Positions 1 through 64,000 of a DNA stretch of 64,000 nt are shown piece by piece; within the stretch, counting starts at the first letter, position 1; each line of letters opens with the position of its first letter. The stretch lies in assembly GCA_017857595.1 (NCBI GenBank), contig JAFMCU010000001.1, positions 10,497 to 74,496 on the forward strand, in the 5' to 3' direction. A program made the position numbers and the translations under genes. Source of the DNA: Thermoprotei archaeon (lineage in GTDB: Archaea > Thermoproteota > Thermoprotei > Gearchaeales > Gearchaeaceae). Under the pieces are notes generated by a model. That model searched no databases. It was not told where the DNA came from and saw nothing but the letters and a program-made list of their open reading frames with translations.

Positions 1-120
1 TAATTTAAAATAGCTTATCAAAAAAGGAGATATAGCAATTGTAATAAAACCAAAAATTAAAATTAACAAACCAGCTATTAATGTTAAAATTACAGCTGAA
101 GTTGGTTTATCATTTATCAT
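1..120 (-). CDS. partial CDS: N-terminal ~40 codons of a small hydrophobic/membrane protein that continues past the left window edge
   Basis: Minus-strand ATG at 120 with the frame open to position 1. My own translation reads MINDKPTSAVILTLIAGLLILIFGFITIAISPFLISYFKL, which is one clear TM helix. Too short for the ORF track. Confidence 0.3.
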   Translation of the reverse strand, partial: MINDKPTSAVILTLIAGLLILIFGFITIAISPFLISYFKL

Positions 121-141
121 ATAATTAGAACACTTATTTCA

Positions 142-1251
142 TTATTTATATTCTATTTTATCTAATCTCCTCATTGCAAGCACTTTTAGTTCGTTTCTTA
201 TATTTGCTCTTTTAATAGCATCTCTTAGAATGCTTATTGAATTTTCATAAACCTTTTTATTTACCGGGTAGGGCACTCCGTCTTTTCCACCATGTGCAAA
301 TGTGTATTTAATAGGATCTCTCCATGAAGCTGGTGAACCATATATTATTTCTGAAATCAATGCCAACGCTCTTATTGTATTTTTTCCTATTCCTTCAAAT
401 TCTACTAGTTGAATGTAATCTGAAGGATTATGTTCATGTAATTTCCTTATAGCGTCCCAATTTACATATTTAGGCATTCTGTATCGGTTAATTAAATTCA
501 AATTCTTACCACCTAACCAGCTATCTAAAGGACCTACAATTAATTGTTTATAATCTTTTTTTATTTTATCAACACCACTCTTGATCAATTCCAATGTAAC
601 TTTTCTATTATCTTCGGAGTATTTAGAAGTCATATTAAGCACGTTTTCATGTTTTACATTTCCAATAATTCCTGCATGAGGATCTGATAAAAATTCAGTT
701 ATGTTTTCAGAAAACCAATGATATCTTCTTGCATATTTAATCTCAACATTCATACCTTGTTGAATAATTGCCCAATTCTTTTTCTCGTCTACAAAAATAG
801 CGTGATGATATAAGTCATATCCATCTTGAACTAAATTATTATCTATCTTTGCAACCAATTTACTTATTCTCTTAAAATATTCGGCTTTATCTTCCAAATT
901 TATTTTCTTCAATAATATTTCTAGTTCGTTTGGTGTATTTTTAGATGTATTCCCTTTACCACCAGCAACTATAATTCCAAATTCAGAATTGTTTATTGCA
1001 GTTTTTAATACACCCGTTACAACAGTTGTAACACCTGAAGAATGCCAATCATATCCTAGCACACATCCAAGTGATTGAAACCAAAGAGGGTCAGATAATC
1101 TTTTCATGAATTCATTTGTTCCATATTCTTCGACAATTATTTGAGTTATCTCTTTGCTTAAGTCTAGCATTAAACGAATTAACCATTGTGGAGCATGACC
1201 TGTATGTAATGGTAAATCAATTTCGTTTCTTTTGAAATTAATAATATTCAT
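142..1251 (-). CDS. DUF763-family protein (conserved, function unknown)
   Basis: 369 aa. The N-terminal LPLHTGHAPQWL ... WFQSLGCVLGYDWHSSGVTT pattern matches my recollection of DUF763 proteins. No catalytic assignment is possible. Confidence 0.55.
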   Translation of the reverse strand: MNIINFKRNEIDLPLHTGHAPQWLIRLMLDLSKEITQIIVEEYGTNEFMKRLSDPLWFQSLGCVLGYDWHSSGVTTVVTGVLKTAINNSEFGIIVAGGKGNTSKNTPNELEILLKKINLEDKAEYFKRISKLVAKIDNNLVQDGYDLYHHAIFVDEKKNWAIIQQGMNVEIKYARRYHWFSENITEFLSDPHAGIIGNVKHENVLNMTSKYSEDNRKVTLELIKSGVDKIKKDYKQLIVGPLDSWLGGKNLNLINRYRMPKYVNWDAIRKLHEHNPSDYIQLVEFEGIGKNTIRALALISEIIYGSPASWRDPIKYTFAHGGKDGVPYPVNKKVYENSISILRDAIKRANIRNELKVLAMRRLDKIEYK

Positions 1252-1289
1252 TTTGATTTGAATTTACTGTTTAAAATATTATTTTCAAT

Positions 1290-2777
1290 TTATTTAAAAA
1301 TAGAACCAAATTTTTCTCTTTGTAATTCAGCAATTTTTTCTAGATTTCTAAATAAATTTTCTAATTTTTCATTGATTTCTGATTTATCTTTAACAACTTC
1401 ATCTATTAGCTTATAAATATATTTTGTTCCCATTCCTGCCCTATCAATTCCTCTTAAATTTAATGCTTCATAAGAACAATATGCTTCTATTGCTAAATTG
1501 ACTTTAAGGTTTTCTAATGATTTTTTAAGCAAACTTATTCCATTTCCAGACATACTTGAAAAATCTTCTTGATCTGCACTTGTAGGTATGGAATTAAAAG
1601 AAGAAGGTTGGGCTAGCAATTTACATTGGTTGGCATGATATGCAGACAAGTACTGTAAAAGCATTAATCCTGAGCTTTCTTCAGATTTGGCTAGAAATGG
1701 AGGTAGACCTTTATTTAAATTAGGATTAAGAATTCTATTTATTTTTCTTTCTATCAATGATGATAAGGCAGCTATTGTTATTCTTAGTATATCACAATCA
1801 AAGGATAAAAGCTGAGCATGAAAATTTCCAGCATTATATATCATTCCTTTTTCCAAAATAACAACAGGATTTCCTGAGTAAGAATTCATCTCGTTAATAA
1901 CATGTTCTTCGACTATCTCTATGTAGTTTCTTATTGAACCTATGATTTGCGGTAAGCAACGAATTGAGTATGGATCTTGTGTGTTTTTATCAACATTTAT
2001 TAACTTACTATTTTCAATAAGTTTGAAAAGATACAACCCTACTTTTACTTGAGAGTCGAACCTTTTTACAGATAAAGCATCTTTTGTAAATTCAGACGAA
2101 TTTGATAAAAGCGCTTCAGCTGTTAAGGCTGAAATTCCGCAGGATAAATCTAATAGCTTTTTGTACAATTCAATGTATACAGCTAAAGATGCAGTAGTAA
2201 ATGCTGTGGAATTAATTAATGATATAGCTTCACCTATATCCAAATCATACTTTCCAAATATTTTCTCACCTTTCAATATTCTTTTACCATCAGAAAAATT
2301 GCCATTACCTATTATGCATTGTGCTAAACTTGCTAATGGAATCAAGTCTCCACTAGCCCCTAAACTACCTTCTTCATGAATCAATGGAAAGTACTTACTG
2401 TTAGCTATTTCAAGCAATCTATTCAATGTTTCAATTTTAATAAAACTGTTGCCTTTAGCAAGTTGGTTTGTAAGAATTAAAATTGTTGCCTTAGCTATTT
2501 CTTTATCTACGAATTTTCCAAAACCTATAGCATGTTCTTCTATTATTAACTTCTCTTTCTCTTTAGATGCTCTAACTTTGGATTTTACTAATGCACCTAA
2601 ACCTGTATTTATTCCATAAATAGGTAAACCTCTTTTTAGGTATTCCTTAATAAGATTCCTATTTTCTTTTAATTTATTTGCTACCTTATTTGAAATCTTT
2701 ATGCTATAATTTTCATATAAATATTTATTCAGTTTTTCAAGCGTTAATGTATCTCCATCAAGAATTATTGTATTCAT
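1290..2777 (-). CDS. hutH: histidine ammonia-lyase family enzyme (MIO-dependent aromatic amino acid lyase)
   Basis: 495 aa. GSLGASGDLIPLA contains the Ala-Ser-Gly triad that forms the MIO cofactor. YGINTGLG lies near the N-terminus, and EEHAIGFG keeps the His typical of HAL rather than PAL/TAL. Confidence 0.8.
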   Translation of the reverse strand: MNTIILDGDTLTLEKLNKYLYENYSIKISNKVANKLKENRNLIKEYLKRGLPIYGINTGLGALVKSKVRASKEKEKLIIEEHAIGFGKFVDKEIAKATILILTNQLAKGNSFIKIETLNRLLEIANSKYFPLIHEEGSLGASGDLIPLASLAQCIIGNGNFSDGKRILKGEKIFGKYDLDIGEAISLINSTAFTTASLAVYIELYKKLLDLSCGISALTAEALLSNSSEFTKDALSVKRFDSQVKVGLYLFKLIENSKLINVDKNTQDPYSIRCLPQIIGSIRNYIEIVEEHVINEMNSYSGNPVVILEKGMIYNAGNFHAQLLSFDCDILRITIAALSSLIERKINRILNPNLNKGLPPFLAKSEESSGLMLLQYLSAYHANQCKLLAQPSSFNSIPTSADQEDFSSMSGNGISLLKKSLENLKVNLAIEAYCSYEALNLRGIDRAGMGTKYIYKLIDEVVKDKSEINEKLENLFRNLEKIAELQREKFGSIFK

Positions 2778-2847
2778 ATAAAAGAATTTATTATTTATTT
2801 ATTTATTTAAATTAGAAATCTTTATATTTTCTATTCTAGTCTTTTCT

Positions 2848-4209
2848 TTATCTTAAGAAAAATTTCTCATATTCCTTTATGTACTCCACACTTTCTTTAA
2901 CACTTAAAAACAACTTTTTAACATGCTCTACATCCTCTTTTGTTATTGCATTTCTACCATTTTCCTTTGCCTTCATTAAAGCCGGTGATAGAAGCTGAAC
3001 AGCGTATCTTAAGCTATGATTTACTCCTATTTGGGTTAAATAATCTAATGCATCTTCTCCTAAATCTATCTTTTCTTCTTTAGCTCTGATTTTTATAATT
3101 TCTCTAATTTCATCTGCACTATAAGGTCTCGTTCTTATAATGATTAACCTATCCAGCATATCTAAAGGTATACCATGAGGTGCTTCAACATCAGTTCCTC
3201 TAATCTTTGTAAATCCACGATTTGTTGCAAAAACAAGTATCGGTGTTAGTTCACCTTCCATTGCTCTTGATAAAAATGCCCACGTTTCTATATCCAACAT
3301 GTGTGCGTCATCTATAAACATAACACCTGGTATTAATTCCCCCTTTCCTTCTTTTATTGTCTTTTCAGCAAATTCATCTACTGCTTTTCTTACTTCCATA
3401 GGTATTTCTTTTTCTTCTCCTGCACTACCAAACATTATCATGCTTAATAATCCTTGTTGTTTTGCATTTAATGTATCAAGGTCATGTAATGTAAAGTATC
3501 TAGTTATTTCTTTATCCTTATAAACTGGGCCAGAAGGTATTTCAAGCTTTTTTCTAACGTATATATCATATGTTTCACCACCTTCTTCTTCAGCTTTACC
3601 TTGAACAAAAACTCTACCCGTTTCTTCATCTATCCAAATTACATCACCCGTATCTATATTTTGTTCTGCAAGTTGTTGTGCTATTTCATAAGGAACTCTT
3701 AAAGTCTTTTCTTCTTGTTTCGTTCTTAATGTAATTGTGGCAGCTACTGGAACTTGTGCATAAGGATTGTAAGGATTTTTGCCAAATCTATAGTCTATTT
3801 TTTTAACAACGCCCTCATACACTTTCCTTAATTCTCTTATCCTTAATCCAATACCTCTTCTTAAAGTTCTTGTTAAAAATTCTGTTTTCTTAATTTCTAA
3901 GCTAAATACTTCTGCAGCAGAAAATTGAACGAATGGTGTATCATAGCCTAACTCCTTTGCTATACCTAAAGCTAAAGCTGTTTTTCCTGTTCCAGAAGGT
4001 CCAACAAATAGAACACCTTTACCTCCGAATCTACCTTCTTTAATAAGCTTTGTAACATAATAGGCAGCTTCTCTTGCTTCCACTTGACCAACAAAACCGT
4101 CTGCAGCAAATGCAACTTTTCCATCTCTAATTCCAAGACCTTTGATGTGACTATGGATTGAACTTCGTTCAATTTTAGGACCGACTTCTTCAATTTTAAT
4201 GGACATCAA
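2848..4209 (-). CDS. TIP49 / RuvB-like (Pontin/Reptin-type) AAA+ ATPase
   Basis: 453 aa. HSHIKGLG N-terminal signature, Walker A GPSGTGKT, and a long insertion domain between Walker A and B as in RuvBL1/2. The Walker B region reads FIDDAHMLD where eukaryotic proteins have DEVH. Confidence 0.85.
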   Translation of the reverse strand: MMSIKIEEVGPKIERSSIHSHIKGLGIRDGKVAFAADGFVGQVEAREAAYYVTKLIKEGRFGGKGVLFVGPSGTGKTALALGIAKELGYDTPFVQFSAAEVFSLEIKKTEFLTRTLRRGIGLRIRELRKVYEGVVKKIDYRFGKNPYNPYAQVPVAATITLRTKQEEKTLRVPYEIAQQLAEQNIDTGDVIWIDEETGRVFVQGKAEEEGGETYDIYVRKKLEIPSGPVYKDKEITRYFTLHDLDTLNAKQQGLLSMIMFGSAGEEKEIPMEVRKAVDEFAEKTIKEGKGELIPGVMFIDDAHMLDIETWAFLSRAMEGELTPILVFATNRGFTKIRGTDVEAPHGIPLDMLDRLIIIRTRPYSADEIREIIKIRAKEEKIDLGEDALDYLTQIGVNHSLRYAVQLLSPALMKAKENGRNAITKEDVEHVKKLFLSVKESVEYIKEYEKFFLR

Positions 4210-4302
4210 ATTAAATCAGTTAATTTTCTAACTAATATTTTTTATGCATAAAATAAAAAATAATTGAATAAAATTATTCAAATTTTTAAAAATATTTTAT
4301 CT

Positions 4303-4659
4303 TTATCTTCTTAATTTTTCTTCTATTAGTTCTTTTAATACTGTAGCATTATTCATTCTTGTTTCTTTTGAAGAATAAAGAAGAGTTACAATTGGATGTT
4401 TAGAAATTTGATTAAGAAATTCATTGAATTTTGGGTTAATTTCTAGTTCTTCACGATATTTTCTTTTAAATTCTTCCCATTTGCTAGGATCATGCGAATA
4501 CCACTTCCTTAATTCATTAGAAGGAGCTATCTCCTTAGCCCAAAGATCTATTCTCAATTCTTCTTTTTTTATACCCCTTGGCCATAAACGATCAGCTAAC
4601 ACTCTAAAGCCATCTTCTTCTGAATAATTATCGTATACCTTTTTCGTTTTTATATTCAT
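4303..4659 (-). CDS. DUF488-family protein
   Basis: 118 aa. [16 protein letters not shown] ... [19 protein letters not shown] is the typical DUF488 pattern. Confidence 0.7.
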
Positions 4660-4688
4660 GCTTTTTTAATATTCTATCCTATTTATAT

Positions 4689-5255
4689 TTATTTGAATAT
4701 CCTAATTACTATCAAATAAACAATGATTATTGTCAAAGATATGAATAAAGAAAATGTTAAAATTGAATTTACTATTGTTATTTTAGGAGTAATGTATAAT
4801 AATGGTATAATTATGACAAATATGATTGATATTAGAATAATTTCATCTAAAATCTTCTTTTTAAAATTCTTAAAATAATCATTTATATTTATATTTTTGG
4901 TTCTAATCATATTCATGATTGAGTATTTATCATTAGCTATATAAGAAAATAGATCAAATGATATGAATAGTATTGTAAAAATACTATACATAAGAAGAAG
5001 AAATTTGATTAAATCAAACAACATAAAAAAGATTGGCAATATTAATAAGAAAAAGCTAATTTTTAAAGGGAATGGTTCTTTAATGTACCATCCAATGAAG
5101 TAAAAAATAACAGATAAAAGTAGTAAAACAACTATTACAATAATGTAATCTTCAAAGTATAAGAGTGAAATAAGTAAAGAAGTAACGATGTATGTTATCC
5201 AAATAATTAAATCTAAGTTTACTAGTATTAATAGGCTCTTCGATACCGTTTCCAT
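4689..5255 (-). CDS. polytopic membrane protein, last gene of the MoxR module
   Basis: 188 aa, almost entirely hydrophobic helices. Its start overlaps the DUF58 gene end by 28 nt. Confidence 0.5.
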   Translation of the reverse strand: METVSKSLLILVNLDLIIWITYIVTSLLISLLYFEDYIIVIVVLLLLSVIFYFIGWYIKEPFPLKISFFLLILPIFFMLFDLIKFLLLMYSIFTILFISFDLFSYIANDKYSIMNMIRTKNININDYFKNFKKKILDEIILISIIFVIIIPLLYITPKITIVNSILTFSLFISLTIIIVYLIVIRIFK

Positions 5256-6508
5256 ATTTCCATATTTCTCTCTAATTCAATATCTATAGGAATGTTCACA
5301 TTCCAATCAACTACATAGCAATATTTTGCAAGCTTGGAAATTAAGGTTTTCCTCTCAATTTTTAAATAATTTCTAATCACATCATCGTATTGAGTTGATC
5401 CAAAATTTAATAAATTTAATACCGAAGGAATAATGACTGTTAATTGATACCCTTGTCTGACTAAATCTATAATTGAAAGAATGCTTGCATCGTCAATTGC
5501 AGGTGTTATAACAATTAGATGCATATTGATAGGGAATATCAAAGGAATGTAATACCTTAAAAGTCTTATATCAAGATTATTACCGGATTTTGCATCCAAT
5601 GCAACAGAAAGAATTTTACTAAATTGTTTTTTTCCAAAACTAGGCGACAATCTGTATAATTTATCGCCTATTATTAATATACCTATCCTAAATCTATCTT
5701 TCAATAATCTATAAGCTACAAGAAGTGTTGTTTTAATTTCCAATTCAAGAAGATTAAAATTAATATTTTCAATATTATTGATACTGCGGAAGTCTACAAT
5801 AATAACAAATTCTGTTCCAACTTCTTTATGATAAGCGTTTTTCATTATTTTTCCCGTTCTTGCAATAGCTTTCCAATTAATCCTTTTTATATCTGTTGAT
5901 TCTTCCTGTTCAATAACACCATAAAACTCATTACCAATTCCCATTTTCTTTGCGACAATCTCTCCTGGCCAAAATTTTAGATGTTTTGGTAAAAATGAAA
6001 TTTTCCTTAATAGTTGTACTTGAGGTGATATCTTAATTTCTTGTTTATTATCAAATATTAGATTATCTTTACTTATACCGAATCTATTAAATACAACTAA
6101 ATTTATAGGACCAACAAAATACTTGCCTACCTTTTTTATTAGAATGGAATATCTGAAACATTTTATTTCAAAAGGTTCCAATGACGTAACAATTTTATTG
6201 GTACCCTTTATTATTTTAGAATCATCAGGTAATAAATCTTCTAATATCAATCTTTCTAATCTTTTGCTTCCTTCATTCATGACTTTAAGTTCCACATCAA
6301 TTTGTGTACCTTCACTAAAGATTTCTTCCTGAATTTCTCTTGTAACTTTAATTTTAGGTTGATCATCCATAAAAGTTACTAATGCTATTACCAAGTATAA
6401 GAAGGGAAAAAGTGAAAGCAAATAGAATCTAGGATCATTAGAAGCTGCTCCCAAAATGATAAGAATTACAATCGATGAAATTATTGTGAATCCTTTAAGT
6501 GTAAGCAT
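5228..6508 (-). CDS. DUF58-domain protein (vWA-like partner of MoxR ATPases) with N-terminal TM helices
   Basis: 426 aa with two N-terminal TM segments. The central RINWKAIARTGKIMKNAYHKEVGTEFVIIVDFRS resembles the DUF58 core. Its start overlaps the moxR stop by 1 nt. Confidence 0.7.
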   Translation of the reverse strand: MLTLKGFTIISSIVILIILGAASNDPRFYLLSLFPFLYLVIALVTFMDDQPKIKVTREIQEEIFSEGTQIDVELKVMNEGSKRLERLILEDLLPDDSKIIKGTNKIVTSLEPFEIKCFRYSILIKKVGKYFVGPINLVVFNRFGISKDNLIFDNKQEIKISPQVQLLRKISFLPKHLKFWPGEIVAKKMGIGNEFYGVIEQEESTDIKRINWKAIARTGKIMKNAYHKEVGTEFVIIVDFRSINNIENINFNLLELEIKTTLLVAYRLLKDRFRIGILIIGDKLYRLSPSFGKKQFSKILSVALDAKSGNNLDIRLLRYYIPLIFPINMHLIVITPAIDDASILSIIDLVRQGYQLTVIIPSVLNLLNFGSTQYDDVIRNYLKIERKTLISKLAKYCYVVDWNVNIPIDIELERNMEIWKRYRRAY

Positions 6509-7467
6509 TAAACTTTTGGAACAGGAAGTTCATTTAAAATTCTAAGGATTATTTCATCATTCTTTATTCCTTTCAACCAGAATTCTGGCTTCAAAATTAA
6601 TCTGTGCCTTAATGCTGGGATTGCAACATACTTAACATCATCAGGCAACACGAATTTTCTTCCTTCAATTAATGCCTTTGCTCTTGCCAGCTTTAGAATA
6701 GCCAAAGACCCTCTCACGCTTGCACCAACTTCTACTTCAGGACTCTTCCTTGTGTATTGAACAATGGCAGCGATGTATCTTTTTATATCATCAGAGACAT
6801 AAACTTCCTCTGCTAATGATTGAAGATATATTAAGTCTTCTTTACTTGCTACTGGGTTAACATCTACATCATCTTTTTTTCTATCTACTCTCCTTCTTAG
6901 TATTTCCACTTCTTCATCAATTGTGGGATAACCTATACTAATCTTCATTATGAATCTATCCAATTCTGCTTCTGGCAGCGGATAAGTTCCCTCGTATTCA
7001 ATTGGATTCTGAGTAGCTAGAACTATAAAAGGTTTTTCTAAGAAAAATGTTTGCCGTTCCACAGTTACTTGCCTTTCTTGCATCGCTTCAAGTAAAGCAG
7101 ATTGTGTTCTTGGAGGGGCCCTATTTATTTCATCAGCTAAAATTATATTTGCAAATATTGGACCTTTTCTAAATTCAAATTGGGAAGTAACTCTATTTAA
7201 AATATAGCTACCTGTTATGTCTGATGGTAGCATGTCAGAAGTGAATTGAATCCTTTTAAAATCTAAATTAAAAGCTTTTGCAAATGATTTAGCCATAAGT
7301 GTTTTTGCTAAACCAGGATAATCTTCAATTAGTATATGTGAGCCAGCAATCATTCCCATTAAGATTAATTCCATTACATCCTTTTTTCCAACAATAACCT
7401 TAGAAACTTCATCTAATATTGCCTTAGGCAAATATTTCTCTTTCTCTTCCACTTTTGTATTCCTCAT
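6508..7467 (-). CDS. MoxR-family AAA+ ATPase
   Basis: 319 aa. Walker A-like PGLAKT, Walker B ILADEINRAPPRTQSALLEAMQE, and C-terminal VRGSLAILKLARAKA, all typical of MoxR. Confidence 0.9.
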   Translation of the reverse strand: MRNTKVEEKEKYLPKAILDEVSKVIVGKKDVMELILMGMIAGSHILIEDYPGLAKTLMAKSFAKAFNLDFKRIQFTSDMLPSDITGSYILNRVTSQFEFRKGPIFANIILADEINRAPPRTQSALLEAMQERQVTVERQTFFLEKPFIVLATQNPIEYEGTYPLPEAELDRFIMKISIGYPTIDEEVEILRRRVDRKKDDVDVNPVASKEDLIYLQSLAEEVYVSDDIKRYIAAIVQYTRKSPEVEVGASVRGSLAILKLARAKALIEGRKFVLPDDVKYVAIPALRHRLILKPEFWLKGIKNDEIILRILNELPVPKV

Positions 7468-7943
7468 TATATTAAATTCTTAAACATTAAAATGAATTTG
7501 TTTAGTGCATTTAAATATTCATCTTTATTCCTAAAATAATCAGGGTATTCATCAGGAAAAATTAGAGCAACAATATCTCTATCGTTTATAAAATTGTGAG
7601 CATTTTCCGATGATAATTTAATTCCTCTATTAGTTTCTAAAATATCCTTTAATTTATAACTAAGCATTTTCCTTGATATCAAAGATCCTTCAATCGCATT
7701 TTTAATCATCTTTATTTCTCTAGATATTGCATCTTCAGAAATAACAAAATTTTTGTTTATTCTCTGGTTTGATTTTAAAAATTTTGATGATATATATATT
7801 AGCAAAAAAGCCTCGAATGCAGATATAAATAAAATTAAGAAATAAGCTGCATCTAAAGATATTTGAATAAATGATACAGAAATTGATAATATAATTAGAA
7901 TTCCTATTAAAATGTTAAATTTTATTATGGTTCTATCATCCAT
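7467..7943 (-). CDS. small membrane protein (2 TM plus soluble tail), MoxR module
   Basis: 158 aa. Its stop overlaps the moxR start by 1 nt and its start overlaps the upstream gene by 8 nt. No recognisable domain. Confidence 0.5.
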   Translation of the reverse strand: MDDRTIIKFNILIGILIILSISVSFIQISLDAAYFLILFISAFEAFLLIYISSKFLKSNQRINKNFVISEDAISREIKMIKNAIEGSLISRKMLSYKLKDILETNRGIKLSSENAHNFINDRDIVALIFPDEYPDYFRNKDEYLNALNKFILMFKNLI

Positions 7944-8799
7944 TTTTTAAATCATTTAGAATGCAATTAAGTAAAAATGATGCTTTATCAGCATCTCTTT
8001 CTTCAATATTTTCCAAACTATATCTTGCTTTTTCAAACATTATAGTAAGGTCATGTAAATAGTTCGAATTATACCCTAGTAGCTTTTGTATATATATTTC
8101 AAATTCTCTTGCAGTATAATGCTTCGGATTATTGATACCCTTATTTTCTATAAATTCACAAAAAGACTTGTAACATTTTAATATATATTCTTTTGGAGAT
8201 TTGAATTTAAGTTCCGAATACTGTAAATTGAATTCTTCAATTTTATCTATAAACTCTTTTTTTATCTTTTCAACAACTGGTTTACTTTCTAAGATATTTT
8301 GCATTTTTAAATATCGAAGCAAATAAAATGATGAATAACCTAAAATAGCAATTATTGTAAGGAAAACAATAAGAAAGGTAACGGAATATAAATTAAATCC
8401 TGTAGTTAATACGCTGTTTGAGCTTGGGGTATTTAGGAATAATCTAGCACCAAAAATAAGAAAAATAATTATTAAAAGCATAGCAATCATTCTTGATACA
8501 AAATCTCTTCTTATTTCTCTACTTATAGTAATAAAAGTTAAGGTTATGCCTATAATAAAAATGAATATAATTATCAAAATAGTTGAAGGGATTATAGGAG
8601 GTGGAAGATTTATATTTTGTTGTGTAAAATTTGCTTGTGTAATATTTATTACAAAAATAGATTGAGGATTGACTTGCTTGCTTTGGTTTAGTTTAGAAGG
8701 CAAAAAATCGTAAGATAAATTTGTAAAAGATAAACTAATAATTAAAAATGAAAATAAAGGAATTGCTAATATAAGCATCACCCTAGATAGCCTATTCAC
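7936..8799 (-). CDS. membrane protein with C-terminal DUF4129-like domain, first gene of the MoxR module
   Basis: 287 aa with several TM helices. The C-terminal ...HYTAREFEIYIQKLL...FEKARYS... resembles DUF4129, a domain often found next to MoxR/DUF58. Confidence 0.5.
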   Translation of the reverse strand: MNRLSRVMLILAIPLFSFLIISLSFTNLSYDFLPSKLNQSKQVNPQSIFVINITQANFTQQNINLPPPIIPSTILIIIFIFIIGITLTFITISREIRRDFVSRMIAMLLIIIFLIFGARLFLNTPSSNSVLTTGFNLYSVTFLIVFLTIIAILGYSSFYLLRYLKMQNILESKPVVEKIKKEFIDKIEEFNLQYSELKFKSPKEYILKCYKSFCEFIENKGINNPKHYTAREFEIYIQKLLGYNSNYLHDLTIMFEKARYSLENIEERDADKASFLLNCILNDLKNG

Positions 8800-8894
8800 A
8801 AATTTAATAACATTCCATCAGATTTATCTTTATCTTCTATTTCTATTTTTTAATAAATTAAAATATAAATTTCTATTTTTTAAAATATTTTAAA

Positions 8895-10097
8895 ATGTCG
8901 GGCATTATAAAAAAATTTCCAAAGAATTTTAATCTAATGGTTTTGAATCTTTGCATATCAAGGTTGGGTACTTCTTATTTTGGTATTATAATAATATGGA
9001 TTACATTAGTTCAAACAAATTCAAGCTTTTATACTGGAATCGTTGCTTCAATGACAACAATTCCCTATTTTTTAAGCATTATAGTTAGCGCGATTGTGGA
9101 CAATACGAAAAGAAGGAAAATGATTGCATATCTAGCTAATATAGTTAAAATTCTTGTACCGTTAGCGGTTATTTCAAGCATATTTTTTTCAGATATTATT
9201 TTTAAGCTTCTGATCTTATCAATTGCAGCGTTTATATTAACATTAGGAGCAGATTTTTTAAGTGCAGTTAGAGCATCATGGGTTAAAATTTTTATAACGT
9301 CTGAACAAATGTTTAAGCAAGCTGTTTCATTTGTAGCTTCAGCTCAGACTATATTTCAAGTTTTAGGGTATGCTATTTCAGGTTTATTTTTAACTTATAA
9401 TTTTTATTTACCTAATCTATTTTTAATGTTAATCTTTTCATTGGGCTTAATACCTTTATTTCTAATAAAATATGATGAATCTTCTTTGGACATAAAAAAG
9501 CAAAGCCTAACTTCTGCTACATTAGAAACATTTTCTTTTATATTTAAAGAAGAAGCATTATTTCAAGTTATGTCATTCGTCTTAATTTTTAACGCTTTAT
9601 TTGTGATGAGTTCTATTTTTTATGCATCGCTTGTTTATTTTAATAATTTAAATTCAATTTACTTGAGCGGATTTTTCATAGCGCAAGTTTTGGGAATTTC
9701 ATTGGGTTCATTATTGCTCTCTAGAATTAAAGGTAAATCTGGAAGAATAACTTCAATATCTATGCTAGCTATAGGTTTAGCATATTTAACTTTGCCTTTC
9801 ATGCCAATTTTTTATCTTACATATATATCAGCAATATTTGCTGGCTTATTTTTTGGTATTGCATCATCCTTAACCTTAACACTTATAACAAAGCTATCAC
9901 CAGTTAATATATTAGCAAGAGTACAAGGCTTTTTAAATACCTTTGTTATTGCAATAAGTTTTATTGGTGATATTTTATCAGGTTATATAGTTCAACTTAC
10001 TTCAGTAAACATTAGTTTCATGTTGCTTGGACTTTCTTTTATTATTATCTCTCCCCTTGTGTTTTTTTTCAGAAAGCTTAGTAGTATAGAAGTATAG
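8895..10097 (+). CDS. MFS transporter
   Basis: 400 aa with about 12 predicted TM helices and an MFS-like loop DNTKRRKM after TM2. Confidence 0.7.
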   Translation: MSGIIKKFPKNFNLMVLNLCISRLGTSYFGIIIIWITLVQTNSSFYTGIVASMTTIPYFLSIIVSAIVDNTKRRKMIAYLANIVKILVPLAVISSIFFSDIIFKLLILSIAAFILTLGADFLSAVRASWVKIFITSEQMFKQAVSFVASAQTIFQVLGYAISGLFLTYNFYLPNLFLMLIFSLGLIPLFLIKYDESSLDIKKQSLTSATLETFSFIFKEEALFQVMSFVLIFNALFVMSSIFYASLVYFNNLNSIYLSGFFIAQVLGISLGSLLLSRIKGKSGRITSISMLAIGLAYLTLPFMPIFYLTYISAIFAGLFFGIASSLTLTLITKLSPVNILARVQGFLNTFVIAISFIGDILSGYIVQLTSVNISFMLLGLSFIIISPLVFFFRKLSSIEV

Positions 10098-11240
10098 CTA
10101 TTTTATATTAACTATTTTTAAGATTGGAAGAGTAATTACTGAATAAATTGAAAGCATAAACCAACTGTATGTAAATGATGATGAATGAGCTATAAATGCA
10201 AAAATATATGGTATTGTAGAGCCTAAAGCTATTTGTAGAGTATTAACTATACCTAAAGCTAAAGGAATTAGTTCATTTGAAATGCTATTATCTAAAGATG
10301 GAACAGCATACATTATTGAGAATACTCCTGCAGAAATGAAACCAATAAAAATTGAGTTTAAAATAGCTAAAAAATAATTTGAAAATGGTATTGTTGCTAT
10401 ATCAATGGCCATCAGCATCGTAAGAATTATTAAAAATGTTCTTCTTTTCTTAAATAAATCTGAGAAAGAACCTAAAATTGGGCCTCCTATTACGCCTGCT
10501 ATTAATATAGCTGAAGATATTATGCCAGAATAACTTGAATCTATATTTAAAGCCTTTATTATGTAAGTATCATAAAACTGTGAAGTTGTAAAGTATGAAC
10601 CCCAAAATCCAGCGCACCCTAATCCAATCCCTAGTACATTTTTATTTTTAAATATTGAAAGTACATTGCCTATTTTGTTAGGATTATCATTTGGTAAAAT
10701 TAAATGGTTTTCCAATGTAATTAATATTCCTAGAATTCCTGCGATAATTAAAGAACTTCGCCAACCTGTATATGATGCAACAACATACCAACTTGCTATT
10801 CCAATCCCTGCACCTAAGTTAAAAGCAGCGCTGTACAAGCCTAAAGCTAAACCTTGTCTTTCTCTAGAAAAAATTATTCTTAGTAGCTTTATTATGGGCG
10901 CAAAATAAAGTCCCGCACCAACTCCTACAATGAATCTAAAAATAAGCAAAGTATAAAAATTCTGTGCTAAACCTGATAATATCGTAAATATTGATAGTAT
11001 GTACATTCCTATCATAGCCGTTCTTTTTGCTCCTATTTTGTAAGCTATAATTCCAGAGGGTATGTTAAACATAGCAGCACCGAATAAAAACGCTGTAGGC
11101 AGCAATCCAATTTTATCTAAACTTAAAGAAAGGGCATTCATGATTAATATGAATATAGGCGATATATTGTACCAATTAAGCCCATATATAGCTCTAGAAG
11201 AAATTATCGAAGCGCTATTAATGATAAGTTTCTTGTTCAT
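10098..11240 (-). CDS. MFS transporter
   Basis: 380 aa, polytopic. Contains GIIAYKIGAKRT and the SDLFKKRRT loop typical of MFS. Abuts the convergent MFS gene with zero spacer. Confidence 0.7.
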   Translation of the reverse strand: MNKKLIINSASIISSRAIYGLNWYNISPIFILIMNALSLSLDKIGLLPTAFLFGAAMFNIPSGIIAYKIGAKRTAMIGMYILSIFTILSGLAQNFYTLLIFRFIVGVGAGLYFAPIIKLLRIIFSRERQGLALGLYSAAFNLGAGIGIASWYVVASYTGWRSSLIIAGILGILITLENHLILPNDNPNKIGNVLSIFKNKNVLGIGLGCAGFWGSYFTTSQFYDTYIIKALNIDSSYSGIISSAILIAGVIGGPILGSFSDLFKKRRTFLIILTMLMAIDIATIPFSNYFLAILNSIFIGFISAGVFSIMYAVPSLDNSISNELIPLALGIVNTLQIALGSTIPYIFAFIAHSSSFTYSWFMLSIYSVITLPILKIVNIK

Positions 11241-11297
11241 TTAATTAAGCTATGTTGTTAGAATGCTTAAATATTTTAGATTAGATAAATATATAAA

Positions 11298-12206
11298 ATG
11301 GAATTAATTGCGGATAATTTAACCAAGTATTATGGTAATTTTCGAGCTCTTGATAATGTTAGTTTTAAAATAAGCGATAAAGGATGTTATGGATACTTAG
11401 GACCCAACGGAGCAGGTAAAACAACAACGATGAAGATATTTACTAGCTTACTAAGACCTACTAAAGGAAATGCGTATATTAACGGCATAGATGTAACTAA
11501 AAATCCTGTTGAATCACTAAAACATGTAAGTTCTCTTATTGAAGATCCTGAGCCTTATTCCTTTATGACTGTAAAGGAATTTATCATATTTGCTTGCAAA
11601 ATAAGAAACATAAGCATTGATGAAAAAACTCTTAAAGATCTAACAGAAAGATTAAAGTTACCTTCAATTAATACTAAATGTTCAAAATTATCCAAAGGTC
11701 AAAAAAGGAGAGTTTTTTTAGCTGGAATTTTAGCCCAAGATAGCGATATATACATATTGGATGAACCTTCAGCAGGTCTAGATCCAGAGGAATCAATCAT
11801 AATTAGGAATATATTGAATGAATTAAAGAAGTATAAACTTATTTTCTTATCTTCCCATTTACTATATGAAGTAACTCAGGTATGTGATTATATATTGTTT
11901 TTAAATAAAGGAAAATTAATAGAGCAAGGTACTGTGGAGGACATATCTAAAAGATTTGCATCTAAATCGCTAAGGGTTGAATTTAATCAACCTGTGCAAG
12001 AAGAAGTATTCAAGAATCTTGTAGAATATAAGTTAATAACTGGATATAAAAAAGAAAACGATTCATCTTATATAATTCAATACGATGGTAGTGAAGAAAG
12101 TAGAAAGAAAATATTGCAATATTTAAGTAATTATAATCTAAGAAGTTTTTACGATAGCGCTTTAGGTTTGGAAGAGGCATATTTAAAACTGATCAGTGGT
12201 GAGTAA
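11298..12206 (+). CDS. ABC transporter ATP-binding protein (ABC-2 type)
   Basis: Walker A GPNGAGKTT, signature LSKGQKRRV, Walker B IYILDEPSAGLD. Confidence 0.9.
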   Translation: MELIADNLTKYYGNFRALDNVSFKISDKGCYGYLGPNGAGKTTTMKIFTSLLRPTKGNAYINGIDVTKNPVESLKHVSSLIEDPEPYSFMTVKEFIIFACKIRNISIDEKTLKDLTERLKLPSINTKCSKLSKGQKRRVFLAGILAQDSDIYILDEPSAGLDPEESIIIRNILNELKKYKLIFLSSHLLYEVTQVCDYILFLNKGKLIEQGTVEDISKRFASKSLRVEFNQPVQEEVFKNLVEYKLITGYKKENDSSYIIQYDGSEESRKKILQYLSNYNLRSFYDSALGLEEAYLKLISGE

Positions 12207-12999
12207 AATGCCATTATTCACATTATTAAATACAAATTTAAGGTTCTATTTTCAAACAAAAAGATTCATAGTGATTTTACCACTATATTTCTTTATAACG
12301 TTAATATTTCCGATTTTAATTATAGCAGGCTACATATCAAAACCCTTAGATGTTTATTCATTTACCAGTGAAGGTTTAAATAACTTTTCCAACGCATCAG
12401 CCTTAGTAGCTGCCCTTTTTGCGGGTGATGCAATTTCTAAGGATTTTAGTAGAGAAGGTTTCTTCACTTTAACGCAGCCTGTGAAAAGATTGGAAATCAT
12501 GTTAAGCAGGTATTTAGCAGGCAGCATCGTTACAATTTTAACAATGTTTGCATCATATTTCATACCTTGGATTATATTCAGTGAAGCCTTCTATTCAAGT
12601 ATAGATCCGAACATTGGAGAAATAGTGTTGTTTGCTATATTGTTTAATTTATCTCTAGTAGCATTTGCAGTATTATTTAGCTCCCTTTTCCGTAGTTCAA
12701 CGATTGGAATCATTATTACTTTGCTTGTAATATATTTAATTATGCCTGCTGTTACTGGAATATTGCAATTCTTGGGCATTGAACCTTGGTTCTTATTAAC
12801 ATATGCAGGATCTCTAATTGGGAATCTAGGATTAAAAGATTATCCTCCTCATATACAAACGTTAAGTTCTCAAAATTCCAAATTTACCATCTATAATCCT
12901 TATGTATGGGAAGCCTCAATTATTATGGTATCTTACCTTGTTATTTCATTAATCATTTCATACTTTATATATACAAGGCGGGAACTTAAAGAAATTTAA
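12196..12999 (+). CDS. ABC-2 type transporter permease
   Basis: 267 aa with about 6 TM helices. Overlaps the ATPase gene by 11 nt. Confidence 0.7.
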   Translation: MVSKMPLFTLLNTNLRFYFQTKRFIVILPLYFFITLIFPILIIAGYISKPLDVYSFTSEGLNNFSNASALVAALFAGDAISKDFSREGFFTLTQPVKRLEIMLSRYLAGSIVTILTMFASYFIPWIIFSEAFYSSIDPNIGEIVLFAILFNLSLVAFAVLFSSLFRSSTIGIIITLLVIYLIMPAVTGILQFLGIEPWFLLTYAGSLIGNLGLKDYPPHIQTLSSQNSKFTIYNPYVWEASIIMVSYLVISLIISYFIYTRRELKEI

Positions 13000-14009
13000 A
13001 TTTTTTCTTCTACAGATTTATCTATTGCGAATTCGCATATATCTATGCTATATTCAATTATTCTTTTAAAGCTGTCAAGTATTACTCTTAAAGAGATGAT
13101 AGCTTCTTGATTTAATTTATAATTAAAAATGGATTTTTCTATTTGTAATAGATCTTTAATTTTATCAAAACACTCTTTAATAGTATTATTAGCAATAATC
13201 TTATCCTTTTCTACATATGAATTATAAGCGTTCTTTAATAGATTTTTGGAAGTTTCAGATAAGGCATGTAATGTTTTTATTATAGATTTATCAAAACTGC
13301 TGTAGGAATTAGAAAGTTCATTCGATATGTTTTCAATGTGGTCAGCAATCCTTTCTAATGTTTTTCCATTTAATCTATAACCAATTAATTCGCTTCTTTT
13401 TGTTATACCTAAATCAGGCATAAGATAAACATTATTGATAGCTAAGTTTATTTGTCTATTAATCAAATTGTAAATCCTATCAACTTCATCATCAAGTTTT
13501 GATATTTTATTGAATATTTCCATGTTCTCTTTTAATGCGTAACTCAAATTTTCTAGCATTAAATAAACTAAACTATATAATCTACTGAAGGCCTTGCTGA
13601 GGTACATTTCTGCTATAGAAAAAACTTGAACATATAAGCTATCTATATTTTCTTCTAAAAATTCTATACCTACTAATCTATTTCTCAATATCTCTTTTAT
13701 TTTTTCTTTATAATCCAATGTTTTTTTCCCAAATTTTAAATTTATTTTATTGTATCCAACAAGATAACATGCAATACATTCTCTTATTATTGAATCAAAG
13801 TCTTCATATTCTTCTAAATTTAGAGAAGCTATTTTTTCTTCCCTTTTCTTAATATCCTTCCAAACATAAATTAATAAGGAGGAATCTTCCTGTTCAAGAA
13901 TGACAATTTTATCCTGAGGCTTAATATTGTTACTTTTTACCCATTCCTTTGGCAGTGATACAATATAAGTTCCTCCACCAGTAACTTGGACATTTCTAAT
14001 TTCTTTCAC
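12996..14009 (-). CDS. PhoU-family regulator with N-terminal AbrB/SpoVT-type DNA-binding domain
   Basis: 337 aa. N-terminal GGGTYIVSLPKEWVKSNNI (swapped-hairpin AbrB type) is followed by two PhoU-like helical repeats, including DDEVDRIYNLI. Confidence 0.7.
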   Translation of the reverse strand: MKEIRNVQVTGGGTYIVSLPKEWVKSNNIKPQDKIVILEQEDSSLLIYVWKDIKKREEKIASLNLEEYEDFDSIIRECIACYLVGYNKINLKFGKKTLDYKEKIKEILRNRLVGIEFLEENIDSLYVQVFSIAEMYLSKAFSRLYSLVYLMLENLSYALKENMEIFNKISKLDDEVDRIYNLINRQINLAINNVYLMPDLGITKRSELIGYRLNGKTLERIADHIENISNELSNSYSSFDKSIIKTLHALSETSKNLLKNAYNSYVEKDKIIANNTIKECFDKIKDLLQIEKSIFNYKLNQEAIISLRVILDSFKRIIEYSIDICEFAIDKSVEEKI

Positions 14010-14144
14010 ACTATTTATTTTAGATAAACAATATTTATAACTAAATTATTATTTAATTTTCTATATATTTCTTAAAGTAATCGTTATTATAACGCTAATA
14101 TAGAATAGTATATATACAAGGTAAAACATGAAATCATTTGATAA

Positions 14145-15920
14145 ATGTATGAATCTATCGCAGTAAGATTTTGTGGAGCTGCAGGAGACGGTATTGAATC
14201 AATTGGAAGCATTATGGTAAGAACTTTTGCAAGAGCTGGATTACATGTTTATGCATATAGAAATTATCAATCTGTAATTAGAGGTGGACATGTATGGTAT
14301 CAAGTAAGAGCTTCCAATGAAAAATTAACTTCATTCGGTGATTTTTATGACATAATGGTTACAACAAATAAAGACGGAATAATTTATGATTCTTCTCAAA
14401 TTAGAGAAGGTGGCATTATTATTTATGATAAATCTAAGGTAAAATTCAATGAAAGTGAAGTAGGCAAGAGATATCTCGATATGAATATCCCTCTTTCAGA
14501 GATTGCACAGCTTTATTCTAGAATTTCAGCAATGCAAAATGTTGTAGCATATGGCGCTATAGTTGAATTGTTAGGTCTTGATTTTTCTATAGTAAAAGAA
14601 GTTTTAGAATATGAGTTCGGAGATAAAGGTAAGGATATCGTAGAACAGAATATAGCAGCAGCTAGAAAAGGTTTTGAATATGCAAATGAAGTTTACGAAA
14701 ATATAAAAATTGAGTTTAAAGTTAAAGATCCAAGGAGAAAAATGTTCATAAGCGGTGCTAATGCAATCGCTTTTGGTGGATATGTTGCTGGATGCAAGTT
14801 CTATGCTGCTTATCCCATGACACCTTCTTCACCTATATTACATTGGTTTGCTGAACATTCAAAGAAAGGAGGTATTATTGTAATTCAACCTGAAGATGAG
14901 ATAGCTGTTATTAATATGGCAATAGGAGCAGCTCATGCAGGTGTTAGGAGTATGGTAGCAACCTCCGGTGGTGGCTTTGCATTGATGTCCGAAGCTGTAG
15001 GACTTGCTGGAATGACAGAAACACCATTAGTTATAGTTGAAGGCCAAAGAGGTGGCCCATCAACAGGTTTACCTACAAACACTGAGCAAGGAGATGTTAG
15101 ACAAGTTCTAGGTGCTGGTCAAAGTGACTATCCTAAGGTTGTAATGGCTCCTAGAGATATAGAAGAACTATTTTATTCAACAATCGAGGCTTTTAATCTT
15201 GCAGAAAAATATCAAATACCCGTAATAATTTTATCTGATCTCTACATGAATGAATCAACTTCAACTTTAGAAAAAGAATTTGATATTGAAAACGTTAAAA
15301 TCGATAGAGGATGGATTGTAAAAGAAGGAGAAGTAAAAGATTATAAACGATATCTTATAACTGAAAATGGCGTTTCGCCACGTGCTTTGCCAGGTATGAA
15401 GGATTATAACTTTGTAGCTGCAAGTGATGAGCATGATGAAAAAGGTCACTTAATAAGTGATGTATTAGCAGGACTACCTTACATGCTTAAGACGAGAAAG
15501 GCAATGATGGAAAAAAGGATGAGGAAAGAGCAATATATATTGAAAGAATTGGAGCCTCCTACGCTCTATGGAAGCAAGAATGCTGATGTAACAATTATAA
15601 GTTGGGGCTCTACAAGAGGTGCTGTAAGGGAAGCAATAAAAATATTGGAAAGGGAAGGCATAACAGCTAATTCTTTAGAAATAAAATATTTGCATCCCTT
15701 CCATGCAAATGAAGTAAAAGAAATTTTGATAAATTCAAAGTTAAAATTGCTAGTAGAAAATAATTATAGTGCACAAGTTGGTGGTCTAATTGCTCAACAT
15801 ACGGGTATAATCCTAGAAAATAAGCTTTTGAAATATGATGGCATGCCTATAATGCCGATGGAGATTGTAACAAAAGTAAAAGAAATTGTTTCACTTAAGA
15901 AATATGAGGTGGTGAAATAA
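14145..15920 (+). CDS. 2-oxoacid:ferredoxin oxidoreductase, large subunit (fused gamma-alpha, Sulfolobus-type a subunit)
   Basis: 591 aa. The N-terminal gamma-like GAAGDGIES is followed by the alpha domain AYPMTPSS...EDEIAVINMAIGAAHAGVR. Its stop overlaps the beta subunit start (ATAATG). Confidence 0.9.
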   Translation: MYESIAVRFCGAAGDGIESIGSIMVRTFARAGLHVYAYRNYQSVIRGGHVWYQVRASNEKLTSFGDFYDIMVTTNKDGIIYDSSQIREGGIIIYDKSKVKFNESEVGKRYLDMNIPLSEIAQLYSRISAMQNVVAYGAIVELLGLDFSIVKEVLEYEFGDKGKDIVEQNIAAARKGFEYANEVYENIKIEFKVKDPRRKMFISGANAIAFGGYVAGCKFYAAYPMTPSSPILHWFAEHSKKGGIIVIQPEDEIAVINMAIGAAHAGVRSMVATSGGGFALMSEAVGLAGMTETPLVIVEGQRGGPSTGLPTNTEQGDVRQVLGAGQSDYPKVVMAPRDIEELFYSTIEAFNLAEKYQIPVIILSDLYMNESTSTLEKEFDIENVKIDRGWIVKEGEVKDYKRYLITENGVSPRALPGMKDYNFVAASDEHDEKGHLISDVLAGLPYMLKTRKAMMEKRMRKEQYILKELEPPTLYGSKNADVTIISWGSTRGAVREAIKILEREGITANSLEIKYLHPFHANEVKEILINSKLKLLVENNYSAQVGGLIAQHTGIILENKLLKYDGMPIMPMEIVTKVKEIVSLKKYEVVK

Positions 15921-16786
15921 TGGAGGCTGAAATAAGGTTATATAGAGGAGAAGTTCCTCCTGATTGGTGTCCTGCTTGTGGAGATTTCGGTGTATTAAAT
16001 GCTATCCAAAGAGCATTAGCTGAATTAAAATTGGATCCTAAGGATGTTTTAATTGTATCTGGTATAGGATGTTCCTCAAATTTACCTGGATTTACTACCA
16101 CATATGGTTTTCATGGAATTCATGGTAGAGCAATACCTGTTGCAACAGGAGCAAAGTTAGCAAATCCAAATCTTACAGTGCTTGTTACTGTAGGAGATGG
16201 AGACTGCTATGGTATCGGTATGGGTCATTTTATACATGCAATGAGAAGAAACCCTGACATAACAGTAATAGTAATGAATAACCAAGTCTATGGTTTAACA
16301 ACAGGGCAAGCATCACCAACAAGTATGAAGAAGCACGTAACAAAATCAACTCCGTATGGCGTAATCGACGATTCTGTAAATCCAATCGCTTTAGCAATAA
16401 CTGGTGGCGCAACGTATGTAGCTAGGGGATTCTCTGGAGACCCTGTACATTTAGCTCAATTAATAAAAAATGGGATAATTCATAAGGGTTTAGCATTGGT
16501 TGATGTCTTCAGTCCATGCGTAACCTTCAATAAATTAAATACTTATGAATGGTTTAGAAAAAGGATTTACAAGTTAGAAAGTATAGGTCATGATCCTACC
16601 AATTTCGAATTAGCACTAAAGCGAGCTTTCGAGTTTGGAGATAAAATACCAATTGGATTATTTTATAAGACAGAAAAACCATCATATGAAGAGTATTTTG
16701 AAGATATTTACAATGGAAAACCATTGATAAATCATGATTTTCCCAAAAAAGAGCAAATCATAGAAATAATGAAAGAATTTTATTAA
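15920..16786 (+). CDS. 2-oxoacid:ferredoxin oxidoreductase, beta (TPP-binding) subunit
   Basis: 288 aa. WCPACGDFG cluster/TPP motif, GIGCSS and GDGDCYGIG. Confidence 0.9.
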   Translation: MEAEIRLYRGEVPPDWCPACGDFGVLNAIQRALAELKLDPKDVLIVSGIGCSSNLPGFTTTYGFHGIHGRAIPVATGAKLANPNLTVLVTVGDGDCYGIGMGHFIHAMRRNPDITVIVMNNQVYGLTTGQASPTSMKKHVTKSTPYGVIDDSVNPIALAITGGATYVARGFSGDPVHLAQLIKNGIIHKGLALVDVFSPCVTFNKLNTYEWFRKRIYKLESIGHDPTNFELALKRAFEFGDKIPIGLFYKTEKPSYEEYFEDIYNGKPLINHDFPKKEQIIEIMKEFY

Positions 16787-16804
16787 AATATTCGTTTTTT
16801 ATTT

Positions 16805-17203
16805 ATGGGTTATTTCAGTCTAAAAGAAGTTAAATTTATTGAATCTAATGAAGTTTGCAGGTTAGCTTCTTCTGATTTAAAGAATATTCCACACGTTGTT
16901 CCTGTGAATTACATTTTCAAAGAAAGCAGTTTTTATATATTTTCTGATTATGAGACTAAAAAGATTAAGAATATAAGAATGAATCCAAATGTAGCATTGA
17001 TTATTGATGTTTATCATGCTCCAAAAAATAGAGCAATATTAATTATAGGTAAGGCAAACATAATAGAACGGGGTGACGAGTATCGGGAAATTTATAATAT
17101 GTTTTATAAAAAATTTGGCTGGGTCCGTGCAGATCCTTGGAAAGAAGGCGAAGCGCCTTTGATTAAGATTGTACCAAATAAGAAGATTAGCTGGGGTATT
17201 TAA
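16805..17203 (+). CDS. pyridoxamine 5'-phosphate oxidase-family (split beta-barrel flavin/F420-binding) protein
   Basis: 132 aa. CRLAS...PHVVPVNYIF...NPNVALIID is the PPOX-like pattern. Confidence 0.65.
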   Translation: MGYFSLKEVKFIESNEVCRLASSDLKNIPHVVPVNYIFKESSFYIFSDYETKKIKNIRMNPNVALIIDVYHAPKNRAILIIGKANIIERGDEYREIYNMFYKKFGWVRADPWKEGEAPLIKIVPNKKISWGI

Positions 17204-17246
17204 TTATACAAAATAAAGTCTTTAAAATCAAATTTACAATAAATCG

Positions 17247-17279
17247 AAAGCCTCGCCCTTTAAGGCGGAGATGGAATCT
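17247..17279. repeat. GC-rich hairpin motif, copy 1 (AAAGCCTCGCCCTTTAAGGCGGAGATGGAATCT)
   Basis: CTCGCC/GGCGGAG can pair around a CTTTAA loop. A related copy lies at 35968-35997. Both copies sit in convergent intergenic regions at the 3' side of a minus-strand MFS gene. Confidence 0.4.
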
Positions 17280-17406
17280 AAATATCTAAAAGAAAAATCT
17301 TCCTTAGATGAGGAGTGATCAAGCAATCAGAGCAACAATCGCTATGAAGGTTACTCCCACCAAAAAATTCAGTATCGCAATATATTGCGTATCAGTATAC
17401 AGAACA

Positions 17407-17463
17407 TTCATCAAATAGGTTTTCTCCGAGCCTCTCTACCGCCTCTCATATGAGATATGTAAC
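17407..17463 (+). repeat. copy A of a ~45-57 nt non-coding segment shared in inverted orientation with 19157-19201
   Basis: Contains TTCTCCGAGCCTCTC (17422-17436) and ATGAGATATGTA (17450-17461). The exact reverse complement GAGAGGCTCGGAGAA is at 19173-19187 and TACATGTCTCAT at 19159-19170. Confidence 0.6.
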
Positions 17464-17581
17464 CAAGAGTAAATGAGGAGTATCATCATCATTTATGGAG
17501 AGGATGAAGTCAACAATAAAGCTTAATTTAAAAGCAATGCAGTCCAAATAACAGTACCTAAACATCTAAAAGTAGAAATGA

Positions 17582-18820
17582 TCATAAATAAGCTTGCTTT
17601 GTTGTTTCAATTTTAGATAGAACGAATACTGCTGCAATGTAAAAAGGTATTGAAGCTATAAATAAGATTAATGGTGAAATAGATGTATAAATTATTCCTG
17701 ATATCGCCTGAACAGGTGTAGATATGATTAAAGGAAAGACGCTAAAAATTGCCATAAGCCTGCCCCTGATTTCTTTTGGTATTAAATTCCCTTGAAGACT
17801 TTGAATAGTAGGTGTTAACATAGCACCGCTAATTCCACCTATTACACTCCATGCAATTAAATCATTCATTCCATTTGCTGATACAAACAGGACCATGCTT
17901 AAGGGAGAAGTCAATGCTGAAAAGATAGCTGCCTTTTTTATACCAATCCTTCTTATAAAGTAAATAGAAGGCAAAACAAGTATAATTGTAAAAATTGCGC
18001 TTAGACATGTTAATATACCATATACAGTAGGCGGTATGTTAATTTCCTTTATTAAGTATAATGATAAGTATATAGTAGTTAAGCTTGTTGCTACACTTGA
18101 AAGAAAAGAATATAGAACCAATCTCTTGACATTTTCATCAATCATGCCTAGAGCTTGAATATTGTCTTTTATTATTGATGTGATATGATTTAAAACATTC
18201 TTTCCGTTATCATTATAATTATTTTTATTTACATATGTTTCCTTAAGCTTAAAAGCCCTATATGTTACTCCTATGATGCCTGTTATTCCTGTTATTAAAT
18301 AACCAATCTTTAGACCAAGTTCTTCACCAAATTTCTCAATCATTAATCCTCCTATGTAAGGTAAAAAAACAGATGGTAATGTGGTTACCATCAAGAAATA
18401 AGCGAAACCAATGTATCGATATCTTGGATCCATTGAATCATTTAAAGTAGCGTTAAAAGCTGGTACATATATGCCTGAAATAGCTCCTATAACTATTGGA
18501 ATAAATAACCAAATCCAATCATTTGCAATGAAAAATAGAAAATTGTTAGCAGCTGCAACAAAGCTAAAAATTACAATAACTTTTCTTCTACCCCATCTAT
18601 CAGCGATATATCCACCCAGTAAATACATAAATGCGGTTATTATACTACTTAGAGCTCCCGCAAAGCCTATTAAATAAGTTGGCATTCCCAATGCATAGAA
18701 GTATATTGATTGATAAGGATTAACAATAGCACCTCCTATACTCCAAATCGCTGCTGATATAGATAGAACCCAAGCGTTTCCAGGTAAATAGAATTTATGT
18801 ATTCTTTCCTGATTCTGCAT
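17582..18820 (-). CDS. MFS transporter (12 TM)
   Basis: 412 aa. The GGYIADRWGRRKV loop after TM2 is the classic MFS motif A. Confidence 0.8.
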   Translation of the reverse strand: MQNQERIHKFYLPGNAWVLSISAAIWSIGGAIVNPYQSIYFYALGMPTYLIGFAGALSSIITAFMYLLGGYIADRWGRRKVIVIFSFVAAANNFLFFIANDWIWLFIPIVIGAISGIYVPAFNATLNDSMDPRYRYIGFAYFLMVTTLPSVFLPYIGGLMIEKFGEELGLKIGYLITGITGIIGVTYRAFKLKETYVNKNNYNDNGKNVLNHITSIIKDNIQALGMIDENVKRLVLYSFLSSVATSLTTIYLSLYLIKEINIPPTVYGILTCLSAIFTIILVLPSIYFIRRIGIKKAAIFSALTSPLSMVLFVSANGMNDLIAWSVIGGISGAMLTPTIQSLQGNLIPKEIRGRLMAIFSVFPLIISTPVQAISGIIYTSISPLILFIASIPFYIAAVFVLSKIETTKQAYL

Positions 18821-18934
18821 AATTCAATTTTATCTATTTCTATTTTACAACGTCTCTTAAATACTTTATCAATAAAATAGTTTAATTGAACAATTTCTTG
18901 ATTAATGCAGGATAATAATGTAACCTAATAAGGC

Positions 18935-18952
18935 TTATATATGCATATATAA
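18935..18952. promoter_or_regulatory. 18-nt perfect palindrome TTATATATGCATATATAA upstream of the MFS gene (possible operator/TATA region)
   Basis: Read directly from the sequence. It lies 115-132 nt upstream of the minus-strand MFS start at 18820. The AT-rich composition lowers its significance. Confidence 0.2.
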
Positions 18953-19020
18953 TAATACATGATGAAAATCCAAGGAGAACAATTTAATGTTTTTAGAATA
19001 AACGTTTATTAAAAAATATT

Positions 19021-19200
19021 ATGCGGAAGACTCATATGCTTACCTTTAAACACTGCACTGAGAGACTGTTCTTCGTATGATCACTTACTTCTTCTTTAAG
19101 CACTTACCGACCCGCTTTCCGCTATACATTGCAGGGAGCTCACACATCAATTCGAAGCTACATGTCTCATTTGAGAGGCTCGGAGAACTCTTCAATATGA
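19021..19200. other. GC-enriched non-coding island, candidate structured RNA or relic element
   Basis: By my count 78 of 180 nt are G+C (43%), against 12 of 60 in the preceding 60 nt. No ORF longer than 40 codons with an ATG in any frame. GCGGAA (19023-19028) can pair with TTCCGC (19117-19122). CTTAC[CT] occurs three times in direct orientation (19039, 19084, 19103). Carries repeat copy B. Confidence 0.3.
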
Positions 19201-19201
19201 A
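19157..19201 (-). repeat. copy B (inverted) of the segment at 17407-17463
   Basis: The reverse complement reads TTCATATTGAAGAGTTCTCCGAGCCTCTCAAATGAGACATGTAGC. Copy A reads TTCATCAAATAGGTTTTCTCCGAGCCTCTC[TACCGCCTCTCAT]ATGAGATATGTAACC. Confidence 0.6.
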
Positions 19202-19524
19202 AAAATTTAGTATGCTGCATATAAATGTGAAGAGATTTCTTTAAAATAACAAGCTTTGAATTTGATATGTTTTATGTATTTCTTTTGCAATGGTAGGTAT
19301 TATCATATTAATAGATTTAAAGCTTGTTTTTTAGAGTGGAGACGAAATTTTGTTGAATTTTTAATACTTATTAAATAATTCTTCTTCGAATTAAGTGTAA
19401 TCAAAGTAAGCATTGCAATGAAGATTGCTCATTCTGAAAGCATTTTAGTGTTGTAATATGCAAAAGAAAAGATAACTATCTAAAAATTGTAGAGTAAATT
19501 TATAAAAGAAGTTTCTTAAAAATC

Positions 19525-20097
19525 TTAAACACCAAATAGAGCAATCCTTGCCATTATTAGTATTATTATCAATTGAAATATTGCTTGAGAACCAGCTAGT
19601 TTTAAGTTAATATTATTTAATTTGACTATCTTATTATTATCTGGTTTTTCTTTATTTAACTCAAGAAATATCCTAACTTCATTAGGAAGCAAAATTCCAA
19701 ATCCTTGAACTGATAGTATTATCACAACAATGCCTGCAGCAATTATCCAAGGTGAATTAATATTGAAATAACCAATCTTATTCGCTAAAAAATATCCAGC
19801 AGTTATTGCTACGCTTGCTAATGATGGCATGAAGAATACCATAGCTGGAGTTAACCTCTTAGCCATTTCAATTCTTGCTTCAATGTTTAAAGAAAGCATT
19901 ATTCTTGTCATTAAAACTCCCATAAATATATCAATACCAGTCCAGCTTCCACCAGTTATTACGTGTACATAATTTAACAACCATAAGTTGTTAATCAGCA
20001 ACGCAATAATTAATACAATTATTGGTATAATTGCTACTATTAAACTAACGAGCATTAATCTTTTTGCATATTCGGGGAGTCTACTTTTATTTTGCAT
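19525..20097 (-). CDS. integral membrane protein, unknown function
   Basis: 190 aa with about 5 hydrophobic helices and no recognisable motif. Confidence 0.5.
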   Translation of the reverse strand: MQNKSRLPEYAKRLMLVSLIVAIIPIIVLIIALLINNLWLLNYVHVITGGSWTGIDIFMGVLMTRIMLSLNIEARIEMAKRLTPAMVFFMPSLASVAITAGYFLANKIGYFNINSPWIIAAGIVVIILSVQGFGILLPNEVRIFLELNKEKPDNNKIVKLNNINLKLAGSQAIFQLIIILIMARIALFGV

Positions 20098-20164
20098 GTA
20101 TTATAATGTAGGCTTGATTTATTAAATTTAGATAAATTTAATAAACGAAAGTAGTTTTTATTCT

Positions 20165-20857
20165 ATGGCAAAATTTGAAATTTTAGGTAATGACTTACAA
20201 TATATAAAAGTCGAGCTTTTGGAAAATGAAAAAGTATACGGTGATGCAGGTCACTTATTAATGAAATCTAAAACTGTTACTCTTCAAGCTAGGGCGAAGG
20301 GTGGTTTTTTAAGCGCAATAAAAAGAGAGCTAACTGGCGCTTCTTTTTTTGTTAATGAGTTAATAGGTCCCGGAATTGCAATTTTTGCAGGAATATTTCC
20401 AGGTAAAATTGTAAACATAAATCTAAATAATAATGTAATATTAGCAGAATCTCATTCTTTCTTGTTAGCTGAAGATACTGTTCAATATGATGCACAACTA
20501 GCAAAATTATCTGTTGGTATTTTGGGCGGTGAGGGAATATTTCTCGCGAAATTATATGGCATTGGTAATCTTTTTCTTCATTCGTACGGAGCATTGTATC
20601 ATACTTATTTAAATCACGGTGAAAAAATTCAAGTTGAAGCTACCCATTTACTAGCTTTCGATGGTAATATGAATTATTCAATATCGAGAGTAGGAAATAT
20701 AACTACTATGTTATTTGGAGGTGAAGGATTATTCTTCGTTGAATTGGAAGGTCCTGGTAATGTGTGGTTACATTCGATTACTGCACAACAACTTGCTTAT
20801 GCTATTAGACCTTATTTACCTTCTGGTCAACAAGGAGGATTTACTGTAAGAATATAA
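20165..20857 (+). CDS. AIM24 / TIGR00266-family protein
   Basis: 230 aa. Repeated GGEG[IL]F...L.G.G motifs (GGEGIFLAKLYGIGNLFLHS and GGEGLFFVELEGPGNVWLHS) are typical of the AIM24/DUF124 family. Confidence 0.7.
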   Translation: MAKFEILGNDLQYIKVELLENEKVYGDAGHLLMKSKTVTLQARAKGGFLSAIKRELTGASFFVNELIGPGIAIFAGIFPGKIVNINLNNNVILAESHSFLLAEDTVQYDAQLAKLSVGILGGEGIFLAKLYGIGNLFLHSYGALYHTYLNHGEKIQVEATHLLAFDGNMNYSISRVGNITTMLFGGEGLFFVELEGPGNVWLHSITAQQLAYAIRPYLPSGQQGGFTVRI

Positions 20858-20861
20858 TTTT

Positions 20862-21830
20862 ATGGATAGAATATTTGCAAAATTTTGGAATGCAGCTATA
20901 GGCTTTTATACTGTATGGATTGCTTACTTAGGAATTAAATACGGAATTATAAATTCAATTTCTGTAAAAGAAAAAACAATCGATGAAATTTCTGAAGAAA
21001 ATAAACTAAATAAAAAGGCTGTTGAAATTTGGTGCAACACTGCTTATACTCTTTCTCTAATAGACATTGTAAGAAATAAATATAGATTAAAGGAAAATTT
21101 AAAAGAAATATTCGCTGATGAAAATTCAATAAGAAATATTGCAGGTTTGTATTCTTATATAACCATTCGAAGCTTAGATTATGCTGCATTTGATTCTTTT
21201 TTTAAAAAAGGAAAAGCTCAGAAAATTACTAAAAATTTGATTGAAGCATATTCGAAAGCGACTAATTTTGATCATCTATTTTTTACAAGATCTATATTAA
21301 CTAAAAATGTTGAGATCTATGATCTTCTACTAAAAGGTTGTAAAGTTCTTGATGTCGGATGCGGTTCAGGAGAATGGATATTTAAAATGAGTAATCTATT
21401 TCCAAACTCTACATTTATAGGAATTGATAAAGATGAAAACTCGATAAAAATAGCTTCAAGTAAGATTAAAAGTAAAAACGTGCATTTTTACAAAAAAGAT
21501 GCCAAAAATATTGATTATTTAAACGAATTTGAAATAGTAAACTTATGTGAAGTGCTTTGTGTAACAAAAAATAAAGAAAAAGTTTTGAGTGCTAGTTATA
21601 GAGCATTAAAAAAAGGGGGATATATGATAATAGTTGAAGGTCTTATTGAAAAGCCTAAAAGGGATTTAATAAATAAAATTCTTTATCCTATGCAATTGGA
21701 TATGGCTTTACAGGGAGGATCTTTTTTAAGTAAGAATGAGCTTATTAAACTTTTATCCAAATATTCATTAAAAACTGAATTCATTGATGCAGGCGGCGGT
21801 CTTTGGTTTATTTTATGTAAAAAGTATTAA
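20862..21830 (+). CDS. class I SAM-dependent methyltransferase with N-terminal helical domain
   Basis: 322 aa. SAM motif I VLDVGCGSGE is followed by GIDKDE. Starts 4 nt after the AIM24 gene. Confidence 0.75.
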   Translation: MDRIFAKFWNAAIGFYTVWIAYLGIKYGIINSISVKEKTIDEISEENKLNKKAVEIWCNTAYTLSLIDIVRNKYRLKENLKEIFADENSIRNIAGLYSYITIRSLDYAAFDSFFKKGKAQKITKNLIEAYSKATNFDHLFFTRSILTKNVEIYDLLLKGCKVLDVGCGSGEWIFKMSNLFPNSTFIGIDKDENSIKIASSKIKSKNVHFYKKDAKNIDYLNEFEIVNLCEVLCVTKNKEKVLSASYRALKKGGYMIIVEGLIEKPKRDLINKILYPMQLDMALQGGSFLSKNELIKLLSKYSLKTEFIDAGGGLWFILCKKY

Positions 21831-21831
21831 A

Positions 21832-22743
21832 CTACTGTATTTGTTCTTTTATAATTGGGCATATTTTTTCGCAAAATAACTTAATTTGTTCGAATTTTTC
21901 TTTAGATGTGGGCCAAAATATGAATGAATTCATGTTCAAATCCTTATAGAATTTAATGATTAACTCAATCCACTCTTCAGTACTTGCATGTATTAAATTA
22001 TCGGAATCTATATATGGTCCTTGATTTTCTTTAGTAATTTCTCCAGCTAAATTGTAATTTCTAATAATATCATTTAATTTCCTTCCGTTATTCAAGCAAG
22101 CTTTCTCTAATATTTTAATTTTCTCCTTTATTTCCTCCGGTGAAACGTAAAACATAGAAATTGTCCAACCTTCTGCCAATTTGCCCGTCAATTCTAGCAT
22201 TCTTTTTCCATTAGCTCCTAACCAAATTCCTATCTTATGATGGGGAAAGGGTCCTGGATATGCGTTTTGTAATCTATAATATTTCCCTATAAAGCTCACC
22301 GTTTTTGTTTTAACGTTTAACCCCCAAATCAATCTTATTACAATAATAGCTTCTTCTAGAGCTTCAATTGCTTCACGTAGATTCCTTTTTGGACCTCCAT
22401 AATTTTCTACTGCTTTAAGATTTGCACCAGCACCTAAACCAAGCTCAATTCTACCCTTTGTTAATATATCTAGCGTCGCTATAGATTTTGCTAAAACTGT
22501 TGGTAATCTTAGAGGCAAATTAGCTACATTAGGAATAAACTTAATTCTTTTTGTTTTAGCAGATAAATATGAAATTAAAGTTAACGTATCAAAGAAAAAT
22601 CCTATATAAGGATGATCTTGAATACCTATTAAGTCAACATTATTGTTATCAGCTATCTCAGTGACTTTAAAAGCTTCATTTAATTCCGTAACGTTTGGAT
22701 CTATATTAATTCCTAAAAGTATCTTTGATTCGAGTTCATTCAT
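21832..22743 (-). CDS. LLM-class (luciferase-like) flavin/F420-dependent oxidoreductase
   Basis: 303 aa. D.LGIQDH ... LAKSIATLDILTKGRIELGLGAG is the LLM pattern. Confidence 0.75.
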   Translation of the reverse strand: MNELESKILLGINIDPNVTELNEAFKVTEIADNNNVDLIGIQDHPYIGFFFDTLTLISYLSAKTKRIKFIPNVANLPLRLPTVLAKSIATLDILTKGRIELGLGAGANLKAVENYGGPKRNLREAIEALEEAIIVIRLIWGLNVKTKTVSFIGKYYRLQNAYPGPFPHHKIGIWLGANGKRMLELTGKLAEGWTISMFYVSPEEIKEKIKILEKACLNNGRKLNDIIRNYNLAGEITKENQGPYIDSDNLIHASTEEWIELIIKFYKDLNMNSFIFWPTSKEKFEQIKLFCEKICPIIKEQIQ

Positions 22744-22785
22744 AAAATAATAGTTTTTATTATAAAATTTATTCTGTAGATTAAA

Positions 22786-23694
22786 TTAGATAAAGTAAGG
22801 AATAACATGCTCACCAAATATTTCAAGATCATCGGTTTCTGGAAAGTTATTAAATGCTAATGTGAATCTTTCAACTCCAAGTTTTATGTAGCTTTCTACT
22901 ATTTTAATGCAATCTTCCGGTTTTCCTTTTATACAAGATTTGACAACGTCATGATTCTCATCGACCATTCTAATTTGAATGTATTTTTTATATTTTTTCT
23001 TCAAATCTTCATCATTCATTGCCACTACAACATCAAGTTCAATTGACTTTTCTATATTTTTTCTACCAATTTCACTACAAATCTTTTCAAATTTTTCAGA
23101 AATGATTTCATATTTATTTAGCGGCAAATAAGAAGCTTCCCATACATTTGCATGTTTTGCAGCTAACCTTAGCATGTTAATGTTCATCGCTGAAATGTGC
23201 AATTCAGGATATGGCTTCTGCAAAGGTTTAGGAATGCATTTCGCATTCTTTATTTTAAAATATTTCCCCTTATAATTAACATTATCCATTTCGAAAAGCA
23301 ATTTTAAAATTTCTATACCTTCATCTAATTGTTCAATTCTTTCAATCGAACTTGGATAGGGGATTCCGTAAGATTCCCAGTAATACTTTCCAGCTTGGGT
23401 ACCAGCGCCAAATCTTAAATCTAACCTTCCGTTTGAGATTATATCTAATGATGCAACTAATTTTGCAATAAATGCAGGCTCCCTGTATCCTTTAATTATA
23501 TAGCTTACAACTGAGCCTAGCCTTATTTTGTTTGTTTTCGAGGCTAAATAGGATAAAATAACCGTGTTATCCATTATCCAATCAAATGGCCCTTCACCAT
23601 AATATATTGCATGAAAATTGTATTTCTCACAAAAATTGGCAAATTTAATAATATTTTTTAAACTAGTCCCCCAAATCTGAACACAAAATTTCAC
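22786..23694 (-). CDS. LLM-class flavin/F420-dependent oxidoreductase
   Basis: 302 aa. LVASLDIISNGRLDLRFGAG is the LLM pattern. Confidence 0.75.
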   Translation of the reverse strand: MKFCVQIWGTSLKNIIKFANFCEKYNFHAIYYGEGPFDWIMDNTVILSYLASKTNKIRLGSVVSYIIKGYREPAFIAKLVASLDIISNGRLDLRFGAGTQAGKYYWESYGIPYPSSIERIEQLDEGIEILKLLFEMDNVNYKGKYFKIKNAKCIPKPLQKPYPELHISAMNINMLRLAAKHANVWEASYLPLNKYEIISEKFEKICSEIGRKNIEKSIELDVVVAMNDEDLKKKYKKYIQIRMVDENHDVVKSCIKGKPEDCIKIVESYIKLGVERFTLAFNNFPETDDLEIFGEHVIPYFI

Positions 23695-23720
23695 AAAAAA
23701 ATAAATTGTTTTTGTGTTAT

Positions 23721-24218
23721 TTAATCTTCTGTATCGTTATCTTCTCCAGCTGGATGGAAAACTATTAATGGTTCGTTTTCAACGTGTTCTGACTTTGGAT
23801 GATTGGATACTACGTAATGTATTGTAACTAAAACTGTATAAGTTCCATTTTGTAAATAAAGTGTTGCTCTTTTATCGTTTAATGACAGATTCAATATATG
23901 GTTTGCTATATTTATCGTTACATTGAAAGAACTAAAGACTTTGCTGAGCTTTTCAACTTCTTCCAATTTAAATGTGTAATTCCCAGACTTATCAACCTTT
24001 ACTGTAGCGTTCGCTGTTACTGTTCCTGATGCTCCTGGATTAAGGTTGCCTAGGTTAATGTGTGCAGCAACAACTTGCTCATTACTCGTGCCGGTAACGC
24101 TGTAGCTTATGTAAGCTAGAGGTCCGTATCCTGATGCAGCCATGGCAACTGTTGCTCCTCCGAATACTGAAAGTAGTACTATAGCAACTATTGCAGTCTT
24201 GCTTTCTATTAAAGCCAT
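23721..24218 (-). CDS. secreted or membrane-anchored protein, unknown function
   Basis: 165 aa. N-terminal hydrophobic segment TAIVAIVLLSVFGGATVAMAA, several N-x-S/T sequons and an acidic C-terminal tail. Confidence 0.5.
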   Translation of the reverse strand: MALIESKTAIVAIVLLSVFGGATVAMAASGYGPLAYISYSVTGTSNEQVVAAHINLGNLNPGASGTVTANATVKVDKSGNYTFKLEEVEKLSKVFSSFNVTINIANHILNLSLNDKRATLYLQNGTYTVLVTIHYVVSNHPKSEHVENEPLIVFHPAGEDNDTED

Positions 24219-24344
24219 GATTTAACTTATGGATATAATTATTATTACTATAAGCTTTCGAACAAAGAATAAAATTTTTTGAACATTTATTTCACGCGTA
24301 AAATTTAATTTTTTCCTTAAATACCATAACGATGTTATAAAATT

Positions 24345-25955
24345 TTGAGTATCGTTATGGGATACAAAATTATTCTTACAGCTGATCAAGGATCTTTTAC
24401 AGATTATAGTGGTGATAGTGTACTTGGATATGTGGCTTGCATGCCTTATAGACTTATACCTAGATTATTTATGGAAAAATTCTTTACGCCTAAGATAAAA
24501 TATTATGATGATTACAGAGCATATATAGCACCTTATCCATTAAGGAAGATTGAATCATCTCTTCTTCATCATGGATATACTGAAGATGATGTTGCTGTAA
24601 TACCTCCGCATGTAATAAAGAAAGTTGTTGATAATCATACAAGAGTATTAGGAATTTCTGCTCATGATCCTTTTGGACTTAATCCTGTAAGCTATAAATT
24701 GTCTATGCTATTTGGTGGCGGGCAAACATGGACTGCAAAATTTTTTGAAGAATTAGGAGAAGCCGTATCGAGTTTAAAGAAAAAATATAATTTTAAGGTT
24801 ATAGTTGGCGGGCCTGGAGCATGGGAAATGCAAAGATATAAACCTGATTGGGTTGATACAGTATTCCTTGGTCATGCAGAATTGGATTTTCCTATTCTTG
24901 TTGATAAAATAATTAAAGGAGATAATTCACCTAGCTTTGTAATAGGTAAAGATCCTAAAGCGGATCAAATACCTCCAATAATCCATCCTGCAAGATTAGG
25001 TGAAGTTCAAATAACGAGAGGATGCCCTAGAGGATGCTGGTTCTGTTCAATTACTCCTGAAACTTTTTTATCAATACCTATTGAAACAATAAAGAAAGAA
25101 GTGGCAATTAACTTAAGCACAGGTTTTAAGAATATAGAATTTATAACCGACGATGTTATGCTTTATGGCTCTAATAAACTAAAGGTAAATCACGATGCAT
25201 TGGTTAGGCTTTTTACAGAAATTAGAAAAATGGGCGTTAATAAAATATCTTGGCCCCATATTTCTTCTCCACCAGTCAAAGAAAGTCCAAAAACTGTTAA
25301 AGCTATATCTGAAATTGCTAATTATTCTGAAGATAATGGAAATGCCCCAGTAGTAGGTCTTGAAACTGGAAGTGAGAAAATTTTCAATAAATATATGCAT
25401 GCTAAAGCATTCCCTTGGACAGCCAAAGATTGGAAAAATGTGACGATAGATGCTACAACGATAATGAATGAGAGTTATATATATCCATGTTATACAATGA
25501 CGATAGGTTATCCTGAAGAAACCGATGAGGATGTTAAACAAAGTATTGACCTTGTACAATCAATAATCGACCATGATTTAATCGCATGGATATTTCCATT
25601 ACCCGTTATTCCAATGGGTACAACTAGAATAAAGAAAAATCCATTCCCAGTCATTAAAGGGTTGCCTAGCCTGTATTGGGACTTATTATATATAAGCTGG
25701 AAATATAGTTTAAAAACTACTAGAAGATTAATACCCACGTTGACAAAAGGTTTAAAGAATGCTATGATAAGCAAAGTCGTTAGATTAATGATTGATAAAA
25801 TATTCGATAACATTGAATGGGTTTTCTATGAATTGAAAAAAACTAAAGGAATTTATTCTTTCAACTTTTCAAATATAAATTTGAACAACACTTTAGGTGT
25901 TATAAAATCTATTTATTGGCTTTTTAAGATATCAGCTATTAAGAGGTTAAATTAA
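24345..25955 (+). CDS. B12-binding-domain radical SAM protein
   Basis: 536 aa. CPRGCWFC is the CxxxCxxC radical SAM motif, preceded by a Rossmann-like (B12-type) domain (VLGISAHDP, KVIVGGPGA). The ORF-track start is TTG; an ATG at 24357 (MGYKI) is the more likely start. Confidence 0.75.
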   Translation: MSIVMGYKIILTADQGSFTDYSGDSVLGYVACMPYRLIPRLFMEKFFTPKIKYYDDYRAYIAPYPLRKIESSLLHHGYTEDDVAVIPPHVIKKVVDNHTRVLGISAHDPFGLNPVSYKLSMLFGGGQTWTAKFFEELGEAVSSLKKKYNFKVIVGGPGAWEMQRYKPDWVDTVFLGHAELDFPILVDKIIKGDNSPSFVIGKDPKADQIPPIIHPARLGEVQITRGCPRGCWFCSITPETFLSIPIETIKKEVAINLSTGFKNIEFITDDVMLYGSNKLKVNHDALVRLFTEIRKMGVNKISWPHISSPPVKESPKTVKAISEIANYSEDNGNAPVVGLETGSEKIFNKYMHAKAFPWTAKDWKNVTIDATTIMNESYIYPCYTMTIGYPEETDEDVKQSIDLVQSIIDHDLIAWIFPLPVIPMGTTRIKKNPFPVIKGLPSLYWDLLYISWKYSLKTTRRLIPTLTKGLKNAMISKVVRLMIDKIFDNIEWVFYELKKTKGIYSFNFSNINLNNTLGVIKSIYWLFKISAIKRLN

Positions 25956-26804
25956 ATGGAATATAAGATATTTGGTAAAACGGGCTTTAAAGTATCTTCT
26001 ATAGGCATGGGAACATATTATGATTTTAGTTACATCATTGTATCAAGAATATTTGGAATTAAAATGCATAGGGAACGTTCAATTGCAGCCTTAAGACTTG
26101 GTTTGGAGAACGGCATTAATCTAATTGACACTGCTGAAATCTATGAAACTGAACCTTTAGTAGCTGAAGCTATAAAAGGATATAAAAGAGACGAAATTTT
26201 CATAGCTACAAAAGTATGGCCTACGCATTTAAGATATAACAATGTAATTAAGGCATGCGAAAATAGTTTAAAAAGATTGCAAACAAACTATATTGATCTT
26301 TATCAAATACATTGGTATAATCCTAGAGTCCCTTTGGAAGAAACGATGAAAGCAATGGAATACTTAGTAGACGTTGGAAAAATAAGATATATTGGCATAA
26401 GTAATTTTAATCTCGAGCAAACAATAAGAGCTCAAAATAGTTTGAAAAAATATGACCTTGTATCAACACAGATGCGCTACAATTTATTGGAAAGAAACAT
26501 AGAAAAAGATATTTTGCCTTACTGTATAAAAAACAATATAGCAATTCTAGCTTATTATCCATTAGCACACGGTAAGTTATCCAAATTATCGCCAAATTAC
26601 GAAAACATATTTAAAGAGATTCAGAAAAAATATGGAAATAAAACTCCTGCACAGATAGCTTTGAATTGGTTGCTTTCTAAGCATGATATAGTTTTTCCAA
26701 TTCCAAGAGCTTCCAATCCAGTACATGTAAAAGAAAATTTAGAAGCAGCAGGTTGGAGATTAAGCAAGGAAGATCTTGTACTCTTAGATGAAATTACATT
26801 TTAA
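25956..26804 (+). CDS. aldo/keto reductase
   Basis: 282 aa. Catalytic tetrad context DTAEIYE, ATKVW and LYQIHW, plus GISNF. Starts directly after the radical SAM stop. Confidence 0.9.
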   Translation: MEYKIFGKTGFKVSSIGMGTYYDFSYIIVSRIFGIKMHRERSIAALRLGLENGINLIDTAEIYETEPLVAEAIKGYKRDEIFIATKVWPTHLRYNNVIKACENSLKRLQTNYIDLYQIHWYNPRVPLEETMKAMEYLVDVGKIRYIGISNFNLEQTIRAQNSLKKYDLVSTQMRYNLLERNIEKDILPYCIKNNIAILAYYPLAHGKLSKLSPNYENIFKEIQKKYGNKTPAQIALNWLLSKHDIVFPIPRASNPVHVKENLEAAGWRLSKEDLVLLDEITF

Positions 26805-26827
26805 TTTATATCAACTAATTAAATATT

Positions 26828-27715
26828 ATGAGCCTTAAAGAGATTATAATGTCTATAAGACCATGGAGTCTAATTATAAGCTTAATATCTGTTTCCGCAG
26901 GATTCGCTTTCGCTTTCTACGAAGGTTATTCCTTTAATCCTTTATTATATATTTTAACTTTGGTAGGTGCAGTTTGTGCTCAATCTGCTGTCAATGTTAT
27001 AAACGATTATTTTGATACAATCTATGGAATTGATAAACCTGATACTCCTACAGTAAAATACAGACCACATTTAGTAGTTCAAGGAATATTTAAACCAATT
27101 CAATTGATTTACATGACACTTGGCTTTATTGTCATTGGAATGGTTACAGCGGTGGTTCTATTTTTACTCTCGAGACCATTAGTATTGGCATTTGGAGCTT
27201 TAGGCATCCTTCTAATTTATGCATGGTCAGGCCCTCCATTTAAACTTAAATATGTTGGATTAGCGGAATTTGAGAATTTCTTAGTATTTGGACCTGTGAT
27301 TGTTGTTGCTTCATATTATGTTCAAGCTGGTACAATTTCTCCACTAATATTATTAGCTTCATTACCTTTTGGATTTTCTGAAGCTGTTGTTGACTTTGCA
27401 AACAATTTAAGAGATATTGATTTTGACAAAAAAGCGAATATAAAAACAATACCTGCAATGTTAGGAAAAGAAAAAGCTCTTAAAGTTTACTCAGCGTTAT
27501 TATTTGTTCCAAATGTATTAGTTGTTTTGTTTGTAATACTAGGAATTTTTAAGCCAATATCATTGATCACTTTGTTATCGATCCCGCTAGCTTTGAAACT
27601 TATTAAAGAATTTAAAAAAGAAGTTCCATTAATGGCCGATGCAAAGACTTCATCTCATAATACACTTTTCTCATTCTTATTGATAATAAGCTTTATATTG
27701 GCAGTTTTTATCTAA
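26828..27715 (+). CDS. UbiA-superfamily prenyltransferase, MenA-like
   Basis: 295 aa. RPWSL N-terminus, NDYFD aspartate-rich motif, GLAEFENFLVFGP, NNLRDIDFDKKANIKT second motif, about 8 TM helices. Confidence 0.8.
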   Translation: MSLKEIIMSIRPWSLIISLISVSAGFAFAFYEGYSFNPLLYILTLVGAVCAQSAVNVINDYFDTIYGIDKPDTPTVKYRPHLVVQGIFKPIQLIYMTLGFIVIGMVTAVVLFLLSRPLVLAFGALGILLIYAWSGPPFKLKYVGLAEFENFLVFGPVIVVASYYVQAGTISPLILLASLPFGFSEAVVDFANNLRDIDFDKKANIKTIPAMLGKEKALKVYSALLFVPNVLVVLFVILGIFKPISLITLLSIPLALKLIKEFKKEVPLMADAKTSSHNTLFSFLLIISFILAVFI

Positions 27716-28938
27716 ACAAAATTCTTTAGATCAACATTTTTATCGCTTAACAAATCTGGATTTTCAATTATTTTCTTGTTTTGAATAATTTTCCTTGCAT
27801 ATTCTGTTTCTTTAAATGTATTTACACCTAAAACAGCTATCATTTGACCTTTTTTGAAATAAAATTGTAGAAATCCTTTTTCAACGTTCAATTCTCCTCT
27901 TTTAACTACATAATCGTATCCTTTTATCATTCCCCATGAGTATATATTCAAATTGTACATATAGGAAAAGAAATAAGGCAGCTCTGTATATGAAGCTTTT
28001 AAACCTGCCATGTTTGATCCTGCTATTTTTCCATGTCTAACTGCAACATCATAATGTTCCACTCTCATATTCGTTTCATAGAGAGGATGGTAAAAGTTAG
28101 CAACATCACCAACTGCAAATACATTCTCATAGTTTGTTTTAAGACTCTCATTTACAATTATGCCATTGTTTATATTGATGCCTGCTTTTTCAGCAAGCTC
28201 AGTATTGATTTTTATTCCTATACCCACAACAAATATATCGCCGTTTATAATTTTTCCTGTTTCTGTTTCTACAGCTATTGCTTTATTTTCCTTTGTTATA
28301 AATTGTTTTACAGACGTGCCAGTTATAATATTGATACCCATCTTTCTGAAATACTCTTCTATCAATTTCGCTGTTTCCTCGTCCAAAGCTAATGTTAAAA
28401 TACTATTTGCTTTTTCTATTATAGTAACATCCAATCCAATCTTTTTTAGCGATGAAGCTATTTCGCATCCAATAAAGCCTCCACCAATTATCACAGCTTT
28501 TTTTGAATTTATCGCGGCGCTTCTAATTTTTTCACTATCTTCTATATTCCTAAGATAAAATACATTGTCTTTATTCGAACCTTCTATGTTTAATTTTCTT
28601 GGATAACCGCCTGTAGCTATTAATAATTTACCAAATTTGATTTCAGTATTATCTTCAAGAACAGCAATATTATTTTTAATTTCTAAATCAATTACTTTTT
28701 TACCAGTCAGAATTTCTATCTTATTTTTTTCATAAAAATCAGGCTTTCTAATAAACAAGCTTTCTCTTTTAACTTTACCTTGTAAAAAATCCTTAGACAG
28801 CGGTACTCTGTCATAGGGTAAATGTTGCTCAGCTGTTATTATCAATACGCTTGAATTTAAATCGTTTTGTCTTAAAGCAATTGCAGCATAACCTCCTGCT
28901 AGTCCTCCACCAATGATTAAGTTATCTATATATTTCAT
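27712..28938 (-). CDS. FAD-dependent pyridine nucleotide-disulfide oxidoreductase (ferredoxin/rubredoxin-reductase-like)
   Basis: 408 aa. GGGLAGGYAA FAD fold, GGGFIGCEIA NAD fold and AVGDVA. Confidence 0.85.
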   Translation of the reverse strand: MKYIDNLIIGGGLAGGYAAIALRQNDLNSSVLIITAEQHLPYDRVPLSKDFLQGKVKRESLFIRKPDFYEKNKIEILTGKKVIDLEIKNNIAVLEDNTEIKFGKLLIATGGYPRKLNIEGSNKDNVFYLRNIEDSEKIRSAAINSKKAVIIGGGFIGCEIASSLKKIGLDVTIIEKANSILTLALDEETAKLIEEYFRKMGINIITGTSVKQFITKENKAIAVETETGKIINGDIFVVGIGIKINTELAEKAGININNGIIVNESLKTNYENVFAVGDVANFYHPLYETNMRVEHYDVAVRHGKIAGSNMAGLKASYTELPYFFSYMYNLNIYSWGMIKGYDYVVKRGELNVEKGFLQFYFKKGQMIAVLGVNTFKETEYARKIIQNKKIIENPDLLSDKNVDLKNFV

Positions 28939-29013
28939 TGAAAGATAAATGATTTATAAAGCATAAAATAATTGCATAATTTTTATTTCTAGTCAATTAC
29001 TATTTACAATATT

Positions 29014-31668
29014 ATGTTTTACTATTTACTAAAACCTTTCACGAAAGAGGAAAGCTTATCATGCTTAAATAAATATGTTAGAGAATGGTTCGAATCCAAT
29101 TTTAAAGATTTAACTCCACCTCAATATTACTCTTTTAAATTAATTTCAGAAAAAAAGAATCTTTTAATAACAGCACCAACTGGTTCAGGAAAAACTCTTT
29201 CTGGCTTTTTATCTGTTATTTCATATTTGTTTGATTTATCTTTAAAAAATGAATTGAAGGATGAAGTATATTGTATTTATGTTTCGCCATTAAAAGCGTT
29301 GAATAATGATATAAAAAAGAATCTTGAAATACCTTTGCAAGAAATATATAAGAAAATAAAGGAATCCAACAAGGAAGCAAAGGAGATAAGAATTGCCATA
29401 AGGACAGGTGACGTTCCTCCACATGAAAAGCAAAAACAGTTAAGGAATCCACCACAAATCTTGGTCACAACTCCAGAATCGTTGGCGATAATGCTCAATT
29501 CACCAAAGTTTTCAGAAAAGCTAAAAAGTGTTGAGTTTCTAATTATTGATGAAATTCATGAGCTTGCTAACAATAAAAGGGGAGTTCATTTATCTCTTTC
29601 TGTTGAAAGATTAGCTGATATTGCTAACAAAGAATTTGTTAGGATAGGACTTGGAGCAACATTGCATCCATTAGAAGAAGCTGCAAGATTTCTTGTAGGA
29701 TTAAATGAAAAGGGAGAATTCAGAGATTGTTATATTGTAGATGTTTCATGGGAAAAAGGCTACGATCTTAAGGTATTATCTCCTGTCGATGACTTAATTT
29801 ATACTCCTGATGAAAAAATTGAAGAAGAAACATACAAACTTTTAGATAGAATAATCAAGAAGAACAAAACAACTTTAATATTCACAAATACTAGAAGCGG
29901 AACAGAAAGGGTGGTATTCAATCTTAAGAAGAAATTTAAATATACTGATGATGAAATTGCAGCTCATCATGGTTCTCTATCGAGAGAAATAAGGTTAGAA
30001 GTAGAAGATAAATTAAAAAGAGGTGAATTGAAGGCTGTCGTATGTTCAACAAGTCTTGAGTTGGGTATTGATATAGGTTATATAAGCACAGTTGTTCAAT
30101 TAGGTTCCCCTAAATCCATAACTAGAGCAATTCAAAGAATAGGTAGAAGTGGACATAGATTCGGCGATACATCTGTTGGTAGAATAATTGTAATGAATAG
30201 AGACGATCTTGTCGAATGCTCTATCATGCTTTATTATGCTAAGAAAAGAATGCTTGATAGCTTTTCTACACCTAAGAATTGCCTCGATATTCTTGCCCAA
30301 CATGTTGTAGGAATGGCAATAAATAAGAAATGGAATGTAGATGATGCCTTGAAATTAATTAGGAGATCCTATCCTTATATGAATCTATCAAAGGAAACAT
30401 TCATAAAAGTACTTAAATATTTAGCAGGACACTACGTAGAACTAAAAGATAGGAAAGTATATGGAAAAATATGGTATGATGAATCTGATCAAATGTTTGG
30501 AAGAAGAGGTAAATATATTAGAACTATTTATATGTTAAACATTGGTACTATACCCGATGAAGTCGCTATAGATGTATTCCTTTTACCTGAGAAGAAATGG
30601 ATAGGTAATATTGAAGAGGAATTTTTAATGCGTCTTAAGAAGGGCGATGTATTTGTTTTGGGAGGAAAGACCTATAAATTTAGTCATTCAAAGAATATGA
30701 GATGTTATGTTGAAAGAGTTGAAAATCTAGCGCCAACGATACCTCCTTGGTTCTCTGAAATGCTGCCCTTGAACTTTGACCTTGCAATGAGGATAGGAGA
30801 ATTTAGGAGAAAAGTTTGTGATAGAATAAAAAATAATCAGGAGTTTTTTGATATTATTGATAAACTTCCTGCAGATTCAAAATCAAAAAAGGCCATGTAT
30901 AAATATTTAATAGAGCAATACCTATATGCTGGAGTAATACCGAACGATAAACTTATTTTAATAGAAAAAACTCAAGACTTTGAAGGGAGAAAACTTCTTA
31001 TATTTCATACTTTGGTAGGAAGAAGGACTAATGATGCATTATCAAGAATTTTTGCTATTATAATAGCTAAAAGATTTGAAACAGATGTTGGAACTATAAT
31101 AAGTGATAACGGGTTTGCACTCTTAATTCCTAAAGAAATATTCAATTTAATAAATGAAAAAGAAATATCGGATATTATTAATCAAGCATGTAATGAGAAT
31201 GTGGAAAATCTTTTGAAAGAACATTTAAGATATACTGAAATAATGAAGAGAAAATTTAGACATAATTCTACAAGAAGTTTTCTTGTACTGAGAAATTACA
31301 AAGGCTATAAAATAAGTGTAAATAAACAACAGCTTAACTCACAAACTATTCTAGAAGCAATTGAAAAAATAGATCCTGAATTCCCCATTATTGAAGAAAC
31401 TTTAAGAGAAATAATGGAAGATATAATGGATGTACCAAAAGCCAAAGAAATATTGAGGCGCATAAAATCAAAAGATATAGAATATTTGGTCAAAGAATTT
31501 CCAATACCTACTCCTTTCTCCCATGTAATGATAACTTTCGGCGAAGCAGATATAGTACTAATGAAAGATAGAAGGAAAAAACTCAAAGAATTGCATGAAG
31601 CAATTTTGAAGAAATTGAATTTAAGCGATGAAGAATTGTTAAAATCTATTAACATTGCGACAAAATAG
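29014..31668 (+). CDS. lhr: Lhr-family DEAD/DEAH-box helicase
   Basis: 884 aa. Motif I APTGSGKT, motif II IIDEIHE and motif VI QRIGRSGHR, with the long Lhr-type C-terminal (WH/DUF1998-like) region. Confidence 0.9.
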   Translation: MFYYLLKPFTKEESLSCLNKYVREWFESNFKDLTPPQYYSFKLISEKKNLLITAPTGSGKTLSGFLSVISYLFDLSLKNELKDEVYCIYVSPLKALNNDIKKNLEIPLQEIYKKIKESNKEAKEIRIAIRTGDVPPHEKQKQLRNPPQILVTTPESLAIMLNSPKFSEKLKSVEFLIIDEIHELANNKRGVHLSLSVERLADIANKEFVRIGLGATLHPLEEAARFLVGLNEKGEFRDCYIVDVSWEKGYDLKVLSPVDDLIYTPDEKIEEETYKLLDRIIKKNKTTLIFTNTRSGTERVVFNLKKKFKYTDDEIAAHHGSLSREIRLEVEDKLKRGELKAVVCSTSLELGIDIGYISTVVQLGSPKSITRAIQRIGRSGHRFGDTSVGRIIVMNRDDLVECSIMLYYAKKRMLDSFSTPKNCLDILAQHVVGMAINKKWNVDDALKLIRRSYPYMNLSKETFIKVLKYLAGHYVELKDRKVYGKIWYDESDQMFGRRGKYIRTIYMLNIGTIPDEVAIDVFLLPEKKWIGNIEEEFLMRLKKGDVFVLGGKTYKFSHSKNMRCYVERVENLAPTIPPWFSEMLPLNFDLAMRIGEFRRKVCDRIKNNQEFFDIIDKLPADSKSKKAMYKYLIEQYLYAGVIPNDKLILIEKTQDFEGRKLLIFHTLVGRRTNDALSRIFAIIIAKRFETDVGTIISDNGFALLIPKEIFNLINEKEISDIINQACNENVENLLKEHLRYTEIMKRKFRHNSTRSFLVLRNYKGYKISVNKQQLNSQTILEAIEKIDPEFPIIEETLREIMEDIMDVPKAKEILRRIKSKDIEYLVKEFPIPTPFSHVMITFGEADIVLMKDRRKKLKELHEAILKKLNLSDEELLKSINIATK

Positions 31669-32452
31669 CTTTTTTAAGAAATTAAATGATGAAACATTGA
31701 TAATCGATGATGATATATACATAATTAAAGATTATCATTTAATTTTTGTTAAATCGATTCAATCGATAATATTATCTGATCTTCATCTTGGATATGAGAA
31801 TGTAGCTGCAAAAAATGGAGTATTTTTACCTAAATTGAATTTAAATCATATAATTGAACAAATTGATAATTTCGTACTAAAGATTGGAAAGAATAATATT
31901 AATAACATCATCGTGTTGGGCGATATTAAAAATGAATTTGATGAAGTAGACCAAGCTGAAATAGATGAGCTATTCTCTTTCGTTCATCATATTAGAACAA
32001 CTCTATTTGATAAAGATGTAAATATACTTTTGGTTAAAGGAAATCATGATAATTATGTTGATGGTTATGCATTATCTTTAAATGTTAAAGTTTTCAGACA
32101 AGAGCTATTATTGGGAAAGTACTTATTATTTCATGGAGAAGATATTCCAAATCAAAAATTGTATGATGCTTGCGATTTCTTAATAATGGCACATGAACAT
32201 CCTGCTATCGTTCTTTTTACAGAAATTGGTGAAAGAGTAAAGACAAAATGTTTCTTATTTGGAAATTTTGATAAAAAAATACTTATTCTTCCAGCTATCT
32301 CTTATTATGCGCAGGGCACAGATATCAATTTGTTACCGAAAGAAGAATTGTTATCGCCTTTTTTGAAAACGATCGATATAGATGAATTGATACCAATTAT
32401 TGTTGATAGCGATTTATTTATATTTCCAAAGATTAAGTATTTAAGATATTAA
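31655..32452 (+). CDS. metallophosphoesterase (Lhr/ligase-associated MPE type)
   Basis: 265 aa. SDLHLG, GDIKNEFD, GNHDNY, HGED and AHEHP motifs. TTG start overlaps the lhr end by 14 nt. Confidence 0.75.
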   Translation: MRQNSFFKKLNDETLIIDDDIYIIKDYHLIFVKSIQSIILSDLHLGYENVAAKNGVFLPKLNLNHIIEQIDNFVLKIGKNNINNIIVLGDIKNEFDEVDQAEIDELFSFVHHIRTTLFDKDVNILLVKGNHDNYVDGYALSLNVKVFRQELLLGKYLLFHGEDIPNQKLYDACDFLIMAHEHPAIVLFTEIGERVKTKCFLFGNFDKKILILPAISYYAQGTDINLLPKEELLSPFLKTIDIDELIPIIVDSDLFIFPKIKYLRY

Positions 32453-32958
32453 TTTTCTATTGGAATAATTTCATATGTCAAATAATTTTCTGGTTCTCGA
32501 TTGACAATCTCAATCCTTCCTTTCATACCTACTTTTAGTTTATTAACATTTTTTTCAGATATCCAAGCTAATACATTTATTCCCTCTTTAAGTCTTATAA
32601 TTCCAATTGTATAGTCAGCATAATGTGAGAAAGAAGTTGGCTTTACATATATTTTAGTAAAAGTAACTATTTCACCTTCTTTACTTAATTCTACCCATTT
32701 CATATTGTTTGATAAACATTTTGAACAGAATGATTGAGGAGGAAAGTATAGTTCATTGCACTTTTCACATTTAGTCGCTAAAAGCTTATTTTCTGCTAAT
32801 CCTTCAAAGAATCTTTTGATTTTTTCTACGCTAAGCATATATTTTAACTTAAGTTCTCTATTTGATTCCCATAAGTATGCATTCCTCTTTTGGTCTATAA
32901 TTATAGGTAAGCTTTTTCTTTTTTTTTCTACAACTGTGAGTGTTGTCTCGTTGCTCAT
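32449..32958 (-). CDS. DUF35 Zn-ribbon/OB-fold protein (thiolase-associated)
   Basis: 169 aa. CEKCNELYFPPQSFCSKC zinc ribbon followed by an OB-fold region. Sits 1 nt after the thiolase gene. Confidence 0.8.
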   Translation of the reverse strand: MSNETTLTVVEKKRKSLPIIIDQKRNAYLWESNRELKLKYMLSVEKIKRFFEGLAENKLLATKCEKCNELYFPPQSFCSKCLSNNMKWVELSKEGEIVTFTKIYVKPTSFSHYADYTIGIIRLKEGINVLAWISEKNVNKLKVGMKGRIEIVNREPENYLTYEIIPIEN

Positions 32959-32959
32959 C

Positions 32960-34141
32960 TTAGTTTAAAGATAAAATTGTTACATATGCGTAATGTCCTG
33001 TTCCACCTACATTGTGTGCAAGAGCAATGCCATTTTTAATATCAGCTTGCCTTTGTTTTTCAGCCTTATACTTAAGTTGTTTCGTCAATTCAACCATCAT
33101 TGATACACCAGTAGCACCTATAGGATGGCCTTTAGCTTTAAGGCCTCCACTTAAATTAACTGGGATTTTTCCTCCAATGTAGGTTTGTTTATCTTTCAAC
33201 GCTTTAATACCTTCACCTCTAGGGAATAAACCTAAATCTTCATACGCCAAAATTTCTGCAATAGTAAAACAGTCATGCACTTCTGCTACGTCTATTTTTT
33301 TGGTAATTTCATCTTTATTCAAATTTGCTTTTTTATAAGCTATTTCTGCGGCTTCGACTGTACTTCTTAAACTTAGGAAATTGCTTCTTTTGCTTAAGTT
33401 TGATGTATCAGTTGAGTAACCTATAGATTTAATCCATACAGGTTCTTTTATTCCATTTTTTCTAATATAATCTTCACTGGCAACAATAATGCTAGCTGAA
33501 CCATCTGTTATTGGTGAAGAATCAAGAAGCTTTAAAGGCCATGCAACATATTTTGAATTCATGCAATCTTCAATTGTTACTTCTTTTTGAAAATGCGCAT
33601 TAGGATTTCTAGCTCCATAATAGTGATTTTTTACGGCTACTTTACAAAGATCTTCTTCTTTTGCTTGATATTCATTCATATATGCTGTAGCGTATAATGC
33701 ATAATAACCTGGGAATGTTAAACCAAAGTTTTCAAATTCCCAAAAATAGTTTCCTGCACGGCCTATAAGCTCTACTACATTAGGCGTTTGAGACTCATTC
33801 ATCTTTTCAATGCCTAAAACTAAAACTACATCTGCATTTCCACTTTTAACCATTTCATAAGCTGTTTTAACGCCAGCACTACCAGATGCACAAGCTGCTT
33901 CAACTCTTAAAGATCCTTTTCCTACAAGATTTAAACTTTCTCCCAAAGTTATAGCAGGTAATTCTTCACTGCTCCATATACCAACGTTAGAAACAACATA
34001 ATATTCTATATCTTTAGCTTCAATTCCTGAATCATCCAGTGCCTGTTTAAAGCTTTCAAAAGCTAGCTCGCTAAAGTTTACATCGTTTCTTATTCCAAAC
34101 CTTGAACTTCCAACTCCTATTATTCCAACTTTTCTATCCAC
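32960..34141 (-). CDS. thiolase-family protein (archaeal acetyl-CoA acetyltransferase / SCP2-type thiolase)
   Basis: 393 aa. EAACASGSAG active-site Cys, GHPIGATG and NVGGTG. Confidence 0.85.
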   Translation of the reverse strand: MDRKVGIIGVGSSRFGIRNDVNFSELAFESFKQALDDSGIEAKDIEYYVVSNVGIWSSEELPAITLGESLNLVGKGSLRVEAACASGSAGVKTAYEMVKSGNADVVLVLGIEKMNESQTPNVVELIGRAGNYFWEFENFGLTFPGYYALYATAYMNEYQAKEEDLCKVAVKNHYYGARNPNAHFQKEVTIEDCMNSKYVAWPLKLLDSSPITDGSASIIVASEDYIRKNGIKEPVWIKSIGYSTDTSNLSKRSNFLSLRSTVEAAEIAYKKANLNKDEITKKIDVAEVHDCFTIAEILAYEDLGLFPRGEGIKALKDKQTYIGGKIPVNLSGGLKAKGHPIGATGVSMMVELTKQLKYKAEKQRQADIKNGIALAHNVGGTGHYAYVTILSLN

Positions 34142-34179
34142 AATAATTTAATTAATGCTTATTGTTAATAAAATAGAAT

Positions 34180-34602
34180 TTAAGCCTTCCCGTTTTCAAT
34201 TATTTCTCTTCCATGTGGACATTTACTTGGCATTCCTAATCTGTTTCTTATAAGATTGGCTATTTTCTCATCAAGAATATAATCAAAGTTGCTAATTTTT
34301 TCACATGCCTCTTCCAAATCTAATCCACATTCTACTAAGAAATTTTCAAAAACACGATGAACGTATACAATATTTCTATACATAACTCTGCCTTCATTAG
34401 TAAGTAAAATCATACCCTTACTTCTCTTTACAAGACCTTTTTTCTCCAGCCTACTCACTAGTTCTAGAGCAGTAGGTGGTTTCACATTTAGCGCTTTAGA
34501 TAATTCTGAAAGCTTTACAGGAAATTCATTTGTAGAAATTCTTTTAAGAATAATAATACAATCTCTCTCTTTTTTTGTAAGAGTAATATTAGACTTATCC
34601 AC
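34180..34602 (-). CDS. DtxR/MntR-family metal-dependent transcriptional regulator
   Basis: 140 aa. wHTH LSELSKALNVKPPTALELVSRLEKKGLV followed by a metal-binding/dimerisation helix region. Confidence 0.8.
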   Translation of the reverse strand: MDKSNITLTKKERDCIIILKRISTNEFPVKLSELSKALNVKPPTALELVSRLEKKGLVKRSKGMILLTNEGRVMYRNIVYVHRVFENFLVECGLDLEEACEKISNFDYILDEKIANLIRNRLGMPSKCPHGREIIENGKA

Positions 34603-34675
34603 AATAATTTAGTATTAATCTAATTATATAAATTATAAGTGCTATATAACGTTTAAATCAAAAAATAAATATAGT

Positions 34676-34888
34676 TTGTTGTTAGTAGATTTTATGTCAG
34701 TTACAAAGACCAATAGTACAAAGGTGGTAATTAAGGCATCTAAAAACGGTCCTAACTTAGTAATCGTTGATGGCACAATGAAATTTGCTCTTTGTAGATG
34801 CGGACATTCCAACAATAAACCATTCTGTGACGGATCTCATAGGAGAGTCAATTTTAACGCAGAAGAAAAGGAAATTGTTGTAATCTAA
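34676..34888 (+). CDS. CDGSH-type iron-sulfur domain protein
   Basis: CRCGHSNNKPFCDGSH is the CDGSH 2Fe-2S signature. The track start is TTG; an ATG at 34694 (MSVTK) is likely the real start. Confidence 0.8.
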   Translation: MLLVDFMSVTKTNSTKVVIKASKNGPNLVIVDGTMKFALCRCGHSNNKPFCDGSHRRVNFNAEEKEIVVI

Positions 34889-34926
34889 TTTTTAATAAAT
34901 AATCGATAAATTATTTTTTTATTAAA

Positions 34927-35811
34927 ATGAAATTTGGAGTTTGCCTACCAAATTATGGCGAAGAATTATCTGTTGAAGGTTTAAAAAAGATTGCAATTGA
35001 AGCTGAAAATCTAGGTTTTACATCTATTTGGACAACAGATCATATTTTAATGTCCAAGAATAGTGGAACACCTTATGAGAATATGTATGAAAGTATAATA
35101 ACCTTAGCTTATGTAGCACATTTTACGAAATATATTAAGCTTGGTATATCATCTCTCGTAATGGCAATGCGTAATCCTATAATAGTAGCAAAGCAACTTG
35201 CTACGCTGGACAATTTTTCCAACGGGCGAGTTATTCTCGCTACAGGTGCAGGTTGGTATCAAAAAGAATTTGAGAACCTAGGTGCAGATTTTGAGAATAG
35301 AGGAAAATTTTTGAACGAAGCTATAAAATTAATAAGATTATTATGGGAAAGCGAACAAGCTATAAATTTTAAAGGTAAATATTTTAAAGCGAACATAGTT
35401 GATGGTGTATTTTCTCCTAAACCTATTCAAAAAAGATTACCGATTTGGATAGCAGGAAACAGTTTAAGCGCAATAAAAAGAGCTTCAAAGCTTGGTGATG
35501 CATGGCATCCAAATATATTACCGTTGGATAAATTCAAAGGATTAATAGATAAATATTATGGGCTAGGTGGACATTACATAGCAGCGAGGATAGCAGCAAA
35601 TATTAAAGCAAAGAATTCAGAATATGTAAGTCCTTTAGGTGAGAGAAGAGTAATCCTCTCAAGTAATACCAAAGAAAATTTAAAAGTGATTGAAGCATTG
35701 GAGGCTATGGGAGTGCAAGAGTTGATAGTTGCAACAAATTTTGACGGAAAGCAATCTGTAGAAAACCAGTTATATACATTGAAATATATTTCTAGTTCTT
35801 TTATTAAATAA
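34927..35811 (+). CDS. LLM-class flavin/F420-dependent oxidoreductase
   Basis: 294 aa. WTTDHI ... VAKQLATLDNFSNGRVILATGAGW is the LLM pattern. Confidence 0.75.
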   Translation: MKFGVCLPNYGEELSVEGLKKIAIEAENLGFTSIWTTDHILMSKNSGTPYENMYESIITLAYVAHFTKYIKLGISSLVMAMRNPIIVAKQLATLDNFSNGRVILATGAGWYQKEFENLGADFENRGKFLNEAIKLIRLLWESEQAINFKGKYFKANIVDGVFSPKPIQKRLPIWIAGNSLSAIKRASKLGDAWHPNILPLDKFKGLIDKYYGLGGHYIAARIAANIKAKNSEYVSPLGERRVILSSNTKENLKVIEALEAMGVQELIVATNFDGKQSVENQLYTLKYISSSFIK

Positions 35812-35967
35812 TTAATTTTCTAAAAAATAAAGATTACTTTAATTAAATACAATATCTAATTCATATTAGTATATTAAAAATATATTTTTATACCTTCAAA
35901 GGATATTTATAAAAATAAATCTAATTATGCGTAATTTTTTAAGAGAAGAGTTTATTCACATATAATT

Positions 35968-35997
35968 AAAAGCTCGCCTTTTAAGGAGTCCGAATCT
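35968..35997. repeat. GC-rich hairpin motif, copy 2 (AAAAGCTCGCCTTTTAAGGAGTCCGAATCT)
   Basis: Aligns with 17247-17279, sharing AAAGC, TCGCC, TTTAAGG and GAATCT. Lies 34-63 nt beyond the 3' end of the minus-strand MFS gene at 36031. Confidence 0.35.
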
Positions 35998-36030
35998 TAT
36001 TTATTTTGTAAAAGACATGATACTTTAAAA

Positions 36031-37476
36031 TTAAGTTTGTCTGAAGAATGATAGAATTGAGGAGATTAGCATTATTATTGCTGAAGAAATGAAAGCATAA
36101 TGCAAACCATTTAAAAATTCAAAGCTAATATTTTTGGGCAGTTGCAAATTTGTTCCTGCGAATATTGCAAGTGCAACATCTCTAGGTATCGAAAGAGATG
36201 CTACAGTTAATGATATAGCAAAGCTTAAAACCATACCAACATTATTCAAAGTTCTATAGACTCCTGAAGCTACTCCATACCTGCCTGGGGGGGCATTCAC
36301 CATTACTGCTCTTATATTGGCAGGGAAGAATAAAGCTGAACCTGCTCCCGATAGAAGAGTAATAAGTGAAATAATGAAGTAAGGAGTATCAAAATTTAAC
36401 AATGTAGCATAGAGAACATATGTTAAGAATAGAAGGAACAATCCTATGGTCGCTGGTATTCTCGACCCTATTCTGTCAGACAATCTTCCCATCAATGGCC
36501 CCATCACCCCTCCTAGAAGATAACCTGGTAAAAGAATTAAACTTGAATAATAGGCGTTCAACTGTCTAATTCCTTGAAGATATAGTATAAGGAGAAATAA
36601 TACTGAGAAAGACGCTGTAAATTGCAGCATTCCTGTTAGTATTGAAAATGAGAAAGTTCTGTTTTTAAAAATTGACAAATCTAAAAGTGGTTCTTTTTCT
36701 CTTTTTTCCCATAGAATGAAAAGGAAAGATATTAAAATACTAATTATAAATAATGCTAAAGTTAGCAAGTTTAAACCAATTTCTGTTATCAATACTGATG
36801 CGAAGGAAATTATCAATAACGCTAATCCTAAAAGAATAGAACCTATGTAATCAATTCTTTCAGAAAGACCTCGATGCTTATCTTTCATCTTTATTAATCC
36901 AATAGGTCCTATAATGAAGCCAATTGGTACATTAATTAAAAATATCCATCTCCAATCGATATCGATTAAAAAGCCTCCTAAGACAATACCTAATACAGCA
37001 CCTACCATCCAACCAAGATTTGTGAATCCAAAAGCTTTACCTCTTTCTTTTACTTCGAAATAATCACTTACCACTGCACCGCTGTTTGCTGCAATGAATG
37101 CACCTCCTATTCCTTGAACAGCTCTGAATGCGATAAGGAGATATATACTATTTGCAAACCCACAAAATAAAGATCCAATAGTAAATATTAAGAATCCAAA
37201 ATTATACATCTTAGATCTTCCAAACATATCACCTAATTTTCCTACATGTGTAGAAACGATCGTTATCATGAAAGCGTATATTAAAATTATCCACACACTT
37301 AGCGCGGGAAAAGTATTAAGACTTGCATCTATTGTTGGTAATGCTAGAACAACTATCGTCGAATCTACAGCGCTCATTAAAACACCTATTGCTACTATTA
37401 TCAAAACAAGATTTTTCAAGTTCAATCTAAAATTATTTAAAGTAACAATTTTGCTTAGATTCATCGGTTTAATCAT
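36031..37476 (-). CDS. MFS transporter, DHA2/EmrB-like (14 TM)
   Basis: 481 aa. DSTIVVLALP N-terminal motif, GKLGDMFGRSK motif A, about 14 helices. Confidence 0.85.
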   Translation of the reverse strand: MIKPMNLSKIVTLNNFRLNLKNLVLIIVAIGVLMSAVDSTIVVLALPTIDASLNTFPALSVWIILIYAFMITIVSTHVGKLGDMFGRSKMYNFGFLIFTIGSLFCGFANSIYLLIAFRAVQGIGGAFIAANSGAVVSDYFEVKERGKAFGFTNLGWMVGAVLGIVLGGFLIDIDWRWIFLINVPIGFIIGPIGLIKMKDKHRGLSERIDYIGSILLGLALLIISFASVLITEIGLNLLTLALFIISILISFLFILWEKREKEPLLDLSIFKNRTFSFSILTGMLQFTASFSVLFLLILYLQGIRQLNAYYSSLILLPGYLLGGVMGPLMGRLSDRIGSRIPATIGLFLLFLTYVLYATLLNFDTPYFIISLITLLSGAGSALFFPANIRAVMVNAPPGRYGVASGVYRTLNNVGMVLSFAISLTVASLSIPRDVALAIFAGTNLQLPKNISFEFLNGLHYAFISSAIIMLISSILSFFRQT

Positions 37477-37542
37477 TGAATTTCATCATTAATATAACCT
37501 TTTGTTTAATATTTAATTCAAAAAATCTATTAAATATTTAAT

Positions 37543-38397
37543 TTGAGATATAATTACATGTATTTTGTCTGTCTAACTTTTGATTTTGACGCGTATTCTC
37601 CTTGGATCTATAGGAAAATGCATGATTATAGCAATCTTTCTAGGGGAGAATTTGCTGACGTTGGGGTTAAAAGAATAATCGATTTACTTAAAAAAGAAAG
37701 CATACCTGCGACATTTTTTATTCCAGGACATACCGCTGAACATTTTCAAGAAACAGTTTCACTGATAATAGATGAAGGTCATGAAATCGCAAATCATGGA
37801 TATATGCATGAGCCTCCCAATGAATTAAAAAGCAGAGAAGAAGAATTTATCATAATAAAAAAAGGGATTGAGACAATCCAAAGATTATTCAATGTTAGAA
37901 CAGTAGGATATAGGTCTCCTTCTTGGAATCTCTCAAAAAATACAATAGAAATATTAGAAAATCTAGGTTTCATTTATGATTCAAGTTTAATGTCAAATGA
38001 TTATTTGCCTTATAGACCACCAAAATATATCATAATAGATAATGAAGGAAGGGTAAACAAAGGTCCTAAATCTAATATTATTGAATTACCTGTTTCTTGG
38101 AGTCTAGATGATTATCCGCATTTTGAATATGTTCGTTATCCTAATTTCATTCAACAAGGTCTTAGATCTGTAAGCGAAGTCTTTGAAAATTGGTCTCTTG
38201 ATTTTGAATATCTTGTTCGAAATTTGAAAGAAGGAATTTTTGTAATTACGATGCATCCTGAAGTTATAGGTCGAGGTCATAGAATGATACTTCTTCAGAA
38301 ATTAATCAACTTTATAAAGTTTCATGAAAAAAGAAAAGAGACTGAATTTTCCAGTATGATAGATGTTGTGAATCATTATAGGGATAAGCTATTATGA
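37543..38397 (+). CDS. polysaccharide deacetylase (CE4) family protein
   Basis: 284 aa. TFDFD, IPATFFIPG and HEIANHGYMH motifs. An ATG at 37558 is the probable start. Confidence 0.75.
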   Translation: MRYNYMYFVCLTFDFDAYSPWIYRKMHDYSNLSRGEFADVGVKRIIDLLKKESIPATFFIPGHTAEHFQETVSLIIDEGHEIANHGYMHEPPNELKSREEEFIIIKKGIETIQRLFNVRTVGYRSPSWNLSKNTIEILENLGFIYDSSLMSNDYLPYRPPKYIIIDNEGRVNKGPKSNIIELPVSWSLDDYPHFEYVRYPNFIQQGLRSVSEVFENWSLDFEYLVRNLKEGIFVITMHPEVIGRGHRMILLQKLINFIKFHEKRKETEFSSMIDVVNHYRDKLL

Positions 38398-39224
38398 AAT
38401 TCAAAGTTATAGATGCCCACGTTCATTTAGGACTACACAAAATGCCAGATCATTGTAAGGAGTTTATACGTAGAATAGGTTTTTTAAATTCATTGAATTT
38501 AAGACCTGAAGATTTTAAATTAAGCAATGATTATTTGATGATAGATAAGATAATACTTGTACCTTCGTATCCTTGTGGAAATAATTTGGCTACTGATGGT
38601 TTCTACGAGCAATATGAATGGAGAAAAAATCATGATGTTTTTCTTCAATATGGAACAATAAATCCTTTAGCTGATGTAAAAGTAAGAGAAGAACTTAACA
38701 AACAATATTCAATGGGAATTGTTGGAATAAAGCTTCATCCAGTACACCATGGATATAAGCCAAATGATTATAGAAAAGAAGAAAAAAATTTACTAAATCT
38801 TCAAGAAGTTTATCAATTCGCTGAAGATTATAAGTTACCCGTGACAATACATACAGGAACGAGTTTAACTTCATTTTCAAGAAACAAGTATGGAAATCCT
38901 ATTTATTGCGATGATGTAATAAAAGATTTTAATGTAAATATAATTTTAGCACATGCAGGAAGGCCTTTATGGAGTAACGAAGCCTTTTTCTTGGCAAGAA
39001 GTTATGAAAATGTTTACATAGAAATTTCTTCCATTCCTCCAAAAAGATTGAAAGAATATTTACCAAGATTAGACGAGATAAAGAATAAAGTTATATATGG
39101 AAGCGATTTTCCCAATTTCTCAGGTCATGATCTAATCGGGAATGCGATAGATGTAATAAATTTGATTGGATATGATCAAGGCATAATGATGAACAATATT
39201 TTAAAATTGATAAATTACAAATAG
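38394..39224 (+). CDS. amidohydrolase-2 family metal-dependent hydrolase (TIM barrel)
   Basis: 276 aa. IDAHVHLG N-terminal His pair, IKLHP, ILAHAG and GSDFP. Overlaps the deacetylase stop by 4 nt (ATGA). Confidence 0.7.
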   Translation: MKFKVIDAHVHLGLHKMPDHCKEFIRRIGFLNSLNLRPEDFKLSNDYLMIDKIILVPSYPCGNNLATDGFYEQYEWRKNHDVFLQYGTINPLADVKVREELNKQYSMGIVGIKLHPVHHGYKPNDYRKEEKNLLNLQEVYQFAEDYKLPVTIHTGTSLTSFSRNKYGNPIYCDDVIKDFNVNIILAHAGRPLWSNEAFFLARSYENVYIEISSIPPKRLKEYLPRLDEIKNKVIYGSDFPNFSGHDLIGNAIDVINLIGYDQGIMMNNILKLINYK

Positions 39225-39235
39225 AATTTAATAAA

Positions 39236-39979
39236 TCATTTTTCTTTCCATCTAAGTCTTTTTCCAGCTAAGAACATCAAAACGCATGTGTATAATAAGA
39301 GTCCTAAGCTGTAATATAGCAAATTGTTATTGGACAAGTTTAAAACAATTCTAATTATTTCGGCAGGATATGTTGTAGGAGAAAGCAATGAAGCATAAAA
39401 CGCCCAATTTGGTAAAAATGTAATAGGATAATAAACAGGTGAAATAAAGCCCAAAACTACTGTCAATATTGGGGCATAAACCCAAATATCTCTTGGATCT
39501 CTTGCAAAAGTAGATATGAAAAAGCCAAGAGCTGATATATTAGCCCATGTTAAAGAGATTGCATAAAATATTGCTAAAAATTGTAATATTTGTAGCTTAT
39601 TAATTAAGGCTAAGAAAGTTAAAAAGAAAACAACTCCAGGTAGTCCAGGAATCAGGTCAGATAAAGCCAATCCTGCAGCATAAGATATAGGTGAAACAGG
39701 TGAAGAAACAAATATGTCTTGAATTTTAGTTATTATTCGTAAGAATGTTGCATCTGTTTCTACGATTATGCTCGAGCTAACAATTGAGGAGATCAATGCT
39801 CCTATAATGCCATAATTTAGGGCTCTTTCGCCTCCAAAAATGTATATGAAAAATACCAATGATAAAGGTGTTAATAAAAACGTAAGTACTGAAAACGGGG
39901 ATCTTTTTATTTGTAAAATTCCATAAAACCAAGAAATTATAAGCGTAGTTCTTATTCCATAATATATTCTCTTAATCAT
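39236..39979 (-). CDS. ABC-2 type transporter permease
   Basis: 247 aa with 6 TM helices. Overlaps the ATPase gene by 8 nt. Confidence 0.7.
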   Translation of the reverse strand: MIKRIYYGIRTTLIISWFYGILQIKRSPFSVLTFLLTPLSLVFFIYIFGGERALNYGIIGALISSIVSSSIIVETDATFLRIITKIQDIFVSSPVSPISYAAGLALSDLIPGLPGVVFFLTFLALINKLQILQFLAIFYAISLTWANISALGFFISTFARDPRDIWVYAPILTVVLGFISPVYYPITFLPNWAFYASLLSPTTYPAEIIRIVLNLSNNNLLYYSLGLLLYTCVLMFLAGKRLRWKEK

Positions 39980-40880
39980 TTACTTCACCTACTAAATAAA
40001 CAAATACATCTTCAAGATTTATTGGTCTGACAGAGAAGGATATGCCTTCTTTCTTAGATAGTAGCTTGTCCACAATTTCTCTACTTACCTTTTCGTTTGT
40101 GTATAATCTTAATGTTGAACCTGATTTAACAACCGTACCATAGCTCTCTATCTCTACTTCATCAACATCACCTACTATTAGTACAGCTGTTGTTGCATTA
40201 ATTTTGTTTTTTATCTCTTCACGTGTTCCTTCTATGATCTTTTCACCTCTATCAATGATTGCAATTCTATTGGCTAAAGTTTCAGCCTCTTCCATATAGT
40301 GAGTAGTTAAAAATATTGATGTGCCCATAGAATTCAATTTTCTAATTATTCCCCACATACGTGATCTTGCTATTGGATCTAAGCCTATCGTAGGCTCATC
40401 TAACAATAAAAGTTCAGGTTCAGTTGCGATACTCATAGCTAACATTACCCTTTGTTTTAATCCTCCAGATAAGTTTCCGCATATTGTATTTTTAAATTCC
40501 TTCAAATCTAGCATCTCTAAAACTTCATTTGTTTTCCTTTTTGCTTCAAAAATGCTCCATCCACGAGCAACTAAATACATGAAAACATGTTCATATGGTG
40601 TTTGAAGACTTAAAGGTCTTCCTTCTTGTGGAACCACTGCAATCCTTTTTCTTATTTCTTTTACTTCAGATTTAATGTTCTTTCCCAAAACATAAGCATC
40701 GCCACTTGTAGGTTCAAGTATTGTTGAAACGATTTTAGTAAAAGTTGTTTTACCTGCACCGTTCTTTCCTAAGATACTAAAAATTTGATTTTTCAGAACA
40801 TTCAAAGAGAAATTATTTAATGCCTTAACTCCATTCTTATAGATTTTTGTAAGATTAATGCTTTCTATTGCATTATTCAT
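39972..40880 (-). CDS. ABC transporter ATP-binding protein
   Basis: Walker A GKNGAGKTT, signature LSGGLKQRV, Walker B LLLLDEPTIGLD. Confidence 0.9.
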   Translation of the reverse strand: MNNAIESINLTKIYKNGVKALNNFSLNVLKNQIFSILGKNGAGKTTFTKIVSTILEPTSGDAYVLGKNIKSEVKEIRKRIAVVPQEGRPLSLQTPYEHVFMYLVARGWSIFEAKRKTNEVLEMLDLKEFKNTICGNLSGGLKQRVMLAMSIATEPELLLLDEPTIGLDPIARSRMWGIIRKLNSMGTSIFLTTHYMEEAETLANRIAIIDRGEKIIEGTREEIKNKINATTAVLIVGDVDEVEIESYGTVVKSGSTLRLYTNEKVSREIVDKLLSKKEGISFSVRPINLEDVFVYLVGEVND

Positions 40881-41015
40881 ACTTCTATCTTTAATTCAAA
40901 GGCGCTTATTAATATGAATTATTAGAAGCCAATTGTAGATTCTAAAGAAAATTATGTCATTTTTATAACTAACTTATAATAATTTTTATAACCGTTTATA
41001 AGTCGTATTTATTTT

Positions 41016-42317
41016 ATGAATGGCGAGGGATGGTCCTTAATTGACAATGCTAAATACAATATCGAACATCTAAAGTTATTTATAATTGTATCATTAAGCT
41101 TTCTACTAGATGGGTTGCTTTTTTCACTTCTACCATTAACTCTTTATATTATAGACCCCAATGAAGCTTCATCAATATTTTCTATTAGCTTGTTTGCCTT
41201 TGCTTTTGGTGCAATTTTACTTGGAAGGATTGGTGACTATATAGGAAGAAGAAAAACAATGATATTGTCAATAGTCATCTATACATTATCAACAATTGCA
41301 TTTCTTCTGTATCATCAAGGATTTATTGTATTAAGCATTATATCATCTTTAATTAACTTGGGTATAGGTGGAGAGATTGGTTCAGCGTACTCAGCTTTAG
41401 CTGAATTAATGCCCAAGAATATTAGGGGTAAGATAATAACGTTATCTACGAATATGTGGAATATAGGTGCAGCTCTTCTTGCAGGACTAGCATTAATTTA
41501 TAGCGAAATATACACCGACTTATCAACTCAAATAAACTACTTAATTCTATCAGCAATTATTGCAGTTCTTATTGTTTTCTTTGCTAGAGTGCACATGCCT
41601 GAATCTCCTAGATGGTTAATAATTAAAGGAAAACAAGAAGAAGCCAACAATATTGCAAGTAAGATAACTAAAGAAAATGTTAAATTGCAATTAATAGAAG
41701 ATGTTGGAGTAGGAATTAAAGATGCTTTTAGCAAATATGCTTTTAGACTAATTATTTTGTTAGTAATTACTTCATCTCAACTACTTACGTATAATATGAT
41801 AGCTTATTATTCTCCTTATGCACCTGGATTTGTTTATGGTTATTCATCTATTCCTTATATTACATTTTTTGCCAATCTAGGTGCATCTCTAGGCGCTTTT
41901 ATTCTAATTCCCCTAATTGATAAAAATAGAAAAATATCAACAACAATTTCTTATTTAGGAGGTTCAATTATAGCCTTGCTCATTCTCACTTTATATAGCA
42001 ACGTGTCAATATTATACTTTTTGATAGCAATTTTCGTGAATATGATATTTTCAGAATTTGCTTGGGCATCCTTAAGTACATTGGAAAGTGAACTTTTTCC
42101 AACTGGAATAAGGTCATCAACTATAGGATTAATAACATTTTTCGCAAACTTTATAAATGCATTATTAATTTATTTTGAATCTTACATAACAGCTTATGAC
42201 TTCATCTTGCTTGCATTTCTAATTTGGTTAATTGGTTTGATATCTGCCATAAGTTGGCATATAAAAGGTATTGAGTCTTCAAAGAAGTCCTTGAATGAAT
42301 TGATCATTAAACATTGA
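41016..42317 (+). CDS. MFS transporter (sugar-porter-like)
   Basis: 433 aa. GRIGDYIGRRKT motif A, PESPRWL motif, 12 TM helices. Confidence 0.8.
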   Translation: MNGEGWSLIDNAKYNIEHLKLFIIVSLSFLLDGLLFSLLPLTLYIIDPNEASSIFSISLFAFAFGAILLGRIGDYIGRRKTMILSIVIYTLSTIAFLLYHQGFIVLSIISSLINLGIGGEIGSAYSALAELMPKNIRGKIITLSTNMWNIGAALLAGLALIYSEIYTDLSTQINYLILSAIIAVLIVFFARVHMPESPRWLIIKGKQEEANNIASKITKENVKLQLIEDVGVGIKDAFSKYAFRLIILLVITSSQLLTYNMIAYYSPYAPGFVYGYSSIPYITFFANLGASLGAFILIPLIDKNRKISTTISYLGGSIIALLILTLYSNVSILYFLIAIFVNMIFSEFAWASLSTLESELFPTGIRSSTIGLITFFANFINALLIYFESYITAYDFILLAFLIWLIGLISAISWHIKGIESSKKSLNELIIKH

Positions 42318-42358
42318 TTTAAATACATGTTAATTTATAACATATTAAAAAATAACAT

Positions 42359-44461
42359 ATGGCTCGTGATCCTGTATGTGGAATGTATGTTGATGAGGAA
42401 AAAGCTACACTTATGTATACAGTTGATGAAATTACGTATTATTTCTGTAGTAAAAGTTGCCTGTTGATATTTTCCAAACCAGAAATTACTTATAAGAGAA
42501 TAAAATTCTTTACTTATTTATCATTCTCATTAGGCATTCTTGTTGTGATTTTAGAATATTTCATTTCATTTAATTTTTTATTACCAAATTTAGTATGGCT
42601 TTTGATTCTTTCAACACCTATCCAGTTTGGAGCTGGATATTATTTCTACGTAGGAATGAAAGATGCAATAAAATCGAAACAAGCAAATATGGACACACTT
42701 ATAGCAATCGGAACAACAGCAGCATGGTTATACAGCACAATATATACATTTCAATCTTTAAATATATTACCAGTTATACTTCCAAAGTCTGCGTCAGGTG
42801 TTTACTTCACCGAATCTTCTTTAATCATTGCATTCATATTATTAGGAAAATTAATAGAGCATAATATTAGAAGAAGAGCAAACAAAGCAATCAGTTATCT
42901 GAACGAGTTACTTCCAAAAAAGGCTAGAGTAATAAGGAACGGTGAAGAAATAGAAGTGCCTGCAGAAAAAGTTAAGAAGAATGAAATCGTTCTAGTTAAA
43001 CCTGGTGAATATACACCTGTTGACGGAATCATTATTGAAGGATTTTCTACTGTTGATCAGTCAGCTATAACAGGTGAAAGTTTACCAGTAGATAAACGTC
43101 CCGGAGACTTTGTCTATGCATCAACGATAAATAAAAATGGTTACTTAAAAATAAGGGCTTTGAAGATAGGTAAGAATACTACTATTTCCGATGTAATTGA
43201 GATGGTTGAAAAAGCAATACTAAGTAGAGCTCCTATTCAAAGATTAGCGGATAAAATATCTTCATATTTTGTACCAGCTGTTATAGCTATTGCAGTTTTT
43301 TCTTTTCTTTTCTGGTATTTAGTAGTAGGACTGCCTATAAATTTTGCACTTCTGGCTTTGATCTCTGTTTTAATTATAGCTTGTCCATGTGCATTAGGAA
43401 TAGCAACGCCTGCAGCAATACTTATCGGAGCAAGCAAAAGTGCACAAAAAGGAATTCTCATAAAAGGAGGTGAATATTTAGAGAAGGCATATAAAATAGA
43501 TACCATAGTTTTCGATAAAACAAAAACCTTGACAAAAGGAACAATTATTTTAAAGAAAATATATACTTTCGAAGGTTATTCAGAAGATGAAGCTCTTAAA
43601 TTTGCTTCAATAGCTGAAAAATTATCTGAACATCCTTTTAGCAAGGTCTTAATCGATGAAGCTAAAAAAAGAAATTTAGAAATTCCTGATCCTGATAAGT
43701 TCGAATATTTTCCTGGTGAAGGTATCAAAGCGGTTTACAATGGTCATTTAATTTTAATAGGAAACAGATCTTTAATGGAAAAAAATAGGATAAATTTAAC
43801 TAATATTACTCCTATATTAGAAGGTCTTGAGGCAGAAGGTAATACTGTGTTGATCCTTTCAATAGATAGCAAATTAGTTTCCTTATTTGCTATAACGGAT
43901 GAGATTAGGGGAGAAGCTAAGTATGTTATAGACTATTTGAAAAATAAAGGCATAAAGGTAGTAATGATAACAGGAGATAATAACAGAGTTGCTGCAGCTA
44001 TAGCTAAAAAGTTGGGAATAGACGAATATTATGCAGAAGTGAAACCTCAAGATAAGGCTGAAATTATAAAAGAGTTGAAGAAAAAAGGAAGAGTAGTTGC
44101 AATGGTCGGTGATGGAATAAACGATGCTCCTGCATTATCTATTGCAGATATAGGAATAGCTATTGGTGCTGGGAGTGATATTGCAAAGGAAGCAGGCGGA
44201 ATAATTCTCATCAATAATGACTTAAAAAGTGTTATTCACGCTATAGAAATAAGTAAAAAAACATACAGTAAAATTAAACAGAACTTATTCTGGGCTTTCT
44301 TTTATAATGTGATCTTAATTCCAATAGCTGCAGGTGCATTATATCCATTCTTTGGTATAATGCTAAATCCAATATTTGCAGCAATAGCTATGGCTTCAAG
44401 TTCGATTACAGTGGTAACCAATTCATTAACGTTAAACAGATATAGATTTGAATATGTATAA
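42359..44461 (+). CDS. copA: copper-translocating P1B-type ATPase with N-terminal TRASH/YHS metal-binding domain
   Basis: 700 aa. N-terminal DPVCGMYVDE...YYFCSKSC, TGES, CPC in TM6, SEHP, MITGDN and GDGINDAP. The phosphorylation motif reads DKTKT rather than DKTGT. Confidence 0.9.
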   Translation: MARDPVCGMYVDEEKATLMYTVDEITYYFCSKSCLLIFSKPEITYKRIKFFTYLSFSLGILVVILEYFISFNFLLPNLVWLLILSTPIQFGAGYYFYVGMKDAIKSKQANMDTLIAIGTTAAWLYSTIYTFQSLNILPVILPKSASGVYFTESSLIIAFILLGKLIEHNIRRRANKAISYLNELLPKKARVIRNGEEIEVPAEKVKKNEIVLVKPGEYTPVDGIIIEGFSTVDQSAITGESLPVDKRPGDFVYASTINKNGYLKIRALKIGKNTTISDVIEMVEKAILSRAPIQRLADKISSYFVPAVIAIAVFSFLFWYLVVGLPINFALLALISVLIIACPCALGIATPAAILIGASKSAQKGILIKGGEYLEKAYKIDTIVFDKTKTLTKGTIILKKIYTFEGYSEDEALKFASIAEKLSEHPFSKVLIDEAKKRNLEIPDPDKFEYFPGEGIKAVYNGHLILIGNRSLMEKNRINLTNITPILEGLEAEGNTVLILSIDSKLVSLFAITDEIRGEAKYVIDYLKNKGIKVVMITGDNNRVAAAIAKKLGIDEYYAEVKPQDKAEIIKELKKKGRVVAMVGDGINDAPALSIADIGIAIGAGSDIAKEAGGIILINNDLKSVIHAIEISKKTYSKIKQNLFWAFFYNVILIPIAAGALYPFFGIMLNPIFAAIAMASSSITVVTNSLTLNRYRFEYV

Positions 44462-44888
44462 AGAAATCGAAATAAAAAGCATAACAAAATTACAAATTAT
44501 ATTATTGTTGAGTTTAGGCCCTACACATGGATACAAATTGATCAAAGAAATAGAAAGAATTCAAGGAAGAAAACCTAGTCAAGCTCACATATATCCGTTT
44601 ATTGAAGACCTTATAAATAAGGGATATCTAAGAATAAAAGAGCGTGGCTCTAGAAATCAGAAAGTATATGAACTTACAGAAGAAGGTAAAGAAGCTGTAA
44701 ATTTAATTCTTAGCAGGTTTAGAAACATTTTAGAATATGTGCTAAATAATAAAGTTAATTCATGCATTAATTGCGGTTGTAAAATATATGAAGGTGGGTA
44801 TAGAGCAGAAATAAATGGAAAGGAAATGTTTTTCTGTTGTGAACATTGTTACAATAGCTTTAGAGTCTCGCATTTAAAGGAGAGGTAA
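44448..44888 (+). CDS. copper-responsive regulator candidate: PadR-like winged helix plus C-terminal TRASH domain
   Basis: 146 aa. LLLSLGPTHGYKLIKEI (PadR-like) and C-terminal CINCGCKIYEGG...FFCCEHCYNSF (TRASH cysteine pattern). Overlaps the copA end; the ATG at 44454 is a plausible start. Confidence 0.65.
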   Translation: MNMYKEIEIKSITKLQIILLLSLGPTHGYKLIKEIERIQGRKPSQAHIYPFIEDLINKGYLRIKERGSRNQKVYELTEEGKEAVNLILSRFRNILEYVLNNKVNSCINCGCKIYEGGYRAEINGKEMFFCCEHCYNSFRVSHLKER

Positions 44889-44956
44889 AAACTTAATATT
44901 TTTGTAAAATTTTATTTGAATTAAAGGCAATCAAAGCAAATATAACTAAGTGGTAG

Positions 44957-44965
44957 TTTTTTTTT
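44957..44965 (+). terminator. oligo-T tract (T9), candidate archaeal terminator for the copA operon
   Basis: TTTTTTTTT about 70 nt after the regulator stop codon. Archaeal RNA polymerase terminates at oligo-T runs. There is no other support. Confidence 0.3.
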
Positions 44966-45121
44966 AAAAGAAATCTAGTTTTACGATACACATAAAATAA
45001 TTTTACAAAATATTCATTCAAATTAACATTTTCTAATTCTCATGTAAAAAATATAGTTATGAATTAATGAGGAACTAAGTTATTTATTTCGGAGAAAATG
45101 TAAAAGCAACTTCGGATAGAA

Positions 45122-45673
45122 TCAGAATAATTCTATTACTATATCCATCAATCTTTCAATTCTTTCAACAAGTTCTCTTTCTTTTTGATTAAATTCCTTA
45201 AATATTTCTATTTCAAATGATTTGCCTTTGTAAGCATTTCCTATGAATGTTTCAGAAAATCTAATTAAATTTAACAATCTTTCAATATCGCCTGCATGCA
45301 AATATAAAGTTAAATCATTAATAACTAATATCTTGGAAGTTTTTTCTTCATAAATATTAAATAATTTTTCAATTGAATTTTTATTCCTTCTTGATATGTC
45401 ATAGAGTTCTTCAATATTCTTTGCATTCATCCTAGGACCCAAAATATTGGTTGTTAAATATCTTATATTTTTTACATCGATAAAGTCTCTAATTTTTCCC
45501 CCTATTTTATCTCTTCTTTCTGGAGCTAGATCTAATATAGTAATAAAATTTCCATATCCATTTACAATAAGCTTCTTAACTAAGAATGCAGTTAACTTAG
45601 TTTTACCTTTAGCAATATCTCCTACTATTAATGTTTTTTTATGTAAGAATTCTTCAATATTAATCCTCTCCAA
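45122..45673 (-). CDS. small P-loop NTPase/kinase-like protein, unknown function
   Basis: 183 aa. Walker A GDIAKGKT followed by ...ITILDLAPE (reminiscent of the Clp1/Grc3-type kinase P-loop context), and Walker B-like ILVINDL. Its start overlaps the thiW end by 14 nt. Confidence 0.5.
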   Translation of the reverse strand: MERINIEEFLHKKTLIVGDIAKGKTKLTAFLVKKLIVNGYGNFITILDLAPERRDKIGGKIRDFIDVKNIRYLTTNILGPRMNAKNIEELYDISRRNKNSIEKLFNIYEEKTSKILVINDLTLYLHAGDIERLLNLIRFSETFIGNAYKGKSFEIEIFKEFNQKERELVERIERLMDIVIELF

Positions 45674-46193
45674 TTATCTTTTTTCTATCATATCCAATAT
45701 GACTTAAATACCTTAGTATTGAATATCCTATTGTTGCTCCAATTAAAGAACTTGCAAGCCATCCTAAATAGAATACTAATAAAGCAAATGGCTTCCCTAT
45801 TAATGTTGGAGCAATAATATAGACTCCGATAGTAGCTCCTATTAAAACTGTTCCGATCGGCTCTGAAAAAGCTACTGCAATTGCACTTTTATATCTGAAA
45901 TGCTTCTTGAAAACATAATGATACAATATCCCTATAACAATAGCGCCAGGAATCCCTCCTGGTACTGCAAATATTGTCCCAACATGTAATGATATTCTTA
46001 TCAATCCAATAGCAAGTGCTATAAATGCTCCCCATAAAGGTCCTAATAATATTCCTGATAATACGTTTATAGCATGTTGTGTAGGATTGGCAAGACTCGG
46101 ACCTACAGGAAAAAAAGTAAAAGGAGATAATATAACACCAATTGCAATAAACATTGCAGCTAATGAGATTTTTCTGGCTCTATAATTTTGCAT
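45660..46193 (-). CDS. thiW: ThiW-like ECF-type S component (predicted thiazole transporter)
   Basis: 177 aa with about 5-6 TM helices. NPTQHAINVLSGILLGPLWG, VPGGIPGA and SEPIGTVLIG resemble the ThiW family as I recall it. Divergent from thiDN. Confidence 0.55.
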   Translation of the reverse strand: MQNYRARKISLAAMFIAIGVILSPFTFFPVGPSLANPTQHAINVLSGILLGPLWGAFIALAIGLIRISLHVGTIFAVPGGIPGAIVIGILYHYVFKKHFRYKSAIAVAFSEPIGTVLIGATIGVYIIAPTLIGKPFALLVFYLGWLASSLIGATIGYSILRYLSHIGYDRKKIIGED

Positions 46194-46247
46194 ATTAAAT
46201 AAATATATTACCCGGTTATATAACTCGATTATAAAGAATTTATAATT

Positions 46248-47678
46248 ATGTTTATCTTAGTTAAAGTTCTAACATTTAATGTAATGCAATTTAAAAACAA
46301 AATACCTGTTGCAATGACTATAGCCGGTAGCGATTCAGTTGGAGGTGCAGGGATTCAAGCTGATTTGAAAACTTTCGCAGCACTAGGAGTTCATGGAACT
46401 ACAGCAATCACAGCAATAACGGCACAAAATACTTATAGTGTCACTGCAATACAGGAAATTGATCCTAGCGTTGTTGTTAAACAAATAGAAACAGTTTATG
46501 AAGATACTGGTATAGATGCTGCTAAAACTGGCATGCTGAGTAACAAAGATATAATATCATCTGTAAGTAAGACTATTAAAAAGCTATCGATTCCTTTGGT
46601 TATAGATCCTGTAATGGTAGCTAAAAGTGGTGCAAGGCTGCTTAAAGAAGACGCAATTGAGGTTCTAATAAAAGAATTAATACCTCTTGCATGGGTTGTA
46701 ACGCCGAATATCCCAGAAGCTGAAATAATTTCAGGAATTAAGATAAATAGCGCTGATGATATGGAATTAGCAGCTAAGAAAATTTTTCAAAGAACAAACT
46801 GCAAAGCGGTAATTGTAAAAGGAGGACATCTAAACGTTGAAAAAAGTACAGATGTAATCTTTTATGATGGAAGAATTGTAAGGATAGAATCAGATAGAAT
46901 CCAAACAAAAAATACACATGGAACTGGTTGTAGCTTCTCTGCAGCAATAGCAGCTGAAATTTCAAAAGGGAATGATATATTAACCTCAATAAAGAGGGCT
47001 AAAGATTTTATAAATTATGCGATAAAGTATGCTTTACCCATAGGTAAAGGTCATGGACCTGTAAATCCAACTTCTTGGCTAGAAATAAGAGCTAACAAAT
47101 TATCTGTGTTGGAGAATATGAGAATCGCTATTAATATTCTTGAATCTGAAAAGCTTATAGCAAATTTAGTTCCGGAAGTTCAAATGAATATAGGAATGGC
47201 CCTAGATAGCTTGTATGCAAGAAGTATAGAAGACGTTGCTGCAATTCCGGGAAGAATTGTTAAAATAAAAGACAAGGTTAAATCTTCTTCATATCCCGAA
47301 TTTGGAGCTTCTTCACATATTGCAAGGGCAATTCTTAAAGCAATGGAATATGATATTAGGTATAAATCAGCAGCAAATATTAAGTATGATGAGCTTATAT
47401 TGGAAGCGGCAAAGAGACTTGGGTTTTCTATTTCATATTATGATAGAAATGAAGAACCAGAAGACTTAAAAAATAAGGAAGGAGCAACAATTCCTTGGGG
47501 TGTTGAAATTGCAATAAAAAGGCTAAATCACGTTCCAGATATCATCTACGATAAAGGAGATATTGGTAAAGAACCTATAATTAAAGTATTTGGATATGAT
47601 TCAATTGATGTGGCAAATAAATTAGTCAAATTAGCAAAAATGTATAATGATTTAAAAGCTAAACAATTTCTTCCATAA
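46248..47678 (+). CDS. thiDN: bifunctional ThiD (HMP/HMP-P kinase) - ThiN (thiamine-phosphate synthase) fusion
   Basis: 476 aa. N-terminal half PVAMTIAGSDSVGGAGIQADLKTF...HGTGCSFSAAIAA (ThiD). C-terminal half VPEVQMNIG...IPGRIVK...FGASSHIARAIL (ThiN). The likely true start is the ATG at 46284. Confidence 0.85.
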   Translation: MFILVKVLTFNVMQFKNKIPVAMTIAGSDSVGGAGIQADLKTFAALGVHGTTAITAITAQNTYSVTAIQEIDPSVVVKQIETVYEDTGIDAAKTGMLSNKDIISSVSKTIKKLSIPLVIDPVMVAKSGARLLKEDAIEVLIKELIPLAWVVTPNIPEAEIISGIKINSADDMELAAKKIFQRTNCKAVIVKGGHLNVEKSTDVIFYDGRIVRIESDRIQTKNTHGTGCSFSAAIAAEISKGNDILTSIKRAKDFINYAIKYALPIGKGHGPVNPTSWLEIRANKLSVLENMRIAINILESEKLIANLVPEVQMNIGMALDSLYARSIEDVAAIPGRIVKIKDKVKSSSYPEFGASSHIARAILKAMEYDIRYKSAANIKYDELILEAAKRLGFSISYYDRNEEPEDLKNKEGATIPWGVEIAIKRLNHVPDIIYDKGDIGKEPIIKVFGYDSIDVANKLVKLAKMYNDLKAKQFLP

Positions 47679-48948
47679 TTACTTTTCTATTGAATTTTTC
47701 TTCGTATATAGTTAATCTTGACTTGTATATTACAATTTCTTTAGGCAATTTTCTCATATTATATCTAGAAGCCATCGAATAACCATAAGCACCTGCATTC
47801 AATATAGCAAGTATATCGTTCTCATTCGGCAATGGCATTTCTCTACGAACAGCAAAAACATCTCCTGTTTCACATAAGTTTCCTGCTATAGTTATTAATT
47901 TTTTATTTTCGCTTTCAACGTTATTACAATTAACAATTTCGTGATAAGAGCCATAGAGTACAGGTCTTATTAAATGATTAAATCCACTATCAACACCGAC
48001 GATCAAATCTCCATATCTTTCTTTTATATCCGTAACCTTTACTAGCAATATTCCTGAATCTCCAACAATATATCTTCCAGGTTCAAAGGCTAAGTTGTCA
48101 ATGCTATAATTTAACTCTTTTAAAATTTCAGATATACCTATTGAATATTTTTCCAATGGGAAATCTTGCTCCTTTTCAGAGTATCTAATACCGGGTCCAC
48201 CACCAAAGTTGATAAATTCTAGCTTATATCCCAGTGTATCCTCTAATTTTTTTGCTTGTTGCACAAGAATTCTGGCAGCAGAAAGAAATTCATTCAGTTC
48301 TTCTTCTGTTTTCCAATTGGAACCAACATGCATATGCAGACCAACGATTTTTAGATTTTCTTCTTTTGCTAACTTTACAGCATTGTCAATTTGTTCAATA
48401 GATATTGAGAATTTAATTGGCACGTTATGTGCTTCTTTACCTGCAGTTATTGTTCTCCAATTGTGTCCTAAACCCGGCATTCCAGGGTCTATCCTTAATG
48501 ATATAGGTATATCTTTTCTTATTTTTGATATTTTTTTTATTTGAGATATAGAATCTGCATTTATTCTTACCCCTAAGCTTAAAACTTTCTTCAAATCTTC
48601 ATAAGAAACACTTACACCTGTAAATAATATTCTTTCAGGAGCATAACCATTAGCTATAGCGTATTCAACCTCTTCAGGTGATACACAATCTAGATAAGAA
48701 CCTTCGCTTTTAAGTATTTCCAACAATTTTGGATTGTTATTAGCTTTCATTGAGTAATGTATTCTTATTATTTGCGAAAGATATCTCTTAAGAGTTCTAT
48801 AGAAAATTCTGTATTTATCTAGAACTCTATTTCCATTATAAACATATATAGGCGTTCCAAACCTTTTTGCAAGCTCTTCTGCAGAAATGTTTGCTATGTA
48901 TAACTTGTTGTTTATAACAGATAAATGATTTGGAATTTCCCACCACAT
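47659..48948 (-). CDS. lysA: diaminopimelate decarboxylase
   Basis: 429 aa. HYSMKAN PLP lysine, GGGPGIRY, EPGRYIVG and CETGD. Confidence 0.9.
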   Translation of the reverse strand: MWWEIPNHLSVINNKLYIANISAEELAKRFGTPIYVYNGNRVLDKYRIFYRTLKRYLSQIIRIHYSMKANNNPKLLEILKSEGSYLDCVSPEEVEYAIANGYAPERILFTGVSVSYEDLKKVLSLGVRINADSISQIKKISKIRKDIPISLRIDPGMPGLGHNWRTITAGKEAHNVPIKFSISIEQIDNAVKLAKEENLKIVGLHMHVGSNWKTEEELNEFLSAARILVQQAKKLEDTLGYKLEFINFGGGPGIRYSEKEQDFPLEKYSIGISEILKELNYSIDNLAFEPGRYIVGDSGILLVKVTDIKERYGDLIVGVDSGFNHLIRPVLYGSYHEIVNCNNVESENKKLITIAGNLCETGDVFAVRREMPLPNENDILAILNAGAYGYSMASRYNMRKLPKEIVIYKSRLTIYEEKFNRKVIMEEIV

Positions 48949-48949
48949 T

Positions 48950-49759
48950 TTATAAGTTTATAAAGGCTATTCCTTCCATTATTTTATAAACCTTTCCTGC
49001 AAGCTTTATATTTGAATCATTTTCAATCCTAATTTTAATAATTCCACCAGGCATCTCAACAGAAATTTCATTTTCAACCTTTCCTAATTTATACGCAGCG
49101 AATGCAGAAGCCGAGGCTCCTGTTCCAGATGAGAGTGTTGCACCTGCGCCTCTTTCCCAAATAAACGTATGTATTTTATTCTTATTCTCTACATAGAAGA
49201 ATTCAACGTTTACTCTGTTGGGGAATGCAGGATAATTTTCTATCAAGGATCCTAGTTCATTTAAATATTTTTTTGCTGTATCTTTTGATTCACATTCGAT
49301 TGCAAAATGTGGATTGCCCACTGAAATGTAAAGACCTTTTAATTTTTTATTTGATACTGAAATCTCTAGTATACCTAAAAGATTTGCTTCTCCTAAATTT
49401 ATTTCAATAGATTTATCTTTTAATATTCTAACTTTAGCTATCCTTCCGCCTTCTTTTCCTCCTACTTCAACTTCTCCATATTCTTCTATTATTCCTTTGG
49501 AATGTAAATACGCGGAAAATATTCGTAATCCATTTCCTGAGACTTCAGCTTCGCTTCCATCGGGATTGAAAACCCGCATTCTTGCATTTGCAATACTACT
49601 TTTATTATGAATTAGTATTCCGTCTGATCCAATCCCAATACTTTTATCAGAAAGTAATTTTGATAAATCTGAGTATATTTTTTCTTTTTCAAAATTCAAA
49701 TCTTCGATTACAATATAACTGTTACCTTGTGCGTGGTATTTTTCTATTTTTATATCCAT
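48950..49759 (-). CDS. dapF: DapF-family (diaminopimelate epimerase fold) protein lacking both catalytic cysteines
   Basis: 269 aa and collinear with DapF: HAQGNSY, FNPDGSEAEVSGNGLR, SVGNPH and WERGAGATLSSGTGASA. Both canonical Cys positions are Ser. Confidence 0.75.
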   Translation of the reverse strand: MDIKIEKYHAQGNSYIVIEDLNFEKEKIYSDLSKLLSDKSIGIGSDGILIHNKSSIANARMRVFNPDGSEAEVSGNGLRIFSAYLHSKGIIEEYGEVEVGGKEGGRIAKVRILKDKSIEINLGEANLLGILEISVSNKKLKGLYISVGNPHFAIECESKDTAKKYLNELGSLIENYPAFPNRVNVEFFYVENKNKIHTFIWERGAGATLSSGTGASASAFAAYKLGKVENEISVEMPGGIIKIRIENDSNIKLAGKVYKIMEGIAFINL

Positions 49760-50934
49760 TTGGAATTAATAAGTATTTCACAAGCGAGCTTTATATCATC
49801 GACGCTTGGAACTAATGCGAATCTTGCATATGTATTTATATCTTCGTTTGGATCTAAGCACAGCATTTTACTTGGGGTAACATTAATACCTATTTTTCTT
49901 TCCTTATCTAACTCCAAAATTTTTTTTGCTGTCTCCATTGAATTGTTTGATAATTTAGCCCACACATAAAATGTTGATTCTGCGTAGTACTTTATATCCA
50001 AAGATCTTAATGTTTTTATAAGTATATCCCTTTTGGTCCTATAAAGTTTCCTATTTTCTTCCACATGCCTTTCATCATCTAAGGCAGCTATAGCCGCTTC
50101 TTGTATAGCGTTTGGGATTCCAGAGTCTATTTGCATTTTTAACATTCTAAAATATTTGATTATTTCTTTTCCACCAAAAACAAATCCAACTCTTAAACCT
50201 GTCGCATTACTTCTTTTTGATAGCGAATTGAAAACTATCAAGTTGCTCCAGTCATCAGAAAAATTTAATATAGAATAAGGTTTTTCATCGAAATAAATTT
50301 CGCTATAACATTCATCTGAAGCTACTATTATATCTTTATCTCTTGCTATTTCTATTATTTCTTCATATACTTTTTTTCCTGCTACTTTAGATGTAGGATT
50401 GTTTGGGTAGTTGAGATAAATCAATTTAACTTTTTTGAACTCTTTTATTTTTTCTTCGATCTCATCTACATTTGGTAGAAAATCGTTTTTTTCACTCAAT
50501 TTGTAAAAAACCGGTATTCCACCCGCAAATACAGTTCCAGTTTTATAAGGAGGATATCCAATTGACGGAATCAGTGCGTAATCACCGGTATTTAAAAATG
50601 CTAATGGGAAATGGAATATTGCTTCTTTTGCACCTGCGGTTATTGTTATTTGTTCATCATAATCTACATAAATATTGAACCTTCTTTTCAACCATTCTGA
50701 ATATTTTTCTCTTAGAACCTTCATGCCTATATAAGAAGGATAACCTGATCTTGCATGCTTGACTGCACCTTCTTGTAACGCTTTTATAGCCCCTTCAAAT
50801 AGCGGTTCTGTTGGGTCGCCTACACCAAAATCTATTATCTTGAATCCTCTTTTTATTGCCTCTTCCTTAGCACGATCTATTTCATAAAAGGCATATGTAG
50901 TAAATTGTTTTAAATTGTTTGATGGATTAATCAT
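49750..50934 (-). CDS. dapL: class I aminotransferase, probable LL-diaminopimelate aminotransferase (DapL-type)
   Basis: 394 aa. NYPNNPT and SLSKRSNATGLRVG (PLP lysine). Sits between dapB and dapF, with no dapD, dapE or ddh in the cluster. Confidence 0.65.
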   Translation of the reverse strand: MINPSNNLKQFTTYAFYEIDRAKEEAIKRGFKIIDFGVGDPTEPLFEGAIKALQEGAVKHARSGYPSYIGMKVLREKYSEWLKRRFNIYVDYDEQITITAGAKEAIFHFPLAFLNTGDYALIPSIGYPPYKTGTVFAGGIPVFYKLSEKNDFLPNVDEIEEKIKEFKKVKLIYLNYPNNPTSKVAGKKVYEEIIEIARDKDIIVASDECYSEIYFDEKPYSILNFSDDWSNLIVFNSLSKRSNATGLRVGFVFGGKEIIKYFRMLKMQIDSGIPNAIQEAAIAALDDERHVEENRKLYRTKRDILIKTLRSLDIKYYAESTFYVWAKLSNNSMETAKKILELDKERKIGINVTPSKMLCLDPNEDINTYARFALVPSVDDIKLACEILINSKWI

Positions 50935-50964
50935 ATTTAATTTAGGATAAGCAATTAGATATTA

Positions 50965-51720
50965 TTAAAATTGATTAAAGATTATATCTTCCAGCACTTG
51001 ACCAAAATTATACATACCTTTTTTGCCAATTATCCATTTTGCAGCAATTAAAGCGCCTTTAGCAAAGCTTGTTCTTCCTTTTGAACTATGAGAAATCTCA
51101 ATAGTTTCATATTCGCTATCGAAGCCTACAAGGTGGAAGCCATGATGATATCCAGCTCTTAGAGATACGACGTGTAATTCATTTTTTTCTATTCTTCTAT
51201 TTAATCTATCAAACTGCAGTTTGTTTTTACTAGTAAAATTTTTCAATATTATATTTGCTACTTCCTTCGCAGTTCCTGAAGGAGAATCGGCTTTCATTCT
51301 ATGATGCATTTCGAAAACGTACGGATCGAAGTCTTCGAACTTTGAAATTAATGTGGATGCATAGTTTATAATCTTAAAAAATATGTTAGCACCAATGGAA
51401 AAATTTGGACCGTAAACCATTCCGACTTTGTTTTCTTCAACAATTTTTGTAACGATAGGAAGTCTATCATACCAGCCCGTTGTACCTACAACAATATTTA
51501 CTTTATTTTCAGCAACTGCTTTAACGTTTTCTAAAACTGCATCAGGTTTAGAAAAATCTATTGCAACATCCACATCTTTCATAGATTCATTTGTTATTCT
51601 ATTATGAGTAGCTTCAGGGTCTGTGGGATCTATAATAGATTTTACATTTATATTAAGTATATCTGCAAGCTTTTTAACTTCATGACCCATTCTACCATAT
51701 CCTATTATTGATATGTTCAT
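50965..51720 (-). CDS. dapB: 4-hydroxy-tetrahydrodipicolinate reductase
   Basis: 251 aa. IIGYGRMG nucleotide fold and EMHHRMKADSPSGTA signature. Confidence 0.85.
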   Translation of the reverse strand: MNISIIGYGRMGHEVKKLADILNINVKSIIDPTDPEATHNRITNESMKDVDVAIDFSKPDAVLENVKAVAENKVNIVVGTTGWYDRLPIVTKIVEENKVGMVYGPNFSIGANIFFKIINYASTLISKFEDFDPYVFEMHHRMKADSPSGTAKEVANIILKNFTSKNKLQFDRLNRRIEKNELHVVSLRAGYHHGFHLVGFDSEYETIEISHSSKGRTSFAKGALIAAKWIIGKKGMYNFGQVLEDIIFNQF

Positions 51721-52616
51721 TAATGAACAGGAATTTCATAGTATCTTTTGATTACAGATTTTAATTTATCAAGATTTTGTTGGCTCATTTCGCATAGTGG
51801 AGGTCTACAAGGACCTGCTGGCAATCCTACTAGATTCATAGCAGTTTTGATTGGAATAGGATTCGTTTCTAAGAATGCTGCCTTAAATATTGGCATTAAA
51901 TTATAATGAATTTCTCTAGCCTTACTTAAATTGCCTTCAAGAATATTATTTACTAAATCACAAACTTGTTTAGGTAGGAGATTGCTTACAACAGATATTA
52001 CTCCCTTACCACCACATGCCATTATTGGCAAAGTTAAATTATCATCACCACTAAGAATTGTTTTATCATTTTTTGTCATTGATATTATATCCATTATTTG
52101 TTGCATGTTTCCTGAAGCTTCTTTAATTGAAACTATATTATCTATTTCCAATAATCTTGCTTCTGTTAAAACATCTATATTTACTCCTGTCCTTCCTGGA
52201 ATATTGTAGAGTATAATAGGTAGGTCAACACTTTCAGCTATAGCTTTGAAATGCCTATAAAGCCCTTCTTGAGTTGGTTTATTGTAATAAGGCGCTACGA
52301 TTAAAGCTCCATCTACACCAATTTCACTCGCTTCTTTCGTCATTCTAATTGATTCAGCAGTTGAATAAGTGCCTGTACCCGCAATAACAGGTATTTTTCC
52401 ATTTGCTTCATCTACTGCAACTTTTAAAATCTGCTTTCTTTCTTCTTCTGTTATTGTTGGTGATTCTCCTGTAGTTCCTAATACGACTATTCCTGAAACG
52501 TTGTTTTCTAATTGAAATCTTATTAATTGTCTTAGTCCTTCATAATCAACTTCTAAGTTTTTCTTAAAAGGTGTTACTATCGCAGTTATGCAACCTACAA
52601 ATCCTTTCAAGCTCAT
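51720..52616 (-). CDS. dapA: 4-hydroxy-tetrahydrodipicolinate synthase
   Basis: 298 aa. GTTGES, YNIPGRTG and IKEASG (Schiff-base Lys). TAATG junction with dapB. Confidence 0.9.
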   Translation of the reverse strand: MSLKGFVGCITAIVTPFKKNLEVDYEGLRQLIRFQLENNVSGIVVLGTTGESPTITEEERKQILKVAVDEANGKIPVIAGTGTYSTAESIRMTKEASEIGVDGALIVAPYYNKPTQEGLYRHFKAIAESVDLPIILYNIPGRTGVNIDVLTEARLLEIDNIVSIKEASGNMQQIMDIISMTKNDKTILSGDDNLTLPIMACGGKGVISVVSNLLPKQVCDLVNNILEGNLSKAREIHYNLMPIFKAAFLETNPIPIKTAMNLVGLPAGPCRPPLCEMSQQNLDKLKSVIKRYYEIPVH

Positions 52617-52725
52617 ATTAATTTTCCATCTATTACAAGGCTTATAAATATTTTCCGAACTATATACTATTTATCGATGAAAAAATACGATAATTAATAT
52701 TTATATTACAAAAATCAAATAAATT

Positions 52726-53148
52726 ATGACGATGGACGAATTAGATAACATAATAATAAGTGAACTTGAATTAGATGGAAGGAAGCCATTTACTGAAATT
52801 GCAAAAAAACTTAATCTAAGTGAGGGGACAATAAGAAAAAGAGTTGAAAAGCTTGTCAAAGAAGGAAAAATTAAATTCACAGTTATTATAACAACTAAAA
52901 TTGGTTTTTCCGCAATTGTTATGATAAAAACGAGCCCTCAGATGAAAACATCTTCTATAGTAGAATCTATTAAAAAGATAAAGGAAGTAAAAGAAGTTTA
53001 TGAAGTAGCAGGGGATGCAGACATAATAGTAAGAATTTCATGTAACAATGCAGAAGAGTTCAATGAGATAATTGATGAAATACGTTCTATACCTAATGTT
53101 CTTGAAACAAAAACATATACGATATTAAAAATTTCATATCCAAGATGA
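52726..53148 (+). CDS. Lrp/AsnC-family transcriptional regulator (divergent from the lysine operon)
   Basis: 140 aa. HTH FTEIAKKLNLSEGTIRKRVEKL plus a C-terminal RAM domain. Confidence 0.85.
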   Translation: MTMDELDNIIISELELDGRKPFTEIAKKLNLSEGTIRKRVEKLVKEGKIKFTVIITTKIGFSAIVMIKTSPQMKTSSIVESIKKIKEVKEVYEVAGDADIIVRISCNNAEEFNEIIDEIRSIPNVLETKTYTILKISYPR

Positions 53149-53149
53149 A

Positions 53150-53497
53150 ATGTTCTCGAATTTCTTAGGAGCTAAAATAGAAGAATTAAATGAAAGATAT
53201 GTAAAAGTAAAAGGTAAAGTTAAAGAAGAGTATCTAAATGTTCATAATACTGCACATGGTTCTTATATTTTTGCTCTTGCAGATATCGCATTTGAAGCCA
53301 TAAGTAATTATTCAGAAAAGTCAGTTGCTCTACATATGGACATAGATTTTAGGAATCCAGCCTATTTAAATGATGAATTAACTGTTGAAGGCTTCTTAGA
53401 GAGTAAAGGTAACAAAACTTCCTTGTATAGATTCGTAGTTAAGAGAAAAGAAGATATGATTGCTGAAATTCTTGCCCTAGCTTATCACATTAGGTAG
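53150..53497 (+). CDS. PaaI-type hotdog-fold thioesterase
   Basis: 115 aa. NVHNTAHGSYIFALADIAF is typical of PaaI/YbgC-like thioesterases. Confidence 0.65.
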   Translation: MFSNFLGAKIEELNERYVKVKGKVKEEYLNVHNTAHGSYIFALADIAFEAISNYSEKSVALHMDIDFRNPAYLNDELTVEGFLESKGNKTSLYRFVVKRKEDMIAEILALAYHIR

Positions 53498-54877
53498 AAA
53501 TTTGTTGATATCCTGCAGTTGAATTTTGATAGTATGCAAAATTCCATGTTGGTGGGGCATCTAGTGTAAACGGTAGCATGTAGCTAGCTGGAAGACTGAT
53601 TATCTTTCCGTCAAGAGTTGTTATCTGCATGTTAATCAACTCTCCGTTCATCTTATAGTAGCTTATTGGATATAAATTACAGCATGGTTGAAATTCAAGT
53701 TGAGTATATGTTCCATAAAATGCAGTTCCGTTGTATGGTATATACGCAATAAAAACAGAATTTGTCTCAACATCTTTAATATAGAATTCAATTTGATCTG
53801 TGGTCATGTTATAAATTATGGAAAGGAATAGATGAGTTGGCATCGGAGATACAAAACCACTTTGTACAGCTGGATTTTGAGACTGTAAAAAGTAATGAGC
53901 TATACAATTTTTACCAGGTACATACCAAGGCGCTATAGTGCCATTGGGATTCAAATCTATACCGAGTTGGAAAAATCCCACACAGCTTGACCTTGTTGCT
54001 CCGTAGTAGTTCATAGCATTAATTTGGAAACTTAATATGCCAACTTGTGGTGTTGACCAGTTAAACAAAATCATTTCAGCACTCAATTTATAGAATGCTG
54101 GCAACAATTGTACCAATAATCCTGACCCTTGCCCATAACCTTCCATGTTGTTATAACCTGGTATATATATATAGGAATTTCATAAGTGCTTACTACGATG
54201 TTTGTATAATAAACAATTCCATTTAATGTTAGTATAATTGCTCCTGAATATTGATAAGCATTAGGAACATTAAAAGTAGCTGCAATTTGATCTGTCCTAT
54301 CGACGAATACTTGCATAATCCATCCTTCATTAGGATTGGAAGGAGTGCTTGCATTGTATACATTAGCAGCTATGTAGACCCATCCATTAGGATAAGCAGT
54401 ATTTTGTGGAACTTTTTCTATCAACTTTAGATTGTTTAAATCTGATCCTGCATAAACGTAGCCATTCGAAATTCCTACAATTGCAACAGGTTTGTAATTA
54501 TATGCATATAATCCAAAGAATCCTACTCCTTTTTCAGCATTAATTAATACTTGGAACGACAAAAATTGATCCCCTTGGACAAATCCTGAATCAGCTATAC
54601 TAACTTGTACATTATTTCCTTTTGTTTTGGAAACTAAAACAGGCTCTCCTAAATAATTTATAACGTTCGTTACATATATGGAACCGCTTATAGGTATCCA
54701 ACCATCCAGTTGCATATCTTCGAAATTAGATACGAAAGCAAAAGAGCCACTTGTTGAAGTTGTTGGAGCATACTTAATTTTATGCGTTGTGGTTATGGAT
54801 ATGTTTGCAAAAGAATTTGGTAATAAAAACGAAATTAATGATAAAGATACTAATACTATTAGAAAAATTTTCTTCAT
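53490..54877 (-). pseudogene. secreted glycoprotein-like protein split into two overlapping frames at a (TA)6 tract (frameshifted or phase-variable gene)
   Basis: ORF 54083-54877 has a signal peptide (MKKIFLIVLVSLSLISFLLPNSFA) and ends shortly after the TA tract. The second frame (ORF 53490-54146) is open from 54180. Removing one TA unit joins them in frame (...EIPIYIPGYNNMEGYGQGSG...), giving about 460 aa. Confidence 0.55.
54163..54174. repeat. (TA)6 dinucleotide repeat at the frameshift point
   Basis: The plus strand reads GG TATATATATATA GG. The tract lies inside the 54083-54180 region where both reading frames are open. Confidence 0.9.
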
Positions 54878-54913
54878 AAAAATTAAAAATTATTTAAATA
54901 TTTATATTTTAAA

Positions 54914-55864
54914 TTATTTCTCAACTTTTTCTAAAACTTTAGCTCCTTCACTGACGTGAGTTATTAACCCTTCAGCATATACTTCATTTTTATTAAATGC
55001 ATTTATCATAGCATTTAATATAACATGCGGATTTGAATTTCTTTTATCGATAATTGCTAATATAGATGGTCCAGCGCCGCTAATACAAACACCTATTGCT
55101 CCTTTTTCATATGCTACATTTCTAACTTCTTCAAAACCTGGTATCATTTTACTTCTGTGTATTTCTACTACATAATCTTTCATCGATTCTCTTAGGAATT
55201 TATAGTTATGAGTTAGGAATGAATAAACAATCCTACATGATTTCGATATGTTGTCAGACATTTGCTTTAAACTTATACTTTGTGGTAAGATTTTTCTTGC
55301 ATATTCAGTTTTTTTAATAGGCAATTGTATCTTAGGTAGGACAATGCATAAACACAACTCTTTATCAGGCATTATTGATACAGGGTCTAAATTATCTATG
55401 GGGGTAATTACAAATCCTCCCATCAAACAAGCTGTGACATTATCATAATGAGGCGAACCTGCAATAAAGGACTCTCCTTCTCCTGCTATATATATCATTT
55501 CGTTCAGACTCAAATTAATGTTAAATATGTTTTTTGCGATGAGAACGGCTGAAACGCAAGATGCAGCACTGCTACCTAAACCCATACCAACCGGAATATT
55601 TTTGATCAAAGAAATATTCAATTTTCCTTTAAGATTGTATTTTTCAGATATTTTAAATAAAAGTAAAGATAGAACATTTTTATTCAAGTCCTTAGGAACT
55701 TCATAATTCCCAGATACATTTAAAGAAATTTCAAATTCGTTTTTATCCCAGTATTCTACTTCAACAATATCACATGGTTCCTGCAAAGCAATAGCTAATA
55801 CATCGAATCCTGGTCCGAGATTAGCACTCGTTGCTGGCGCAATTAGCTTTATGTATTTACGCAT
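54914..55864 (-). CDS. thrB: homoserine kinase
   Basis: 316 aa. APATSANLGPGFD N-terminus and the GHMP motif PVGMGLGSSAAS. Confidence 0.85.
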   Translation of the reverse strand: MRKYIKLIAPATSANLGPGFDVLAIALQEPCDIVEVEYWDKNEFEISLNVSGNYEVPKDLNKNVLSLLLFKISEKYNLKGKLNISLIKNIPVGMGLGSSAASCVSAVLIAKNIFNINLSLNEMIYIAGEGESFIAGSPHYDNVTACLMGGFVITPIDNLDPVSIMPDKELCLCIVLPKIQLPIKKTEYARKILPQSISLKQMSDNISKSCRIVYSFLTHNYKFLRESMKDYVVEIHRSKMIPGFEEVRNVAYEKGAIGVCISGAGPSILAIIDKRNSNPHVILNAMINAFNKNEVYAEGLITHVSEGAKVLEKVEK

Positions 55865-55876
55865 TTGTTATTCTAT

Positions 55877-56938
55877 CTAAAATTTTTCATAAATTATTTT
55901 TCTATACGTATCGATTAACTTTTTTTCAAATCCTTCTTGATTAGCTTTCTCAAAATCGACTTGAGCAACACAAAAGCCATAATTGTTTAAGTTGAATTTA
56001 ATTCCTTCTTCTATCATAAACGTAATTGAAAGTTCAGACTTATTTAACTCTTTATAGCCAGCTTCTTTTAATCTTTTATTAAGTTCATTCAAATCCAATT
56101 TAATATTGTTATAAGGTGAAAGATAAAATATACCCTTACCTTCTCTTGCACATCCAATTTCAAAATTTTTTGAAATTTTATTTATTTTAACATTGGGATA
56201 ATTACTACAAGCCTCGCATTTTTCAGATCTTTTTATATCAATATAGTCAAATATGAGATTTTGAAGGTCTACGAGTAAAATTTTTCCAGCTAAAACAGGC
56301 TGTTTGTTCGTGATTACTCTTATAGCTTCACTTACTTGTACACTAGCAATTATACTAAGAATAGGAGGATTGACACCTACTATTGAACATTTAGGCAAAT
56401 CATCATCAGATAAGCCTGGATATATACATTCTAGACATGCTGTTTTACCTGGTAAAACTGTAAATGCACTTCCTTGATTCTCTATTGCTGCACCATATAG
56501 GTAAGGAATTCCTAACTTAAGACAAGCTCTATTAACTAAATATCTAGCGTTAATTGAATCTGTACAATCAATAACAACATTGCAACCCGTAACAATATCT
56601 TCTACGTTAAAATCAGTTACTGATACCGGAATAGCTTCTATTTGAACTTCCGGATTAAGACTCTTTAATCTTTCCTTAGCGGCTTCAACTTTTAATCTCC
56701 CTACATCATTGGAACTATACAAATATTGTCTATGAAGATCTGTTAATGAAACAATGTCCTTGTCAACAATCCTTAAAAATCCAATTCCCATTCCTACTAG
56801 TTGATAAGCTACAGGTGAACCTAGTCCACCTAAGCCGATTAAACATACTTTTGCATTAAATATTTTGTTTTGTCCTTCAAAGCCTATATTTTGCAATATT
56901 AATTGCCTTGCATACCTTTCTACATTTTTACTTTCCAT
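55877..56938 (-). CDS. ThiF/MoeB/E1-like adenylyltransferase with an extra ~100-aa C-terminal domain
   Basis: 353 aa. RYARQL, GLGGLGSPVA nucleotide loop, CLEC...CEAC zinc-binding pairs and KCSIVGVNPP. The C-terminal ~100 aa have no rhodanese signature that I can recognise. Confidence 0.85.
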   Translation of the reverse strand: MESKNVERYARQLILQNIGFEGQNKIFNAKVCLIGLGGLGSPVAYQLVGMGIGFLRIVDKDIVSLTDLHRQYLYSSNDVGRLKVEAAKERLKSLNPEVQIEAIPVSVTDFNVEDIVTGCNVVIDCTDSINARYLVNRACLKLGIPYLYGAAIENQGSAFTVLPGKTACLECIYPGLSDDDLPKCSIVGVNPPILSIIASVQVSEAIRVITNKQPVLAGKILLVDLQNLIFDYIDIKRSEKCEACSNYPNVKINKISKNFEIGCAREGKGIFYLSPYNNIKLDLNELNKRLKEAGYKELNKSELSITFMIEEGIKFNLNNYGFCVAQVDFEKANQEGFEKKLIDTYRKIIYEKF

Positions 56939-56939
56939 T

Positions 56940-57206
56940 TTATCCGCCAGCTACAGCAGGAATAAAGCTTACTTCATCACCTTCCTTCAAGTTTTTGTTC
57001 AAATCTGTTTCTATTTTACCATTGATATAAATATTGAGTAATCTTCTAATTTGACCCTTTTCATCGAATAACTTTTCCTTTGCTATTAAGTTGTTTTTAT
57101 CTAAGTATTCAAGTAGCTCTTTTAAGTTTGATGCTTCAGCTGTAACTTTAGATTTATTTTTATCCCTTCTTAATATTCCAGGAATGAAAACTTCTACTTT
57201 AGCCAT
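56940..57206 (-). CDS. MoaD/ThiS-like ubiquitin-fold sulfur-carrier protein (C-terminal Gly-Gly)
   Basis: 88 aa ending ...EGDEVSFIPAVAGG-stop, the MoaD-type pattern. Its start overlaps the thrC-like stop by 8 nt. Confidence 0.75.
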   Translation of the reverse strand: MAKVEVFIPGILRRDKNKSKVTAEASNLKELLEYLDKNNLIAKEKLFDEKGQIRRLLNIYINGKIETDLNKNLKEGDEVSFIPAVAGG

Positions 57207-58464
57207 TTATAACTTTTTCAAGATATCTTATATTTGGCTTTATCAAAATAGGGTCTGGTAAACTATTGGCTATTGCTTCAGGTGTTTTGAGACCGTTTCC
57301 AGTAATATAGCATACTACTTTCTCATCTTTTTCTATTTTTCCTTGTTCAACGAGTTTCTTTAAGACAGCAATCGCCACACCACCTGCAGGTTCGCAATAA
57401 ATACCTTCAAATTTGGCCAATAGCTTTATCCCTTCTATTATTTCATCATCATTAGCATCTTCAGCGATACCTTTTTCCTTTAGTCTTCTAATAACATAAG
57501 TACCATCACCTGGATTTCCTATAGCTAAACTTAATGCTATGGTATTGGGTTTATCTATAATATCTACATAATCTTTATTCTTCTTAAATGCATCAACGAT
57601 GGGATTGCAACCTTGTGCTTGGGCAACTACAGGTTTGCTAGGCAATCTTTTTATTAAATCAATATTATAAAGTTGTTCAAAGCCTCTACATATAGCATTG
57701 AACATTGCACCGCTAGCGGTAGGAACAATGAATACATCCGGAGCTTGCCATCCAAGCTGTTCAGCAACTTCATAAGCAAGTGTTTTAGATCCCTCTACGT
57801 AGTATGGCCTTAAATTTATGTTTACAATACCTATATGATAAATATCAGCAGCTTGAGATGCAATCCTATTTGCATCGTCATATGTCCCCTCTACAGCTAT
57901 AATCCTAGCTCCATAAGACTGTACTTGAAAGATTTTAGCTTTTTCTGTGTTATAAGGTATAAATATTAAGCAAGGAAGATTTGCTCTTGCAGCATATGCA
58001 GCGGTTGCACTTGCAAGATTTCCTGTTGAAGCACAACCAACATATTTCATTCCGAATACAATTGCAGCTGTAACTCCTAAAGCAGCAGGCCTATCTTTAA
58101 ATGAATAAGTTGGATTTACGCAATCGTTTTTCAAATAAAGCTCCTTTAGTCCTAAATATTGAGCAAGCCTTATCGATTTTATTAGAGGAGTAAATCCTGC
58201 CTTAATACCTAATATAACTTCTGGCGGTTCGAATGGCAATAATTCCTTATATCTCCACAATGTACTTTCTCTAAACACAACAGTTTCTTTATTGAACCTA
58301 ATTTTTTCTTCGTTGTATAAAACATCAAGAGCTCCGAAACATTCATCGCATACATAATTGTTACCTATTTCAAAAAATTTACCGCAATCTCTGCACTTTA
58401 GACCTAAAACATTTTGATTGATAAGATTTGAGTTTGAGATATTCTTAGTTAAACCTTCATGCAT
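57199..58464 (-). CDS. threonine synthase-family PLP enzyme with N-terminal zinc ribbon
   Basis: 421 aa. CRDCGKFFEIGNNYVCDEC zinc ribbon, PTYSFKDRPA (PLP lysine), ASTGN and TGNGLKT. Confidence 0.85.
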   Translation of the reverse strand: MHEGLTKNISNSNLINQNVLGLKCRDCGKFFEIGNNYVCDECFGALDVLYNEEKIRFNKETVVFRESTLWRYKELLPFEPPEVILGIKAGFTPLIKSIRLAQYLGLKELYLKNDCVNPTYSFKDRPAALGVTAAIVFGMKYVGCASTGNLASATAAYAARANLPCLIFIPYNTEKAKIFQVQSYGARIIAVEGTYDDANRIASQAADIYHIGIVNINLRPYYVEGSKTLAYEVAEQLGWQAPDVFIVPTASGAMFNAICRGFEQLYNIDLIKRLPSKPVVAQAQGCNPIVDAFKKNKDYVDIIDKPNTIALSLAIGNPGDGTYVIRRLKEKGIAEDANDDEIIEGIKLLAKFEGIYCEPAGGVAIAVLKKLVEQGKIEKDEKVVCYITGNGLKTPEAIANSLPDPILIKPNIRYLEKVING

Positions 58465-58592
58465 GGTTTATTAAGAACAAAAGTTTGCTTAAATTCATTT
58501 GTAATTAAATATTAATTTAGTAATCAACTCTAAAACAATAAAATACCAAAAAAACTAACTCATATCTAAAAATCAACTTTCTTTATTTAAAT

Positions 58593-59492
58593 ATGGAAAA
58601 TTATAAAATAACAATGAGCCTGAATTTAGAAGGTATAATAACTCCTACCATAACTCCTATAAAAAATGGAGAGGTTGATAAGGAAGCTGTAAAAGCATTA
58701 ATTGAATATTTAGAATCCATTAAAGTTAATGGCATTTTTCCTTTAGGTAGCACAGGGTGTGCACCAATTATTTCATTAGCTGATTGCAAAAAGGTATTGG
58801 ATGCATTTTCTAAATATATAAATGGCATGCTTTTATTACCAGGAGTTGGTCGAAATAATTTATCTGAAACATTGGAATTAGCAAAGTATGCAAAAGATAT
58901 TGGTGCAGACGCAATAGTAATCGTTACACCATATTACATGAAAATGGATAACGAATCAATATACAAATACTACTATTCTATATTATCATCAATCGACAAG
59001 CCTATTATTGCTTACAATATTCCTCAGCTAACAGGTAATAATTTAAATTATGAAGTTTTGATGAAATTGCTGAATGATTTCTATAACTTAGTTGGTTTAA
59101 AGGATTCAAGTGGAAATTTATCCAATTTTCAAGATTATATAATAAATTTGCCAAAGAATTTTAAAATATTTCAAGGTCAAGATGAACTATTACTTTCTTC
59201 TTTAATTATAGGAGCTTCAGGTGGTATATGCGGAACAACAAACTTTTCAAACTTAGCAGTGGATGTTTATTTGAATTATAAGAGCGGAAATTTTAATAAA
59301 GCTAAAGAATTACAAGAAAAATTAAGTAGGATAAAAAATTATCTAAGTAAAAAGTCATTTCCACAATCATATAATGCATCATTTTATAAGCTAATTTTGA
59401 AGAAAAATTATACAGGTGCTTGTTTTCCTCTACGCGATTTAACTATTGCAGAAATAGATGAAATCTATGAGTTCATCAAACAAAATAATTGA
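58593..59492 (+). CDS. kdgA: DHDPS/NAL-family aldolase, probable 2-keto-3-deoxygluconate(-6-P) aldolase
   Basis: 299 aa. GSTG, YNIPQLTG and GLKDSSGN (Schiff-base Lys), similar in layout to Sulfolobus KDG aldolase. The genuine dapA is elsewhere in the window. ED-pathway neighbours support the call. Confidence 0.65.
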   Translation: MENYKITMSLNLEGIITPTITPIKNGEVDKEAVKALIEYLESIKVNGIFPLGSTGCAPIISLADCKKVLDAFSKYINGMLLLPGVGRNNLSETLELAKYAKDIGADAIVIVTPYYMKMDNESIYKYYYSILSSIDKPIIAYNIPQLTGNNLNYEVLMKLLNDFYNLVGLKDSSGNLSNFQDYIINLPKNFKIFQGQDELLLSSLIIGASGGICGTTNFSNLAVDVYLNYKSGNFNKAKELQEKLSRIKNYLSKKSFPQSYNASFYKLILKKNYTGACFPLRDLTIAEIDEIYEFIKQNN

Positions 59493-61287
59493 GTTTATAA
59501 ATAATAATATCTTGAAGGAATATCCTAAAATTGAAAACCATGGAGTCCTGTTCAACAATAGAACAGCAGCTTTAGTCTCAAATAATGGAGAAATAGATTG
59601 GGCATGCTTTCCCAACTTTGATTCGGATCCTGTTTTCTTTTCCATTCTAGATAGAAAAAAAGGTGGATTCTTTGCAATATTTCCATTATTGGATGATTTT
59701 ATATCATATCATAGATATGAAGAGGATACAAATGTATTAATAACAGAATTCTATAAAGGAAATAGCTTAATTCTTAGAATTCTGGACTTCTTACCAGCTT
59801 CTAAATATTCAAACATATATTATTCTGAAATTCATCGTTATGTGTATGCTCTCGAAGATTTGAAAATTGGAATAGCTTTTAGCCCTTTTGAAAGAAATAA
59901 GAATAAGAAAATAATTTTAGGAAAATTTGGTGGCTTAATTTTTTATAAAAAAAGTTGCATGGGTTTATCGACCGATATTAAGCTAAATGTATATAATGAT
60001 TGCTTATTAAGCATGCATCCTATGAAAATGGGTGAATCTCGTTGGTTCGTATCCTATTATGGTATTAAAAAATTGTATCCTTTGAATGCTTTCAAATCTA
60101 ATGAGAAATTAAGAGAAACAAGAAAATATTGGTTAGAATGGATAAGTAAATCAAAATATAGTGGTACTTATAATGAATTAGTTAATCGTTCCCTTTTGAC
60201 ATTAAAAGGATTGTTTTTTGAACCTACTAATTTTATGGTCGCTGCTCCTACATCATCACTTCCAGAAAGCTTAGGAGGAGATAGAAATTGGGATTATAGA
60301 TTTACATGGATAAGGGATACAGCATATGTCATAGACGTAATGTGCAAATTTGGATATCTTGATGAGGCAACTTCTTTTCTTTATGGAATAATAGATAAAA
60401 TAGAAAAAGAAAAAAAGGTAAGATCTGTTTATTCAGTAAGTGGTAAAAAGTTAATCAAAGAAAAAGTATTAGATCTTGAAGGTTACCTGAATTCAAAGCC
60501 AGTTAGATTTGGTAACGCAGCAAAGGATCAGCTTCAGATTGATCAATATGGAGCTTTAATACATGCAGTTTATATTTTTGTAAATAATGGCGGAGAAATC
60601 AACTTGCATATAGTTGAAAAGATTAAAGACGTGATAACGATGATCATGAAAATATGGAAAAAACCTGACCATTCTATCTGGGAAATTAGAGGAGAACCTC
60701 ATCATTATGTTTATTCTAAAGTTGTTGCTTGGAGTGCATTAAATGACATGAAAAAACTGATCGGTATTTTAGAATTGAATGATATCAATTTCATAAGAAA
60801 GATAGATTATGTGATGAATGAAATTAGAAACTCTATTGAAATAAACGGTGTTTCAAAAAGAGGAAATTATTATACACAGTACTATGGAAGTGAAAATGTA
60901 GATGCTTCATTACTTCGTTTGCCCCTTATAGATTATTGTAATATTTTTGAACAACGTTATTTAAACACTTTTAGAGAAATAGAAAAAAGGTTAATGAAGG
61001 AAGATTTCTTATTTTTGCGATATGATTCTGATGACGGCTTTAATAGTAAGGATAACGCATTTTTACTAATCACTTTTTGGTATATACAAAATCTAATTTT
61101 AATGAATAATATTAGAAGAGCTAAAGAAGGATTAATTAAAATAATTAAAATTATGAATTCAATTGGCTTGCTTCCTGAAGAAATTGAATTTAAAACATAT
61201 AGGTATTTGGGAAATTATCCTCAAGCATTGAGCCATTTATCCTTTCTTAGTACGATTCTATCTATTGAGCCTAACTCCATTTTATAA
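59458..61287 (+). CDS. GH15-family glycoside hydrolase (glucoamylase/trehalase-like)
   Basis: 609 aa. NWDYRFTWIRDTAY and QIDQYGAL are typical GH15 catalytic-domain motifs. Confidence 0.8.
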   Translation: MKSMSSSNKIIEFINNNILKEYPKIENHGVLFNNRTAALVSNNGEIDWACFPNFDSDPVFFSILDRKKGGFFAIFPLLDDFISYHRYEEDTNVLITEFYKGNSLILRILDFLPASKYSNIYYSEIHRYVYALEDLKIGIAFSPFERNKNKKIILGKFGGLIFYKKSCMGLSTDIKLNVYNDCLLSMHPMKMGESRWFVSYYGIKKLYPLNAFKSNEKLRETRKYWLEWISKSKYSGTYNELVNRSLLTLKGLFFEPTNFMVAAPTSSLPESLGGDRNWDYRFTWIRDTAYVIDVMCKFGYLDEATSFLYGIIDKIEKEKKVRSVYSVSGKKLIKEKVLDLEGYLNSKPVRFGNAAKDQLQIDQYGALIHAVYIFVNNGGEINLHIVEKIKDVITMIMKIWKKPDHSIWEIRGEPHHYVYSKVVAWSALNDMKKLIGILELNDINFIRKIDYVMNEIRNSIEINGVSKRGNYYTQYYGSENVDASLLRLPLIDYCNIFEQRYLNTFREIEKRLMKEDFLFLRYDSDDGFNSKDNAFLLITFWYIQNLILMNNIRRAKEGLIKIIKIMNSIGLLPEEIEFKTYRYLGNYPQALSHLSFLSTILSIEPNSIL

Positions 61288-62338
61288 TACTTTTTATTTC
61301 GTCCTTAGGTTTTTCTTTTAATATCCAAATATCTTCAGGCTTATAGATGCCCGTTATTAGATTCTTTATGTTTTGTTTAGGAGCATAATTTTCTAAATAG
61401 TTTGATGCTTGGATGTAATGTAATTTGCTTCCATCTTCACTGCCAGCTATTGATAGATTTTTATCTACAATTTTGGTTATAAATTCCCCTTTTTCTATGC
61501 TTCCAGATCCTTTAGTACCGAATAAAATTATAATACCATTGTTGTTAATGTGTTCTATAATTTGATTGAAGATTTCTGTAGTTCCAGCAGCATCTATTGC
61601 TACATCCATAGGGTAGTCCTTTAACTTTTTACTCCAATCATCAGAAGAAGAATTAAAGAATTCTATTCCATTAATATCTAAAAAATCTAATATATTTGTT
61701 GGCAAAGGATGTCTGTTAACAATAGTTGTTATCAATCCTAAGCTTTTAAAAACTAGCGAAATAAGTATTCCTTCAGGGCCTGTTCCAAAAATCCATGCAC
61801 CTTTACATGAATATGTTGAATCATCACATTCCCATGATACACGATTTTTCAAAAAATTGAATACCTCAACAATTTTCATGACGTTTTTAAGTGGCTCAAC
61901 TAAAACAGCATATTCTTGAATGCTTTTGTTTATTTTTACTAAATACTTTTCATCTTCATAAAAATATTCGCACATGAAGCCATTTTTACCCCTAATACCA
62001 GCTTCAATAAAGTTTCCATCTAAACAATAATCTTGTCTACCAATTTTACATAACTTGCAATTTCCAGGTCTTCTTACCATAGGAACAACAAGGTCACCTT
62101 CTTTAAAAATAGAGTTTTCTATACTTTCTTCAATAATTCCCAATGCTTCATGTCCTAAAATAAGATAATCTCCTTCTTCAGGCTTTACAAAATTGAGCTC
62201 ATTATATACTATTTCTCTATCTGTGCCGCAAATACCTGTTGAAATTGTTCTAACCTTAATTTTATTCTTTATCTGCTTTAATTCTATGTCCTTAATTTCT
62301 ACACCTACTTTTCCCGGCTTTACAGTTATAGCTTTCAT
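61271..62338 (-). CDS. zinc-dependent glucose 1-dehydrogenase (MDR superfamily, archaeal ED type)
   Basis: 355 aa. MKAITVKPG, GICGTDRE and GHEALG, with archaeal GDH-like architecture. Confidence 0.75.
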   Translation of the reverse strand: MKAITVKPGKVGVEIKDIELKQIKNKIKVRTISTGICGTDREIVYNELNFVKPEEGDYLILGHEALGIIEESIENSIFKEGDLVVPMVRRPGNCKLCKIGRQDYCLDGNFIEAGIRGKNGFMCEYFYEDEKYLVKINKSIQEYAVLVEPLKNVMKIVEVFNFLKNRVSWECDDSTYSCKGAWIFGTGPEGILISLVFKSLGLITTIVNRHPLPTNILDFLDINGIEFFNSSSDDWSKKLKDYPMDVAIDAAGTTEIFNQIIEHINNNGIIILFGTKGSGSIEKGEFITKIVDKNLSIAGSEDGSKLHYIQASNYLENYAPKQNIKNLITGIYKPEDIWILKEKPKDEIKSIIKWS

Positions 62339-62961
62339 GGCAATTCAAAAGCTATAACTCTAGCTGGAGAGCCATCACCTTCCTTTATTTTTAAAGGTAA
62401 TGTAAGCACAAATACAACTTTACCTACTAATTTCTTCAATTCAATTGAATTCAAATTTTCTATGATTAAGACGTTATTTCCAAGTAAAATTTTGTGAGCA
62501 GGAAAATCTTTATTGTTTGGCTCCTCGATAGATGGGGAATCTATTCCAATAAGATCTACGTTTTTCTTAACAATCATTTCCGCAGTTTCTTTAGTTATGT
62601 ACGAGTAATTTTTAAATGTTTTATATTTATTCCATTCTAAGTTACTTCCTGTATAAAAAAATATTTTTTTATTTGAAACGTTTTTTATCAACTCTGGCGT
62701 TATTTTATCATATTTGCTAGCATCAATTACACTGACAATTCCGGAATAAGAAAATACATCAACTTTATCTACACTCTTGCCATTTTCAATGAAATGCGAA
62801 GGTGAATCAACATGGGTTGATGTATGAGTGCCAATTATAATTTTTTTAACATTATATCCATCTTTGTTTATCGATTTTACCTGTTTTATTCTAGGTATAG
62901 GGTCGCCTTTAAAATGAACCATTCCATTTTCAATATCATATGTAAGGTCGAAGATGTTCAT
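62335..62961 (-). CDS. cyclase-family (kynurenine formamidase-like) metal-dependent hydrolase
   Basis: 208 aa. IGTHTSTHVDSPSHF (HxGTHxDxPxH-type motif), GIDSPSIE, PAHKILLG and GSPARVIA. Its stop overlaps the GDH start by 4 nt. Confidence 0.75.
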   Translation of the reverse strand: MNIFDLTYDIENGMVHFKGDPIPRIKQVKSINKDGYNVKKIIIGTHTSTHVDSPSHFIENGKSVDKVDVFSYSGIVSVIDASKYDKITPELIKNVSNKKIFFYTGSNLEWNKYKTFKNYSYITKETAEMIVKKNVDLIGIDSPSIEEPNNKDFPAHKILLGNNVLIIENLNSIELKKLVGKVVFVLTLPLKIKEGDGSPARVIAFELP

Positions 62962-62964
62962 AAT

Positions 62965-64000
62965 TTACTTGAATGTACCTTTTACAACCCATGCAGGTTC
63001 ATTTTCATCGAAATTTTCCATTCCTGTCATTTTATATTCTTCCAATATTTTTTCATTTACTTCTACCCCTAGACCTGGTAAATCTGATATGATATAATAT
63101 CCGTCTTCTATTCGATATCCTCTTTTAATCAACTCCAATTTCCATTGTGGCCATGAATTTTCAAAACTTTCTTGTATTAAAAAATTGCTAATGTTTGCAT
63201 CAAGTTGTATCGTTGCTGCTGTTTGTATAGGACCAAAAGCATTATGATAAGCAACACTAACACCAAATGCATCCGCTAATATTGCAGAATATTTGGCTTC
63301 TAAAATTCCTCCCACATTTGTAACATCAGGTTGTATGACATCCACCAAATCGTTCTTAAGATAATTTAAGAAAAGATTTTTATTCAAAACACGTTCTCCT
63401 AATGCGACTCTCGTATTGACATTTTTCCTAAATTTAATTAATGCCTCTGTTTGGTCAGGATGTACAGGTTCTTCCATAAATAGCGGATTGAATTTTTGTA
63501 GAGCTTTTCCTGCCTTTATTGCAGATATTGCATTAAATCTACCATGAAATTCAATCAAAAAATCCAATGATGTATTATCTCTAAGTGTCTCAACTATCTT
63601 TTCAGCATTTTTTAAATGAATTTCATCTATGTTATCAAATTGATTTCCAAAAGGGTCAAATTTTATTGCTTTATATCCTTTTCTTTCAAGCTCCTTAGCT
63701 CTTTCTAAAAAATCTTCAGGTTTTACGCAATTAGAATACCAACCATTTGCATATAATTTAATTTTGTCCCTTAATTTTCCACCTAAAAACACATAAATTG
63801 GCGCACTGTACATTTTCCCTACTATATCCCAAGAAGCTATTTCAAATGCACTTAAAGCAGAAGTTGATTCCATTGAGACAGTTAGATAAAATGAGTGCTT
63901 ATAAAACTCCTTTACGTTTTTTTCAATTTCTGTAACTTCTTTATTTTTAAAAATTCTTGCAACTTCTTTTAATTGCTCGTAGACAGGTAATGTCATTAAA
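62965..64000 (-). CDS. gluconate/galactonate dehydratase (enolase superfamily), 5' end outside the window
   Basis: EIASWDIVGK...IYVFLGGKLRDK...KFDPFG...MEEPV... matches archaeal gluconate dehydratase from about residue 55 onward. The frame stays open upstream of the ATG at 63996 to the window edge, so the N-terminus is missing. Confidence 0.8.
   Translation of the reverse strand, partial: LMTLPVYEQLKEVARIFKNKEVTEIEKNVKEFYKHSFYLTVSMESTSALSAFEIASWDIVGKMYSAPIYVFLGGKLRDKIKLYANGWYSNCVKPEDFLERAKELERKGYKAIKFDPFGNQFDNIDEIHLKNAEKIVETLRDNTSLDFLIEFHGRFNAISAIKAGKALQKFNPLFMEEPVHPDQTEALIKFRKNVNTRVALGERVLNKNLFLNYLKNDLVDVIQPDVTNVGGILEAKYSAILADAFGVSVAYHNAFGPIQTAATIQLDANISNFLIQESFENSWPQWKLELIKRGYRIEDGYYIISDLPGLGVEVNEKILEEYKMTGMENFDENEPAWVVKGTFK

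What the first reader, a model, noticed from the sequence alone, without database searches (positions are those of the whole stretch)
48950..49759. DapF-fold protein inside the lysine operon has serine at both catalytic cysteine positions
The 269-aa product is collinear with diaminopimelate epimerases (HAQGNSY, FNPDGSEAE, SVGNPH, WERGAG), but both catalytic sites differ.
- The residue before GNG is Ser (AEVSGNGLR; codon TCA, plus-strand 49538-49540). DapF has the catalytic Cys there (E. coli Cys73, xCGNGxR).
- The second site reads ERGAGATLSSGTG (Ser codon TCT, 49127-49129). DapF has Cys there (E. coli Cys217, ERGAGxTxACGxG).
- The only cysteine in the protein (AIECESK) is at neither site.

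The established mechanism is a two-base thiol/thiolate epimerisation, and engineered Cys-to-Ser DapF mutants are reported to be severely impaired. TCA differs from either Cys codon at two positions, so this is not a single base-call error. The gene is nevertheless translationally coupled inside dapA-dapB-aminotransferase-dapF-lysA, with a 10-nt overlap upstream and a 1-nt spacer downstream. In that pathway, LL- to meso-DAP conversion is obligatory for LysA. The protein is therefore a Ser/Ser epimerase with unusual chemistry, a repurposed enzyme or pseudo-enzyme, or the pathway logic differs in this organism.
Basis: partly seen in the sequence, partly recalled or inferred. Interest (0 to 1): 0.7.

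Follow-up and report, generated by a model that had tools for sequence, protein, structure and literature searches.

The report
Ser/Ser DapF in lysine operon
A lysine-pathway enzyme thought to need two cysteines to flip the handedness of its substrate has two serines here, and this is a widespread, repeatedly evolved, conserved natural variant sitting in the normal pathway slot, for which I found no published characterisation.

Summary
The 269-aa ORF at 48950-49759(-) is a full-length DapF homologue. Ser74 (TCA, 49540-49538) and Ser211 (TCT, 49129-49127) sit at the two catalytic Cys positions. The gene lies inside dapA-dapB-dapL-like-dapF-lysA.

It is not an error: the identical protein occurs on at least 24 contigs from independent metagenomes.

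It is not unique. Of the 150 nearest cluster representatives among 1.84 billion proteins, 68 are Ser/Ser and 75 Cys/Cys. Ser/Ser falls in at least four groups: this Thermoproteota clade, Aenigmarchaeota, Dehalococcoidia/SAR202 and a large bacterial clade. At least three arose separately, supported by bootstrapped trees; Ser codon families (TCN vs AGY) separate this clade from the others.

In archaea and Dehalococcoidia, Ser/Ser, Ser/Cys and Cys/Cys proteins occupy the same operon slot. All ten non-catalytic DAP-binding residues are invariant. dN/dS is about 0.1. LysA and DapL show no accompanying change.

Best reading (0.6): a working LL/meso-DAP epimerase with an oxygen-based catalytic pair. 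That runs against the accepted thiol mechanism and against Cys-to-Ser mutant data. Activity is untested, and a second dapF elsewhere in the genome could not be excluded. I found no paper describing natural Ser/Ser DapF.

The parts
48950..49759 (-). dapF orthologue with a Ser/Ser catalytic pair (269 aa)
   Evidence: Pfam DAP_epimerase x2, 146 bits. TIGR00652 DapF equivalog 200.5 bits vs cutoff 114.65. PDB DapF hits E=6e-34. AF2 pLDDT 92.3 and Foldseek TM 0.83-0.90 to DapF structures.
49538..49540 (-). Ser74 codon TCA at the position of catalytic Cys73 (E. coli numbering)
   Evidence: The predicted helix starts at residue 75, so Ser74 caps a helix N-terminus as Cys73 does.
49127..49129 (-). Ser211 codon TCT at the position of catalytic Cys217
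   Evidence: The predicted helix starts at residue 212.
51720..52616 (-). dapA (4-hydroxy-tetrahydrodipicolinate synthase), first gene of the operon
   Evidence: TIGR00674 382.8 bits, cutoff 206.
50965..51720 (-). dapB (4-hydroxy-tetrahydrodipicolinate reductase)
   Evidence: TIGR00036 156.4 bits, cutoff 122.
49750..50934 (-). DapL-like class I/II aminotransferase (probable LL-DAP aminotransferase)
   Evidence: Best NCBIfam hits are LL-DAP aminotransferase models, but below their cutoffs (351.6 vs 507). The same gene precedes Cys/Cys dapF in related archaeal operons.
47659..48948 (-). lysA (meso-diaminopimelate decarboxylase), last gene of the operon
   Evidence: TIGR01048 344.3 bits, cutoff 297.9. 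No residue change is shared by Ser/Ser-operon LysA and absent from Cys/Cys-operon LysA.
52726..53148 (+). Lrp/AsnC-family regulator divergent from dapA (probable operon regulator; inferred)
   Evidence: Pfam AsnC_trans_reg plus HTH_AsnC. An AsnC-family gene sits next to dapA in L001-L003 and L004 as well.

Best explanation
The gene is the organism's diaminopimelate epimerase. It is a true orthologue of DapF that converts LL-DAP, made by the DapL-like aminotransferase, into meso-DAP for LysA. Both catalytic cysteines have been replaced by serines.

Shown here: it has the DapF fold and every non-catalytic DAP-binding residue. It sits in the dapF slot of a translationally coupled lysine operon. 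It is under purifying selection. It belongs to a large natural Ser/Ser class that arose several times from Cys/Cys ancestors, with Ser/Cys forms existing alongside.

Inferred: the two Ser hydroxyls, each capping a helix N-terminus, act as the base/acid pair (alkoxide/hydroxyl) in the closed, desolvated active site. They are tuned by convergent second-shell changes (E. coli numbering: V206I, A216S, A221S; M72K in two lineages). Turnover may be lower than in thiol enzymes, yet sufficient because LysA pulls the equilibrium.

A possible benefit is immunity to the disulfide or thiol-modification inactivation known for Cys/Cys DapF. This is speculative.
For: - Family and fold.
- Binding residues: N11, N64, G74, N75, N157, H159, N190, E208, R209, G218 and S/T219 (E. 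coli numbering) are invariant in 10 archaeal Ser/Ser, 85 bacterial Ser/Ser, 21 Cys/Cys and 5 Ser/Cys proteins, apart from one Cys/Cys sequence with Met at R209. Most of their C. glutamicum equivalents were shown by mutagenesis to be essential (PMC5296763).
- Positional orthology in archaea: the operon dapA-dapB-(ask-asd)-dapL-[dapF]-lysA carries Ser/Ser in the window, L001-3, L015, L016 and L022. It carries Cys/Cys in L011, L012, L017-L021, L023 and L024, and Ser/Cys in L013.
- Positional orthology in bacteria: Dehalococcoidia/SAR202 Ser/Ser dapF sits beside dapL exactly as Cys/Cys dapF does in sister lineages.
- No acceleration: Ser/Ser and Cys/Cys orthologues are 68-72% identical, like their operon neighbours.
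- Selection: dN/dS is about 0.11. dN is 0.26, against 0.21 for dapB.
- Independent origins: archaeal clade bootstrap 99 (10 S/S, 24 C/C, 6 S/C); Dehalococcoidia bootstrap 92; bacterial K-clade bootstrap 96. The site-1 Ser codon is TCA in the window clade, but AGY in Aenigmarchaeota, the K-clade and most Dehalococcoidia.
- Convergent co-substitutions.
- Fusions: LysA-DapF(Ser/Ser) and Alr-DapF(Ser/Ser) proteins exist.
- Partner enzymes show no co-variation.
- Low demand is plausible: E. coli lacking dapF has no growth defect (preprint 10.1101/2024.10.14.618325).
Against: - No activity data exist for any natural Ser/Ser DapF that I could find.
- Engineered Cys-to-Ser changes in this enzyme class hinder catalysis or greatly reduce turnover (PMC12039745; PMC11602996). 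A serine hydroxyl is a far poorer acid than a thiol.
- I could not scan any whole genome for a second, canonical dapF, a ddh, or a PLP-dependent DapF2. Only the 64-kb window was checked, and it has none.
- In gammaproteobacteria (Cellvibrio, Paraglaciecola) the Ser/Ser gene is not next to lysA and shares no conserved neighbour. There it may be an extra paralogue with another role.
- DapF has the highest dN of the five operon genes.
Confidence: 0.6

Rival explanations
1. Catalytically dead or nearly dead DapF remnant (pseudo-enzyme). It would be kept for a non-catalytic role such as a complex partner, substrate channel or regulator. Another enzyme, for example a broad-specificity or PLP-dependent racemase or a second dapF elsewhere, would supply meso-DAP.
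For: - Cys-to-Ser mutants of DapF-fold racemases are strongly impaired.
- E. coli tolerates loss of dapF because another activity supplies meso-DAP at low efficiency.
- E. coli DapF has a moonlighting partner, RppH (titles; PDB 6d13).
- PLP-dependent DapF2 epimerases exist.
- Whole genomes could not be searched.
Against: - A binding-only role would not be expected to keep every catalytic-subsite residue invariant, including the helix-capping G-N-G and G-T/S motifs and His159/Glu208, across at least four groups of Ser/Ser proteins.
- It would not be expected to produce the same second-shell substitutions convergently.
- The gene stays translationally coupled in the dapF slot.
- No rate acceleration relative to Cys/Cys orthologues.
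- Fusions to LysA and alanine racemase suggest an enzymatic partner role.
Confidence: 0.2
2. Repurposed enzyme. It would still bind DAP or a close analogue but catalyse a different reaction, or act on a different amino acid, as happened when proline-racemase relatives became dehydratases or DapF relatives became histidine, Dab or O-ureidoserine racemases.
For: - The superfamily repeatedly changes function (HisR, CntK, PddB, DcsC, PhzF).
- Ser/Thr replacement of Cys marks dehydratases in the proline racemase superfamily.
- The bacterial K-clade gene has no conserved lysine context. It also occurs fused to GNAT, methyltransferase or GGACT domains.
Against: - The distal-site residues that read the second stereocentre of DAP (N64, N157, N190, R209) are invariant. 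These are the residues that differ in relatives with other substrates.
- The window protein scores far above the DapF equivalog cutoff and far below the CntK and bifunctional models.
- DAP has no leaving group for a dehydratase-type reaction (established chemistry).
- The operon needs exactly an epimerase between DapL and LysA. Cys/Cys orthologues fill the identical slot.
Confidence: 0.12
3. Artefact: base-calling or assembly error, or recoding, so that the real protein has Cys at both sites.
For: None beyond prior expectation.
Against: - The identical protein is on at least 24 contigs from independent assemblies in JGI, ENA and Logan.
- Orthologues at 64-67% identity keep TCA/TCT.
- Hundreds of homologues are Ser/Ser with several different Ser codons.
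- TCN and AGY are not known recoding targets (established knowledge).
Confidence: 0.01

Closest known systems
Canonical diaminopimelate epimerase DapF (EC 5.1.1.7; TIGR00652, PF01678; e.g. E. coli, H. influenzae, C. glutamicum, Anabaena structures)
   Same: - Same two-domain fold: TM 0.83-0.90.
- Same length.
- Same DAP-binding residues.
- Same operon role between the aminotransferase and LysA.
- Orthologous by tree and synteny.
   Different: Both catalytic cysteines (Cys73 and Cys217) are serines. The thiol/thiolate two-base mechanism cannot operate as described. No disulfide redox switch of the C. glutamicum type is possible.
Engineered C73S and C217S DapF (PDB 2q9h, 2q9j), and C-to-S mutants of HisR and CntK
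   Same: Serine at a catalytic position in the same fold. These structures are among the top structural matches.
   Different: These are single laboratory substitutions that hinder catalysis and are used to trap the open form. The window protein is a natural double substitution. It is conserved, selected, and accompanied by convergent second-shell changes.
Ser/Cys 4-hydroxyproline 2-epimerase (B9JQV3) and Ser/Thr trans-3-hydroxyproline dehydratase (B9K4G4) of the proline racemase superfamily (Zhao et al. 2014, PMC4113996)
   Same: A related two-domain fold with catalytic residues on opposing helix N-termini. [quoted passage not shown] The Ser/Cys DapF variants found here (L013, L026, L030, L046) are the direct analogue.
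   Different: Different superfamily branch: 12-17% identity, TM about 0.75. Different substrate. One Cys (epimerase) or a non-catalytic Thr (dehydratase) remains. No Ser/Ser epimerase is described there.
PhzF and other non-thiol members of the DapF-like fold
   Same: They share the fold: TM about 0.77. They show the scaffold can work without a Cys pair.
   Different: They catalyse other reactions on non-amino-acid substrates, with 12% identity. The window protein gives no PhzF-family hit.

Membership tests
DapF / diaminopimelate epimerase (by homology and orthology) | Two tandem DAP_epimerase domains; whole-protein score above the curated equivalog cutoff | tested here: met
   PF01678 with 2 stretches, 146 bits. 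TIGR00652 200.5 bits vs cutoff 114.65.
DapF / diaminopimelate epimerase (by homology and orthology) | DapF fold with the catalytic residues at the N-termini of two opposed helices | tested here: met
   AF2 pLDDT 92.3, with helices starting at residues 75 and 212. Foldseek top 26 hits are DapF structures plus the DapF-related O-ureidoserine racemase 7vdy, TM up to 0.90. Model coordinates could not be inspected, so distances were not measured.
DapF / diaminopimelate epimerase (by homology and orthology) | Conserved DAP-binding residues (E. coli N11, N64, G74, N75, N157, N190, E208, R209, G218, S/T219) | tested here: met
   All are present in the window protein as N13, N65, G75, N76, N149, N184, E202, R203, G212 and T213. 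They are invariant across the compared Ser/Ser, Ser/Cys and Cys/Cys groups, apart from one Cys/Cys sequence at R209. Most of their C. glutamicum equivalents were shown essential by mutagenesis.
DapF / diaminopimelate epimerase (by homology and orthology) | Gene context in DAP/lysine biosynthesis, in the slot occupied by dapF in relatives | tested here: met
DapF as a thiol/thiolate two-base epimerase (mechanistic class) | Catalytic Cys pair (Cys73/Cys217, E. coli numbering) | tested here: not met
   Ser74 and Ser211. The only Cys (155) is not conserved. The protein should therefore not be filed as a canonical thiol DapF.
DapF / diaminopimelate epimerase (function) | Interconversion of LL- and meso-DAP | not testable with these tools
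   Needs an enzyme assay or complementation.
Histidine racemase CntK/HisR, bifunctional chlamydial DapF, PhzF | Score above the family's curated cutoff | tested here: not met
   CntK 31 bits vs cutoff 300. Bifunctional DapF 71 bits vs cutoff 350. No PhzF hit.
Natural Ser/Ser DapF class (defined here) | Ser at both catalytic positions with all other active-site residues retained, recurring in independent lineages | tested here: met
   95 of the top 120 word-indexed hits. 68 of the 150 best representatives from an exhaustive search. 25 Ser/Ser among 80 named-genome loci, plus 9 whose second site was only resolved as Ser. Clade supports 92-100. Codon families.

The most novel reading that the evidence does not exclude
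Natural Ser/Ser DapFs are fully competent, cofactor-independent amino-acid epimerases. They would use a serine alkoxide/hydroxyl pair instead of thiolate/thiol. This solution would have evolved convergently at least three to four times (Thermoproteota, Aenigmarchaeota, Dehalococcoidia/SAR202, and a very large bacterial clade with an invariant Lys before the first Ser). It may confer resistance to oxidation, thiol-reactive metals or thiol-targeting inhibitors. That would overturn the view that a Cys pair is obligatory for this enzyme class. It would also mean that aziridine-type or other thiol-directed DapF inhibitors miss a large share of organisms.
Probability: 0.45. Interest if true: 0.85.

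Novelty: new variant of a known kind. Interest (0 to 1): 0.72.

Why it matters
How a cofactor-free racemase removes an alpha-proton (pKa about 29) with a thiolate (pKa about 8.5) is still presented as an unusual mechanism (PMC12039745 abstract).

A large natural class of orthologues swaps both thiols for hydroxyls while keeping everything else. That is a ready-made experiment on this question. Matched Ser/Ser, Ser/Cys and Cys/Cys orthologues at about 70% identity exist in the same operon slot.

It also matters for annotation, because curated DapF models accept these proteins silently. It matters for lysine-pathway reconstruction in archaea and Dehalococcoidia. It matters for DapF-directed antibacterial design, which targets the catalytic thiols.

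Tried and rejected
- Second dapF in the window: tblastn with Ser/Ser, Cys/Cys and Ser/Cys queries found only the one gene.
- Rfam scan of the window: no hits.
- Conserved neighbours of the bacterial Ser/Ser K-clade: 13 loci share no partner gene, so context gives no functional clue there.
- Compensating changes in LysA or the aminotransferase that might indicate altered pathway logic: none found.
- Literature: seven full-text searches found no report of a natural Ser/Ser DapF and no kinetic values for C73S or C217S. The library lacks most subscription papers, so absence is not proof.
- The GapMind 2026 preprint's DapF2 is a PLP-type alanine-racemase relative, not this family.
- Whole-genome co-occurrence of Ser/Ser and Cys/Cys genes could not be tested. 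The single genome-collection scan used N-terminal patterns and returns only 20-kb loci.
- AF2 model coordinates are not exposed, so Ser-Ser distance and the orientation of residue 73 (Lys in other lineages) could not be measured.
- dS between the window and its nearest relatives is saturated, so the dN/dS value is only approximate.
- Sequencing error and recoding were rejected.

Full report
**1. The observation**

The ORF at 48950..49759 on the minus strand encodes 269 aa.
- Reading the DNA, residue 74 is Ser (TCA, 49540-49538) in AEVSGNGLR. Residue 211 is Ser (TCT, 49129-49127) in ERGAGATLSSGTG.
- Alignments to solved DapF structures and to E. coli DapF taken from NC_000913.3 put these serines exactly at catalytic Cys73 and Cys217.
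- The single cysteine (Cys155) is not conserved even among the closest relatives.
- The gene overlaps the upstream aminotransferase gene by 10 nt and is 1 nt from lysA. dapA and dapB overlap by 1 nt.
- The neighbours are dapA, dapB and lysA above curated cutoffs, plus a DapL-like aminotransferase below cutoff.

**2. It is a DapF by descent and by architecture**
- Pfam finds two DAP_epimerase domains.
- The NCBIfam DapF equivalog scores 200 bits against a cutoff of 115. The histidine-racemase and bifunctional-DapF models score far below their cutoffs.
- An AlphaFold2 model is confident (pLDDT 92.3). Helices begin right after Ser74 and Ser211.
- The top 26 structural neighbours are DapF structures plus the DapF-related O-ureidoserine racemase 7vdy, with TM 0.83-0.90 for the best of them.
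- The ten residues that bind DAP in the C. glutamicum complex, most of which abolish activity when mutated (PMC5296763), are all present. Together with His159 they are invariant in every group compared, apart from one Cys/Cys sequence with Met at the R209 position.

**3. It is not an error**
- The identical protein is in the public collection on at least 24 contigs from independent JGI, ENA and Logan assemblies.
- Several record names carry YNP tags (BSEYNP, BSDYNP). From my own knowledge I read these as Yellowstone hot-spring metagenomes.
- The closest named genome is the single-cell assembly Crenarchaeote SCGC AAA261-N23 (Thermoproteota), at 67% identity, with the same operon and the same Ser codons.
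- The window has 30% G+C.

**4. It is not unique**
- Among the top 120 hits of the word-indexed search, 95 are Ser/Ser, 21 Cys/Cys and 5 Ser/Cys.
- That search is biased toward words shared with the query. I therefore ran the exhaustive phmmer search against 1.84 billion cluster representatives. Of the best 150, 68 are Ser/Ser, 75 Cys/Cys, 2 Ser/Cys, 2 Cys/Ser and 3 other or partial.
- Among the 80 named-genome loci from the genome scan, classed 25 as Ser/Ser, and 9 more resolve as Ser/Ser (34 in all).
- That scan added a further Ser/Ser lineage, Dehalococcoidia/SAR202. It also showed Ser/Cys in Micrarchaeota.

**5. Independent origins**

I built a bootstrapped neighbour-joining tree with the catalytic and co-varying columns removed. 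It gives:

| Clade | Members | Bootstrap |
|---|---|---|
| Archaeal | 40 (10 Ser/Ser, 24 Cys/Cys, 6 Ser/Cys) | 99 |
| Dehalococcoidia | 29 (22 Ser/Ser, 6 Cys/Cys, 1 Ser/Cys) | 92 |
| — its Ser/Ser subclade | 22 | 100 |
| Bacterial Ser/Ser "K-clade" | 22 | 96 |
| Window clade | 5 | 83 |

- Codons agree. The first-site Ser is TCA in the window clade, but AGY in Aenigmarchaeota, the K-clade and most Dehalococcoidia.
- TGY-to-TCY and TGY-to-AGY are different single steps from Cys. The two Ser codon families do not interconvert directly.
- So Ser/Ser arose at least three times with strong tree support. Codon families indicate a fourth origin inside the archaea.
- NJ is a crude method, and deep branch orders have low support.

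**6. Same slot, same partners**
- Related archaea carry dapA-dapB-(ask-asd)-dapL-[dapF]-lysA with Ser/Ser, Cys/Cys or Ser/Cys in the bracketed position:
  - Ser/Ser: window, L001-3, L015, L016, L022.
  - Cys/Cys: L011, L012, L017-L021, L023, L024.
  - Ser/Cys: L013.
- Both states occur within the single phylum Aenigmarchaeota: L016 is Ser/Ser and L020 is Cys/Cys.
- Ser/Ser and Cys/Cys orthologues there are 68-72% identical. Their DapA, DapB and LysA neighbours are 69-78% identical. The switch therefore happened without a burst of change in the rest of the protein.
- In Dehalococcoidia the Ser/Ser gene is adjacent to dapL. Cys/Cys dapF sits the same way in sister Dehalococcoidales, actinomycete and clostridial MAGs.
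- LysA and the aminotransferase show no residue shared by the two archaeal Ser/Ser lineages and absent from the Cys/Cys operons. This gives no sign of altered pathway logic.
- Rosetta-stone hints:
  - One cluster is a LysA-DapF(Ser/Ser) fusion. It is a singleton, so treat it with caution.
  - Another is an alanine racemase-DapF(Ser/Ser) fusion, with 4 members on contigs up to 299 kb.
  - Each half passes its equivalog cutoff.

**7. Selection**
- Against the 67%-identical orthologue, dapF has dN 0.26 and dN/dS about 0.11. dS is saturated, so the ratio is approximate.
- For comparison, dN is 0.21 for dapB and 0.16 for lysA. DapF is the fastest of the five operon genes but clearly constrained.
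- Several second-shell positions change the same way in separate Ser/Ser lineages (E. coli numbering):
  - V206 to I in 3 of 4 lineages.
  - A216 to S in 3 of 4.
  - A221 to S in 3 of 4.
  - M72 to K in the K-clade and Aenigmarchaeota. The window clade has V or I there.
- This looks like retuning, not decay.

**8. How it most likely works**

Shown: a DapF orthologue with an intact DAP pocket and a Ser/Ser pair, in the pathway position that requires LL-to-meso epimerisation.

Inferred:
- The serine hydroxyls at the two helix N-termini act as the acid/base pair.
- A stronger but harder-to-form alkoxide base is plausible in the closed, desolvated site.
- Turnover might be modest, but LysA removes meso-DAP irreversibly. 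These archaea presumably need DAP only for lysine.
- E. coli even grows without dapF.

A possible advantage is freedom from the inactivating disulfide that forms between the catalytic cysteines of C. glutamicum DapF, or from thiol-reactive agents. This is speculation. Ser/Ser lineages include both aerobes and anaerobes by name.

**9. Against**
- Engineered Cys-to-Ser variants in this enzyme class hinder catalysis or greatly reduce turnover.
- No natural Ser/Ser enzyme has been assayed as far as I could find.
- I could not search whole genomes for a second epimerase.
- In gammaproteobacteria the K-clade gene is not next to lysA and shares no conserved neighbour. It is probably an additional copy whose role may differ.

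**10. Verdict**
A weak or pseudo-enzyme stands at 0.2, repurposing at 0.12, and artefact at about 0.01.
- By descent it is a DapF. It fails the defining mechanistic feature, the Cys pair. I therefore file it as a new variant of a known kind, not as a canonical member.
- No paper describing natural Ser/Ser DapF turned up in seven searches. That library is incomplete.

Noticed in passing
L013:3354-4187; L026 and L046:10001-10792; L030:10001-10837: Ser/Cys 'half-way' DapF variants: first site Ser with a TCN codon, second site Cys, Met kept before the Ser. They occur in an archaeal lysine operon (L013), in two Micrarchaeota MAGs and in one Dehalococcoidia MAG. Two Cys/Ser representatives also exist (P0205, P0252). 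They may be evolutionary intermediates and are the direct analogue of the Ser/Cys hydroxyproline epimerase.
   Followed up: partly
L007-L010, L027, L035, L040, L043, L052, L072, L073, L078, L086 (dapF match near 8001 or 10001 in each): A very large bacterial Ser/Ser clade with near-invariant motifs EAEKSGNGLR and RGAGYTLASGSSS. The preceding residue is Lys in the 85 top word-search members, and mostly Lys, with some I/R/T/M, among more distant representatives. It is found in Cellvibrio, Paraglaciecola, Saprospiraceae, Planctomycetota, Sulfurihydrogenibium, Desulfosporosinus and Sporomusa. It has no conserved gene neighbourhood. In gammaproteobacteria it is not next to lysA and is probably an extra copy. 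Its role is unknown.
   Followed up: partly
P0156 (736 aa), P0199 (664 aa), P0117 (452 aa), P0140 (534 aa), P0171 (453 aa): The Ser/Ser DapF domain occurs fused to LysA, to alanine racemase, to a GNAT acetyltransferase, to a SAM methyltransferase, and to a gamma-glutamyl cyclotransferase-like domain. The LysA and Alr fusions fit a DAP/peptidoglycan role. The other fusions are unexplained.
   Followed up: partly
L028, L029, L032, L033, L038, L039, L042, L044, L045, L050, L051, L053, L057, L062, L065, L069, L074, L075, L079, L080, L082, L090: Dehalococcoidia/SAR202 and Thermoflexus genomes, several of them complete 2-3 Mb chromosomes, carry Ser/Ser dapF (EAEMSGNGIR...TLSSGTGS) immediately upstream of dapL. 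These are good targets for a whole-genome check for a second epimerase.
   Followed up: partly
window 52726-53148 (+): An Lrp/AsnC-family regulator is transcribed divergently from dapA. An AsnC-family gene also flanks dapA in the 66%-identity relatives (L001-3) and in Aenigmarchaeota (L004). It is a likely lysine-responsive regulator of the operon.
   Followed up: partly
window 46248-47678 (+) and 45660-46193 (-): A ThiD-ThiN fusion (HMP-P kinase plus thiamine-phosphate synthase ThiN) converges on lysA, with a 20-nt overlap of the 3' ends (47659-47678). A ThiW thiamine-precursor transporter lies beside it. The same arrangement is seen in L001-3.
   Followed up: no
window 42359-44461 (+) and 44448-44888 (+): A YHS-domain P-type (copper-type) ATPase overlaps by 14 nt a PadR-family regulator carrying a C-terminal TRASH-like Cys-rich domain. 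This is a probable metal-resistance pair and is conserved in L001-3.
   Followed up: no
window 53490-54146 (-) and 54083-54877 (-): Two overlapping ORFs (218 and 264 aa), the first rich in N, Y and Q, have no Pfam hit. The 183-aa ORF at 45122-45673 (-) also has no Pfam hit.
   Followed up: no
L016:8491-9537 versus L022:5674-6831: The aminotransferase in one Aenigmarchaeota Ser/Ser operon (L016) is only 36-38% identical to that of its close relatives (L022, L011), while the other four operon proteins are 68-82% identical. This suggests replacement of the aminotransferase gene within the operon.
   Followed up: no

Follow-up and report, generated by a model that had tools for sequence, protein, structure and literature searches.

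A four-gene operon of a hot-spring archaeon probably encodes a self-contained MetM/MetO-type route, in which homoserine would be converted via O-phosphohomoserine (OPHS) to homocysteine, the precursor of methionine. The operon is located in the stretch of DNA analysed here (the window, 64,000 nucleotides) and combines a homologue of threonine synthase (ThrC) with a small sulfur carrier, an E1-like enzyme, and homoserine kinase (ThrB). New in this system are an operon-encoded E1-like enzyme devoid of a rhodanese domain, a thrB gene next to the module, an adjacency confined to the window lineage, and the lack of a JAMM hydrolase nearby.

Gene content and organisation of the operon

The ORF listing reveals exactly four ORFs between positions 54914 and 58464, which are tightly packed on the minus strand. 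The features are as follows:

57199-58464, minus strand: ThrC-like gene, 421 aa (ORF listing)
56940-57206, minus strand: sulfur carrier gene, 88 aa (ORF listing)
55877-56938, minus strand: E1-like gene, 353 aa (ORF listing)
55886-56164, minus strand: TBP-like domain of the E1-like enzyme, aa ~259-351 (AlphaFold, Foldseek, and published architecture)
54914-55864, minus strand: thrB, homoserine kinase, 316 aa (ORF listing)
58465-58592, no strand assigned: AT-rich intergenic region of 128 nt between the operon and a divergent DHDPS-like gene

As read from the sequence, the stop of the ThrC-like gene and the start of the carrier gene overlap by 8 nucleotides (57199-57206, within ATGGCTAA). The carrier gene ends with GGC GGA TAA and is separated by the single base 56939 from the ATG of the E1-like gene at 56938, and a spacer of 12 nucleotides (55865-55876) lies between the E1 stop and the ATG of thrB at 55864. 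The arrangement, junctions, motifs, and families given in the initial annotation were thereby confirmed exactly from the ORFs, the sequence, and profile matches. Since the identical block is present on independent ENA, JGI, and Logan assemblies and likewise in a relative that is ~70% identical, the four ORFs are real genes and not chance ORFs. The intergenic region 58465-58592 presumably contains the promoter of the operon. No riboswitch was detected in this region, and across the entire window all Rfam families stayed below their gathering scores. With thrB inside, and with genes for lysine (DAP) formation clustered next to it alongside an AsnC regulator, the operon lies in an aspartate-family amino-acid neighbourhood. 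Neither a JAMM/Mec-type hydrolase nor a rhodanese, cysteine desulfurase, or sulfite reductase was found near the operon.

ThrB, the enzyme that yields OPHS, is clearly recognised by the homoserine kinase models NF002288 (298 bits; cutoff 194) and TIGR00191 (222 bits; cutoff 168). The carrier has a free C-terminus (…IPAVAGG-stop) and belongs to the beta-grasp ThiS/MoaD family (Pfam ThiS, E 8e-12). Among solved structures it comes nearest to a carrier of the CysO type (4n6e_B, E 1e-6) and to CysO of M. tuberculosis (3dwg_C, E 2e-6), with MoaD (E 7e-4) and SAMP1 (E 0.85) ranking behind both; overall, it is closer to the CysO type than to MoaD, SAMP, or Urm1. Its score against the archaeal MoaD family is just below the cut-off (46.8 vs 49.5). 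One source lists the protein as 'molybdopterin synthase sulfur carrier subunit'. Carriers of the CysO type deliver sulfide to PLP enzymes, and on the basis of these matches we classify the window protein as a MetO/CysO-type sulfur carrier. Because the chain ends exactly at GG, it needs no trimming.

The core of the E1-like enzyme (aa 9-242) matches Pfam ThiF (E 1e-70) and ThiF in the PDB (E 8e-45), and contains the ATP loop GLGGLGS (35-41) as well as the motifs CLEC (168-171) and CEAC (241-244), which provide the Zn site (C168, C171, C241, and C244). C184 aligns with C184 of E. coli ThiF, and these cysteines of the core are conserved in 120/120 homologues. The AlphaFold model (pLDDT 89.3) resembles ThiF 1zud with a TM score of 0.95 (Foldseek), and no rhodanese domain is present in the protein. 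The C-terminal ~100 residues had been left unassigned. They are, however, confidently modelled as a TBP-like fold (beta-beta-alpha-beta4-alpha, pLDDT 81-97), for which the best Foldseek matches are weak matches to TBP repeats (E 0.04, TMq ~0.5). The domain starts with EIGC263AREG, which fits the family consensus EExC[AG]R[DE]G, and C263 is conserved in 119/120 homologues. Archaeal E1-like enzymes in which a TBP-like domain follows the E1 core were already catalogued in a survey of 2010 (Makarova and Koonin, PMC2948915, section 3.3), and the extra domain is therefore no novelty. With this general archaeal architecture, the window E1 could also serve other carriers. One of its homologues, P0153, has no link to a PLP enzyme.

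The ThrC-family enzyme and its genomic context

The ThrC-like protein contains the NPTYSFKDRP motif with the PLP lysine K123 and an N-terminal Cys4 zinc ribbon (C24, C27, C39, and C42), and matches Pfam PALP (E 2e-67). It passes the thrC model TIGR00260 (283 bits; cutoff 167) and shows a weak match to the cysteate synthase model TIGR03844 (74.6 bits; cutoff 324.9); every source name and protein model inspected labels the enzyme "threonine synthase". Judged by its sequence, it is a fold-type II PLP enzyme and a candidate MetM-type homocysteine synthase. The window enzyme scored 520.9 bits with an HMM for which only carrier-linked proteins of bacteria (n = 50) were used, and 306.7 bits with one made from canonical ThrC (n = 80). 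The same preference was observed for 30 archaeal relatives (+196 to +291 bits), whereas it was lacking in three further 'ThrC' proteins of the long form.

If the motifs by which both sets had been gathered are disregarded, T88 is replaced by L and N188 by S (Thermus numbering) in 83/83 clade members, whereas both residues are kept in 81/81 canonical enzymes. The clade further differs from canonical ThrC by R160Y, N157R, and S155N with a one-residue insertion, by G64P/V, M65A/V, and N191M/L, and by an insertion of 8 residues after the AQxxGC motif. According to the structural literature, T88, S155, R160, and N188 of Thermus ThrC bind the substrate phosphate. In the window enzyme the clade-specific residues are L150, N217, R219, Y222, and S251. 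The comparison of substrate-pocket residues proposed at the outset thus sets the clade apart at conserved active-site positions, and we place the window enzyme in a distinct ThrC subclade, separate from the canonical threonine synthases.

The gene neighbourhood was surveyed by a scan with clade-specific peptides, using one genome per GTDB species; >600 stretches matched, and the best 80 loci were analysed. Among these best 80, 78 loci have room for a downstream gene, and in 72 of them the clade enzyme is immediately followed by a homologous …PAVAGG carrier; this adjacency spans archaea and five bacterial phyla, including some loci without an E1. The carrier is present downstream in all 29 informative archaeal loci of this set and is followed by an E1 in 28 of them, either fused to the carrier (24 loci) or separate (4 loci); the carrier-E1 fusions are relatives in ammonia-oxidising archaea. 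Hence, of the ThrB-carrier-E1-ThrC arrangement originally put forward, the enzyme-carrier(-E1) linkage is conserved, whereas thrB adjoins the module only in the window lineage (window, L001-L008) and therefore does not count among the conserved components. The E1 homologues P0130 and P0221 reside in clusters comprising the clade enzyme, carrier, E1, sulfite reductase, and TusA. A sulfite reductase adjoins the module in the related archaeal loci L221 and L222, and in L221 the module is also flanked by a PALP gene of its own that resembles CysK/CysM.

Six bacterial members of the clade are subject to methionine-related regulation, as a SAM riboswitch (RF00162, 57-76 bits) is located immediately upstream of the enzyme gene (L013, L047, L048, L078, L081, and L095). 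The window enzyme shows 44% identity to a homologue from Nonomuraea located behind such a riboswitch. Moreover, in the metagenomic loci L116, L131, L148, L167, and L186 the genes of the clade enzyme and the carrier lie side by side, and on the same strand, with that of a canonical ThrC (62-64% identity to the Aquifex enzyme), and in cyanobacteria a clade member and canonical ThrC2 occur together (PMC12172450). Neither a canonical thrC nor any second ThrC-family gene was found in the window or ~83 kb of the source contig, or for the window organism by a targeted metagenome scan; this absence means little, since only a small fraction of the genome was searched.

Proposed route and competing explanations

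The Streptomyces MetM/MetO report mentioned in the initial annotation is that of Hasebe et al. 2024 (AEM 90:e01247-24). In agreement with the annotation, three papers citing it state that MetM of S. albulus converts OPHS to homocysteine with MetO-thiocarboxylate (bioRxiv 10.1101/2024.10.14.618325, Appendix 4; PMC12172450; bioRxiv 10.64898/2026.09.15.751699). By analogy with the system so described, ThrB would phosphorylate homoserine to OPHS, and the E1-like enzyme would activate the 88-aa carrier by adenylating its terminal Gly-Gly; from this acyl-adenylate the thiocarboxylate would be formed. We infer that the sulfur could be donated by free sulfide or by a persulfide on the conserved C184 or C263. 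The ThrC-family enzyme would bind OPHS and eliminate phosphate, yielding a vinylglycine-type PLP intermediate. Whereas water is added to C-beta by canonical ThrC, the window enzyme would take up the carrier thiocarboxylate at C-gamma. The release of homocysteine and regeneration of the carrier might occur by hydrolysis, or by an S-to-N acyl shift and subsequent cleavage. The clade, the carrier linkage, the SAM riboswitches, and the coexistence with ThrC support the suggestion that carrier thiocarboxylate and OPHS yield homocysteine, as do the CysO type of the carrier, the sulfite reductase and TusA genes of related clusters, the Streptomyces precedent, and the aspartate-family neighbourhood; all comparative tests performed were in its favour.

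The enzyme could instead be the organism's threonine synthase, alone or as a bifunctional enzyme, with OPHS as a plant-like branch point from which water would lead to threonine and the carrier thiocarboxylate to homocysteine. The names in the sources, the presence of thrB in the same operon, and the failure to find a second ThrC-family gene, which carries little weight, are in line with this reading. In addition, the clade member of M. aeruginosa is reported to use OPHS in vitro with Michaelis-Menten kinetics and to release some threonine (PMC12172450). Because of this release and the pass of TIGR00260, the window enzyme may possess threonine synthase activity. Nevertheless, we consider the reading unlikely: the distinguishing active-site positions are invariant in the clade and differ from those of all 81 canonical enzymes, clade enzyme and canonical ThrC coexist where the view extends to whole genomes or longer loci, and threonine synthesis does not involve a carrier or an E1, both of which are nonetheless translationally coupled to the enzyme.

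It is highly improbable that the carrier and E1 form a general ubiquitin-like sulfur-relay pair for molybdopterin, tRNA thiolation, or protein conjugation, whose position is irrelevant to methionine. Such a role would fit the name and the near-threshold MoaD score of the carrier, the standard archaeal E1 + TBP-like architecture, the unlinked homologue P0153, and the occurrence of MoeA and two MobA-like genes on the source contig at a distance of 9-14 kb. However, the enzyme-carrier adjacency extends to loci without E1, the carrier is nearer to the CysO type, no MoaE or tRNA-thiolation gene adjoins the operon, sulfite reductase and TusA accompany the module in related loci, and an E1 shared with other carriers is compatible with the homocysteine route. 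We give still less credence to another sulfur compound as product, for example cysteine formed from O-phosphoserine as by CysM/CysO or a sulfonate as by cysteate synthase, itself a ThrC relative. CysO of M. tuberculosis and TIGR03844 are indeed among the matches of carrier and enzyme, respectively, the latter being a weak one, and SAM riboswitches govern sulfur metabolism beyond methionine synthesis. Gamma-elimination on OPHS, though, is the chemistry of the ThrC scaffold, the OPHS-forming thrB is part of the operon, L221 has its own CysK/CysM-like gene, and homocysteine is the product of the characterised clade representative according to the citing papers.

Comparison with known systems

Canonical ThrC proteins (Thermus 1uim, Aquifex 2zsj, B. 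subtilis 6cgq, and M. tuberculosis 2d1f) share the fold and the PLP lysine with the window enzyme at 36-40% identity, and the same substrate is expected; the N-terminal zinc ribbon is likewise found in many archaeal canonical enzymes. In contrast, the invariant replacements, the 8-residue insertion, and the obligate carrier neighbour are features of the clade. In Wolinella succinogenes, HcyS-HcyF-HcyD-MetY is said to form homocysteine from O-acetylhomoserine (Krishnamoorthy and Begley 2011), and a sulfite reductase reportedly adjoins the hcy cluster, as in L221 and L222. Protein-thiocarboxylate-dependent homocysteine formation with a dedicated E1 would thus be common to both, but MetY is of fold-type I and uses an O-acyl homoserine instead of OPHS, and the Wolinella carrier requires JAMM processing. 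The CysM-CysO-Mec-MoeZ system of M. tuberculosis resembles the present proposal in that a GG carrier thiocarboxylated by an E1-type enzyme passes sulfide on to a PLP enzyme of fold-type II whose substrate is an O-phospho amino acid. It differs in comprising a cysteine synthase family member that forms cysteine from O-phosphoserine by beta-replacement, whereas the ThrC-family window enzyme would perform a gamma-replacement, and in having a rhodanese domain on the E1 and a JAMM hydrolase.

The window E1 shares its domain architecture with the archaeal arCOG01676 enzymes, and the 'Ubl-E1-TBP' fusion listed for Thaumarchaeota corresponds to the one adjoining the clade enzyme in the 24 ammonia-oxidiser loci (PMC2948915). 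For this arCOG, the survey found no strong functional association and did not mention threonine synthase, whereas the link of the E1 to the MetM-type enzyme is systematic here.

The closest parallel is provided by MetM/MetO, to which the window enzyme is tied indirectly, by the shared clade, riboswitch, and carrier, and by the 51.6% identity reported between a cyanobacterial clade member and S. albulus MetM. As described in the citing papers, the Streptomyces pathway includes the adenylyltransferase/sulfurtransferase MoeZ and the hydrolase Mec (bioRxiv 10.1101/2024.10.14.618325), and a SAM riboswitch is reported for metM (PMC12172450), in common with the actinomycete clade members (Nonomuraea, L078, and L081). 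Compared with this account, the window operon encodes an E1 without rhodanese domain and has no Mec/JAMM gene nearby and no riboswitch; thrB is co-transcribed and the carrier ends exactly at GG. Both systems comprise a ThrC-homologous PLP enzyme, for which threonine synthase is the general annotation, and after it a small Gly-Gly carrier related to ThiS/MoaD, with OPHS supplied by ThrB as substrate.

Operon layout and neighbourhood

The operon consists of four minus-strand genes, whose coordinates in the ORF listing are exactly those claimed in the initial annotation.

Genes of the operon (ORF listing)
57199-58464, minus strand, ThrC-family PLP enzyme gene, 421 aa
56940-57206, minus strand, carrier gene, 88 aa
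55877-56938, minus strand, E1-like gene, 353 aa
54914-55864, minus strand, thrB (homoserine kinase), 316 aa

Direct reading of the sequence bore out the tight packing described there, namely an 8-nt overlap and spacers of 1 and 12 nt. Eight nucleotides (ATGGCTAA) belong both to the end of the enzyme gene and to the beginning of the carrier gene, the carrier gene ends in GGC GGA TAA one base before the ATG of the E1 gene, and the ATG of thrB follows the E1 stop after 12 bases. The proposed family assignments (ThrC-like, ThiS-like, ThiF-like and homoserine kinase) are unambiguous in Pfam and NCBIfam. The PLP enzyme matches PALP (E 2e-67) and TIGR00260 (282.9 bits, cutoff 167.1), the carrier matches ThiS (E 8e-12), and the E1 matches ThiF across residues 9-242 (E 1e-70), while thrB passes both curated equivalog models, NF002288 (298.4 bits, cutoff 194) and TIGR00191 (222.2 bits, cutoff 168.25).

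The identical block was found on independent Yellowstone-type hot-spring assemblies, including a 185-kb ENA contig (hereafter the source contig), and is likewise present in a relative of about 70% identity. A megablast search of the operon against plasmids gave zero matches. The window has a G+C content of about 30% and, among named relatives, comes closest to Conexivisphaerales and other Nitrososphaerota.

The operon region is an aspartate-family amino-acid neighbourhood, in which the following features were observed.

Features flanking the operon
47659-52616, 2-7 kb downstream of thrB, complete-looking lysine (DAP) cluster with dapA, dapB, dapF, lysA and an aminotransferase gene
52726-53148, AsnC/Lrp-family regulator, divergent from the lysine cluster
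53490-54877, minus strand, two ORFs of 264 and 218 aa directly downstream of thrB
58593-59492, plus strand, second DHDPS-family paralogue, 299 aa, divergent from the operon, with which it has a 128-nt intergenic region in common

As the lysine cluster already has a dapA, the DHDPS paralogue need not be one. The 264-aa ORF follows thrB after a 36-nt gap and has a signal-peptide-like N-terminus, and the start of the 218-aa ORF is placed differently by gene callers (194 aa); neither has a Pfam match.

The PLP enzyme and canonical threonine synthases

The window enzyme is a fold-type II PLP enzyme of the ThrC family, and its lysine K123 aligns with the Schiff-base lysine K61 of Thermus ThrC. Its identity to solved canonical ThrC (Aquifex, B. 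subtilis, Thermus, M. tuberculosis) is 36-40%, and to bacterial members of the carrier-linked clade 44-50%. A tblastn search against plasmid records yielded a homologue of Nonomuraea gerenzanensis, 44% identical with the zinc ribbon included, on a chromosome filed among plasmids. A SAM riboswitch (RF00162, 68.7 bits) lies ahead of this gene, and a gene for a 91-aa protein with the C-terminus IIPAVAGG comes after it. The order riboswitch-enzyme-carrier is the arrangement given for Streptomyces metM/metO in citing papers (e.g. PMC12172450), which matches the report of this pair mentioned in the initial annotation. The tie to MetM of S. albulus is indirect and runs through actinomycete and cyanobacterial clade members.

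Alignment revealed motifs that canonical ThrC lacks and that the window enzyme has in common with its relatives in archaea and with the Nonomuraea homologue.

Motifs of carrier-linked and canonical proteins
Lysine motif: carrier-linked NPT[YFH]SFKDR[PV], canonical NPTGSFKDRGM
Second pair: carrier-linked STGNLA, canonical STGNTS
Third pair: carrier-linked VNxNxRPYYxEGSKT, canonical VNSVNPYRxEGQKT
Fourth pair: carrier-linked ASG, canonical GNAGN

The window enzyme scored 520.9 bits against an HMM built from 50 bacterial carrier-linked proteins only, versus 306.7 bits against an HMM of 80 canonical ThrC. Thirty archaeal relatives also favour the carrier-linked model, by margins of 196-291 bits, and three further 'ThrC' proteins of the long form, from Natrinema, Priestia and Aliarcobacter, do not favour it. 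In a joint alignment with Thermus numbering taken from 1uim, T88 is replaced by L and N188 by S in all 83 clade members, whereas both residues are kept in 81/81 canonical sequences; these two columns lie outside the motifs used for collecting either set. The changes R160Y, N157R and S155N, together with a one-residue insertion, separate the clades equally cleanly, but are not independent evidence because they lie inside the selection motifs.

The initial annotation had suggested comparing substrate-pocket residues, and the window enzyme departs from canonical ThrC at candidate pocket positions, with L150, N217 (with the insertion), Y222 and S251 at Thermus T88, S155, R160 and N188, and also R219. 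Canonical sequences have T, R and N at the first, third and fourth of these positions in 81/81 cases and S155 in 80/81. Residues T88, N154, S155, R160 and N188 are what we take to be the substrate-phosphate site of Thermus ThrC, where the retained phosphate helps to steer water to C-beta. Provided that this assignment is correct, what has been remodelled in the clade is precisely the region of the pocket that decides the course of the reaction after phosphate release.

The generic thrC model TIGR00260 is passed by the window enzyme and by the riboswitch-linked Nonomuraea protein alike and therefore cannot separate the two clades; NCBIfam holds no model that does. PRK08197, the best long-form match (290.8 bits), was rejected as a MetM marker, since it gives the riboswitch-linked Nonomuraea protein 262 bits but an unrelated protein of Aliarcobacter 646. 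That Aliarcobacter protein, encoded on the A. cibarius plasmid pACIB (L017, 2995-4194), typifies the PRK08197 'threonine synthase' model. Where ThrC has its lysine motif it reads NPGGSFKSRGA, and its gene is flanked on one side by ssuD/sulfonate ABC transporter genes and on the other by a cysteine ABC transporter; this protein, too, may be a mis-named sulfur-related enzyme of the ThrC family. Judged by its motifs NPTGSFKDRGA, SSGNFA, ELRPFILEGWKT and PAGGGGH, a protein encoded on a contig of 28% G+C (L171, 6743-7957) represents a third kind of ThrC-family protein, neither canonical nor MetM-like.

Carrier, E1 and conservation of their linkage

CysO-type carriers pass sulfide to PLP enzymes. 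The nearest solved relatives of the window carrier are of this type (4n6e_B, E 1e-6; M. tuberculosis CysO 3dwg_C, E 2e-6), and MoaD (7e-4) and SAMP1 (0.85) are farther away. By sequence it is a CysO/MetO-type carrier of about 90 aa with a free C-terminal Gly-Gly, a putative thiocarboxylate site, encoded next to its PLP enzyme.

The predicted structure of the E1 (mean pLDDT 89.3) superposes its core on E. coli ThiF with a TM of 0.95; the protein has the ATP loop, the Cys4 zinc site and C184, aligned with ThiF C184. The C-terminal domain (about 259-351), described as unassigned in the initial annotation, has a beta-beta-alpha-beta4-alpha topology in the model; in structural comparison single TBP repeats came out best, although the similarity is weak (E 0.04). 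This TBP-like fold rules out a rhodanese or ubiquitin-fold domain. Pfam and NCBIfam detect no rhodanese domain, and the E1 stays below the cutoff of the MoeZ model (NF005902, 158 bits, cutoff 647), unlike an adenylyltransferase-sulfurtransferase of the MoeZ/Uba4 type. C263, in the motif EExC[AG]R[DE]G at the start of the domain, is conserved in 119/120 homologues. Given the lack of a rhodanese, a persulfide may form on C263 or C184; alternatively, the adenylate may react directly with free sulfide. The E1 fits the ThiF/MoeB type with a TBP-like domain, the arCOG01676 architecture. Archaeal E1-like enzymes of this architecture and Ubl-E1-TBP proteins of Thaumarchaeota were catalogued in 2010 (PMC2948915), so neither the TBP-like domain nor the carrier-E1 fusion is new; that survey found no strong functional link for the arCOG, and threonine synthase is absent from its text.

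Two peptides specific to the clade were used to scan GTDB, with each species represented by a single genome. Out of more than 600 matching stretches, the best 80 loci were analysed, covering Nitrososphaerota, Bathyarchaeia, Cyanobacteria, Chloroflexota, Nitrospirota, Actinomycetota and one Aquificaceae genome. Among these best 80, a carrier homologue lies directly downstream of the enzyme in 72 of the 78 loci with room for it and in all 29 informative archaeal loci, where the E1 follows next in 28. Conservation of the neighbourhood, raised in the initial annotation, holds for enzyme and carrier; of its four-gene arrangement, enzyme-carrier-E1 is recurrent, but thrB adjoins the module in the window lineage only among the surveyed loci. 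Most bacterial loci have a carrier without an E1. A SAM riboswitch stands immediately upstream of the enzyme in 5 of the 13 non-cyanobacterial bacterial loci (six counting Nonomuraea), and the window has no Rfam match. A regulatory tie to methionine/SAM is supportive and not defining, as the M. aeruginosa homologue has none either.

The form of the carrier varies. It is a separate gene ending in Gly-Gly-stop in Bathyarchaeia, in one further locus (L065) and in the window lineage, and is fused in-frame to the E1 in 24 loci, essentially of ammonia oxidisers (...ILPAVAGG/SELS...RYSRQ). The fusion proteins, of 436-464 aa, lie directly after the MetM-like gene (L009, 7232-8557; L011, 7224-8555; 24 of the loci within L018-L045 and L071). 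Because the Gly-Gly lies inside the fusion, such a carrier needs cleavage before adenylation, like a ubiquitin precursor. The bacterial carriers of L069, L073, L075, L078, L081, L082, L095 and L096 extend 1-8 residues beyond Gly-Gly (e.g. GGSR, GGADSVT, GGAPNPLSL), so that their C-termini would have to be trimmed before they can be activated, in agreement with the maturation step by Mec that GapMind 2026 mentions. No JAMM gene was seen near the fusion loci, no ORF with the motif HxH...S..D occurs in the window or in 34 archaeal loci, and the JAMM Pfam family is missing among the genes called over about 83 kb; a JAMM hydrolase may be encoded elsewhere in the genome.

In two loci, probably from Bathyarchaeia as judged by MetM-like proteins 66-67% identical to a Bathyarchaeia sequence (L221, 3450-10760; L222, 3739-8333), genes for an assimilatory-type NIR_SIR sulfite reductase and TusA come right after the MetM-like, carrier and E1 genes. 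L221 additionally has a CysK/CysM-like PALP gene, and the L222 enzyme gene call is 311 aa with its 5' end missing. Clusters of this kind, with clade enzyme, carrier, E1, sulfite reductase and TusA, are thus the setting of two E1 homologues on long contigs, and a third homologue is unlinked. These clusters tie the E1 type to assimilatory sulfur flow.

Proposed reaction, rival readings and relation to MetM/MetO

Taken together, the operon is probably a homoserine-to-homocysteine module of the MetM/MetO kind. ThrB would make O-phosphohomoserine (OPHS) from homoserine, the E1 would adenylate the carrier Gly-Gly, and the carrier would then be thiocarboxylated; the PLP enzyme would remove the phosphate and put the thiocarboxylate on C-gamma, and homocysteine would be set free. 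These steps are modelled on the chemistry that citing papers give for S. albulus. Formation of homocysteine from OPHS and carrier thiocarboxylate, as proposed in the initial annotation, appears to be the best-supported reaction of the window enzyme, favoured by the HMM clade test, the pocket residues and the carrier linkage.

Under the main rival reading, which we consider rather unlikely, threonine would be a further product of the enzyme or its sole one. This reading is in line with the match to TIGR00260 and with the weak threonine release of a cyanobacterial member that turns over OPHS, as described in PMC12172450. As for the second canonical thrC, for which the initial annotation had proposed a search, tblastn found none in the window, and it was equally missing from the Pfam tables for about 83 kb of the source contig; together these cover a small part of the genome. 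A metagenome scan for the organism's second thrC, using a low-GC pattern encoding NPTGSFKDRG, gave 120 loci, and it was not found there: by tetranucleotide composition the two nearest reach r values of 0.978 and 0.973, whereas parts of the window compared with one another give 0.989-0.994, and one of the two is a Methanomethylicia ThrC. On the other side stands coexistence. In five metagenome loci from the scan for canonical-type genes in low-GC DNA (L116, L131, L148, L167, L186), three genes share a strand: one for a clade enzyme (48-51% identity with the window protein), one for a carrier and one for a canonical ThrC (62-64% identity with that of Aquifex). L131 has an E1 upstream as well. 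The Nonomuraea record has three ThrC-family places, and cyanobacteria have a clade member plus a canonical ThrC2 according to PMC12172450. Found side by side, the two enzymes are not redundant in bacteria. An improbable variant is that in the window lineage, perhaps in all Nitrososphaerota, the carrier-linked enzyme is the sole ThrC-family protein and splits OPHS between threonine and homocysteine at a single active site, depending on the availability of charged carrier. A plant-like OPHS branch point would then have collapsed to one enzyme, which the co-transcribed thrB and the general-purpose E1 architecture would suit.

That carrier and E1 form a purely general sulfur-relay pair is very unlikely in view of the conserved enzyme-carrier linkage (72/78). 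On the source contig, genes for MoeA and two MobA-like nucleotidyltransferases (L224, 2323-6162) lie 2.8-6.6 kb past the window's high end and 9-14 kb upstream of the operon. They indicate that molybdenum cofactor synthesis is present, which would need an E1-activated MoaD as well, and the E1 may additionally serve other carriers. Cysteine or a sulfonate as the product in place of homocysteine is scarcely probable at all, with thrB in the operon and the enzyme built on a ThrC scaffold.

Apart from the methanogen COG1900 route, the way in which many archaea obtain homocysteine has been uncertain. Ammonia-oxidising archaea and Bathyarchaeia are globally abundant groups, and among the best 80 matches the enzyme-carrier-E1 module occurs in each of their informative loci. 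The text and supplements of GapMind 2026 contain no statement on the Nitrosopumilus homocysteine route. In the source names examined, 'threonine synthase' stands for the enzyme and a molybdopterin subunit for the carrier. This annotation of the module is wrong or uninformative and, as no NCBIfam model separates the clades, metabolic reconstructions will go astray on the capacity for making methionine and threonine. The operon is small enough for direct reconstitution or complementation.

The MetM/MetO homocysteine route was reportedly found in Streptomyces by Hasebe in 2024, a work that may already have noted the archaeal spread of the module. The window operon, a complete four-gene version with which the pathway would reach archaea, is the same kind of system and no new category. 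It differs from that of Streptomyces in that it has its own E1 of the archaeal TBP-domain type where Streptomyces uses MoeZ, its carrier needs no trimming, no JAMM hydrolase is associated with it, and its thrB is co-transcribed.
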